Source: Xanthomonas campestris pv. campestris str. ATCC 33913 (GTDB lineage Bacteria; Pseudomonadota; Gammaproteobacteria; Xanthomonadales; Xanthomonadaceae). Taken from it: a DNA stretch of 32,000 nucleotides. Below, one piece after another: positions 1 through 32,000 of this stretch (position 1 is its first letter; each line of letters begins with the position of its first letter). The position numbers and the translations under genes are program-made. The stretch is from the NCBI RefSeq assembly GCF_000007145.1, contig NC_003902.1:4226497-4258496 (forward strand). The letters are read 5' to 3'. The notes below the pieces were generated by a model. That model did not search any database and was not told where the DNA came from. It saw nothing but the letters and a program-made list of their open reading frames with translations.

Positions 1-173
1 TGCGGCCGTGATGGCGCTTGATCATCAAGCAATACGCTCGATGCAGCGCCATGCCGCGCCGGAATGCGCAATGCACGTCACATCTCAGAACAGCGCTGCG
101 TTAATGCGTGGTGCTGGTAGAGCGCTGCGAGGCGAGAGACGCATCGCTGCACAACAGTGCGCTACACGCGGCA

Positions 174-401
174 TCAGCGCCGCTGCAGCCACCACATGCG
201 GGCGATCACCAGCAGCAGCACCAACAAGCCACCTGTCACTGCCGCATCCCAGCCAATGGCGATCCAGTAACGCTGCGGATCCGCCTCCAGCAGGAATATG
301 CGTGTCGGCCGCCCACGGATAACGCTGACATAACGCCCCTTCACCACGGCCTCGACCAGCAGCGCCAGCCGCATGCAGCAGGCTGCGGCCACCAGTAGCA
401 T
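174..401 (-). CDS. small hypothetical membrane protein (two hydrophobic segments; start uncertain)
   Basis: Inner part of ORF 174..536(-). From ATG 401 the frame shows strong G/C third-position bias. It encodes two hydrophobic stretches (MLLVAAACCMRLALLV and VTGGLLVLLLVIARMWW). GTG 419 is an alternative start. No family recognised. Confidence 0.3.
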   Translation of the reverse strand: MLLVAAACCMRLALLVEAVVKGRYVSVIRGRPTRIFLLEADPQRYWIAIGWDAAVTGGLLVLLLVIARMWWLQRR

Positions 402-826
402 GCCCGCACCTTGCAGCACCGCCGCGATGCGCTCCTTGCGTGAGTTGGGTGCTGGTACAACTGCACGGCGACGGGGTGGTTTCAACGTAGTGCCACTGCA
501 ACGAATCGTTCGCCAGTTTACCGATGTCGCATGCACGCACCGCTACGCACAGATCCACGCTGCCAATACCGGCGCCTGCCGTACAGCACACGATGAGGAT
601 TGAGCGCGTGCAGATCGCGCTTGAGCGGGCAATGCCGCATGCATCTGACGACGGCCGCTATACTACGTGCCGTAGCGCACCCGCATCGCGGGATGGACCC
701 CAGCGCTGCTTCGTATCAAGGAAGATCGTCCGCATCGGTTGCGATGCTGCAGGCCGTTGGCGCTTCCTTGGTGTTCTCCTGTTCGCTGCGGCCCTGCCGC
801 GGAAAACCCGTACCAAGGACTCTGCT

Positions 827-1375
827 TTGAAGACTTTCACCGCGTTTGTCGTGCTTTCTTTCAGCCTGCTGCTGTCTGCCTGTGGCGGAAGCGATCTCGC
901 CAGCGGCGCCTCCAAGATGTCCTCCAGCGACTATCTCCTGCATAACATCTCGGTCTGGAACGGCGTGGTCAAAATCGTCGACCCATGGGTGTCGGGCGAG
1001 CGTGGGCAGTCGCTGATGGCCGATGCCATCGCACACAAGCCGCTGGAGCAGTACAAGATTGCACTGGCCGGCCAGCGCAAGGCCCTGGCCGCCAATACGC
1101 AGGCCAACACGATGATGGCCTCGGGCGTGCCCGATAACGCCAAGGAGCTGGATGCCAAGCTGGTTGCCACCCTCAAGAGCGCCGACGCCACCATGGCCGC
1201 GATGGAGCAGATTGCCGCGTTGCCGGATGGCTACACCAACGAGACCCTGGCACCGCTGGGCAAGCAGCTGCAGACCACCGCCAACGGCCTGGTGGCCGAC
1301 ATCCAGGCCTTGAACACGGCGCAGCGTGCGTATTCCAAGGAACATAACGTGCCGTTCCAGGAAGTGCAGCAGTAA
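827..1375 (+). CDS. hypothetical lipoprotein
   Basis: Inner TTG start at 827 of ORF 524..1375, preceded by AAGGA about 7 nt upstream. N-terminus LKTFTAFVVLSFSLLLSAC-GG is a signal peptide plus lipobox. A hairpin follows the stop. No family recognised. Confidence 0.7.
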   Translation: MKTFTAFVVLSFSLLLSACGGSDLASGASKMSSSDYLLHNISVWNGVVKIVDPWVSGERGQSLMADAIAHKPLEQYKIALAGQRKALAANTQANTMMASGVPDNAKELDAKLVATLKSADATMAAMEQIAALPDGYTNETLAPLGKQLQTTANGLVADIQALNTAQRAYSKEHNVPFQEVQQ

Positions 1376-1382
1376 CAGCAGA

Positions 1383-1405
1383 GACGACTGCGCACTGCAG
1401 TCGTC
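1383..1405 (+). terminator. possible intrinsic terminator hairpin (no U-tract)
   Basis: GACGACTGC (1383..1391) pairs with GCAGTCGTC (1397..1405) around a 5-nt loop, 8 nt after the lipoprotein stop. No T-run follows. Confidence 0.4.
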
Positions 1406-1728
1406 ACCACGCGCCCGGTACATGGCATCGGCAGACACCACGGTGTGCTGCCGCTGCCATGTACCGGGCGTGTTTATATGCGGCCTATGCGCAGGCGCAA
1501 CGGTGTTGCTGCGGGCGATTCGCACACCGCTGCAGCGGCTGGCGAGCGCAGCGCGCACTCGTCAGTAAATGCAGAGGGCGAGCGCACGCTTCGGCATAGA
1601 TCGCGGTACATGGCTGTTACCGCCGACCAACATTCATTAGCTGGATCCGGTGCAAAATGGCGGCGATAACACCGATTACGCGCGCGAGTTCTCTCTTCGC
1701 CGCTCCGCGGTCACCGCGCCGGCTCAGT

Positions 1729-2628
1729 TCACGCCGGCAAGCCAAAGATCAGCGAGCGATGCGCGGCCACGCCGGCCATGGCACCGCTGGCCACCGCGAA
1801 GGTCACCGAGGCTGCGGGGCTGGCAATGTCGCCGCATGCAAAGACCCCGGGAACCGAGGTCGCCTGCATTGCATCCACCGCTACATGGCTGCCCAGTGGC
1901 CCGTCCGCCAGGGCGCACCCCATTGCCGTCACCACAGGGCTGATGTGGGTTTGCGTGGTGATGAACAGGCCGTCCAATTGTGTGGTTTGCCCATCGCGCA
2001 GCACCACCTCCACATGCGCGTCGTCGCCCTGGATGCGGGCCACCGCGCCTGGCACCAGGGTCACGCCGCGTGCCTGTAGTTGGGCGTTCTGCTTGGCGTC
2101 CAAGACCAGCGCATCGTTCAAGAACAGGCGGGTGACGCCCCAATCCGGCAGCATCGCGGCCTGATGCACCGCAAACGCAGAAGTGGCCAGCACACCAATA
2201 CGTCCCTGCTCCAGTTCGTAGCCATGGCAATACGGGCAAACGAAGATCTGCTTGCCCCAGCGCTCGGCCAGGCCCGGGATATCCGGCAGGCGGTCCACCA
2301 CACCCGTGGCAATGATGAGACGGCGCGCCATGTGGGCCCCACCATTGCCAAGCGTCACGCGGAATGCCTCTGCGGTGCCGTCCACCTGCGTCACCTCGGC
2401 ATCGGCCCAGTGCACATCGGGATACGCGCGCAACTGCGTGCGCCCGTGCGCGGCAATCTGCGCAGGCGACTCGCCGTCGCGGCTAAAAAAGCCATGCGAG
2501 GTTGCGGCGAAGCGATTGCGGCGCAGACCGCTATCCAGCACCAGAATGCGGCGGCGTGCACGCGCGAGCTGCAAGCCGGCCGAAAGTCCCGCGTAGCTGC
2601 CACCGATGATGATCACGTCGTAGTGCAT
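1729..2628 (-). CDS. NAD(P)/FAD-dependent oxidoreductase, thioredoxin-reductase-like
   Basis: 299 aa. N-terminal FAD-binding fingerprint YDVIIIGGSYAGLSAG. CxxC redox motif VCPYCHGYE. C-terminal ACGDIA flavin motif. AAGG Shine-Dalgarno about 7 nt before ATG 2628. Confidence 0.9.
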   Translation of the reverse strand: MHYDVIIIGGSYAGLSAGLQLARARRRILVLDSGLRRNRFAATSHGFFSRDGESPAQIAAHGRTQLRAYPDVHWADAEVTQVDGTAEAFRVTLGNGGAHMARRLIIATGVVDRLPDIPGLAERWGKQIFVCPYCHGYELEQGRIGVLATSAFAVHQAAMLPDWGVTRLFLNDALVLDAKQNAQLQARGVTLVPGAVARIQGDDAHVEVVLRDGQTTQLDGLFITTQTHISPVVTAMGCALADGPLGSHVAVDAMQATSVPGVFACGDIASPAASVTFAVASGAMAGVAAHRSLIFGLPA

Positions 2629-3319
2629 TGCGCTGCCTTGCCTTTTGCTTCTTTATGTACTTTTCGATGTTACATGATTGGACCAGCGGTTCAAGCGGTC
2701 ACCGAAGGGCTGTGTGGTTGTGCATGCGCTTATAAGCGAGCTCAGCAGCTGCGTTTTTGTCGAGACTGGAGTCAGCACTTGAAGCGACTGTGCGTGCCGT
2801 GTTGATCGTATGGCCACTGCAGGGCGACAGCCTGGAGTGCAGCCAGCCGGGGACGCAGCTCTATGGCTTCAAGGTGCTGGGCGACGCCGGCAATGGGCGC
2901 GATTCTTGGATGATCAAGGCGGTGCAGCACGTGGCCAACCTCCACGCGCGTGCCGGCGAGCTGGTGATCCACGGCGTCGATCTGTCATGCCCTGCAACGC
3001 TAAGCACTGCGAGATTGCGGAGGTTGCGAGGCGACTGCGCGCACCGCGCTGATCACATGGCCAACGCCGCGCCACGCACAGCGTGCAGCCTGACGCGTGA
3101 TTGCCTGCAATGCGTAGCACTGCGATGAGCAAGGCTTACAGAGACCACAAGTGCATGCGTCGCCCGTCACCTCATTCGACGCGCAGCGATTGAACTACTC
3201 ATTGCGTTGAAGCAGCATCAGGCTGCATGCAAGCAGACAGATCAGTCAACCATCGCTGGCAAGCGAGGACCCCGGCAACCGAGCGCACCCACCACAGGCC
3301 ACCGGCGCTGCCGAACCGC

Positions 3320-3793
3320 TCAATCGCGCCGTACGCGCTTGGCTTTTCCCGCGGCTTGCACGGGTGTGGCGGTCTTGCACAAGGCATCGAAGTCACTGGC
3401 CAGGTCCGCCAGGGTCACCGTTCCCAGGCGCTCCAACAGCAAGGTTTCGGCGGCGGTGAGCGCGTCGGCGATGGCGGCATTGACCACACGCTCCACACCG
3501 CATTGCGGGTGGTCCTGGTCGGTGCCGATTGCGAACAGATGCGGGCCACCGACAGCGCGGTGCACATCCAGCAATGTGACTTGAGCAAGATCGCGCGCCA
3601 ACTGCCAGCCACCGTGGTGGCCCTTGGACGATTGCACGTAGCCGGCCTCGCGCAGGCCGGCCATGGTCCGCCGCACCACCACCGCATTGGTCGACAGCAT
3701 GCGGGCGATCTGTTCGGAGGTCATCGGCTGCGCACTTCTGGCCATGTGCAACAGCACATGCAGCATGCGGGAAAGGCGGCTATCGGTTCGCAC
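3320..3793 (-). CDS. Rrf2 family transcriptional regulator
   Basis: GTG start at 3793 gives VRTDSRLSRMLHVLLHMA..., a typical Rrf2 N-terminus. Winged-helix region MTSEQIARMLSTNAVVVRRTMAGLREAGYV. The upstream 24 codons of ORF 3320..3865 look non-coding. ATG 3766 is an alternative start. Confidence 0.88.
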   Translation of the reverse strand: MRTDSRLSRMLHVLLHMARSAQPMTSEQIARMLSTNAVVVRRTMAGLREAGYVQSSKGHHGGWQLARDLAQVTLLDVHRAVGGPHLFAIGTDQDHPQCGVERVVNAAIADALTAAETLLLERLGTVTLADLASDFDALCKTATPVQAAGKAKRVRRD

Positions 3794-3895
3794 GGAATGG
3801 CATCGCTGAGCAGGCGGGAGGAGCGGCAGCGCCGCTGCGCAAAGTGTGCCGCACTGCGGCGCCATTGTCGCATTGCACCAGGGCGCGCACTTGCA

Positions 3896-5776
3896 CTACG
3901 CGCCGTACACGGCCCATTGGTCGCGGCCGGCGGTCTTGGCGGCGTACAGCGCCAGGTCGGCCTGACTCAGCAGCACGTCCAGCCCGGTCGCCGGGGTGAC
4001 GCGCACCGCGCCCAGGCAGAAGCGCACCGGCGCATCTGCCGGCAGGCCTGCGATGGCAATCGCCGCCACCGCACTGCGCAGACGCGCGAACACGTTGCCG
4101 ATTTCGTCAGCGGTGCAGCCCGGCAACACCAGCAGAAATTCCTCGCCGCCCAACCGGCCGAGCTGGTCGCGCTCGCGCAGGGCGCGCCGGGACGCGGCAG
4201 CCAGCGCCTTGAGCACCGCGTCGCCGGTGGCATGGCCGTGCACGTCGTTGATCTGCTTGAAGTGGTCCAGGTCGATCAAGGCCAGCATGCAGGAGGTGCG
4301 TGTACGCAGCGCATGCTCGATCTGCTGCTGCGCCTCGGTACGGATCGCGCGACGGTTGGGCAGGCCGGTCAGTTCGTCGCGCATGGCCAGAGTGGAGAGC
4401 TGGCGGCGATGGCGCCAGCCCACCGCCACCACCACCAGCGCGGCGATCAGCAACAGGCAGGCCGCACACAGCGCGATCCACAAGGTGCGCTGGCCGGCTT
4501 CGCGCGCCTGCAGCGCCAACTGCGCGGTTTCGCTGCGGCGGCGCAATTCCGCGGTTTCCGCACTGCGGCGTGCATCTTCGTAGCGCGCCTGCAGCCGCAG
4601 CATCACCGTGTCGCGCTGGCCCTCCTGGCTACGCTCACGCAAGGCGTTGGCACGTTGCAGTTCGGCATAGGCCTGCGCGTGCTGGCCCATCGAGGCCAGC
4701 GCCGCGGCAATGGCATCGGCCAGGTCCACACGGCGGCTTGATGCCAGCTGCGGGCCATCGGCGCGCCTGGCCGCGGCGATCTCCTCGCCCAGGCGCGCAT
4801 CCGTCAACGCGGTCATCGCCTTCAACAACACCGCGTGGCAGGCCGCGACGCGGCCGATGTTGCCCTGCGCCTGCATCAGCGGCAGCGCTTCGTTGGCGGT
4901 GACCAGCGCCGCGGCGGCATCGCCGGTCTCGATCAAGGCTTCGCTGGCACTGGTCAGTGCCGCTGCCACGCCGGCCTGATCGCCCAGCGCGCGACTCAAG
5001 GCCAGTGCGCGGCGGAAATGCACCAGCGCCGCGTCCGGCTGCTGCAGCGCCAGCGAGGCACCGTATTCGTATTCGATCAGGCTGCGCTGGAAGCGTGCCG
5101 GCAGGTCGCCCAGGCGCGCCAATGCACGCAGCAGATAGGCCTCCGCCTCATTTTCCTTGGCGGTTCGCCCGCCCACGCGGCTGGCCAGTGACCCGAGTTG
5201 TGTCAGCGCATCCAGCTCGAGCGACAGCGATCCTTCGCGCACCGCACATTGGTAGCTGGCCTGCGCGGCATTCCAGGCCTCATCGCTGCTGCCCGACGCC
5301 AGCATGCTCCACATGTCCACCGCGTCGACTTCGCACAGCAGGTCACGGCGGCCCAGCGCGCGCGCCTGCCGGCGCAACTCTTCCAGCCGCGCCACCATGG
5401 AGCGATTGGGGTTTTCGCGCACATCGCTCAGTGCCTGCACCGTGTGCAGCCACAGCCGCGCCTGCGCGCCGCTGCCATGCAGCTGGCCCAGCACGTCGCG
5501 TGCCTGCGTCAGCGCCTGATTGCGGCGTGCACTGTCTTCTAGCGAAATCAGCACCCGCGCCTGCGCCAAGGCCGCCCAGAACGTGGCATCGGCCTGCCCG
5601 CTTGCGCGCGCCTGGCGCAGCTGTCGGTCGGTGGCCTGCAGGGCGGCGGTGGGGTCGTCGAGCAGCATGGCTTCGGTCGTGGCCCAGGGTTGCGGCTGGC
5701 TCCAGGCCGCCCCACTGACCCACAGCAGTGCAGTGCACAGATGCGGAAACCACCACGCCGTGCGCTGACGTTTCAT
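3896..5776 (-). CDS. diguanylate cyclase (GGDEF) with large periplasmic TPR-like sensor region
   Basis: Start at ATG 5776 (MKRQRTAWWFPHLCTALLWVSGAAWS, signal/TM). About 400 aa Ala/Leu-rich helical-repeat region follows, then a second TM (LWIALCAACLLLIAALVVVAVGW). The C-terminal GGDEF domain has active site GGEEF and an RxxD I-site (RERD) 5 residues upstream. Confidence 0.9.
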   Translation of the reverse strand: MKRQRTAWWFPHLCTALLWVSGAAWSQPQPWATTEAMLLDDPTAALQATDRQLRQARASGQADATFWAALAQARVLISLEDSARRNQALTQARDVLGQLHGSGAQARLWLHTVQALSDVRENPNRSMVARLEELRRQARALGRRDLLCEVDAVDMWSMLASGSSDEAWNAAQASYQCAVREGSLSLELDALTQLGSLASRVGGRTAKENEAEAYLLRALARLGDLPARFQRSLIEYEYGASLALQQPDAALVHFRRALALSRALGDQAGVAAALTSASEALIETGDAAAALVTANEALPLMQAQGNIGRVAACHAVLLKAMTALTDARLGEEIAAARRADGPQLASSRRVDLADAIAAALASMGQHAQAYAELQRANALRERSQEGQRDTVMLRLQARYEDARRSAETAELRRRSETAQLALQAREAGQRTLWIALCAACLLLIAALVVVAVGWRHRRQLSTLAMRDELTGLPNRRAIRTEAQQQIEHALRTRTSCMLALIDLDHFKQINDVHGHATGDAVLKALAAASRRALRERDQLGRLGGEEFLLVLPGCTADEIGNVFARLRSAVAAIAIAGLPADAPVRFCLGAVRVTPATGLDVLLSQADLALYAAKTAGRDQWAVYGA

Positions 5777-6298
5777 CGCACACGCATCGCGATCACCATG
5801 GCATCGCGGCCGTGGCTCGCAGGTGGCCCTGGGTGAGGAGGTACTGATTGCTGTGGCATGGCGCAGTCCTCCGTCGCAGGTGATGGAAACAATGCTGCAG
5901 TCGCGCGCGATAGCGACACTGAGCACAATGGTGGTCGCGCGACGTGCCCGACCAGGCGATCACGCAGATGGTCGAGCTCGTTATCGGCCGGGTGGCCAGG
6001 GTCTTGAATGGCGCCCGCTGAACGTGGCAGCGCTGCGCGCTCTACGATGCGTGCTACGAAGCGCCGCCCGAGCTGTGGCGCGCGCCGGTCCTGCACATGT
6101 CCCCGCGCGCAGCGCATCGCCGCGGCCATCGGCGCCCGGTGACAGGCCATATGGACAGCAGCAAACGCGCTGTCCCGGTGAACCACGCCATGCCACCGGC
6201 AAGCCGTGCATGCGCCTGCCGCCGCCATCTGCCATCCGCCAACACCGCGCCACGTAAACTGCCACCCGGCAGTACCACCCGCCTTTCCCGGAGACGCC

Positions 6299-7390
6299 GT
6301 GACCCGTTCGATTCCGCGCCTGTTGGCGCTTGGCGTGCTCGCCCTGTTGTCGGCCTGTGCGACGCAGGCGCCCCGCACGCCGCAACGCTCGCCACAGGCC
6401 GTGCAGGCCGATATCGCGCGCCGCCTGCCGGCATCGGTCAGCGACCGCGCCGGCTGGGCCCGCGACGTCTACGTGGCGCTTGCCTCGCAGGACATCGCCA
6501 CCACGCCCGAACACATCTGCGCGGTGCTGGCGGTCACCGAGCAGGAGTCCACCTATCAGGCCAATCCGCCGGTGCCGAACCTGGGCAAGATTTCGCGCGC
6601 GGAGATCGACCGCCGCGCCAGCGCCCACCACCTGCCCGGCTTCATGGTCGATGCCGCGCTGCGCATCACCTCGCCCGATGGCCGCAGCTATGCCACCCGC
6701 ATTGCCGCTGCGCGCACCGAGCAGGAGCTGAGCGGCATCTTCGAAGACTTCGCCGGCAGCGTGCCGCTGGGTGGGCGTTTGTTTGGCGGGCTCAATCCGG
6801 TGCGCACCGGCGGGCCGATGCAGGTGAGCATCGCCTTCGCCGAGCAGCATGCCGACCGCTACCCCTACCCGCCTGACGACTCCATCCGGCATGAGGTATT
6901 CAGCCGCCGCGGCGGGCTGTGGTTCGGCACCCGGCATTTGCTGGGCTACCCCGCCCGCTACGACGCGCTGCTGTACCGCTTTGCCGACTTCAATGCCGGC
7001 TGGTACGCCAGCCGCAATGCCGCGTTCCAGACCGCGCTGAGCAAGGCCAGCGGCATCGCGCTGGCGCTGGATGGCGACCTGCTCACCCCGGGCGCCAGCC
7101 TGGACGCACCCGGCGGCACCGAACGCGCCGCACGGGCGCTGGCCAGCCAGCTGGGCATGAATGACCGCCAGATCCGCGCCGCGCTCGAAGACGGCAACCG
7201 CGCCGATTTCGGCGACAGCACACTGTATCGCCAGGTCTTCGCGCTGGCCGAGCGCGACGGCCGCGCGGCGCTGCCACGCGCGGTGCTGCCGGGCATCACC
7301 CTGGAGAGCCCCAAGATCACCCGCACCCTCACCACCGCCTGGTTTGCCCAACGCGTCAACGACCGTTGGAAGCGCTGCATGGCCAAGTAG
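6299..7390 (+). CDS. DUF1615-like lipoprotein
   Basis: GTG 6299 is preceded by GGAGA. N-terminus VTRSIPRLLALGVLALLSAC-AT has a lipobox. The conserved block AVLAVTEQESTYQANPPVPNLGKI is one I recognise from DUF1615 lipoproteins, from memory only. Confidence 0.72.
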   Translation: MTRSIPRLLALGVLALLSACATQAPRTPQRSPQAVQADIARRLPASVSDRAGWARDVYVALASQDIATTPEHICAVLAVTEQESTYQANPPVPNLGKISRAEIDRRASAHHLPGFMVDAALRITSPDGRSYATRIAAARTEQELSGIFEDFAGSVPLGGRLFGGLNPVRTGGPMQVSIAFAEQHADRYPYPPDDSIRHEVFSRRGGLWFGTRHLLGYPARYDALLYRFADFNAGWYASRNAAFQTALSKASGIALALDGDLLTPGASLDAPGGTERAARALASQLGMNDRQIRAALEDGNRADFGDSTLYRQVFALAERDGRAALPRAVLPGITLESPKITRTLTTAWFAQRVNDRWKRCMAK

Positions 7391-7550
7391 CAGCACCCGC
7401 TGCGGGGCACGCGGCGCCTCTGGCACCATGCCCGTAGCTGCGCGCCGTGGCAAAGCACGACGTATGGCAGGGTCACAGGCCCCGCCCGCGCACGTAGCAT
7501 TGCCGGGTTGCGCCACTCTGCTCGGCGCGCGTCCTTTTGATGAGGTCCAC

Positions 7551-9875
7551 ATGCCCACACCGTTGCCGATGCGCCACCTGCTCACCGCCCTGGCCGTTGC
7601 CCTGCTGCCCGCACTGGCCAGCGCGCAGGCGCCCAGCGTGACTGCCGCCGACTACGCGCGCGCCGAACGCCTGGTCAGCTATCTGGCGCAGCCGCTGGTG
7701 GACCACGCCGCAACGCAGGTGACCTGGCTGGACCCCACGCATGTGGTGTATGTGGACCATGACGCCAGGGGCGACCGCCTGCTGCAGCTGGACACCGCCA
7801 CCGGCAAGACCGCGCCACTGTTCAAGCCTGCCCGGCTGGCCACCGCGCTCAACAGCTTGCTCAAGACCGGCGACAAACCGCTCAAGGCCGCCACGCTGGC
7901 GCCCAAGGTCCGCCTCACCGCCGATGGCCGCTACCGTTTCGAGATCCGCGACACCGACGTGATCTGCGATGTGCGCGCCGCCTGCAGCAAGGTCTACGCC
8001 AGCGAAAAGGCCGAACCGGGCGTGCTTTCGCCGGACAAGACCCGCGAGGCCTTCATCCGCAACTGGAACCTGTGGGTGCGTGAGCTGGCCACCGGCAAGG
8101 AAACCCAGCTGACCCGCGATGGCGTGGAAAACTTCGGCTACGCCACCGACAACGCCGGCTGGCAGCACAGCGACAACGCCATCGTTGCGTGGTCGCCGGA
8201 CTCGCGCAAGATCGCCACCTTCCAGCAGGACCAGCGCAAGACCGGCGACATGTATCTGGTCAGCACCAAGCTCGGGCATCCGGAACTGCAGTCGTGGAAA
8301 TACCCGCTGGCCGGCGACAAGGACGTGACCATGATCGAGCGCGTCATCATCGACGTGCCCACCGCCAGCGTGGTGCGCCTGAAGCTGCCGCCGGACCAGC
8401 ACCGCTCCACCCTGTGCGATGACGTGAGCTGCTCGCCGGGCCTGTGGGACGACGTGAAGTGGGCGCCGGACAGCAAGACCCTGGCGTTCGCCTCCACCTC
8501 GCGCTTCCACAAGCAGGTGTGGCTGCGCATTGCCGACGCCAGCACCGGCGCGGTGCGTACCGCCTTCGACGAAACCGCCAAGACCTATTACGAGAGCGGC
8601 CAGGTCGCCGCGAACTGGGCCTATCTGCCCGGCAGCAACGAAGCGGTGTGGTTCTCCGAACGCAGCGACTGGGGCCAGCTGTATCTGTACGACCTGCAGA
8701 CCGGCAAGCCCAAACGCGCGATCACCAGCGGCGAAGGCAATGTCACCGAGCTGCTGCGGGTGGACCCGGTGAGCCGCACCGCGTGGTTTGTCGGCGTGGG
8801 CAAGGTGCCGGGCGTGGACCCGTACTACCAGCAACTGTGGAAGGTGAGCCTGGACGGCGGCGCACCGGTGCTGCTGACGCCGGAAGCGGCCGATCACAGC
8901 ATTGCACTCTCACCCGATGGCGCGCGCTTCGTCGATACCTATTCCACCACGCTCACCCCACCGGTCAGCGTGCTGCGCGCTGCGGCCGATGGGCGCACGC
9001 TCAGCACCGTCGCCACCGCCGACATCACCCGCCTGAAGGCCGCCGGCTGGGTCCCGCCGGAACCGATCACGGTGAAGGCGCGCGACGGCAAGACCACCTT
9101 GTACGGCTTGCTGTTCAAGCCCACCCACTTCGATCCGGCACGCAAATATCCGGTGATCGATTACATCTACCCCGGCCCGCAGACCGGCTCGGTGCGCGGG
9201 CGCGGCTTCTACGCCGGCCATGGCGACAATCGATCGCTCGCGGAACTGGGCTTCATCGTCATCGCCATCGACGGCATGGGCACGCCCTGGCGCTCCAAGA
9301 CCTTCCACGACACCTGGTACGCCAACATGGGCGACAACACCCTGCCCGACCAGGTGGCTGCGGTGAAGGAACTCGGCCAGCGCTACCCGTGGTTCGACAC
9401 CACCCGCGTCGGCATCTGGGGCCACTCCGGTGGCGGCAATGCGTCCACCGGCGCGATGCTGCGCTACCCCGAACTGTTCAAGGTGGCCTGGTCGGAAAGC
9501 GGCAACCACGACAACCGCGGCTACGAAGACGACTGGGCCGAGAAGTACCACGGCGAGCACATCGTCAACAAAGACGGCACCTCCAATTACGACGACCAAG
9601 CCAACGCGACGCATGCAAGCAAGCTGCAAGGCCGGCTGATGCTGGTGCACGGCACGCTCGACGACAACGTGCCGCCATATCTCACCCTGTTGGTGGCCGA
9701 CGCGCTGATCAAGGTCAACAAGAACTTCGACATGCTGATGCTGCCCAATGCCAAGCATGGCTACGGCGACCTGACCCCGTATGTCACCCGCCGCCGTTGG
9801 GACTACTTCGTGCAGTATCTGCTCGGTGCTACGCCCCCGGCGCAGTACCAGATGCAGCCGATGCCGAAGCACTGA
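7551..9875 (+). CDS. S9 family serine peptidase, dipeptidyl-peptidase IV-like, exported
   Basis: ATG 7551 gives signal peptide MPTPLPMRHLLTALAVALLPALASAQA. A long beta-propeller-type N-domain with repeated SPD/APD motifs follows. The C-terminal alpha/beta hydrolase has nucleophile elbow GIWGHSGGG, acid LVHGTLDDNV and His in NAKHGY. Confidence 0.92.
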   Translation: MPTPLPMRHLLTALAVALLPALASAQAPSVTAADYARAERLVSYLAQPLVDHAATQVTWLDPTHVVYVDHDARGDRLLQLDTATGKTAPLFKPARLATALNSLLKTGDKPLKAATLAPKVRLTADGRYRFEIRDTDVICDVRAACSKVYASEKAEPGVLSPDKTREAFIRNWNLWVRELATGKETQLTRDGVENFGYATDNAGWQHSDNAIVAWSPDSRKIATFQQDQRKTGDMYLVSTKLGHPELQSWKYPLAGDKDVTMIERVIIDVPTASVVRLKLPPDQHRSTLCDDVSCSPGLWDDVKWAPDSKTLAFASTSRFHKQVWLRIADASTGAVRTAFDETAKTYYESGQVAANWAYLPGSNEAVWFSERSDWGQLYLYDLQTGKPKRAITSGEGNVTELLRVDPVSRTAWFVGVGKVPGVDPYYQQLWKVSLDGGAPVLLTPEAADHSIALSPDGARFVDTYSTTLTPPVSVLRAAADGRTLSTVATADITRLKAAGWVPPEPITVKARDGKTTLYGLLFKPTHFDPARKYPVIDYIYPGPQTGSVRGRGFYAGHGDNRSLAELGFIVIAIDGMGTPWRSKTFHDTWYANMGDNTLPDQVAAVKELGQRYPWFDTTRVGIWGHSGGGNASTGAMLRYPELFKVAWSESGNHDNRGYEDDWAEKYHGEHIVNKDGTSNYDDQANATHASKLQGRLMLVHGTLDDNVPPYLTLLVADALIKVNKNFDMLMLPNAKHGYGDLTPYVTRRRWDYFVQYLLGATPPAQYQMQPMPKH

Positions 9876-9901
9876 GCACGCCAGTTGCAGCTGGTGTCAT
9901 C

Positions 9902-9930
9902 GCGCAACGCAGATGGTTCATGCGTTGCGC
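9902..9930 (+). terminator. possible intrinsic terminator hairpin
   Basis: GCGCAACGCA (9902..9911) pairs with TGCGTTGCGC (9921..9930) as a perfect 10-bp stem with a 9-nt loop. It lies 27 nt after the peptidase stop. No T-run follows. Confidence 0.5.
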
Positions 9931-9994
9931 AATGGCGCGGCGGCGCGGTACTGCACTCACGTCCGCGCCGCGCGCCAGCGCATGACCAGCACAG

Positions 9995-10132
9995 CTACTG
10001 GACCGCGGCGCTACCGCCGAGCTCCTTGCTCAAGAGCGCCAGCAAGCGCGTGTAGTACTCACGCCCATGCGCTTCGGTGTAGAAGCCGTGGCTTTCGTTG
10101 GGGAAACGCACTCTCTCGCTGACGAACCGCAT
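9995..10132 (-). pseudogene. probable 3' remnant of an alpha/beta-hydrolase (S9-peptidase-like) gene
   Basis: The last 45 codons of ORF 9995..10483(-) read MRFVSERVRFPNESHGFYTEAHGREYYTRLLALLSKELGG. This has the pattern of an S9/DLH C-terminus carrying the catalytic His (FP-x-E-x-HGF). Everything upstream in that frame is an alternate frame of the DUF3817 gene and is not hydrolase-like. Confidence 0.3.
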
Positions 10133-10458
10133 CAACGCGTCCGCACACCCAACAAACCAATGCGCCGGAACCACAGTTCCAACGGCACCGTCACCAGTGG
10201 CGGCAGTGCGGCCAGCAGGCTCAGCGCCCAGGCCCACCACGGCCAACGCAGACGCAGCGCGGCCAGCACGCTCACCACCACATAGAACAGAAAGGCACCG
10301 CCGTGCAGGCGGCCAAACAGCCAGACCACCGTCTCGGTGGTCTGCAGGCCATATTTGAGCCACATGCCGATCAGCAGACCGGCCCAGGTGACTCCTTCGA
10401 TCAGGGCGGCCACGGCAAACAGCCGGCCGATCGGCGACAACGCAGCAGACGAACGCAT
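10132..10458 (-). CDS. DUF3817-like integral membrane protein
   Basis: ATG 10458 is preceded by GGAG 6 nt upstream. The 108-aa product has predicted TM segments, with LFAVAALIEGVTWAGLLIGMWLKY and LFGRLHGGAFLFYVV blocks typical of DUF3817. Confidence 0.78.
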   Translation of the reverse strand: MRSSAALSPIGRLFAVAALIEGVTWAGLLIGMWLKYGLQTTETVVWLFGRLHGGAFLFYVVVSVLAALRLRWPWWAWALSLLAALPPLVTVPLELWFRRIGLLGVRTR

Positions 10459-10765
10459 GCAACACTCCAGGCGACCAAGGCAATGCCGCGACACGATGGC
10501 GACGGCGACGCCCGCTGGCCTGCGTAGTCTACAAAACACGGGCCAGGCTTGGGCTTTCGTTGTTGCGATCCAGGGCAAGCCAGGGCTTCTTGCAAGCCGC
10601 TGCGGCTGGAACCCCCGATCGACAGCGGAGCAGACGCCTCGCTGCGTGCACCACGCGGCCAACAGCCGCTGCCCTCGCCCCGGGCTGCGCCTTCCTCGGC
10701 ATACGCGCCGAGACAGGCGTTGTTGTCCATAATCGGTACGTCCTGCCACCGCCAAGCATCCACAC

Positions 10766-11392
10766 ATGCACACGTTCCGGCTGTTGTTGTCCCTGCTCCT
10801 GCTGGCCTTGCTGCCGACCTCGGCGCTGGCCCTGCGGCTGCACGATGGCGATCTGCTGTTCGTCACCGCCGCGCGCACCGGCCTGAGCGGCGCCATCGAC
10901 GATGCCACCGCCACCCAGGGCGCACCGAGCTTCGATCATGTGGGCCTGGTGGCCCATGACGGCCGCGCGCGCGTGGTGCTGCATGCCGATGAGGAAGGCT
11001 CGCGCCAGCAACCGCTTGCCGACTTCATCCGGCAGGCGCGTGCCAAACAGCGGCAGATCTTCGTGTACCGGCTCAACGCCGCGCAGCGTGCGGCGATTCC
11101 CGATGCCATCGCACAGGCGCGGCGCATGCTCGGCAAGCCCTACAACCTGACCTACGTGCAGGACGACAACAGCTATTACTGCTCGGACTTCATCGAGCGC
11201 GCCTTCCGCGCGCATCAGGTCTTCGCGCTGCAGCCGATGAACTTCAAGAACCCGCAGAGCGGGCAGATGTCTGCATATTGGACAGAGTTTTACCGCAGCA
11301 AGGGCATGGATGTGCCACAAGGCCTGCCCGGCACCAACCCCAACGATATGGCGCGCGCACCAGCGTTGCAGGCGCTTGGGCCACTGGATTGA
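10766..11392 (+). CDS. yiiX: YiiX family permuted papain-like enzyme, exported
   Basis: Signal peptide MHTFRLLLSLLLLALLPTSALA. Collinear with E. coli YiiX motifs: GDLLF, FDHVGLV (His), LGKPYNLTY and YYCSDFIERAF (Cys). Confidence 0.85.
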   Translation: MHTFRLLLSLLLLALLPTSALALRLHDGDLLFVTAARTGLSGAIDDATATQGAPSFDHVGLVAHDGRARVVLHADEEGSRQQPLADFIRQARAKQRQIFVYRLNAAQRAAIPDAIAQARRMLGKPYNLTYVQDDNSYYCSDFIERAFRAHQVFALQPMNFKNPQSGQMSAYWTEFYRSKGMDVPQGLPGTNPNDMARAPALQALGPLD

Positions 11393-11400
11393 GCTGACCG

Positions 11401-11425
11401 CAGTGCGACCGTTGCGGTCGCACTG
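11401..11425 (+). terminator. probable intrinsic terminator hairpin
   Basis: CAGTGCGACC (11401..11410) pairs with GGTCGCACTG (11416..11425) as a perfect 10-bp stem with a 5-nt loop. It starts 9 nt after the yiiX-like stop. Confidence 0.55.
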
Positions 11426-11624
11426 ATGCGGCACGCTGGGCGTCACGGTTACTTGCACACCAGGCTGCACGTCGAACGCGGTGACGTCGGGCACCAGGGA
11501 CCCGCCAGCCGTCCCAACCCGTGCTTTCCCGGTATAGTCGCGCAACTCTCGGCACTTGATGGCATCTGCGATCAGTCCAACGGCGCAGCTGCCGGGAGAT
11601 CACGACGTCACAGGGATCCGTACG

Positions 11625-12638
11625 ATGTCCACGCCGATTGCACTGCGCTGCGCCCTGGTCCTGGAGACCAACAACCTGCGCGGTGGCGACGCAGCACACA
11701 ACGCTGTGCTGGAGAGCCTGCAGCGCGCAGTGGCCGCACTGGCCGCGCAAACGGTTCCGCTCACCGCGCTGGCGCAGCTGATCGTGACCCACGACGGCCT
11801 GAGCGAAACCGCCTGCGCCGCGCTCAGCGGCATCGCCGGGCGGCCGGTGACCTTTGTCCGCATTGCGCACACCACCGGCTATTACGAGGCGAAGAACAGT
11901 GGCTTTGCCGCCACCGATCCGGCGCTGTGCGACTACGTGATCTTTGCCGATGCCGACTGCCTGCCGGCGGCGGACTGGTTGGCCGAACTGTTGCTGCCCT
12001 TCAGCACACAGCCGCAGCTGGCAGCGGTTGCCGGGCGTACCAGCTACGCCGCCACGCTGGTGGGCACCGCACTGACCACGCTGGATTTCATGTATTTCCC
12101 CAGCCCTTTGCAGCCGCAGGCCACGCGCAACTTCTATGCGAACAACGTGGTGTTCCGGCGCGAGATCTTCGCCGCGCATGCCTACCAGCCATTGGATGGC
12201 GTGTACCGCGCGCACTGCCAGGTGCTGGGGCTGCATCTGCAGGCCTGCGGCATCGCGGTGCACTACGCACCCCGTGCGCACACGGTGCACAAGCTGCCCG
12301 ACACCCGTGGCGAAGCACTGCAGCTGCGCTGGTGGCGCGGCCAGGACACGCTGGGCCTGACCCCGCACCTGGTCAAGGCGTATCTGCCGGCATCGCTGCA
12401 CTGGCTGGCGCGCAGCGGGCCGGTCGGGCCGCTGTGCGTGCTGGCATCGCGTCTGTGGTTCAGCGCGCAAGCCTTAAATATGCAGGACCTGCCGCCCGTA
12501 CGCGGGCTGCGCCGGGGCGCCGCGCTGGCACTGATCGCCGCGTTCTCCGCGGTGGACATGCTCGGCAGCCTGGCCGCCGGCTTGGGCTGGCGCCGCCGCC
12601 GCGCCGATGCGCAGGCGCTGTCTTACCACCACTCCTAG
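11625..12638 (+). CDS. family 2 (GT-A) glycosyltransferase
   Basis: ATG 11625 is preceded by AGGGA. Motifs include YYEAKNSG and a DxD-type IFADADCLP, plus a downstream hydrophobic C-terminal region. First gene of a four-gene coupled operon. Confidence 0.82.
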   Translation: MSTPIALRCALVLETNNLRGGDAAHNAVLESLQRAVAALAAQTVPLTALAQLIVTHDGLSETACAALSGIAGRPVTFVRIAHTTGYYEAKNSGFAATDPALCDYVIFADADCLPAADWLAELLLPFSTQPQLAAVAGRTSYAATLVGTALTTLDFMYFPSPLQPQATRNFYANNVVFRREIFAAHAYQPLDGVYRAHCQVLGLHLQACGIAVHYAPRAHTVHKLPDTRGEALQLRWWRGQDTLGLTPHLVKAYLPASLHWLARSGPVGPLCVLASRLWFSAQALNMQDLPPVRGLRRGAALALIAAFSAVDMLGSLAAGLGWRRRRADAQALSYHHS

Positions 12639-12640
12639 CG

Positions 12641-13384
12641 GTGAGCAGCGCGCTGCCAGCTGACCCCGGCACCGCTGGCGGCGTGCCGCTCCTGGCGCTG
12701 CAGCCACCGCCCCTGCGTGGCTGGGCGCGCACCCAGGCGTGGCTGGTCGATCGGATCAAGGCGGCCGCATTACGTCAGCTGCATGCCAGCGTCGCCGGCG
12801 AGTGCCTGCTGCTGCGGATGTATCTGGTTGGCGAAGAAGCCACCGAGCTGGCCTTGCAGCGCGAGGTGCCGGTGCAGCGGCCTGCGTGGCTGGTGCCGCT
12901 GATGGACCAGCATCTGCAGGAAGAGCAATGGCATGCACAGGCGTTCGCCGCCGCGCTGGCCGCACGCGGTGCCGCACGGCCCTCCGCGCAGCCCGATGCC
13001 CTGAGCCGGCGCAAGATTGCGCAGTGGCATCGGCTGGCAACACATCATGCGGGTGAGTTCCGGCAGGGCCTGCTGGTGCCTGCGTTTGCGATCGGGCTGT
13101 GTGCCGAACAGATGGCGTCGCGCGTCTTGCAGCGACACTGCGGCGTGTTGCCTGCCGGCCACGCACTGCAGCCGCTGCTCACGCGCGTGCTCGGCGATGA
13201 GCAACGCCACGTGCAACAGTGCCAGAGGATCCTGCAGCGGCTGGTACCTGCAGATGAGCAGGCAGCGCTGCAGGCACTGCTGGCGAAGGTGCGGCGGATC
13301 GACCGTGCATTCGGCATCAGTGGTGCGTTCGGCATGTATGCCGCCGGTGCGGTGCTGCGTGTACGGGCTTACCTGTGGCGGTGA
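12641..13384 (+). CDS. ferritin-like di-iron carboxylate protein (putative oxygenase)
   Basis: This is the 3' third of the artefactual 652-aa ORF 11426..13384. GTG 12641 lies 2 nt after the GT2 stop. It has a duplicated E...ExxH ligand pattern: GEEATE...LQEEQWH and CAEQMA...GDEQRH. The start codon is uncertain. Confidence 0.68.
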   Translation: MSSALPADPGTAGGVPLLALQPPPLRGWARTQAWLVDRIKAAALRQLHASVAGECLLLRMYLVGEEATELALQREVPVQRPAWLVPLMDQHLQEEQWHAQAFAAALAARGAARPSAQPDALSRRKIAQWHRLATHHAGEFRQGLLVPAFAIGLCAEQMASRVLQRHCGVLPAGHALQPLLTRVLGDEQRHVQQCQRILQRLVPADEQAALQALLAKVRRIDRAFGISGAFGMYAAGAVLRVRAYLWR

Positions 13385-14529
13385 AGCGCCCGCGCCTGCT
13401 GTACCTGGCCACCGCCGACGCACGCGGCCACCTGATGCGCGCACAGCTGCTGACGCATGCGTTGCAGGCGCAGGGCGCCGCGGTCGAGGTCATCACCACC
13501 TCGGCAGCCGGCGCACGGTTTCTCCACACCTTTGACATCCAGGCGAGCGTGTTGTCGCCGCATTACGCCGTGCAGTTCGATGCGCGCCAGAACATGCGCG
13601 CGGCCGCCACCGATGCCAACGTCGCCGCCTATTTGCTGCATCCGGCGCGGCTGCTGCGCGATGTCCTGCAACTGCAGCGACGCCTGCGTGAGGTCGACCT
13701 GGTCCTCAACGATTCCTTCCATCCGGCGCTGCTGGTGATGGGCATGCTGCCGGTCTGGCGGCACAAGATCGTGCACATCTATGGCGGCAGCTTGCGCGCC
13801 GCACTGCAGGGCAATTTCGAAGGCCGGCTGCCGCGCGTGCTGGCTGCGCTGTTCTCAGGCGCCATCGGCTGGCAGATCGACCGCGCCGCCGCGCAACTGG
13901 AGCACGACTTCGCGCAAAGCCAACCGCAGGCCAGCGGACGACGCGTGCGGCTGCCAACGCCGGTAGCGATTGCATCCCCATCTGCCACCCCCACGGCGCC
14001 AATGGCCGCGGTCTATCTCAACCCGCACTTCCGCGATCCCGCGCTCGCGCAGGCACTGGAGCTAGGACTGAGACGCGCGGGATTGGGCAGCCTGTGTGTC
14101 GGCGAAGGCTATGCGCAGCGCCCCGGCTGGCAGGCCGACCACCCACAGTGGATCGACCACGCCGCAACCAGCACGCTGCTGATCTCGGCGCCCGGCATGG
14201 CCGCGCTATCGATTGCGCTGGTGTACCGGCGGCCCATCCTGCTGATCGTCACCGGGCAGCCGGAGCAGCAACGCAATGCCGCGCATGCCGCAACCTGCGG
14301 CCTGGCGCATCAAATCGTTGCGTGGACGGGCGATGCAGACGCCTTTGCGCATGCCATCCACCACGCCTGCGACGCGTTGCGCGCAACCCCGCCCGCCGCC
14401 GGGCACGACGCGTCCACGCTGGACGCGCCACAGCGCCTGCAGCTGTGGGTCAGCCTGATCCTGGCCTTGGCACGCGGCGCACCTGCACAGGCATGGGTGG
14501 AACTCACAGCCACCGGACAGCACGCATGA
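13375..14529 (+). CDS. GT-B fold glycosyltransferase (MurG/GT1-like, Glyco_trans_1_3-like)
   Basis: The N-terminus RLLYLATADARGHLMRAQLL matches the G-H-x-x-R motif. The C-terminal ISAPGMAALSIALVYRRPILLIV..PEQQRNA matches the EQxxNA motif. GTG 13381 overlaps the upstream TGA (GTGA); GTG 13375 is the alternative start. Confidence 0.75.
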   Translation: MAVKRPRLLYLATADARGHLMRAQLLTHALQAQGAAVEVITTSAAGARFLHTFDIQASVLSPHYAVQFDARQNMRAAATDANVAAYLLHPARLLRDVLQLQRRLREVDLVLNDSFHPALLVMGMLPVWRHKIVHIYGGSLRAALQGNFEGRLPRVLAALFSGAIGWQIDRAAAQLEHDFAQSQPQASGRRVRLPTPVAIASPSATPTAPMAAVYLNPHFRDPALAQALELGLRRAGLGSLCVGEGYAQRPGWQADHPQWIDHAATSTLLISAPGMAALSIALVYRRPILLIVTGQPEQQRNAAHAATCGLAHQIVAWTGDADAFAHAIHHACDALRATPPAAGHDASTLDAPQRLQLWVSLILALARGAPAQAWVELTATGQHA

Positions 14530-15452
14530 GCGCCACGGTGCCGATAGCGCTTGCCCGCCTGCAGCCCTGGCGCAGCGGCATGGCACTGGCCGCCGACTGG
14601 GCCGTGATCGCGCTGTGCTTTGGCGCCGCCATGCTGTATCCACATCCGGCAGTGTATGCGTTGGCGATTGTGGTGATTGCCCGCACCCAGCTTGCGCTCG
14701 CGGTGATGATGCACGAGGGCGCGCACCGCCTGCTGGCGCATCGCCAGTCACGTAATGACGTGGTGGCGCAGGCGCTGGCCGCCGGCCCGCTGTTCCTGTC
14801 GCTGTTCGCCTACCGGCAAGGGCATTTGCAGCATCACCGCGCACCGATGTCGCCGGATGATCCAGTGGCCATCATGTTCGGCATTGCCGACTACCCTGTC
14901 TCGCGCCGCGAGCTGGCGCTGCGATTGCTCCGCGATGTCACCGGCATCGGCTACGTACTCGCCATCCGTGGTGCGCTACGCAGGCGCCGTACACAACCAG
15001 CCAGTGCGCACACCCGTACCGTGCCGCAGCGCGCGGGGCTGGTTGCCGGCACGATCCTGCTCAGCAACGGGCTGCTGTTCGGGGCTCTCGCCGCATTTGG
15101 CCACCCGCTGCTGTACCTGGGCCTATGGCTGCTGCCGGCGCTGACGCTGCTGCAGCTGTTCGCCCGCATCCGTGCCATCACCGAGCATGCCGGCTACGCC
15201 GCGTGCGAGGACCAGCGCCACAGCGCGCGCACCATCGTCGCGCGCAGCTGGCAAACCTTTTTCTGCGGCCCGCATGGCATCCACTACCACATCGAACACC
15301 ACCAGCATGTGCGCGTGCCGTTCTACCAACTGCCGGCCTTGCATCGCTGGATGCACGCGCAAAACCAGCTGCCCGCTGCAAATCTCTACCATGGCTACGG
15401 CGCCGTGCTCAGGGACGTGAGCCGGGGTGCGCGTAGTGACGATCAGCGTTGA
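14526..15452 (+). CDS. membrane fatty-acid desaturase/hydroxylase family protein
   Basis: ATG 14526 overlaps the upstream stop (ATGA). It has three His boxes (HEGAH, HLQHH, HIEHH) and several hydrophobic segments. The 5' part of ORF 14094..15452 is an out-of-frame overlap with the GT-B gene. Confidence 0.9.
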   Translation: MSATVPIALARLQPWRSGMALAADWAVIALCFGAAMLYPHPAVYALAIVVIARTQLALAVMMHEGAHRLLAHRQSRNDVVAQALAAGPLFLSLFAYRQGHLQHHRAPMSPDDPVAIMFGIADYPVSRRELALRLLRDVTGIGYVLAIRGALRRRRTQPASAHTRTVPQRAGLVAGTILLSNGLLFGALAAFGHPLLYLGLWLLPALTLLQLFARIRAITEHAGYAACEDQRHSARTIVARSWQTFFCGPHGIHYHIEHHQHVRVPFYQLPALHRWMHAQNQLPAANLYHGYGAVLRDVSRGARSDDQR

Positions 15453-15560
15453 CGCTGCAGCCTCCTCAACGCGCTGCGCTGGCGATCCCATCATGATCTG
15501 CACGCATGCAATCACCACTCCATGTCCGCACGACGGACCACACGCAACGTCAGGCTGGGA

Positions 15561-16541
15561 ATGTCTTTGAATCGAATCGGATTGATCGGGTTGGTCGTGC
15601 TGTTGCTGAGTGCGTGCGACAACACCGCCAAGGCGCCGCCCGCCGCAACAGCACCTGCAGTCACCAGTCAGGCGATTGCAGCGCCGGCACAGGCTACGCC
15701 GCTGGGCGGGCAACGTGGCGGCGGCAAGCCCTATGAATTGGTCGACAGCGAGGTCTGGGACGTGCCCGACCCGGCAACGGGTCGCACGTATCAGGTCTTC
15801 GTCGCCCTGCCACGTGGCTATGCAGACAATCCGCAACGCCGTTACCCGGTGCTGTACGCCACCGATGGCGACTATGCGTTCCCCCTGGTCAAGCAGATCG
15901 CGCGACGCTTGAATGGCGAAGGCCCGGCCGTCGAGGACTTCATCCTGGTCGGCCTGTCCTACGCCGTCGGCGACGAGCCCATGCCCAGCCGGCGGCGCGA
16001 TTACACGCCCACACCGGAAGATGGCCCAGACGCGGCGCCGGTTGCGACCCATGGTAAGAGCGCGGACTACATCCGCTACCTGCGCGATCGCGTGTTGCCG
16101 TTCGTTGCTAGGCGCTACCGAACCGACGAGCAGCGGCGTCTATATCTCGGGCATTCGTACGGTGGCCTGCTGGGCACGCAGATCCTGTTGAGCACACCGG
16201 ACATGTTTGCCGGCTACATCCTGGGCAGCCCATCGTATTGGTATGGCGAGCACGCGATGGTGGCGCAGGAAAAAACCTTTGCCGCCTCGCATACAGACCT
16301 GCCGGCGCTCGTCTATCTATACGTTGGCGAGTACGAGCAAGTGCGCTACCACCAGAATCACGACATGGTCGTCGACACACAGAACATGGCGCAGGCATTG
16401 CGCGCGCGGCACTATCCGTCGTTGCATCTCACGCTGGACGTTCTCAATGACGAGGACCACCTGACCATCGGGCCACGCGGCACCACCCACGGCTTGAAGG
16501 TCTTGCTCGGGATCAAGACGGCTGATCGGAGCGAGCGGTGA
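15561..16541 (+). CDS. alpha/beta-hydrolase esterase (putative-esterase/IroE-like family) lipoprotein
   Basis: ATG 15561 gives MSLNRIGLIGLVVLLLSAC-DN, a lipobox. Motifs include YPVLYATDGDYAF and the nucleophile elbow YLGHSYGGLLG. Confidence 0.85.
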   Translation: MSLNRIGLIGLVVLLLSACDNTAKAPPAATAPAVTSQAIAAPAQATPLGGQRGGGKPYELVDSEVWDVPDPATGRTYQVFVALPRGYADNPQRRYPVLYATDGDYAFPLVKQIARRLNGEGPAVEDFILVGLSYAVGDEPMPSRRRDYTPTPEDGPDAAPVATHGKSADYIRYLRDRVLPFVARRYRTDEQRRLYLGHSYGGLLGTQILLSTPDMFAGYILGSPSYWYGEHAMVAQEKTFAASHTDLPALVYLYVGEYEQVRYHQNHDMVVDTQNMAQALRARHYPSLHLTLDVLNDEDHLTIGPRGTTHGLKVLLGIKTADRSER

Positions 16542-17893
16542 CACATCGGGGACTCACTGCATACAAGGTCCTGCTTGCACTGTTGGCACTGCTGGCACTT
16601 GCACCGACTTCGCTGATGGCCGCAGCACCGACACTGCCAGGCGCGGGGTTCGAGGTCGAGGGCTATCAGCTGCAACTGCGCCCGGACCTCAGCACCACCG
16701 CGCTTTCCGGCGTGCAGCGCATTCGCCTACGCAGCACCTCCGACCACCTCACCCAGCTGACGTTCTCGCCTAATGCACTGCAGATCCTCTCGGCCGAACT
16801 AAATGGTCAGCCGATCGCAGTGACCAGCACCACCGATGGCATCACGTTTGCGTTGCCAAGCGCGCTTGCCAAAGGCGCCCGCGCGTCGCTCGCCTTCAAG
16901 ATCGTCGGCGTGCCGGCCCAGGGTGTTGTTCGCGCGGCCAGTGGCTTCTACACCAGCTACTTCGCGTGCGACTGGATGGTCTGCCTGCAGGACAGCCCCG
17001 GCCAAAAAGCGTCTTTCGCTTTGGATCTGTTCGTGCCTGCCGGCATCGATACGTTGAGCATCGGCGCAGGCTTGCCCCAGAAGGTGCTTCCGAACGGCCT
17101 GGTGCTGCACCGCTGGCGCGCTACCAGGCCGTATTCGGCCTATCTGTTCGGCTTTGCGGTTGGCACCTTCTCGCAGCAGTCATCCAAAACCACGGCCGGG
17201 ACGTTCGTCTATCTCGATGGCACAGGTCGAGGTGCGGACCTGGCAGACGCATTCCAGCAGACACCCTCCATTGCGGCATTTTTTGCGCAGGCGGCAGGCG
17301 TATCGCTCCCGGATGGTCGTTACACCCAGCTGCTTGTGCCCGGACAGGAGGCGCAGGAGGCGGCCACCTTCTCGCTCATTGGCGTGCAAGCACTGCAAGA
17401 CGAGCAGGAAGACCCCGCTTCGTCATGGATCATCGCGCATGAAATGGCGCATCAGTGGTGGGGAAACCTTGTCACCTGCGCATCGTGGCAAGACTTCTGG
17501 TTGAACGAGGGCATCACCACGTTCATGGTCGCCGCCTGGAAGCAACACGCCTTCGGCGAGGCGGCCTACCAGCAGGAGTTGAATGAAGCACGCCGCCGGC
17601 TTGCCATCGCCCGTGACGCCGGCTTCGACAAACCGCTGGCCTGGTCAGGTGAGTACCCCTCGTTACGTGTCCGCCGCGCCGTGCAGTACAGCAAAGGCGC
17701 GCTGTTCATGGCGCACTTGCGGCAGACGCTGGGTGAGCAGGCGTTTTGGGCGGGTATGCGCCGTTACACCCGCAAGAACGTGGGCAGCACCGTCGTCAGT
17801 CAGGACCTTCAGGGAGCAATGGAGCACGCCAGCGGGCGCGATCTTTCAGCACTGTTCGCGCAGTGGGTGTATGGCGACGAAGCGACTAACTGA
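16538..17893 (+). CDS. M1 family zinc metallopeptidase, exported, short form
   Basis: GTG 16538 overlaps the esterase stop (GTGA). It has a signal peptide, then HEMAHQWWGN followed by WLNEG (HExxH-x18-E). There is no canonical GAMEN; the sequence at that position is PGQEAQEAATF. Confidence 0.9.
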   Translation: MTHRGLTAYKVLLALLALLALAPTSLMAAAPTLPGAGFEVEGYQLQLRPDLSTTALSGVQRIRLRSTSDHLTQLTFSPNALQILSAELNGQPIAVTSTTDGITFALPSALAKGARASLAFKIVGVPAQGVVRAASGFYTSYFACDWMVCLQDSPGQKASFALDLFVPAGIDTLSIGAGLPQKVLPNGLVLHRWRATRPYSAYLFGFAVGTFSQQSSKTTAGTFVYLDGTGRGADLADAFQQTPSIAAFFAQAAGVSLPDGRYTQLLVPGQEAQEAATFSLIGVQALQDEQEDPASSWIIAHEMAHQWWGNLVTCASWQDFWLNEGITTFMVAAWKQHAFGEAAYQQELNEARRRLAIARDAGFDKPLAWSGEYPSLRVRRAVQYSKGALFMAHLRQTLGEQAFWAGMRRYTRKNVGSTVVSQDLQGAMEHASGRDLSALFAQWVYGDEATN

Positions 17894-18230
17894 CCCCGGC
17901 AAGCCAAAACCATCAAGACCACATGCTCCGCAGCATGGCCATGCGCGGAACAGCGTAGCGCTGCTGCGTAAGAGTGCGTCTTGATCGTTGCATCGCTGCT
18001 GACCCACTTGGTGCGGCGGCGCCAGCGTATGATGCGCGCGCCAACCCTCTCCGCAGCCGGCAGTCCAAAACCGATCAGCGCATCCATCGACACGCCCCAC
18101 ATTGGTTCGCGCGATCCCGCAATGTCATGCAGCGGCAGCGCCGAAGCCTTACCCGACCCGCCGCTAGCGCTGGCAGATGCCAATACTTCTGGCACAGGCG
18201 CAATTACAACAGCGCTTATACATTTCGGTC

Positions 18231-18716
18231 ATGACCCCACCTGCACCTACCCTTGGCACCCTGGTCCGGCAACTCATCGAGCGGCTCGATGGTGATCTGG
18301 AAGGTGTCTACGCGGCTGCGGGGCTAACCTGGCGGCCACGCTATACCCCCGTGTTACGCGCCCTGCTGCGTGTGGGCCCGGTTCCCATCAAGGTGCTCGC
18401 GCAGGAGATCGGCATCAGCCATTCGGCCGCCAGCCAGACGGTGGCGCAGATGACCACGCACCGTCTTATTGCCTTGAAACCAGGCACGGATGCGCGCGAA
18501 CGCATCGTCGTGCTGACGCCCAAGGCGAAAAAGATGATTCCCGCGCTGGAGCGGCAATGGGCCGCGACCAATGCCGCCGCCGCGCAGCTCGATGCAGAGT
18601 TGTCCGTCCCGCTGTCCCGCATTCTCAGTGAGGCCATCGACGCGCTGAACCAGCGTGCGTTTTCCACCCGGATTGCAGACGCATCCAACGCGTCATCCCG
18701 CTCCACCACCCGCTAG
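18231..18716 (+). CDS. MarR family transcriptional regulator
   Basis: ATG 18231. The winged-HTH region is PIKVLAQEIGISHSAASQTVAQMTTHRLIALKPGTDARERIVVLT. Confidence 0.9.
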   Translation: MTPPAPTLGTLVRQLIERLDGDLEGVYAAAGLTWRPRYTPVLRALLRVGPVPIKVLAQEIGISHSAASQTVAQMTTHRLIALKPGTDARERIVVLTPKAKKMIPALERQWAATNAAAAQLDAELSVPLSRILSEAIDALNQRAFSTRIADASNASSRSTTR

Positions 18717-18740
18717 CAACCACACCACATGGAGTCGTAC

Positions 18741-19670
18741 ATGCACGCATCAACGCAATCGGTTGCCGGACAGTCCTTGGCCACGACCAGACAGATGAGC
18801 CGCCCGATCGAACTGGGTGAGCGCAAGTTCCTGCATCCCGGGCGCCTGCGCTGGCTCCGCGCCATCGCCTGGGCGGTGCTGTTGCTGGTGGTGGTTGCCG
18901 CGCTGGCGCCCATGAGCGGCCGGTTCGTCAGCGGCCTGCTGCCCAAGGAGTCCGGCCCGCTGCAGTTGCTGGCCAGCCTGATAGGCATCGCGGTGGGCCT
19001 GGGCGTGTACGTGCTTGCGGTGCGCCTGGCCGAAGGGCGACGCGCCAGCGAGCTCGCGGTGCGGCCGATGGTGCCGCACGTGCTTCTCGGCCTGCTGATC
19101 GGCGCGGCGATGTTCGCCTCGGTCATGGGCATCATGGCGGTGTTCGGGCTGTACGACATCCAGTCCTTGGGCATGGCGCCGGCATGGACTGCGGTGCGCA
19201 AGGCATTGCAGGCGGGCGTGATCGAAGAGCTGATGTTCCGGGCGATTTTCCTGCGCCTGGTCTGGCGCGCGTTCGGGCCGTGGATCGCCTTCGCCGCGTC
19301 CGCCGCGCTGTTCGGTTTCGGCCATATCGCCAATCCGCACGCCACGGCATTCGCAGCGATCTGCATCGCGCTGGAAGCCGGCATTTTGCTGGGCGCGTTC
19401 CATGCCCTGACCGGCCGCGTGTGGATGTCGATCGGTGTGCATATCGCCTGGAACTTCACCCAGGGCTATCTGTTTGGCGCAGCCGTCTCCGGCACCGACA
19501 TGGGCCCGGCCATCGCGCGTAGCACGGCCCGCCCGGGATTTCCCGAATGGCTCACCGGCGGTGCGTTTGGCCCGGAAGCGTCGTTGCCTGGCGTGCTGGT
19601 CTGCCTGGCGGTCGGCCTTGCCGTGTTGGCAATGGCGTGGCGCGCAGGCCGGTTTGCGAAGCAGCCCTGA
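18741..19670 (+). CDS. CPBP family intramembrane glutamic endopeptidase (CAAX protease/Abi-like)
   Basis: Multi-TM protein with CPBP motifs EELMFR, FGFGH and HIAWN. ATG 18741 has GGAG 6 nt upstream; ATG 18729 is the alternative start. It lies about 25 nt downstream of the MarR gene. Confidence 0.87.
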   Translation: MHASTQSVAGQSLATTRQMSRPIELGERKFLHPGRLRWLRAIAWAVLLLVVVAALAPMSGRFVSGLLPKESGPLQLLASLIGIAVGLGVYVLAVRLAEGRRASELAVRPMVPHVLLGLLIGAAMFASVMGIMAVFGLYDIQSLGMAPAWTAVRKALQAGVIEELMFRAIFLRLVWRAFGPWIAFAASAALFGFGHIANPHATAFAAICIALEAGILLGAFHALTGRVWMSIGVHIAWNFTQGYLFGAAVSGTDMGPAIARSTARPGFPEWLTGGAFGPEASLPGVLVCLAVGLAVLAMAWRAGRFAKQP

Positions 19671-19950
19671 TGCGCATCCGCCACGCTGCAGCGCCCCCAA
19701 GGTGATGCAGCGTAGTGGCGCCTGCCACGCATGACAATGGCGCGGTGCCTGCACAGCGCAGCCATCGCGGAATAGACGTCAGCTGCCAGGCGGACACCGC
19801 GTTGGTCTGACGTCACCTACGTCGCAGTGCCCTGGCACTGCCTTGCCATCTCGCACACATCTGACCTCCTAGGCTCTGAGCACCAATAAACTGATGCGCG
19901 CCTGCGGGCTCCATGGCGGAGCACGTCGATGCGTACCTGCAGAGGTGCAC

Positions 19951-20412
19951 ATGGCTCTGATTCATTCGATTCTGATGGGCGCCGTCGCTGGCATGCGCTC
20001 GATGACCCCGCTTGCCGCGGTCGCCAATGCGGCACGCACCGGCACCCTACCGCGCGACAATGGCGCCCCGCGGCTACTCGCCAACCCACTGGCGTCTGCC
20101 GGCATGCTGGCGCTGGCAGGTGGCGAGCTGGCGGGCGACAAGATGAAGACCGCGCCAGACCGCATCGTGCTGGCCGGCATGATGGCCCGTGTCGCCACCG
20201 GTGCCATTGCCGGCGCCGCCTTGGCGCCGCGCCATCAGCGCGGCATTGCGGCCCTGCTGGGTGCCGGCACCGCGGTCGCGGCGGCCTACCTCACCTTCAA
20301 TGCGCGGATGCGCGCGATCGAACGCTACGGGCAGACCAGCACCGGTGCGGTTGAGGATGCCATCTCGGTGGGTGCGGCCACATTGATCGTGCGCAGCGCT
20401 GCTGAAGAGTGA
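19951..20412 (+). CDS. DUF4126-like membrane protein
   Basis: ATG 19951 is preceded by GAGG 5 nt upstream. The Gly/Ala-rich hydrophobic protein has LMGAVAGMRSMTPLAAV and ELAGDKMKTAPDRI blocks, recognised from memory as DUF4126. Confidence 0.72.
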   Translation: MALIHSILMGAVAGMRSMTPLAAVANAARTGTLPRDNGAPRLLANPLASAGMLALAGGELAGDKMKTAPDRIVLAGMMARVATGAIAGAALAPRHQRGIAALLGAGTAVAAAYLTFNARMRAIERYGQTSTGAVEDAISVGAATLIVRSAAEE

Positions 20413-20577
20413 GCGACCGATAATCCACGTCGGCAGGCATCATTTAGCGAGGGACTGCGCGGGGCCGGTGCCGAGCGCGCGGTCGATCCGAATGCGTTTG
20501 GCCGTCTTGCCTACGTAACGCCCGTCTCGAGGGCCGCGCCGCATCAGCGCGTCACGCGGCCCGCGTTGCATGACGGC

Positions 20578-20970
20578 CTACGGCCGATGGATGGCGCAGA
20601 GTTTGTTGCCATCCGGGTCGCGCACATACGCCAGCCAGGTCGGCCCCATGGTGCTGTCACGCAGGCCAGGCGGCTCTTCGATACTGGTGGCACCTGCGGC
20701 GACCGCTGCATCATGAAATGCCCGCACCTGCTCGGGTGAGTCGCAGACGAACCCGACCGTGGTGCCATTGCCCGGGCTGGCCGGCGCGTCGTCGATGGGC
20801 TCGCTGACGCAAAAGCTGCTGCCCGCGTGCCGATAGAACAGCCGCGTATGTCCGGAGTTGGCCTGGTTGACGAACGCCGCCGGCGCGCCGAACACGCTTC
20901 CCAACAGCGTGTCGTAAAAGGTTTTCGAGCGGGCGATGTCGTTGGACCCGACCATGACGTGACTCAGCAT
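20578..20970 (-). CDS. VOC (glyoxalase/bleomycin-resistance/dioxygenase) family protein
   Basis: ATG 20970 is preceded by GGAG 6 nt upstream. N-terminus MLSHVMVGSNDIARSKTFYDTLLG and C-terminus AYVRDPDGNKL are typical VOC blocks. Confidence 0.87.
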   Translation of the reverse strand: MLSHVMVGSNDIARSKTFYDTLLGSVFGAPAAFVNQANSGHTRLFYRHAGSSFCVSEPIDDAPASPGNGTTVGFVCDSPEQVRAFHDAAVAAGATSIEEPPGLRDSTMGPTWLAYVRDPDGNKLCAIHRP

Positions 20971-21063
20971 GCAGCACTCCGGTGTATTCGCAGGGCGAGC
21001 AGCATAGGGCAACCAACGCGCAACGGTAAACCGCCCATCCACTGCGAGCGACCATGGCCGCCA

Positions 21064-22035
21064 TCATCCCCGGCCGTGCGGCGCATCCAGGTCCAGCACC
21101 GGCCCCATCGGCACGATCCCGGTGGGATTGATCATGGCATGGCTCTGGTAGTAATGGCTCTTGATGTGCTGGAAATTCACCGTCTCTGCGATGCCCGGCA
21201 TCTGGTAGAGCTCGCGCAGGAATCCCGACAGTTGCGGGTAGTCGGCGATGCGCCGCAGATTGCATTTGAAATGCCCGACGTACACCGCATCGAACCGAAT
21301 CAGCGTGGTAAACAGGCGCCAGTCTGCTTCGGTGAGGTAATCGCCGCACAGATAGCGCTGCGTGCTCAGGCACGTGTCCAGCCAATCCAGTGTGTCGAAC
21401 AACGGCACCACGGCTTCTTCGTACGCCGCCTGCGTGGTCGCAAAGCCCGCTTTGTACACGCCGTTATTGACGGTGTCGTAGACGCGTTGGTTGATCGTAT
21501 CAATCTGCGCACGCAGCGCTTCCGGATAGTAGTCGCCCTCTGCCGCGCCCACCGCATCGAACGCACTGTTGAACATGCGGATGATGTCGGCTGACTCGTT
21601 GCTCACCACCGTATCGCGCTCGCGATCCCACAACACCGGCACCGTCACGCGGCCGGAGTACTGCGGATCGGCCTTGAGATAGACCTCATACAGATATTTG
21701 GCATGGTGGATGGAATCGCCCACCACACCGGGTCCATGTTCGAAGGTCCAGCCCTGCGTGCCCATCAACCAATGCACCACCGACACATCGATCAGTGATG
21801 CCAGGCCCTTCAGCTGCCGGAAGATCAATGTGCGATGCGCCCACGGGCAGGCCAGCGACACATACAGGTGGTACCGCCCAGGCGCAGCCTGAAAGCCGCC
21901 TTCGCCATGCGGCCCAGCACGCCCATCGGCCGTCACCCAATGCCGAAAATGCGACTGCGAGCGCTCGAAGCGCCCATCGCTTTTGTCGGTGTCATACCAA
22001 CGGTCTTGCCACTTGCCGTCGACCAGCAGGCCCAT
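21064..22035 (-). CDS. yqjG: glutathionyl-hydroquinone reductase, Xi-class GST (YqjG-like)
   Basis: ATG 22035 is preceded by GGGAG. Motifs include GRYHLYVSLACPWAHRTLIFR (the CPWA active site), TVPVLWD and SNESADIIRMFN. Confidence 0.92.
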   Translation of the reverse strand: MGLLVDGKWQDRWYDTDKSDGRFERSQSHFRHWVTADGRAGPHGEGGFQAAPGRYHLYVSLACPWAHRTLIFRQLKGLASLIDVSVVHWLMGTQGWTFEHGPGVVGDSIHHAKYLYEVYLKADPQYSGRVTVPVLWDRERDTVVSNESADIIRMFNSAFDAVGAAEGDYYPEALRAQIDTINQRVYDTVNNGVYKAGFATTQAAYEEAVVPLFDTLDWLDTCLSTQRYLCGDYLTEADWRLFTTLIRFDAVYVGHFKCNLRRIADYPQLSGFLRELYQMPGIAETVNFQHIKSHYYQSHAMINPTGIVPMGPVLDLDAPHGRG

Positions 22036-22140
22036 GGTGTCTCCCGGAAATAGGTCCGCACTTACCGTAGCGCACGCCATTCCAAAGACATGTGATCGGC
22101 GAACACAACGGCGGCGCAACTGAACACCGCAACACACGGA

Positions 22141-22162
22141 GCGGTTGCATTGTTGCAACCGC
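22141..22162 (-). terminator. possible terminator hairpin
   Basis: A 9-bp stem (GCGGTTGCA pairing with TGCAACCGC) with a 4-nt loop. It lies between the stop of the 22189..23460 gene and the yqjG-like start. Confidence 0.35.
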
Positions 22163-22188
22163 GCCTTGCGATCCGCTGCATGACGTTG

Positions 22189-23460
22189 CTACTGCATCGG
22201 TATAACGCGGTCGCCTCCGCCAACCGAGCTCCAGCCCGCCACGTCGTTCCAGTACCAGAAGCTGGCCGCTTCGTCGCAGTGCTTGCGCTTGGCAATGCAC
22301 ACCAGCCCGCGTGCATCGCTGCTCCAGAGCAAGCGGGGATAACGGCGCGAAACAATCAAGCCACTTGCTGCGCCATTGACGATCAACTCCACCCACGGGT
22401 CTGCAAGCGGCGCCACTGGATCGGCCAACGCCATCAAGCGCTGCGGAAGGTAGGGCGCCACGGTCAGTACCGGTCCGCCGGCCGGTGCGGGAGGAAATTC
22501 GCCCATTTGGGATTGGTGCACCTGTTCCAAATAGTACGCCGGCACCATGAGATCACCGATGTTCACCATCGGAACTGCACAGGCATGTGCGATCACGTCG
22601 TCGATCAACACGCACAGCATGGTTCCATCCTTATGCACGCGACTACCCCAGCCGTGGATCTCGGTCGCGGTGACGGCATGAAGCGCAACAAAACTTTCGC
22701 GCTGCGTGAAACGGTACAGGATGCGTGCGCGCCGGTCATAGATCAGCAGCCCCCAGAAACCGGTGGTTGGCATCGGTGAAACGCAATAGCGGCCATCTGG
22801 AGAAAACATCAGCACCGCGCCCGCTCCAAACAGCACGCTGCCATCGGGAAACAGATAATCGTATTGCAGCGGAGCACTATTGCGCACTTCGTGGCAACCG
22901 ATCATGCGTATCTGCCCACCCTCCGGCGTCAGCGGTGCCGGATCGTCAACGGGGCGTCCGGATGGCCGCCCGGGCCCTGCGATGCGCGTAAACGTTGGGC
23001 CCTTGCTTGGGCGTTCGATTGAAAGCCCAGCAAGCTTCTCCCATGCCTTTCCCAGCGCCACAAGAACCGCGAAAACGGCCACTCCCGCCAGCAGCGCGAC
23101 GGTGCGCGATGGAGTAGCCTGAGCGACGGCATAACTGACACCTATGCAGGCCCCCAATCTGTAGAGCGGCATCCACTCGACACGACCAAAGACGCGTTCT
23201 TCAGCCCACTCAAACAGCACCGTCCCGCTCAGGTACAGCCATGCCAGTGGTGGCGACAGCAAAAGCGGTAGAGCCAATGGCGCCAACACCAGAACCGCAT
23301 CAAGCAGCAGGCGCCCTAATGCACCTGCGAATGACTGATCCTTGTCGACTGCGGACTGCATGAGCAGCATTTCCGATAGCAAAACTGACGGTGAGGGTAA
23401 CCCACCTCTGACTGGCCCCGTTGTTAGTCTTGACTCGCACAGGATCCACGCGAAGAGCAT
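22189..23460 (-). CDS. hypothetical protein: N-terminal multi-TM region plus about 270-aa unassigned C-terminal domain
   Basis: ATG 23460 has AAGGA 5 nt upstream; ATG 23370 and 23361 are alternatives. Hydrophobic segments include LLLDAVLVLAPLALPLLLSPPLAWLYL, LGACIGVSYAVAQA and VALLAGVAVFAVLVALG. The C-terminal domain has beta-rich motifs (FSPDGRY, LLWSSDARGLV). GC looks lower than in the neighbours. No family recognised. Confidence 0.6.
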   Translation of the reverse strand: MLFAWILCESRLTTGPVRGGLPSPSVLLSEMLLMQSAVDKDQSFAGALGRLLLDAVLVLAPLALPLLLSPPLAWLYLSGTVLFEWAEERVFGRVEWMPLYRLGACIGVSYAVAQATPSRTVALLAGVAVFAVLVALGKAWEKLAGLSIERPSKGPTFTRIAGPGRPSGRPVDDPAPLTPEGGQIRMIGCHEVRNSAPLQYDYLFPDGSVLFGAGAVLMFSPDGRYCVSPMPTTGFWGLLIYDRRARILYRFTQRESFVALHAVTATEIHGWGSRVHKDGTMLCVLIDDVIAHACAVPMVNIGDLMVPAYYLEQVHQSQMGEFPPAPAGGPVLTVAPYLPQRLMALADPVAPLADPWVELIVNGAASGLIVSRRYPRLLWSSDARGLVCIAKRKHCDEAASFWYWNDVAGWSSVGGGDRVIPMQ

Positions 23461-23743
23461 TGTCCTTTCAGCGCTGTTGCAGGTGCACGGCAGCAGGTGC
23501 AAATGCCCACCCGTGTGTTCCGCCGAAGCGGACCGCCAACGCCACAACACGCCGGCCGCCTCGGGGCGCTCGGACACCACCCCGGGCCCCGGATTGGCGC
23601 TGCCGCCGCCAATCGGCGAAAATAGCGCCCAGCCTTGAAACTCACTGGCAACGCCCGCGTTTTCTAAGGGCTCAGCACCGTCTTGCCCACCGGCCGCCTG
23701 CCGCCACACCCACGGCTTTCAGCCGCTTCTGCCCGGATCTGCC

Positions 23744-25330
23744 TTGAATACCACTGCCCCGCCCCTGCCCGCCGACGACCTGCCGCTCACCGACCGCCTG
23801 CGCGCCGCGCTGGATGTGCTGGAGGCCATCGACGCGGACCGCAGCGTGCTCGATACGCTCTCCGAGGCCGACCGCGTGCGGCTGCATCAGGTGGTGGCCA
23901 AGGTCTACCACCCCGAGCCCAAGGCGCGCCGCCAACTGCTCAAGCAGCGCGAGCGCGAACGCCATCAGGAAAAGGTCCGCAAGGCCGAGGCCTTGCTCGA
24001 GCAGACCGGCATCCGCGCGTTGCGGCGCAAACCGGTGTTCAGCACGCCGAACTATTTCCCGCCGCACGCCGCCGGCCTGCACGATGCACACAATGGCGAA
24101 GGCGCTGCCGCTGCCGAGGCGCCACAGCAATCGCCGGAACTGCGGCACTGCTATGTGTGCAAGCAGAAGTTTACTCAGCTGCATCACTTCTACGACCAGA
24201 TGTGCCCGGCCTGCGCGGAGCTGAATTTCTTCAAGCGCACCGAAACCGCCGACCTGCGCGGGCGCGTGGCGCTGCTCACCGGCGGCCGGGTCAAGATTGG
24301 GTATCAGGCTGGCTTGAAGCTGCTGCGCGCCGGCGCCGAACTCATCGTCACCACGCGCTTCCCGCGCGACTCGGCCGCGCGTTATGCGGAAGAACCCGAC
24401 TTTGCCGAGTGGGGCCACCGCCTGCAGGTGTTCGGGCTGGATCTGCGCCACACGCCCAGCGTGGAAGCGTTCTGCAGCCAGTTGCTGGCCACGCGCACGC
24501 GGCTGGATTTCATCATCAACAACGCCTGCCAGACCGTGCGCCGCCCGCCGCAGTTCTACGCGCACATGATGGCCGGCGAGACCGCCGCGCTGCACGACCT
24601 GCCCGAGACGGTGCGCAAGCTGGTGGGCCATTACGAAGGCCTGCGTACACCCGAACTGCTGCGCGACGCCTCAGCCACTGCGCTGCCGGCCGTGCACGGA
24701 CGCGGCCTGGACGGCGCCGACGGCCTCACCCGCGCCGCCGAGCTGTCGCAGGTCGCGCTGCTGGACGACGAGCTGGTCGGCCAGGAGCACCTGTTCCCCG
24801 AAGGCCGTCTCGATCAGGATCTGCAGCAGGTCGACTTGCGCGGCCGCAACTCCTGGCGCCTGCTGCTGGCCGAGGTGCCCTCGGTGGAATTGCTGGAGAC
24901 GCAACTGGTCAATGCCATCGCGCCTTTCATCATCAATGCGCGCCTCAAGCCGCTGATGCTGCGCACGCCCGAGCGCGACAAGCACATCGTCAACGTCTCG
25001 GCGATGGAGGGCCAGTTCTACCGCAACTTCAAGACCACCCGTCACCCGCACACCAACATGGCCAAGGCCGCGTTGAACATGATGACGCGCACCTCGGCGG
25101 CCGATTATCAAAACGACGGCATCCACATGAACAGCGTCGACACCGGCTGGGTCACCGACGAAGATCCGGCCGACATCGCCGCGCTCAAGGTCCAGCAGGA
25201 ACGCTTCCATCCGCCGCTGGACATCGTCGACGGCGCCGCGCGCATCGTCGACCCGATCATCCACGGCTTCAACACCGGCGAGCATGTGTGGGGGCAGTTC
25301 TTGAAGGACTATGCGCCGACGGATTGGTGA
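23744..25330 (+). CDS. SDR-family oxidoreductase with N-terminal helical region and Cys4 zinc-ribbon
   Basis: The CxxC...CxxC element is HCYVCKQKF...QMCPACAELN. It is followed by the Rossmann motif ALLTGGRVKIGYQAG, then NNAC, NVSAMEG and TNMAKAAL. The TTG start at 23744 is uncertain because there is no Shine-Dalgarno sequence. Confidence 0.82.
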   Translation: MNTTAPPLPADDLPLTDRLRAALDVLEAIDADRSVLDTLSEADRVRLHQVVAKVYHPEPKARRQLLKQRERERHQEKVRKAEALLEQTGIRALRRKPVFSTPNYFPPHAAGLHDAHNGEGAAAAEAPQQSPELRHCYVCKQKFTQLHHFYDQMCPACAELNFFKRTETADLRGRVALLTGGRVKIGYQAGLKLLRAGAELIVTTRFPRDSAARYAEEPDFAEWGHRLQVFGLDLRHTPSVEAFCSQLLATRTRLDFIINNACQTVRRPPQFYAHMMAGETAALHDLPETVRKLVGHYEGLRTPELLRDASATALPAVHGRGLDGADGLTRAAELSQVALLDDELVGQEHLFPEGRLDQDLQQVDLRGRNSWRLLLAEVPSVELLETQLVNAIAPFIINARLKPLMLRTPERDKHIVNVSAMEGQFYRNFKTTRHPHTNMAKAALNMMTRTSAADYQNDGIHMNSVDTGWVTDEDPADIAALKVQQERFHPPLDIVDGAARIVDPIIHGFNTGEHVWGQFLKDYAPTDW

Positions 25331-25471
25331 GGCCGGTCAGTAGCGGAGCGCATCGGCCGGCGCTGCCAGCGGTGCAGAACGGACGCTGTTGAATCATGCA
25401 GCAGGCGAACTACGTGTTCGCCGCGCCGGGATCGCCGGCATAGCGCTTTGGGTGATTCGGTACAGCCTGAC

Positions 25472-25885
25472 TCAGGCGCCGTGCGCTGCCTTCTGAAACT
25501 CGATCGGCCCGTGATCACCTGGATACTTCTTCTTGAGCAAGATGTGTTCGGCGGGCGTGACACATCTGTCCTCAAGAGAATGCTCCACCTGCCCCTCGTC
25601 CACGAAGAACGTTTCGTGCGGTAACTGCAGAACTGATCTCTTCCCACCCTGATCGAACCTCAGCACCAGACTGTCATCGCGCTCGAAGCACAGTGTCTTC
25701 CAAGGGAAGTCGGTGAGCTTGCCCGCCTCAACCACCGCCGAATCCTTGCCTGCCAGCAGCGTCGCGACATGATCGGAGAACTGCTTCTGCGAGATCGGCG
25801 CCTCCGTCACGACGCATCCTGCAAAGCTAGCAACCACCACTGCGGCCGCTATTGAAACGTGGGGACGGAAGATAGCGAATGGCAT
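25472..25885 (-). CDS. hypothetical lipoprotein
   Basis: ATG 25885 is preceded by AGGAG 9 nt upstream. N-terminus MPFAIFRPHVSIAAAVVVASFAGC-VV is a signal peptide plus lipobox. The region is AT-richer than the backbone. No family recognised. Confidence 0.65.
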   Translation of the reverse strand: MPFAIFRPHVSIAAAVVVASFAGCVVTEAPISQKQFSDHVATLLAGKDSAVVEAGKLTDFPWKTLCFERDDSLVLRFDQGGKRSVLQLPHETFFVDEGQVEHSLEDRCVTPAEHILLKKKYPGDHGPIEFQKAAHGA

Positions 25886-25942
25886 CCGGCGCGGCTCCTT
25901 GCTGCGGCAATCGGCGTTTTTACCAGAAGTAAGCAGCGCTTG

Positions 25943-25951
25943 CCCCCCCCC
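25943..25951 (-). repeat. G9 homopolymer (C9 on + strand) upstream of lipoprotein gene
   Basis: Nine consecutive C residues counted at 25943..25951. They lie 58-66 nt upstream of ATG 25885, about 20 nt upstream of a candidate extended -10 (TGGTAAAAA on the minus strand). Confidence 0.9.
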
Positions 25952-26049
25952 TGGAGAACCCTCTGTCTTCGCTGAAGAAAGACGCATGCCCCTCCTATAG
26001 ACCTATGAAATCAGTATGCGCAAGAAGTCATTGAGATCTGCTCAAGCAA

Positions 26050-26538
26050 TTACATGAGATTCGAATAGTCGCCAATTTGATTGCATATCTCCACCGGTGG
26101 ATCGCCCAGCTGGACGACTCTTCGCTGTCGTCTTTCAGACGCGCTCTTCGGTGTCACGACGCGGTAGAGCAGATAATACGCATACTGAGTTTCCCAAAGA
26201 CCAAATGTCGAAATATCCGAAAACTGGAAACGCTCCCCTGTTGAACGCGTTGCAGTGAAAGCGCACTCAGCATAGGTCCCAACGCCACAGCGAGCATCCA
26301 GGTAGTACAAGCCACCTCGCCCTTTGAGGTCAAAATGATAAAGGCGCCCATTCTCGTCTTCGAAGACCTGTGGAACCACTTGCAGCGCGTGCGTTGCGTC
26401 GATACGTCCCCAGCGACGAGACTCGTCACAGAGCGAGCCACCGGACATGGCACCCGTTTCACTGCCAGCGGAAGCTGACAAACATCCTGTTGCTGCGAGG
26501 GACACGAGTGTCAGGCAACCAAGCTTAGTTACTTGCAC
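26050..26538 (-). CDS. hypothetical lipoprotein
   Basis: GTG 26538 is preceded by AAGGAG 5 nt upstream. N-terminus VQVTKLGCLTLVSLAATGC-LS is lipobox-like. The region is AT-richer than the backbone. No family recognised. Confidence 0.65.
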   Translation of the reverse strand: MQVTKLGCLTLVSLAATGCLSASAGSETGAMSGGSLCDESRRWGRIDATHALQVVPQVFEDENGRLYHFDLKGRGGLYYLDARCGVGTYAECAFTATRSTGERFQFSDISTFGLWETQYAYYLLYRVVTPKSASERRQRRVVQLGDPPVEICNQIGDYSNLM

Positions 26539-26866
26539 GGAGACTCCTTGCTCTTTTTTCTTAAGGATTATTGCCGTGGCTCGCAAAGGGAGCGAAAAAT
26601 TCATAGATGGCGCGCAAGGATGGATTACTCGTTTGTACCAGGCTGAGTGAGACGCTAACTGCGCCCAAGACGGTGGTCAATGGCGCCTTTCATTTACGGA
26701 CGACTGCCTGTGCATTGCGTAGGGCCGGACGAAAATCTATGCGCAAAGAACCGCAGCGCTTCTATCGCCGGCCATAGGCGCCCAGACGGTACGTAACTGC
26801 AGTGCCTGCAGACACAGAAACGCTGGCCGGCGCGTGATGGGCACCGAACCAGCAACACTGCTTTGC

Positions 26867-27640
26867 TCACTCAGTGTCGATCGCGGCAGTAAACGGATCG
26901 TTGGTGGAATCCGCATTCCAGCGGTACTCGGCGATATCGGCGGCCTGCTTGGCGGCATCGGGGCCGAACAGTTTTGCGATCAGGGCCAGCGCCATGTCCG
27001 TACCTGCGGAGACGCCGGAGGAGGTGAACACATGGCCGTCCTCCACCCAGCGCGCTTGCTTCACCCACTCTACTTTTGGCCCCTGCGTCATTACCCAGTT
27101 GAAGGCGCGCTTGTTGGTCGTGGCACGCCGCCCATCCAGCAGACCGGTGCGCGCCAGAAGCGCCGCCCCGGTGCAGATGCTGGCGACGTGTGGCGCCGAA
27201 CGCGCCAGGCGCGTGATGCTGGCGATGAATGCGGTGTTGCCCACCTCGCGCCGTGTGCCCATGCCGCCCGGAACCATCAGGATGTCAATGTGCGGCGCCG
27301 CGTCCAACGCATGGTCAACGGCAACCGCAGGACCGGCGCTGCTAGCGACCATGCCAGCGCGCTCGCCCAGGATGACGATCCTGACCTTGCCATCAAGATT
27401 GCCGAACATATCCAGCGGACCGAACACATCCAGTAGCTGGAAGCCGTAGAACACCACCATTCCTAACGTCAACTGAGCGGTGCCTTTGGATAAATCACCA
27501 CTGGCCGCGCTGGCCGGGCGCAGGTCTTTCGCGATCGCAGCCGTGCCCGGCGCCATCATCGCCGCGCCCGTCAGCAGGGCATTGCGTAGTAGCGTGCGAC
27601 GCGCACGACTTGCATGGGTCTGATCCGCTTCAATAGACAT
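26867..27640 (-). CDS. DJ-1/PfpI family protein with Tat signal peptide
   Basis: ATG 27640 is preceded by AGGAG. The twin-arginine leader is SRARRTLLRNALLTGAAMMAPG. The DJ-1 core has DILMVPGG and the nucleophile elbow ASICTGAALLA. Confidence 0.88.
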   Translation of the reverse strand: MSIEADQTHASRARRTLLRNALLTGAAMMAPGTAAIAKDLRPASAASGDLSKGTAQLTLGMVVFYGFQLLDVFGPLDMFGNLDGKVRIVILGERAGMVASSAGPAVAVDHALDAAPHIDILMVPGGMGTRREVGNTAFIASITRLARSAPHVASICTGAALLARTGLLDGRRATTNKRAFNWVMTQGPKVEWVKQARWVEDGHVFTSSGVSAGTDMALALIAKLFGPDAAKQAADIAEYRWNADSTNDPFTAAIDTE

Positions 27641-27833
27641 GGCTGCTCCTTGATGATTCAGTGGGTGTGGGCCGGCGCGCCTGCCGGATGAGCTCGTATT
27701 AGCGGCGTAGCCCAGCGGGTCTCACGGCGCAAACCACTGTATTCACCCGGACAAAGTGCGATGTGACGGGCCCGCACGCCTGGATTCCAACCTGCTAGAT
27801 TGCGGCGATTGCGCACGGACACGGGGATTCGAG

Positions 27834-28247
27834 GTGGCACCAGACACACTCAGCGGTAGCTGCGATTGCGGCAGCGCGGGCTGGCATCTCTCCGGTGATC
27901 CAGGCGCGGTCACGGCTTGCAACTGCACGCTGTGCCGGCGCTACGGCGCGCTCTGGGCGTACGACGTTGAACACGGGCGCATAACGCTACACGGGCCAAC
28001 GCAAACCTATGTCCGCGCCGGGAAGCAAGACCCCGCGCTAGAGATTCACTTCTGCCCTGCCTGCGCCTGCGTGATCTGCTGGCGTGGGCTGCGCCTCGAA
28101 GCCGACGGAAGCCGGCGCATGGCAGTCAACATCAGGCTCGCCGATCCAGACGCCGTCGCGCACTTGGCCATCGACCACTTCGATGGTCTGGACAGCTTTG
28201 ACGACCTGCCGCCCGATGGCCGTTGCGTGCGTGATCTATGGTTCTGA
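27834..28247 (+). CDS. GFA (glutathione-dependent formaldehyde-activating/CENP-V-like) family protein
   Basis: Cys-rich zinc motifs GSCDCGS, CNCTLCRRYGALWAY and FCPACA. GTG 27834 is the proposed start; the upstream part of ORF 27756..28247 lacks family features. Confidence 0.78.
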   Translation: MAPDTLSGSCDCGSAGWHLSGDPGAVTACNCTLCRRYGALWAYDVEHGRITLHGPTQTYVRAGKQDPALEIHFCPACACVICWRGLRLEADGSRRMAVNIRLADPDAVAHLAIDHFDGLDSFDDLPPDGRCVRDLWF

Positions 28248-28370
28248 GGTGCGTGAGTGCACTGACTGGCGAGCAAGACGGATGAATTTCAAGCACAAGC
28301 ATCTGGTCACTACTGCTGGGTTTGTTCCTTCGCTGCATCCCATTTAGTTACTGCAGTTGGCCAAAGATTG

Positions 28371-28391
28371 CGCGATCGGTTGGCGATCGCG
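28371..28391. terminator. possible bidirectional terminator hairpin between convergent genes
   Basis: CGCGATCG (28371..28378) pairs with CGATCGCG (28384..28391) as an 8-bp stem with a 5-nt loop. It lies between the GFA stop (28247) and the stop of the 28437..28826 gene. Confidence 0.4.
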
Positions 28392-28436
28392 TCACCCGTG
28401 TTCATGTCTGTCATCTTGAGCGTGCTGTCATTCAAC

Positions 28437-28826
28437 TCACTGACAGCGACGATACTGGCTAACCGATTTGCCATCAGAGATCACCAGATAGCCGCCTTTC
28501 AGAATGTAAAGGTCATCAGTTCTGATATCTGGCGCGATATCCGACTTAGCGGAAACCAGCCAAGCATGTGGATCAGAAGAAACACGCCTGATCGATATGG
28601 GCGTCTGCTGGTGCTCGTGGCCACGCAACCAGGTCTTCTCGATATGTATCGGCGTATCGGAGTCAGGATTCATGGGTAGCTTGCAAGCGTGAGGGCCTAG
28701 GTCCCATATGCCCTGAAGCTCTTGTGGATACGCAACAGACTGGCGCACCTTAGTAGCCGACGCGGCGCCGATGCCAAGCAGCAACGGTAGGGCTAAAATA
28801 AACCCCGTGATCATCCGCATACTCAC
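28437..28826 (-). CDS. small exported hypothetical protein (possible second immunity/accessory protein)
   Basis: Signal peptide MSMRMITGFILALPLLLGIGAASA-TK. GGAG lies 9 nt upstream of ATG 28826. It is 73 nt downstream of the effector gene on the same strand. AT-rich. Confidence 0.6.
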   Translation of the reverse strand: MSMRMITGFILALPLLLGIGAASATKVRQSVAYPQELQGIWDLGPHACKLPMNPDSDTPIHIEKTWLRGHEHQQTPISIRRVSSDPHAWLVSAKSDIAPDIRTDDLYILKGGYLVISDGKSVSQYRRCQ

Positions 28827-28899
28827 TTTCTACTCCGTCGATGTGTTCACCACGCCAGGCTTAGTACGGCGACTGGCTCTGCCTATTTCTTGAAAAATA

Positions 28900-30057
28900 T
28901 CAGCGCGTCATCGACGGACCGGCCTGTGAGACGGCTTGCTGCGACTGTTCTAATGCCTGCTGCTGCTCGCGCGCCTGGGCCTGAGTCTGGTTGAGTGCCT
29001 GCAGGCGATCGAACGACTGGATCTCAGGTGTCTGCACGGCTTCTATCGTTGGCATATGTGCCCGCTGGTGTGCCGGGTCATTGAGCGCGCCTTGTACAAC
29101 GAAGACCTTCTCGCCGCCAGCTAGCTGAGGCGTGGGGTTGTTGAGTGCAACATGGTCCACCCGCGACAGCCCTTCCTCTTTGGCCAACGCAAGCAAGCTG
29201 GCGGTCATGCGCTGGCTGGCCCCGTCCCACTCTTTGCCGTGTTGGGCGTCGAGCTGCATCACGCCACCTCTGATCTGCTGGTACAGCGCGTGGTCCGCGT
29301 GGCCTGGCTGTGAGGGCAACAACGTGGTCTTCGGTGACACCGAGGGTGATTCAGGACCAAGTCCACCCTGCTTCACATCAGAAGTACTGATGTCGCCAAC
29401 GCCTCCAGGTTCCGGTCGACCCTGTTTGCGTTGCAGCGGTGCAATATATTTATCGTAGTAATCTCCGTAATATTGTTCATATGTTTTACTTGGACCAACC
29501 GAAGGTTTTTCCGTCTTGAAGACCTGGGCAATCTGGTTCAATGCAGCATCGCGCGTGATGCGACCTGCCATTTGCTGATCTGCAATTGCCTGGTACTGCT
29601 GTGGCCTTGTGCCGCTTCCAGAGATACCGATATCCGGTCCGTTATTATTTATAATCTCACGCCGAATTAGTGCGTTGCTAAGCGTTGCTGCAGCTTCGCC
29701 ACGGAGCATGCTCGTGACGTACCCATTCTTGGAGGACTGATCGGATTGCTCAGAAAATCGATGATGTCCAATTTCATGCGATAGCGACCGAGCGATGCGC
29801 GCACCGTTTCCAACTGCATTTTCGTCAATAACTACTTGCGTGCGAGGAACGAGATAGGTGCCGGCACCGGCAGTCCCCCATACCACCCCAATGTTGTCCC
29901 GATTCAGCTGCGCGAGGCCTGCCTGAAGTGTTGGAGACCTCTGCAAGAAAGGCGTGACCGAAGGATCCGATAGCGGAGAGGACGGCTTCACTGCAGCGGC
30001 TCCTGACACCGATTGCTGCGGCTGCGGATACTTCGACTCGTCGATATTTTCCATCAT
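28900..30057 (-). CDS. putative X-T4SS effector (X-Tfe): N-terminal HExxH gluzincin-like domain plus C-terminal XVIPCD
   Basis: GGAG lies 3 nt before ATG 30057 and 6 nt before ATG 30054. HEIGH is encoded at 29764..29778, with GEAAA 23 residues after the second His. The C-terminal ~135 aa (about 28903..29316) carry GHADHALYQQIRGG, SLLALAKEEGLSRVDHVAL, VFVVQGALNDPAH and the Gln-rich tail QTQAQAREQQQALEQSQQ. Confidence 0.82.
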   Translation of the reverse strand: MMENIDESKYPQPQQSVSGAAAVKPSSPLSDPSVTPFLQRSPTLQAGLAQLNRDNIGVVWGTAGAGTYLVPRTQVVIDENAVGNGARIARSLSHEIGHHRFSEQSDQSSKNGYVTSMLRGEAAATLSNALIRREIINNNGPDIGISGSGTRPQQYQAIADQQMAGRITRDAALNQIAQVFKTEKPSVGPSKTYEQYYGDYYDKYIAPLQRKQGRPEPGGVGDISTSDVKQGGLGPESPSVSPKTTLLPSQPGHADHALYQQIRGGVMQLDAQHGKEWDGASQRMTASLLALAKEEGLSRVDHVALNNPTPQLAGGEKVFVVQGALNDPAHQRAHMPTIEAVQTPEIQSFDRLQALNQTQAQAREQQQALEQSQQAVSQAGPSMTR

Positions 30058-30088
30058 GCACTCCGTTGCGGGAACCCAACTCAGCAAC

Positions 30089-30688
30089 TTATTTCTTGCT
30101 GATTGTGATGTAGCTTAGACCAGACTGATCTTGGTTCAATCCAAAGATGACAGTTGCCGTTTCTCTCTGCATCGACCAGTAAGCGCTCGAGCCGGCCGCG
30201 TCTGGGCGCGGTGGGTAGAGGGAAGCATCTGGCGAGGGCATACCCTCGAACTTCGGCCCAGGCGGCGAAAAGTCAAGCACAAGAGTCGCATGCGAAGGGG
30301 CATGCTGATTACTGCGAAGCTCAATGCGCTTCAAGGCTGCACCAGCCAGCACACCACTTACACCGGCCCGTATCACCATCACATCTTGCGATTCACCTGG
30401 GCCCAGTTGCGTTTGAAGCTGAGCGTTAAGTGCTGCGATATCGTGGAAGTCAGTTGCGATCAAACGATCCACATCTTGCTTGAGGCGTTCCGTCACGTCT
30501 TTGCTCCTGGTTTCAATGGAGGACTTTGCAGCCGCTACGGCTGGCTGATCGCGTGGAGTGCTGAGGGCACATCCCGCATGAAAAGTGCATAGTGTCAGCA
30601 GCGCAACTGGTAACAACGCTGCCCAAGGGAGGGCATTACGTCCTTGGTTAACTTGCCGGCCATGGGATTTCCCAAGGTGAAGGGCCAT
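30089..30688 (-). CDS. exported lipoprotein-like protein, candidate cognate immunity protein (X-Tfi)
   Basis: N-terminus with ALPWAALLPVALLTLCTFHAGC-AL, a signal peptide with an A-G-C lipobox but an atypical His at -3. It lies immediately upstream of the effector (31-nt gap, same strand). A candidate extended -10 (TGGTAAATT on the minus strand, + coordinates about 30720..30728) lies upstream. No family recognised. Confidence 0.68.
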   Translation of the reverse strand: MALHLGKSHGRQVNQGRNALPWAALLPVALLTLCTFHAGCALSTPRDQPAVAAAKSSIETRSKDVTERLKQDVDRLIATDFHDIAALNAQLQTQLGPGESQDVMVIRAGVSGVLAGAALKRIELRSNQHAPSHATLVLDFSPPGPKFEGMPSPDASLYPPRPDAAGSSAYWSMQRETATVIFGLNQDQSGLSYITISKK

Positions 30689-30853
30689 CTCTCTGATCCT
30701 GCGCTAAGAGTGTCGCTGAAATTTACCACGTCAATAACCTCGGATCAGGCCGCGGCAGCAATCCGCCTCACGTGGTTTGCGGTTGCAAGATCGACCAGCG
30801 GCGCACAGGCATGCACCTGAATGCGGCCGGCGGTGCTAGCGACGCGTCCTAAG

Positions 30854-31252
30854 TCATTTTGCAGGCACTCCCACCGGCGGCAACACCTCCATCAACAACC
30901 GCCCCACGCTGGCGGTGATGCGTAGCTTGGTGCCGATGGCAAAGCCCAGTTGCTGCAGCCATAGGCCGCTGAGGCGGACGTGGGGCACGTGCTGGTCGCC
31001 GGCGTGGTCGTGGGCGCCGGGGTAGAGGGTGTAGCTGACGGTGCATTGGCGCGGGCGGCGGGCGCGGCGGGGTGCATGCAAACGGCCGGGGCCTTGCGGC
31101 GTTGTGTCCGGCTCGGGCGGCAGCATCGGTGGCAGTTGGGTGCGATCGGGTTCGACGATGACCCACTGCACCCGCTTGGGTGGCGCGGGGCGCGCACGTT
31201 GACGGGTGGGCCGTGCGGTGGCGGACGCGTTGGGTGGGCGGCGGCGCGTCAT
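30854..31252 (-). CDS. symE: SymE-family (AbrB/SpoVT-fold) toxin-like protein with Arg/Pro-rich N-terminal extension
   Basis: The C-terminal half CTVSYTLYPG...VPHVRLSGLWLQQLGFAIGTKLRITASVGRLLMEV is collinear with E. coli SymE (LTVSYA...[30 protein letters not shown]). ATG 31252 overlaps the upstream stop (ATGA). Confidence 0.78.
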   Translation of the reverse strand: MTRRRPPNASATARPTRQRARPAPPKRVQWVIVEPDRTQLPPMLPPEPDTTPQGPGRLHAPRRARRPRQCTVSYTLYPGAHDHAGDQHVPHVRLSGLWLQQLGFAIGTKLRITASVGRLLMEVLPPVGVPAK

Positions 31253-31521
31253 GGCGCCCCCGGGTGGCGAGTGTTGGTGATAGGTGCAGCAACGCACTGC
31301 TGCAAGGCCACGTCGATGCGGGCGGACAGGCTGCGCAAGGCCTGCGACAACACGCCGGGTTGACTGAGCAGCTGCTGCGCGGGATCGTCGCTGGCCTGCT
31401 CAATAGCTGCGCGTGCAGCCAGCCGGCGCAGCACCTCGCCTACATCCCACAGCAGGCCGTGAGCGGAGGCTGGCAACAGATAACCCGGCACCGCTGCCGG
31501 CATGGATGGTGCGGTAGGCAT
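31249..31521 (-). CDS. small hypothetical protein translationally coupled to the SymE-like gene (antitoxin candidate)
   Basis: ATG 31521 is preceded by AGGAGG 8 nt upstream. The 90-aa product looks helical (LLWDVGEVLRRLAARAAIEQA...). Its stop overlaps the symE-like start. No family recognised. Confidence 0.5.
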   Translation of the reverse strand: MPTAPSMPAAVPGYLLPASAHGLLWDVGEVLRRLAARAAIEQASDDPAQQLLSQPGVLSQALRSLSARIDVALQQCVAAPITNTRHPGAP

Positions 31522-31572
31522 GGCAACGCCCTCCTGGAACAACCCAAGAACCGCCGCCAACGGCGACGGGAT

Positions 31573-31647
31573 GTCGGGAGGTTCGAAACCGCAGAGAGCC
31601 GGCGGGCGTATTCCCCTTGCGGGTGTTGTATTAGCCGCCCTCCCGAC
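31573..31647. repeat. 9-bp perfect inverted repeat with 57-nt spacer
   Basis: GTCGGGAGG (31573..31581) and CCTCCCGAC (31639..31647). It lies between the SymE operon start and the IS-like gene end. Confidence 0.8.
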
Positions 31648-31686
31648 GCAGGCATCGCATCGGTTGTACCTGCGGGATGCAGGCAC

Positions 31687-31716
31687 AAAAAACCCACCGG
31701 TTTGACGGAGGTGGGT
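31687..31716 (-). terminator. Rho-independent terminator (minus strand)
   Basis: On the minus strand, ACCCACC, an 11-nt loop and GGTGGGT are followed by TTTTTT (+ strand A6 at 31687..31692). It starts about 20 nt after the stop at 31736. Confidence 0.6.
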
Positions 31717-31735
31717 ACTAAGGTATCCCCACGTT

Positions 31736-32000
31736 TTACACCGTAAGCGTCATCTGCTCGCGCACTGCCGCAGGCAGTGCGCGCAAGCGCCCTATCCACC
31801 GTGAGACGGGTTCCATCGGCCACTGCCTGACCAGCGCTTCTCGGCCGATGCGTAGCGTGGAGTAAAGCTTGCGTGTGCTGTTGCGAGGAGACAGCCACTG
31901 GGCGATACCGGTCGCTTCGCATCCCAGCCCCGCCAACCAGCTGGCGAATGCAGCCAACGTATTGATCAGCAGCAGGATCTGCAGTCGCTCGCCGCGTCGG
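31736..32000 (-). mobile_element. 3' end of an IS4-family (IS10-like) DDE transposase gene, truncated by the window edge
   Basis: The reading frame is open to the window edge: ...RRGERLQILLLINTLAAFASWLAGLG...PRNSTRKLYSTLRIGREALVRQ. It is collinear with my recollection of the IS10 transposase C-terminus (SERFDIMLLIALMLQLTCWLAG...NRNVLSTVRLGMEVLRH). The IS terminus was not identified. Confidence 0.55.

Follow-up and report, generated by a model that had tools for sequence, protein, structure and literature searches.

Within the 32,000-nucleotide window of the Xanthomonas campestris pv. campestris (Xcc) chromosome analysed here, four same-strand genes (G1–G4; 11625–15452, forward strand) follow one another almost without interruption, raising the question of whether they form a single biosynthetic system and, if so, what that system makes. 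The tight packing noted in the preliminary description was borne out by a check of the junctions and by public gene calls, which feature the identical four genes in X. campestris genomes. G1 extends from an ATG at 11625 to a TAG at 12636–12638, and G2 starts at a GTG at 12641, after a gap of 2 nt. The G2 stop (13382–13384) lies within the GTGA at 13381–13384 that provides the G3 start, and the G3 stop and the G4 start share an ATGA at 14526–14529; both junctions are 4-nt overlaps. G4 ends at 15452. A second G3 start, a GTG at 13375, is found in public annotations and gives a protein of 384 rather than 382 residues. As judged from the gene layout, G1–G4 are one predicted unit of transcription and translation. 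All four genes are under purifying selection (dN/dS 0.19–0.26, X. campestris against X. bonasiae). In some X. campestris strains, G2 or G3 is truncated, and the system is therefore dispensable.

The neighbourhood of the genes was compared at 80 genome loci collected with the di-iron protein G2, which serve as the denominator for the locus counts. Genes encoding a GT2 transferase, the di-iron protein and a GT-B transferase are colinear at all 80 loci. These cover two proteobacterial classes, and the hosts include Xanthomonas, Pseudomonas, Aquipseudomonas, Burkholderia, Paraburkholderia, Variovorax, Janthinobacterium, Bordetella, Achromobacter, Comamonas and Amphritea. The desaturase-like gene (G4) comes next after these three at 35 of the 80 loci. 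Because the three genes are found together at 80/80 loci and the desaturase-like gene at 35/80 (plus a Leptospira-like contig), the unit is best described as a three-gene core with accessories. In the core, G1 is a GT2 glycosyltransferase, G2 a novel di-iron-carboxylate protein and G3 a GT-B transferase of the GT1-like type. The accessories are G4, which is present in Xcc, and two proteins that are not. One is a secreted protein of ~335 residues featuring a signal peptide and two invariant cysteines, the gene of which is inserted between G1 and G2 at 71/80 loci and is missing in Xcc, Amphritea and Comamonas. The other is a PAP2 lipid phosphatase weakly resembling undecaprenyl-diphosphate phosphatase, encoded inside the operon at 22/80 loci and carried by Burkholderia and the P. 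chlororaphis group. The expectation that co-conservation would be found in a neighbourhood comparison thus held, at the 80 loci and on distant contigs, and reached far outside the Xanthomonadales; the conserved unit, however, is the GT2, di-iron and GT-B trio rather than the four genes initially proposed, G4 being an accessory.

Module genes are seen in at least three further orders. A Leptospira-like contig (43% GC), which also encodes a DUF1564 protein, has the order DES-UNK-FER-GTB-GT2. Soil metagenome contigs of 71–75% GC have the order FER-GTB-GT2, all three genes being detected on 14 of them. In Aquabacterium, a divergent DES-PAP2-UDPGDH unit adjoins GT2-UNK-FER-GTB. The three-gene core stands by itself in Amphritea, flanked by housekeeping genes. 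UDP-glucose 6-dehydrogenase is a conserved neighbour at 26 Variovorax loci and in Aquabacterium, and Oxalobacteraceae loci carry an extra GT28/GT1-type transferase; no further gene families are kept across genera around the module. Start and stop codon overlaps are frequent in high-GC genomes, and unrelated neighbours packed by genome compaction, sharing no pathway, might look like G1–G4. This explanation is effectively refuted by the colinearity at 80/80 loci in two classes, by the re-assortment of the same gene families on distant contigs and by the unrelated genomic contexts of the block, a difference seen even when X. campestris is set against X. bonasiae. Pairwise identities of the G1–G4 proteins, moreover, co-vary (r 0.91–0.97), a correlated divergence that also argues against compaction, to which we accord almost no probability. 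The arrangement is not due to chance, and G1–G4 are the form taken in Xcc by a biosynthetic module that is widespread and self-contained.

The four product superfamilies had been named correctly from the sequence, as indicated by a GT2 Pfam match, di-iron ligands, a structure prediction for the GT-B protein and an FA_desaturase match; all of the motifs reported for them (DxD, duplicated E...ExxH, GHxxR, EQxxNA and three His boxes) were confirmed and are retained by orthologues. G1 (11625–12638, 337 residues) is a GT-A glycosyltransferase matching PF00535 at 39.3 bits (cut-off 23.3). Its DAD motif (D109/D111) is invariant among orthologues, which are 57–78% identical at the 80 loci and 41% identical on the Leptospira-like contig, and hydropathy reveals a C-terminal hydrophobic segment at 298–321. 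The GT21 Pfam family scores merely 11.7 bits, and G1 is a divergent GT2 enzyme. Its top NCBIfam match is MftF, a small-molecule glycosyltransferase, and no GtrB, DPMS or ArnC-type structure was found in the PDB by the G1 profile.

G2 (12641–13384, 247 residues) is a soluble, basic (pI 10.5) seven-helix di-iron-carboxylate protein. The ligands E65, E95xxH98, E156 and E187xxH190 are invariant down to 25% identity, and a hydrophobic C-terminal helix is conserved. AlphaFold2 (AF2) yielded a model with a pLDDT of 90.6, for which no PDB fold was retrieved at E<0.01; the best matches were TenA, UndA, ADO and Dps (E>0.01, TM ~0.5). The Pfam families AurF, COQ7 and Ferritin match weakly, each below its gathering cut-off. 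G2 shares the E / ExxH / E / ExxH arrangement on helical-bundle helices with AurF/CmlI N-oxygenases, Coq7, MiaE, acyl-ACP desaturase, ADO and UndA-type heme-oxygenase-like di-iron enzymes, and its weak Pfam and Foldseek matches fall among such ferritin-like and UndA-type oxygenases. It differs from the AurF, Coq7, MiaE, ADO and UndA groups in its sub-cut-off Pfam scores, its TM of ~0.5 and its tiny family. Only 92 clusters among 1.84 billion representatives belong to this family, which occurs only beside GT2 and GT-B genes. G2 is a member of a very small, isolated family in the ferritin-like superfamily.

No Pfam family matches G3 (13381–14529, 382 residues, or 384 from the alternative start). 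Its AF2 model (pLDDT 89.9) predicts a GT-B fold and gave 247 Foldseek matches in the PDB at E<1e-3. The top matches (SpnP, OleI/OleD, UrdGT2, CalG and YjiC; E ~6e-11) are all GT1 natural-product glycosyltransferases, and the motifs G16-H17-x-x-R20 and E295-Q296-x-x-N299-A300 are kept in orthologues. G4 (14526–15452, 308 residues) is an integral-membrane (2+2 TM) di-iron desaturase or hydroxylase of the FA_desaturase family (PF00487, E 1e-39). Its His boxes are HEGAH(63), HLQHH(100) and HIEHH(255), and 12 histidines, including the canonical eight, are invariant among 37 orthologues; the Leptospira-like orthologue is 52% identical. The best curated family is GntB (NF041365), which scores 99.5 bits for G4 (equivalog cut-off 380) and 115 bits for the Leptospira-like protein, CrtW and DesB scoring well below it for both. 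G4 and GntB align over their full length (9–286 vs 16–288 of 308) and are alike in size and membrane di-iron architecture, but the score is far from the cut-off and no other gnt gene is linked to G4. GntB is the transmembrane L-arginine gamma-hydroxylase of guanitoxin biosynthesis and acts on free L-arginine (PMC10367076), so a non-lipid substrate is possible for G4.

The statement that no characterised pathway matches this gene content withstood NCBIfam, PDB sequence and literature searches. Module products score far under NCBIfam equivalog cut-offs, PDB sequence searches with them were empty, and neither curated families nor solved structures nor the literature offer a function for the module. 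It is a gene set matching no studied pathway, and is a good lead to a new pathway and to a new di-iron enzyme family.

We infer a doubly glycosylated, oxidised lipid or isoprenoid as the product. The favoured model, held tentatively and at somewhat less than an even chance, is a membrane-associated pathway whose lipophilic product carries two sugars and is hydroxylated or desaturated, a new kind of oxidised di-glycosyl lipid. The acceptor would be lipophilic and common to most bacteria, for instance an acyl chain, diacylglycerol or some other membrane lipid, and the enzymes would act on it from the cytoplasmic side of the inner membrane. G2 would hydroxylate this acceptor with O2, or oxidise it in some other way. 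The first sugar would be attached by G3, whose relatives glycosylate hydrophobic aglycones, and the second, which may be glucuronate-derived in Comamonadaceae, by G1. G4 would desaturate or hydroxylate the hydrocarbon portion. PAP2, in the other taxa that have it, could supply or remodel the dephosphorylated lipid, and the secreted protein could handle the product in the periplasm. The order of these steps is a guess.

Several features of the loci point to lipids or membranes: the four TM segments and FA_desaturase family membership of G4, the PAP2 genes in 22 operons, the hydrophobic C-terminus of G1, the basic character of G1, G2 and G3 (pI 8.9–10.5), the hydrophobic helix of G2, the activity of the structural neighbours of G3 on hydrophobic aglycones, and the linked GT28/GT1-type transferase and UDP-glucose 6-dehydrogenase. 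Others point away from a lipid. None of the three core proteins is an integral-membrane lipid enzyme; GntB, the closest curated match of G4, hydroxylates a free amino acid (PMC10367076); the acceptors of GT1-like enzymes include soluble small molecules as well; and the substrate of G2 could be a sugar or nucleotide-sugar rather than the aglycone. The system is dispensable, and no conserved Pho box, Fur box or other regulatory clue was found upstream of the module.

The product could alternatively be a water-soluble glycosylated small molecule, for example an oxidised glycoside derived from an amino acid, a polyol or an amine, with a role as osmolyte, signal or antibiotic. In that case, G4 would be a GntB-like membrane hydroxylase of a soluble substrate and G2 an AurF/Coq7-type oxygenase of the aglycone. 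The GntB matches of G4 and its Leptospira-like orthologue, the weak AurF and COQ7 matches of G2, the natural-product GT1 neighbours of G3 and the MftF match of G1 are all consistent with such a product. We nevertheless consider it unlikely: the GntB score is about one quarter of the cut-off, the genes conserved around the module include no exporter, no resistance gene and no scaffold-forming enzyme such as an NRPS, PKS or aminotransferase, 22 operons contain a PAP2 lipid phosphatase, the G1 C-terminus is membrane-anchoring and the soluble components are all strongly basic. Modification of a cell-envelope glycoconjugate (LPS core, lipid A, periplasmic glucan or another glycan) is likewise rather improbable. 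G1 would make a polyprenyl-phosphate-linked sugar for G3 and G2 to elaborate, transfer would be completed in the periplasm by the secreted protein, and the role of PAP2 would be to recycle the carrier or to remove phosphate from lipid A. All identified hosts, including that of the Leptospira-like contig, are diderm (the high-GC soil contigs carry no taxonomic assignment), 71 of the 80 operons encode the signal-peptide protein with its two cysteines, the PAP2 protein has its undecaprenyl-diphosphate phosphatase likeness, G1 resembles Und-P glycosyltransferases in pairing a GT-A domain with a membrane segment at the C-terminus, and Comamonadaceae have the UDP-glucose dehydrogenase neighbour. In contrast, module loci have no linked GT-C transferase, flippase or polymerase, the G1 profile retrieves no GtrB, DPMS or ArnC-type structure and G1 has just 39 bits on PF00535, the secreted protein is wholly missing from Xcc, Amphritea and Comamonas, and no obvious role is left for the membrane desaturase-like enzyme.

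The favoured lipid model shares its logic (an oxygenase, two sequential sugars and optional tailoring) with fungal sophorolipid and cellobiose-lipid clusters, in which an O2-dependent hydroxylase creates the acceptor hydroxyl on a fatty chain before two UDP-glycosyltransferases act. These eukaryotic clusters feature cytochrome P450 hydroxylases, two GT1 enzymes, an acetyltransferase and an exporter; the module instead has a novel ferritin-like di-iron protein as its predicted oxygenase, a GT2 enzyme as one of its transferases, and no linked exporter. Glycosyl-diacylglycerol synthesis (PlcP-Agt, and the processive GT21 enzyme Pgt) is encoded by small operons, in which a lipid-dephosphorylating enzyme feeds one or two glycosyltransferases, and glucuronate-containing lipids are among the products. 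The likeness lies in the small, self-contained operon logic. Those systems use GT4 and GT21 transferases and no di-iron oxygenases, whereas the module has a divergent GT2 and a GT1-like transferase, di-iron oxygenases and no conserved Pho box. G4 resembles carotenoid CrtW in its FA_desaturase-type membrane di-iron fold and G3 resembles CrtX in its GT1 GT-B fold. G4 scores 27 bits on the CrtW family (cut-off 350); no crtE/B/I/Y genes occur in the window or at any related locus, and, unlike CrtW and CrtX, the module is hosted by bacteria including some without linked carotenoid genes.

Upstream of G1, a perfect hairpin (11-bp stem, 3-nt loop) at 11401–11425 on the forward strand begins 8 nt past the stop of a C92-peptidase gene. 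Its local fold has an energy of -27.1 kcal/mol (z = -3.1), and the sequence is unique within the window. It has no U-tract, and a terminator scan made no call there. The hairpin, which had been taken to insulate the operon, does exist and marks the upstream boundary, but it is probably the 3' structure of the C92-peptidase gene rather than a dedicated insulator. No Rfam family matches the leader, and no complete promoter emerged when it was scanned for the sigma-70 consensus. The sole perfectly kept stretch of the otherwise diverged leader in X. campestris and X. bonasiae is the block (TT)CCCGGTATAGTCG at 11528–11543 (forward strand), which contains TATAGT at 11533–11538 and may serve the operon as a -10 promoter element or as an operator.

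The four genes at 11625-15452 form a predicted operon of the oxygenase-plus-glycosyltransferase biosynthetic kind, the di-iron protein family of which has no characterised relative. The six-frame ORF list, the translations and inspection of the junctions place all four genes on the + strand. G1, encoding a GT2 glycosyltransferase, runs from ATG 11625 to TAG 12638; G2, encoding a predicted di-iron protein, from GTG 12641 to TGA 13384; G3, encoding a predicted GT-B glycosyltransferase, from GTG 13381 (alternative start, GTG 13375) to TGA 14529; and G4, encoding a membrane desaturase-like enzyme, from ATG 14526 to TGA 15452. The junctions listed in the preliminary description, a 2-nt gap followed by GTGA and ATGA overlaps, are exact. 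Public gene calls, which are independent, yield the same four genes, and exact copies of all four predicted proteins are found in many X. campestris assemblies. Such tight packing, with a 2-nt gap and 4-nt overlaps, suggests that the four genes are co-transcribed.

The enzyme classes initially proposed for the four products are borne out by Pfam, motifs and structure models. In G2, the ligand set E65, E95xxH98, E156 and E187xxH190 is invariant in 28 close homologues and in 14 distant members, down to 25% identity. The AlphaFold2 (AF2) model of G2 (pLDDT 90.6) is a seven-helix bundle featuring the ligands on helices 2, 3, 5 and 6. The duplicated E...ExxH set on a helical bundle predicts that G2 is a ferritin-like di-iron-carboxylate protein. 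Scores obtained for G2 are below the Pfam gathering cut-offs (in parentheses) for AurF (19.9 bits; 29.6), COQ7 (18.1; 23.5) and Ferritin (16.7; 24.5). A Foldseek search of the PDB with the G2 model gave no match at E<0.01; the nearest folds, all weak (TM ~0.5), are those of TenA, UndA, aldehyde-deformylating oxygenase (ADO) and Dps. The G2 profile retrieved only 92 clusters among 1.84 billion representatives. Remote clusters bear merely generic, sub-threshold ferritin-like signatures, and domain fusions among remote relatives were discarded as spurious low-complexity matches. All homologues are annotated as either "hypothetical" or "ferritin-like", all distant members are metagenome proteins, and a tblastn search of plasmids with G2 found no copy. 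Its isolation, its invariant ligands and the lack of any precedent in structure or function make the G2 family a candidate for new oxygenase chemistry.

G1 matches the Pfam family PF00535 (Glycos_transf_2) over residues 24-182, scoring 39.3 bits against a gathering cut-off of 23.3, as do its orthologues match the same family. The DxD motif, D109-A-D111, is invariant in 16 orthologues. G3 is predicted to be a GT1-like glycosyltransferase with a GT-B fold. The AlphaFold2 model, obtained from an input of database homologues, has a pLDDT of 89.9 and alternating beta/alpha elements in a clear GT-B fold, and the motifs G-H-x-x-R and E-Q-x-x-N-A are conserved. Foldseek matched the G3 model to 247 PDB entries at E<1e-3 (best E, 6e-11). 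The best 50 of the 247 matches are all GT1 enzymes acting on natural products or xenobiotics, and the fold neighbours include SpnP, OleI/OleD, UrdGT2, CalG and YjiC. At the sequence level, no Pfam family matched G3 at E<0.1, and no NCBIfam model scored above its cut-off (TIGR00661, 18.8 bits vs 195.9).

G4 is a solid member of the membrane FA_desaturase/hydroxylase family (PF00487; 137 bits vs a cut-off of 29.7, E 1e-39). Twelve histidines are invariant in 37 orthologues, among them the canonical eight of the HxxxH, HxxHH and HxxHH boxes (H63, H67, H100, H103, H104, H255, H258 and H259). The hydropathy profile features two pairs of hydrophobic spans, as in proteins with four transmembrane helices. 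The best curated relative of G4 is GntB (NCBIfam NF041365), the model of which aligns full-length with this FA-desaturase-type protein. GntB is called a transmembrane enzyme in an ACS Catalysis paper from the laboratory that discovered it (PMC10367076). A review from 2025 describes GntB as an alpha-ketoglutarate-dependent enzyme (PMC12371840), a statement that looks inaccurate.

Neither curated families (NCBIfam equivalogs, Pfam) nor PDB sequences or fold neighbours assign the operon to a pathway, and a full-text literature search retrieved no paper describing the gene cluster. Profile-to-PDB sequence searches with G1-G4 and with a secreted protein encoded in related loci gave nothing significant. 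The view that no characterised cluster matches is upheld, as carotenoid, xanthan and LPS-core assignments fail on both family scores and gene content. For instance, G4 scores 27 bits with CrtW (cut-off 350), ruling out a crtW/crtX-type cluster, and the related loci show no conserved carotenoid genes. Guanitoxin synthesis was similarly rejected (GntB, 99.5 bits vs 380), and gnt-like neighbours are missing. None of the NCBIfam equivalogs compared with G1 (MftF, EpsD, PgaC, AglG, HpsE/N) exceeded its cut-off; the best, MftF, reached 46 bits vs 280, and mycofactocin was rejected on this score and on gene content.

The G2 neighbourhoods of P. chlororaphis, Janthinobacterium and Variovorax contain the same gene set as X. 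campestris, and the P. chlororaphis G1, G3 and G4 orthologues are 56-59% identical to the X. campestris proteins over their full length. A scan of one genome per species with the di-iron protein yielded 80 loci, which were then searched by tblastn with the X. campestris proteins. All 80 carry G1, G2 and G3 in colinear order, and 35 carry G4. The neighbourhood comparison proposed in the preliminary description thus revealed co-conservation well beyond Xanthomonadales, but the conserved entity is a three-gene core with accessories rather than a four-gene unit. In Amphritea, the core stands alone between ppiD and an ABC transporter gene. In 71/80 loci, G1 and G2 are separated by a gene for a protein of ~335 residues. 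The protein has a signal peptide and two invariant cysteines and resembles no known family; its gene was not found in the X. campestris window. A PAP2 phosphatase gene lies between G3 and G4 in 22/80 loci (Burkholderia, Paraburkholderia, Trinickia and the P. chlororaphis group), and five of the 80 carry an additional GT28/GT1-type transferase gene. G4 is located either directly downstream of G3 or after the PAP2 gene, except in the Aquabacterium locus L078. No other gene family is conserved around the module across genera. A linkage to fatty-acyl reductase and wax-ester synthase genes, seen in Janthinobacterium fluminis only, was dropped as evidence.

The operon is flanked in X. campestris by genes encoding peptidases, an esterase, a MarR protein and others. 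Since these flanking genes are not found beside the block in any other genome, X. bonasiae included, the block moves as one piece. The four proteins diverge in step, their pairwise identities being highly correlated (r 0.91-0.97), and the dN/dS ratio relative to X. bonasiae is 0.19-0.26 for each gene. Some X. campestris strains carry truncated alleles, encoding either a 102-residue G2 (e.g., AEL08757) or a G3 of 148, 175 or 227 residues. Such alleles indicate that the genes are becoming pseudogenes and can be dispensed with in part of the species, and the system is therefore not essential.

Other gene orders occur in distant relatives. One distant G2 member (28% identity) is encoded on a 43%-GC contig (L094, 6907-11873). 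The same contig carries a gene for a DUF1564 protein, a family we take to be Leptospira-specific. The order on this contig is desaturase-like, secreted protein, di-iron, GT-B and GT2. The desaturase-like protein is 52% identical to X. campestris G4, whereas the GT2, di-iron and GT-B proteins (compared with X. campestris) and the secreted protein (compared with P. chlororaphis) are only 22-41% identical; G4 is therefore either under much tighter constraint than its partners or has been exchanged more recently. A second distant G2 subfamily comes from soil metagenomes, on contigs mostly of 71-75% GC. GT-B adjoins the di-iron gene in every soil contig that extends beyond it, and the 14 contigs in which all three genes were detected have the order di-iron, GT-B, GT2; Pfam searches of the ORFs flanking these trios were uninformative. 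In Aquabacterium L078, genes for the desaturase-like protein, PAP2 and a UDP-glucose dehydrogenase form a divergent unit beside the GT2-secreted protein-di-iron-GT-B genes. In all 26 Variovorax loci (within L023-L072), the module likewise has a UDP-glucose 6-dehydrogenase gene as its conserved divergent neighbour; this hints at a glucuronate-derived sugar donor in these two genera. That the same families recur in several arrangements argues strongly for a shared function and makes G4 a genuine, though optional, component. The genes behave as a module, colinear in 80/80 loci and rearranged in the Leptospira-like contig, the soil contigs and Aquabacterium; adjacency of the four genes by chance is effectively excluded.

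We tentatively favour, at slightly under an even chance, a membrane-associated pathway leading to an oxidised, di-glycosylated lipophilic product. G2 would oxygenate a common lipophilic acceptor, two sugars would be added by G3 (GT1-like) and G1 (GT2), and G4 would desaturate or hydroxylate the hydrocarbon part; we infer both the substrate and the order of the steps. The membrane pathway is preferred on circumstantial grounds: G4 is an integral membrane enzyme of the FA_desaturase family, lipid phosphatases of the PAP2 type are found inside 22 operons, G1 has a hydrophobic C-terminus, G1-G3 have a pI of 8.9-10.5, G2 has a conserved hydrophobic C-terminal helix, and G3 has as its fold neighbours GT1 enzymes with hydrophobic aglycones as acceptors. 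The resemblance of G4 to GntB, a transmembrane hydroxylase of free L-arginine (PMC10367076), would suit a module making a soluble glycoside, which we consider unlikely. Modification of the envelope, of the LPS type and via a lipid-linked sugar, would account for the secreted protein and PAP2; it seems to us just as improbable, as no GT-C enzyme or flippase is linked to the module and the secreted protein is lacking in X. campestris. Of the original reading of an oxidised, doubly glycosylated lipid, the enzyme classes stand, and the product is a candidate with circumstantial support.

A broader reading, to which we give a little less than an even chance, is that the trio and the optional desaturase-like, PAP2 and secreted proteins build a new class of oxidised glycolipids or glycosides, which Proteobacteria would have in common with Leptospira-like spirochaetes and with uncultured soil bacteria of high GC. 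G2 would then found a new functional family of di-iron oxygenases acting only in concert with glycosyltransferases, for example making the glycosylation site or oxidising the sugar itself. If so, a compact, portable pathway for an envelope lipid or glycoside would be present in many plant-associated, soil and clinical Gram-negatives, including X. campestris, the Burkholderia cepacia complex, the P. chlororaphis/protegens group, Variovorax, Janthinobacterium, Bordetella/Achromobacter and Leptospira-like organisms. Envelope lipids and glycosides often affect membrane robustness, antibiotic tolerance, host recognition and surface behaviour. With minimal versions of just three genes in Amphritea and in soil bacteria, the question lends itself to a direct test by heterologous expression, and the operon is an attractive, testable lead, short of a paradigm shift.

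The hairpin at 11401-11425, previously thought to insulate the operon, has a perfect 11-bp stem (local fold -27.1 kcal/mol, z = -3.1) and a sequence that occurs once in the window. Because it starts 8 nt past the stop codon of the C92-peptidase gene upstream and has no U-tract, we read it as the 3' structure of that gene rather than as an insulator. In the leader, the block CCCGGTATAGTCG (11528-11543), which contains TATAGT at 11533-11538, is the sole stretch perfectly conserved between X. campestris and X. bonasiae; the remainder has diverged and the genomic contexts differ. The block is a candidate -10 element or operator. Used as a -10, TATAGT would place the transcription start ~80 nt upstream of ATG 11625, an argument against TTG 11556 as the alternative start codon. 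When the regions upstream of G1 in 85 loci were scanned for Pho and Fur boxes, the matches were only weak and genus-specific, and an Rfam scan of the leader found no family. No stable RNA structure was found 3' of the G4 stop codon (z = +1.0). In the downstream stretch (15453-17893), a 108-nt gap is followed by an esterase gene (PF00756) encoding a lipoprotein-like N-terminus; the esterase gene shares 4 nt (GTGA, 16538-16541) with a gene for an M1-family peptidase. Transcription of the operon may continue into these two genes, neither of which accompanies the module in any other genome examined.

Elsewhere in the window, a 395-residue ORF on the - strand (28900-30087) has an XVIPCD domain at its C-terminus (PF20410, E 1e-32), a domain that marks the type IV secretion effectors of Xanthomonadales (X-Tfe). 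Immediately upstream, an adjacent ORF on the same strand (30089-30688; 199 residues, no Pfam match) may encode the cognate immunity protein. Both ORFs map to a low-GC stretch at 26-31 kb (GC 0.55-0.57, vs ~0.65 elsewhere).

Follow-up and report, generated by a model that had tools for sequence, protein, structure and literature searches.

The paradigm effector/immunity pair of the X-T4SS, the type IV secretion system with which Xanthomonadales kill other bacteria, is X-Tfe(XAC2609)/X-Tfi(XAC2610) of X. citri, in which the toxic domain is a GH19 peptidoglycan hydrolase accompanied by a peptidoglycan-binding domain, and the immunity protein is a lipoprotein encoded upstream of the effector. A second group was catalogued in silico by Sgro et al. 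2019, who listed XCC3567 and the Smlt0332 family as X-Tfes and noted the toxin domain of this family as a C-terminal part of T6SS VgrGs as well (PMC6536674). The family takes its name from the putative X-Tfe/X-Tfi pair Smlt0332/Smlt0333 of S. maltophilia K279a, for which XCC3567, XC_3909 and xcc-b100_0624 are given as homologs (PMC6536674). In the literature its N-terminal domain is described as lacking similarity to annotated domains and as being of 'unknown function', and the HExxH...E signature goes unmentioned. A search of the accessible literature found no experimental work, whether enzymatic, on toxicity or on secretion, for any family member.

Functional analogues have been dissected in the T6SS field, where VgrG2b C-ter with PA0261 (P. 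aeruginosa) and Tpe1 with Tpi1 (A. baylyi) form metallopeptidase effector/immunity pairs (PMC6899460). VgrG2b C-ter is an HExxH metallopeptidase whose lethality is confined to the periplasm and is lost when the Glu of the motif is mutated; it is neutralised through binding by a periplasm-exposed immunity protein, which in some species is a lipoprotein (PMC6899460). These pairs are T6SS-delivered, have the immunity gene downstream and belong to another family than the domain studied here.

The locus compared with these systems lies in X. campestris pv. campestris str. ATCC 33913, within a window of 32,000 nucleotides, i.e., the whole stretch of DNA that was analysed (contig NC_003902.1, positions 4,226,497 to 4,258,496). 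Three open reading frames on the minus strand, all present with the coordinates and gaps given by a first-pass annotation of the window, make up the locus: a lipoprotein-like gene of 199 aa (30089..30688), the effector gene (28900..30057; 385 aa from ATG 30057) after a 31-nt gap, and, 73 nt further downstream, the gene of a 129-aa exported protein with a GTG start (28437..28826). In public databases the effector starts one Met later, at ATG 30054, giving 384 aa. The HEIGH motif could be read at exactly 29764..29778 and the Glu of GEAAA 23 residues past the second His, as that annotation had placed them; its residue numbers (H104/E105 and residues 258-395), however, belong to a 395-aa ORF with a TTG start (28900..30087) and not to the 385-aa ORF. 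It had also described the window as free of virB and virD4 genes, and no vir gene family was matched by those window ORFs that were scanned against Pfam. A promoter/terminator scan and a tRNA scan of the region gave nothing informative. The region also carries an apparent orphan immunity gene.

We read this locus as a stand-alone X-Tfe/X-Tfi pair of the X-T4SS, with an N-domain that would be a periplasm-acting zinc metallopeptidase blocked by the upstream lipoprotein, and we put the probability of this reading at about 0.7. X-T4SS loci occur in X. campestris pv. campestris strains (PMC6536674), in keeping with it. The XVIPCD would be recognised by VirD4 and the X-T4SS would inject the effector into neighbouring Gram-negative cells, in whose periplasm the N-domain would cleave an envelope substrate as a zinc metallopeptidase, using H93, H97 and E120 as putative zinc ligands and E94 as the putative general base. 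The producing cell and its kin would be spared by the X-Tfi, which, anchored in the outer membrane, would bind and block the toxin, possibly by means of its invariant YPPRPDA..S.AYW segment; until export, the cytoplasm may be shielded by a signal-less X-Tfi isoform translated from a conserved internal start.

The effector has two parts, an N-terminal domain of ~190 aa and a C-terminal XVIPCD, the VirD4-interacting secretion domain (28996..29310, minus strand; residues 250-354 of the 385-aa form, as delimited by Pfam). The XVIPCD is genuine: the Pfam profile X-Tfes_XVIPCD (PF20410) matches it from position 2 to 101 of its 101 positions with E=1e-32 and a score of 113 bits, where the cut-off is 24.9. 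The first-pass annotation had recognised this domain by five C-terminal motifs, all of which were found in the order given, and both the profile search and the structural comparison bear the assignment out. In the latter, the effector model was matched by Foldseek to the solved XVIPCD of X-Tfe(XAC2609) (7mu9; E=4e-4, TM 0.64) and to TfcB (7r6s; E=1e-7). The likeness to the paradigm pair extends to this domain and to the upstream lipoprotein immunity gene, whereas the N-domain bears no relation to the GH19 domain that makes XAC2609 toxic. After the XVIPCD core, the sequence continues in a Gln-rich tail (28903..28995, minus strand), in which, in the AF2 model, a long helix runs out into disorder.

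By sequence, the effector is the XCC3567 ortholog and a member of the Smlt0332 family, as AAM42837.1 (XCC3567) falls in the effector's own 90% cluster. An identical 384-aa protein is encoded on 413 public contigs, under the name 'XVIPCD domain-containing protein [X. campestris pv. campestris]'. Among its Stenotrophomonas homologs, the N-domain is 60-63% identical to that of the window, the XVIPCD is again C-terminal, and a lipoprotein gene of 199 aa stands ~30 nt upstream; Smlt0332/Smlt0333 share family and architecture with the window pair, with essentially no structural difference between them. From its published description, we infer that one retrieved Stenotrophomonas homolog, P0021, is Smlt0332 itself. 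The toxin/immunity pair is therefore not new, having been catalogued in silico in 2019, and the novelty claimed for it in the first-pass annotation was overstated: the XCC3567/Smlt0332 family, with its VgrG-fused relatives, was already listed among the X-Tfes (PMC6536674). The accompanying claim that a metallopeptidase-type X-Tfe with a periplasmic inhibitor had yet to be dissected needs to be set beside VgrG2b C-ter and PA0261 (Tpe/Tpi), a pair dissected by experiment (PMC6899460) whose mode of action the pair described here would share.

The predicted zincin-like toxin domain (29419..29985, minus strand; residues 24-212 in 384-aa numbering) carries the HExxH...E arrangement of a gluzincin. 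The HEIGH motif (29764..29778, minus strand) would supply two zinc ligands, H93 and H97, and the catalytic base, E94, and E120 of GEAAATL (29695..29697, minus strand), in the helix after the HExxH helix, is the predicted third zinc ligand. These four residues are invariant in alignment A1 and 98-99% conserved (E120 alone 99%) among 154 homologous domains with a median identity of 33% to the window domain; of 153 instances of the homologous domain, 150 have the HExxH motif. The near-invariant polar residues of the family include HExxH and the Glu 23 residues on, in the next helix. Together with the match of PF20410 over essentially its full profile, this conservation indicates that the motifs exceed what chance would be expected to give.

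In the AF2 model, ten-residue blocks between residues 21 and 210 have a mean pLDDT of 74-97, mostly above 88, and the N-domain elements follow one another as two helices, three strands, a helix at 84-99 that contains HEIGH and a helix at 109-136 that contains E120. The modelled succession, with the strands first, then the HExxH helix and then the Glu helix, agrees with the gluzincin topology. Both features expected of a gluzincin, HExxH on a helix and a Glu at least ~18 residues on in the following helix, are found in the sequence and in the model, so the layout first noticed in the letters is upheld by alignments and by structure prediction. A metzincin reading was rejected, as HEIGHHRFSEQ has Phe and Gln where HExxHxxGxxH requires Gly and the third His. 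The loose resemblance to lethal-factor-like toxins suggested in the first-pass annotation found no support, and an anthrax lethal-factor-like (M34) toxin was rejected: Pfam, PDB profile searches and Foldseek returned no LF or M34 match.

Placing the domain in a named family was less direct. The effector itself has no match to DUF6782 at E<=1 in Pfam, nor to any peptidase family in Pfam and NCBIfam, and its links to such families are weak and run through relatives. Among 55 relatives scanned, 13 match Pfam DUF6782 (PF20573; 'putative metallopeptidase') over profile positions 14-213 of 241, with a best score of 27.1 bits against a gathering cut-off of 27. Only one relative, P0141, attains the gathering score, and the window domain is 37% identical to it (E=5e-32). 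Peptidase_M91 (PF14891; NleD/HopH1-type effectors) is matched by one relative, around the HExxH motif. The tie to DUF6782 would accordingly be that of a distantly related family and not curated membership. To our knowledge, neither DUF6782 nor Peptidase_M91 has a characterised member that acts in the bacterial periplasm.

Among the weak PDB profile matches, zinc metalloproteases make up 5 of 6 in one search and 7 of 8 in another, aligned on a strand and the HExxH helix, and the zinc-protease matches of family profiles A3 and A8 to PDB sequences are weak (E=0.04-2). When the full effector model was searched with Foldseek, the XVIPCD alone was matched and the N-domain had no significant match in PDB or BFVD. 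The best zincin-type matches, below significance, were LTA4H (E=0.5) and an IrrE-like protein (E=0.035); a match to M48 had E=0.23. Membership of the Tpe/Tpi family was considered and rejected, as 6H56, the solved structure of VgrG2b C-ter, is absent from the PDB profile matches at E<=10 and from the 50 Foldseek matches listed.

These searches also bear on whether the N-domain might instead be a zinc-dependent peptidoglycan endopeptidase or amidase, with stem peptides or cross-links as its substrate in the periplasm of the target cell. Peptidoglycan hydrolases are numerous among X-Tfes, a review of the X-T4SS relates X-Tfe HExxH motifs to peptidoglycan amidase folds (PMC6536674), and an exported immunity protein would be compatible with such an activity. 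We nevertheless regard it as unlikely, given that none of 55 family members scanned has a peptidoglycan-binding, LysM or SPOR domain, that Pfam, PDB and Foldseek gave no similarity to M15, M23 or LAS enzymes, and that the analogue VgrG2b C-ter showed no activity as a peptidoglycan hydrolase (PMC6899460).

The periplasmic metallopeptidase reading draws further on the distribution of the domain. The toxin-domain family counts 1177 representatives at E<=1e-3, and the same domain is found fused to VgrG, PAAR, PAAR-like, Rhs and other carriers. Because the domain rides on these carriers, we take it to be a toxin; the family is a widespread polymorphic-toxin module. The T6SS copies sit at VgrG C-termini in Pantoea, Enterobacter, the Pseudomonas group and Rhizobacter, and also in PAAR fusions; they are 35-40% identical to the window domain and have the HExxH...E and GPDIGI motifs in common with it. 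In these copies the delivery module is N-terminal (VgrG/PAAR), in contrast to the C-terminal XVIPCD here, and a small exported protein encoded next to the effector, the presumed immunity protein, lies downstream and not upstream. The VgrG2 C-terminal domain of E. bugandensis, called a gluzincin in silico (PMC10763514), probably belongs to the same family as the window N-domain.

All downstream genes of the T6SS-borne relatives encode N-termini with a signal peptide, lipobox or transmembrane segment, and because of these export or membrane N-termini the site of action would be the periplasm. The T6SS-linked immunity candidates match no family in Pfam or NCBIfam. Homology between them and the X-Tfi found no statistical support: the hhalign comparison (E=0.3-0.5) was equalled in score by 137 of 200 controls with shuffled columns, and the best HMMER match had 5.3 bits. 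The two do present a colinear look-alike, likewise unsupported, in which YPPRPDA is set against YPRGRS and C-terminal strands follow.

A wider reading, which we advance tentatively and consider rather doubtful as a whole, is that the N-domain founds a structurally distinct and as yet unclassified zinc-peptidase family that would kill bacteria by cutting a conserved envelope protein from the periplasm. It would travel on at least four delivery routes (X-T4SS by way of the XVIPCD, T6SS by way of VgrG/PAAR, Rhs, and possibly Flp/Tad-type leaders as well as TraG-like conjugation proteins), with unrelated immunity proteins recruited per route, and the X-Tfi would be made in two forms, lipoprotein and cytosolic, from one gene. 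The analysis turns an effector family listed as being of 'unknown function' in the X-T4SS field into a sharper testable hypothesis, in which the predicted catalytic residues are now named (H93, E94, H97 and E120) and the candidate partner is the upstream lipoprotein and not the downstream gene. The same warhead is borne by T6SS spikes in Pseudomonas-group species, Enterobacter, Pantoea and Ralstonia, as well as by Rhs and PAAR proteins; since it is common to many bacteria, identifying its substrate would explain a widely used toxin, and since the N-domain is without a solved structural relative, a structure would be informative. The general view of X-T4SS or T6SS biology is left unchanged.

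Related loci were sought with a search seeded with a 5-sequence alignment. The 199-aa gene lies directly upstream of the effector, on the same strand, in 27/27 Xanthomonas and Stenotrophomonas loci examined, and because of this identical position the lipoprotein is the X-Tfi immunity candidate; the position was already pointed out in the first-pass annotation and is now seen throughout these Xanthomonadales loci. In the candidate, a signal peptide with Cys40 leads via a disordered linker into the folded part, an alpha/beta domain (residues 60-199). Cys40 and the signal peptide are invariant across the family, and the Stenotrophomonas homologs have a canonical lipobox, L-A/S/T-A-C. AF2 models it with a mean pLDDT of 81-97 per ten-residue block from residue 61 onwards and with values below 50 for residues 1-59. 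Foldseek gave nothing in PDB below E=0.07, and Pfam and NCBIfam gave no family match.

Within the X-Tfi gene, an AGGAG element, a 7-nt spacer and GTG (Val66) form a possible internal start (30491..30505, minus strand) at the beginning of the folded domain. The SD-like element and a start codon are present at this site in 24/24 loci, the codon being GTG in Xanthomonas and ATG in Stenotrophomonas, and many public annotations call the X-Tfi as a form of 134/135 aa. It is possible that GTG66 gives rise to a signal-less X-Tfi of 134 aa, which would fit the proposal of dual forms made for X-Tfis generally by Sgro et al. 2019 (PMC6536674). On a rival reading, the cytoplasm of the target cell would be the toxin's site of action, alone or along with the periplasm, with the signal-less X-Tfi as the main antidote and the lipoprotein form secondary; the conserved internal start, the general dual-form proposal and the occurrence of family members in Actinobacteria (Table 3 of PMC6536674) would all agree with this. 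We find such a site of action improbable, since the signal peptide and lipobox Cys of the X-Tfi are invariant, every T6SS-linked immunity candidate has an export signal, and the nucleotides conserved at the internal start could instead reflect protein-coding constraint.

The downstream 129-aa protein has an AxA-type signal peptide and two Cys. It matches no Pfam or NCBIfam family, and its exact sequence was absent from the protein collection searched. That it could be the cognate or a second immunity protein is suggested by its strand, its distance of 73 nt, its signal peptide and the finding of no terminator-like site between it and the effector. Its gene, however, adjoins the effector in just two of the 27 related loci (L008 and L012), against all 27 for the upstream gene, and in Stenotrophomonas and X. 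citri the place downstream of the effector is taken by unrelated genes. Because of this distribution we treat it as a neighbour and not as a conserved partner, in departure from the first-pass annotation, which had counted it as part of the module, and an immunity role for it seems to us very improbable indeed.

With the upstream lipoprotein as candidate partner, it may still be asked whether the pair is a relic no longer used by the X-T4SS, the toxin being inactive or exported by another route. The X-T4SS locus, intact in X. campestris pv. campestris B100, is fragmented in ATCC 33913 and 8004 (PMC6536674), the Smlt0332 product was negative with VirD4 in two-hybrid assays in both vector configurations (PMC11253643), and the apparent orphan immunity gene in the region would suit decay. 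We see only a slim chance of this, as the authors of the two-hybrid study themselves warn of false negatives (PMC11253643), the XVIPCD scores far beyond its threshold, two genera share the predicted catalytic residues as well as the candidate immunity gene, and the effector ORF is intact and identical on the 413 contigs.

The effector gene occupies 28900..30057 on the minus strand and encodes 385 aa; public databases begin at the second Met, at 30054, giving the 384-aa form on which residues are numbered here. The gene of the candidate immunity protein (X-Tfi; 30089..30688, minus strand; a 199-aa ORF) ends 31 nt before it, and a 129-aa ORF for an exported protein (28437..28826, minus strand) begins 73 nt 3' of it. 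In the N-terminal domain the HEIGH motif lies at 29764..29778 (minus strand), with the Glu of GEAAA 23 residues beyond its second His. The first-pass annotation had located all three ORFs, the motif and this spacing correctly; its residue numbers (H104/E105, residues 258-395) fit a longer, TTG-start ORF, a harmless mismatch. G+C content is 55-57% in four of the five 1-kb windows between 26 and 31 kb, against a typical 61-71% in the rest of the window.

The protein is bipartite and its C-terminal half is an XVIPCD, as had been recognised from its motifs: the Pfam X-Tfes_XVIPCD profile is covered in full (E=1e-32, 113 bits, cut-off 24.9), and the NCBIfam model of the Smlt3024 effector matches the C-terminal part only. 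An AlphaFold2 model (33 homologs as input, mean pLDDT 80) matched, in Foldseek, the solved XVIPCD of X-Tfe(XAC2609) (7mu9; E=4e-4, TM 0.64) and the S. maltophilia T4SS effector TfcB (7r6s; E=1e-7). The domain would be recognised by VirD4, and the X-T4SS would deliver the effector into a neighbouring cell. The smlt0332 product was two-hybrid-negative for VirD4 binding in a 2024 study, whose authors warned of false negatives (PMC11253643); a gene pair that has lost secretion and survives as a relic ranks third in likelihood among the four alternatives we weighed.

A zinc-peptidase signature marks the conserved toxin domain that makes up the N-terminal half. AlphaFold2 gives residues 21-210 a pLDDT mostly >88 and models them as two helices, three short strands, a helix with HEIGH (84-99) and a helix with E120 (109-136), an element order that, in the model, is the one expected of a gluzincin. 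Across 33 full-length homologs H93, E94, G96, H97, E120, E133, Y154, Y192 and Y196 are invariant. An exhaustive profile search recovered 1177 cluster representatives of the family at E<=1e-3; among 154 domain sequences, with a median identity of 33% to the window domain, H93, E94, H97, E120, A123 and Y192 are 98-99% conserved, which upholds the gluzincin-type HExxH...E signature proposed earlier, and 150 of 153 domain instances have HExxH. The window effector itself has no peptidase family match in Pfam or NCBIfam. When 55 relatives were scanned, 13 matched Pfam DUF6782 ('putative metallopeptidase family') over the whole domain (top score 27.1 bits) and one matched Peptidase_M91; the one relative to reach the DUF6782 cut-off shares 37% identity (E=5e-32) with the window domain. 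Family profiles searched against PDB sequences returned almost only zinc metalloproteases, with the strand and HExxH helix aligned, at non-significant E-values (0.04-2). The sequence evidence that the domain would be a gluzincin-like metallopeptidase is good. Its fold is without a close solved relative, the Foldseek comparison that placed the XVIPCD giving no significant neighbour of the N-domain in PDB or BFVD. The extended metzincin motif is absent from the effector sequence, and nothing in the Pfam, PDB profile and Foldseek searches tied the N-domain to lethal factor, so that the suggested likeness to lethal-factor-like toxin metallopeptidases was dropped.

We put the probability that this locus is an X-Tfe/X-Tfi pair at about 0.9. 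When 39 fetched loci were searched by tblastn with the upstream and downstream proteins, in each of the 27 loci from Xanthomonas and Stenotrophomonas the gene directly preceding the effector, and co-oriented with it, encoded a match to the 199-aa protein, at identities down to about 33%. Its N-terminus has a positive charge followed by a hydrophobic stretch, and Cys40 is invariant in homologs, within a lipobox that is canonical in Stenotrophomonas (L-[AST]-A-C) and reads (L/F)-H-A-G-C in Xanthomonas. Its model shows disorder through residue 59, followed by a confidently predicted domain of two helices and a beta-sheet, for which no significant PDB neighbour was found; a YPPRPDA..S.AYW segment is nearly invariant among homologs. 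This lipoprotein-like candidate is a classical X-Tfi in position and type (cf. PMC6536674), and the earlier assignment stands on synteny and the invariant Cys40. It would be tethered to the outer membrane and neutralise the toxin in kin cells. The downstream protein had also been counted in the module and could in principle be the immunity protein, the least likely of the four alternatives; among the same 27 loci it occurs in only two (X. codiaei, X. pisi), and its gene lies outside the module.

The X-Tfi gene also has a possible internal start (30491..30505, minus strand), in which an SD-like AGGAG is followed after 7 nt by GTG (Val66), the codon at the very start of the folded domain. Stenotrophomonas has GGGAG and ATG instead, the arrangement is kept in 24 of 24 X-Tfi loci, and many public annotations call a 134/135-aa short form. 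X-Tfis have been proposed to be made in two forms, lipoprotein and cytosolic (PMC6536674), an idea that the conserved start would fit. A toxin acting in the cytoplasm, with the signal-less X-Tfi isoform as antidote, is second in likelihood among the alternatives.

We favour a periplasmic site of action, and the domain is distributed as a polymorphic toxin. Outside Xanthomonadales, VgrG proteins end in this domain: those of Pantoea, Rhizobacter and Pseudomonas-group species have roughly 860-930 aa, and the Enterobacter VgrG ORF extends past the end of its locus. Fusion partners besides VgrG are PAAR proteins and the Rhs, PAAR-like, DUF4280 and TraG_N domains, and some proteins of 4500-4900 aa contain the domain three times in tandem. 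In T6SS loci the product of the small gene directly 3' of the effector has a signal peptide, a lipobox or a transmembrane segment at its N-terminus, so that across the family the presumed immunity proteins would face the periplasm. Homology between them and X-Tfi was unsupported (hhalign E=0.3-0.5, score no higher than shuffled controls). The domain is a polymorphic toxin that would probably act in the periplasm, where it would cut an envelope substrate by zinc-dependent proteolysis; that it is an active metallopeptidase there we regard as likely. Its closest functional analogues are the pairs VgrG2b C-ter/PA0261 and Tpe1/Tpi1 (PMC6899460). VgrG2b C-ter is an HExxH toxin that is lethal only in the periplasm, is inactivated by E936A and is bound by an exported immunity protein (PMC6899460), but has no detectable homology to the window domain (Foldseek, profile searches of PDB sequences). 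The likeliest alternative is a peptidase acting on peptidoglycan.

The first-pass interpretation was right at its core, and the module is already catalogued. The identical effector occurs on 413 public contigs as 'XVIPCD domain-containing protein [X. campestris pv. campestris]', and XCC3567 falls in its 90% cluster. Sgro et al. 2019 (PMC6536674) listed XCC3567, XC_3909 and xcc-b100_0624 as X-Tfes homologous to the N-domain of Smlt0332, a domain for which they noted VgrG fusions and no Pfam or CDD annotation; Bayer-Santos et al. 2019 listed the effector Smlt0332 with unknown function and paired it with Smlt0333 as the immunity protein. The C-terminal extension of Enterobacter bugandensis VgrG2 (861 aa), probably of the same family, was named a novel gluzincin domain in silico (2023 genomics paper, PMC10763514). 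No experiments on the family were found in the literature searched. Our analysis adds an explicit catalytic-residue hypothesis, the DUF6782 link, the extent of the toxin family and its architectures, evidence for periplasmic action and the conserved putative start inside the immunity gene.

Further architectures were seen among the retrieved homologs. In the set P0133, P0140, P0142 (4480-4910 aa for these three), P0258 and P0180, giant proteins carry two or three tandem HExxH toxin domains, P0133 additionally matching DUF4781 and Peptidase_M91; in other family members the fusion is to TraG_N (conjugation protein) or to an HrpK1 domain (T3SS translocator). A Flp/Tad-pilin-like leader (G/xxxxEY, then a hydrophobic helix) opens six of 150 toxin-domain representatives (P0105, P0106, P0146, P0175, P0224, P0229), one with a weak DUF4244 match, which suggests that a Tad/Flp-type signal for export or anchoring may also be joined to the domain. 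On the short contigs (L040 and L041 for P0105 and P0106) there were no tad genes, and a small downstream gene was present.

Several neighbouring genes deserve mention. A SymE-toxin-like (AbrB-fold) gene (30854..31297, minus strand; Pfam PF08845, E=5e-15) closely precedes the X-Tfi gene. X. citri shares the order SymE, X-Tfi, X-Tfe, with a nucleotide identity of about 80% across 2.8 kb, and its locus has a second SymE fragment 3' of the effector. XCC3564 (26050..26604, minus strand; AAM42834.1), a 184-aa lipoprotein-like protein, is 57% identical to a 178-aa X. citri protein whose gene immediately precedes that of an XAC1918-like X-Tfe with lysozyme, RTX-repeat and XVIPCD parts. No body of such an effector is present in the window, the sole match being XVIPCD-to-XVIPCD cross-similarity with the effector described above, at 28993..29286, and XCC3564 looks like an orphan X-Tfi gene. 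Directly 3' of it, 25472..25987 (minus strand) encodes a 171-aa protein with a lipobox-like FAGC following a hydrophobic stretch and with no family match. Four small exported proteins (25472..25987, 26050..26604, 28437..28826, 30089..30688) are thus encoded in 5 kb of mostly low-GC DNA. The 506-aa ORF at 22189..23709 (minus strand) is a putative gene whose product has hydrophobic segments and matches no Pfam family. It is flanked by a GST-like gene and by 23744..25330 (plus strand), which by eye is short-chain dehydrogenase-like.
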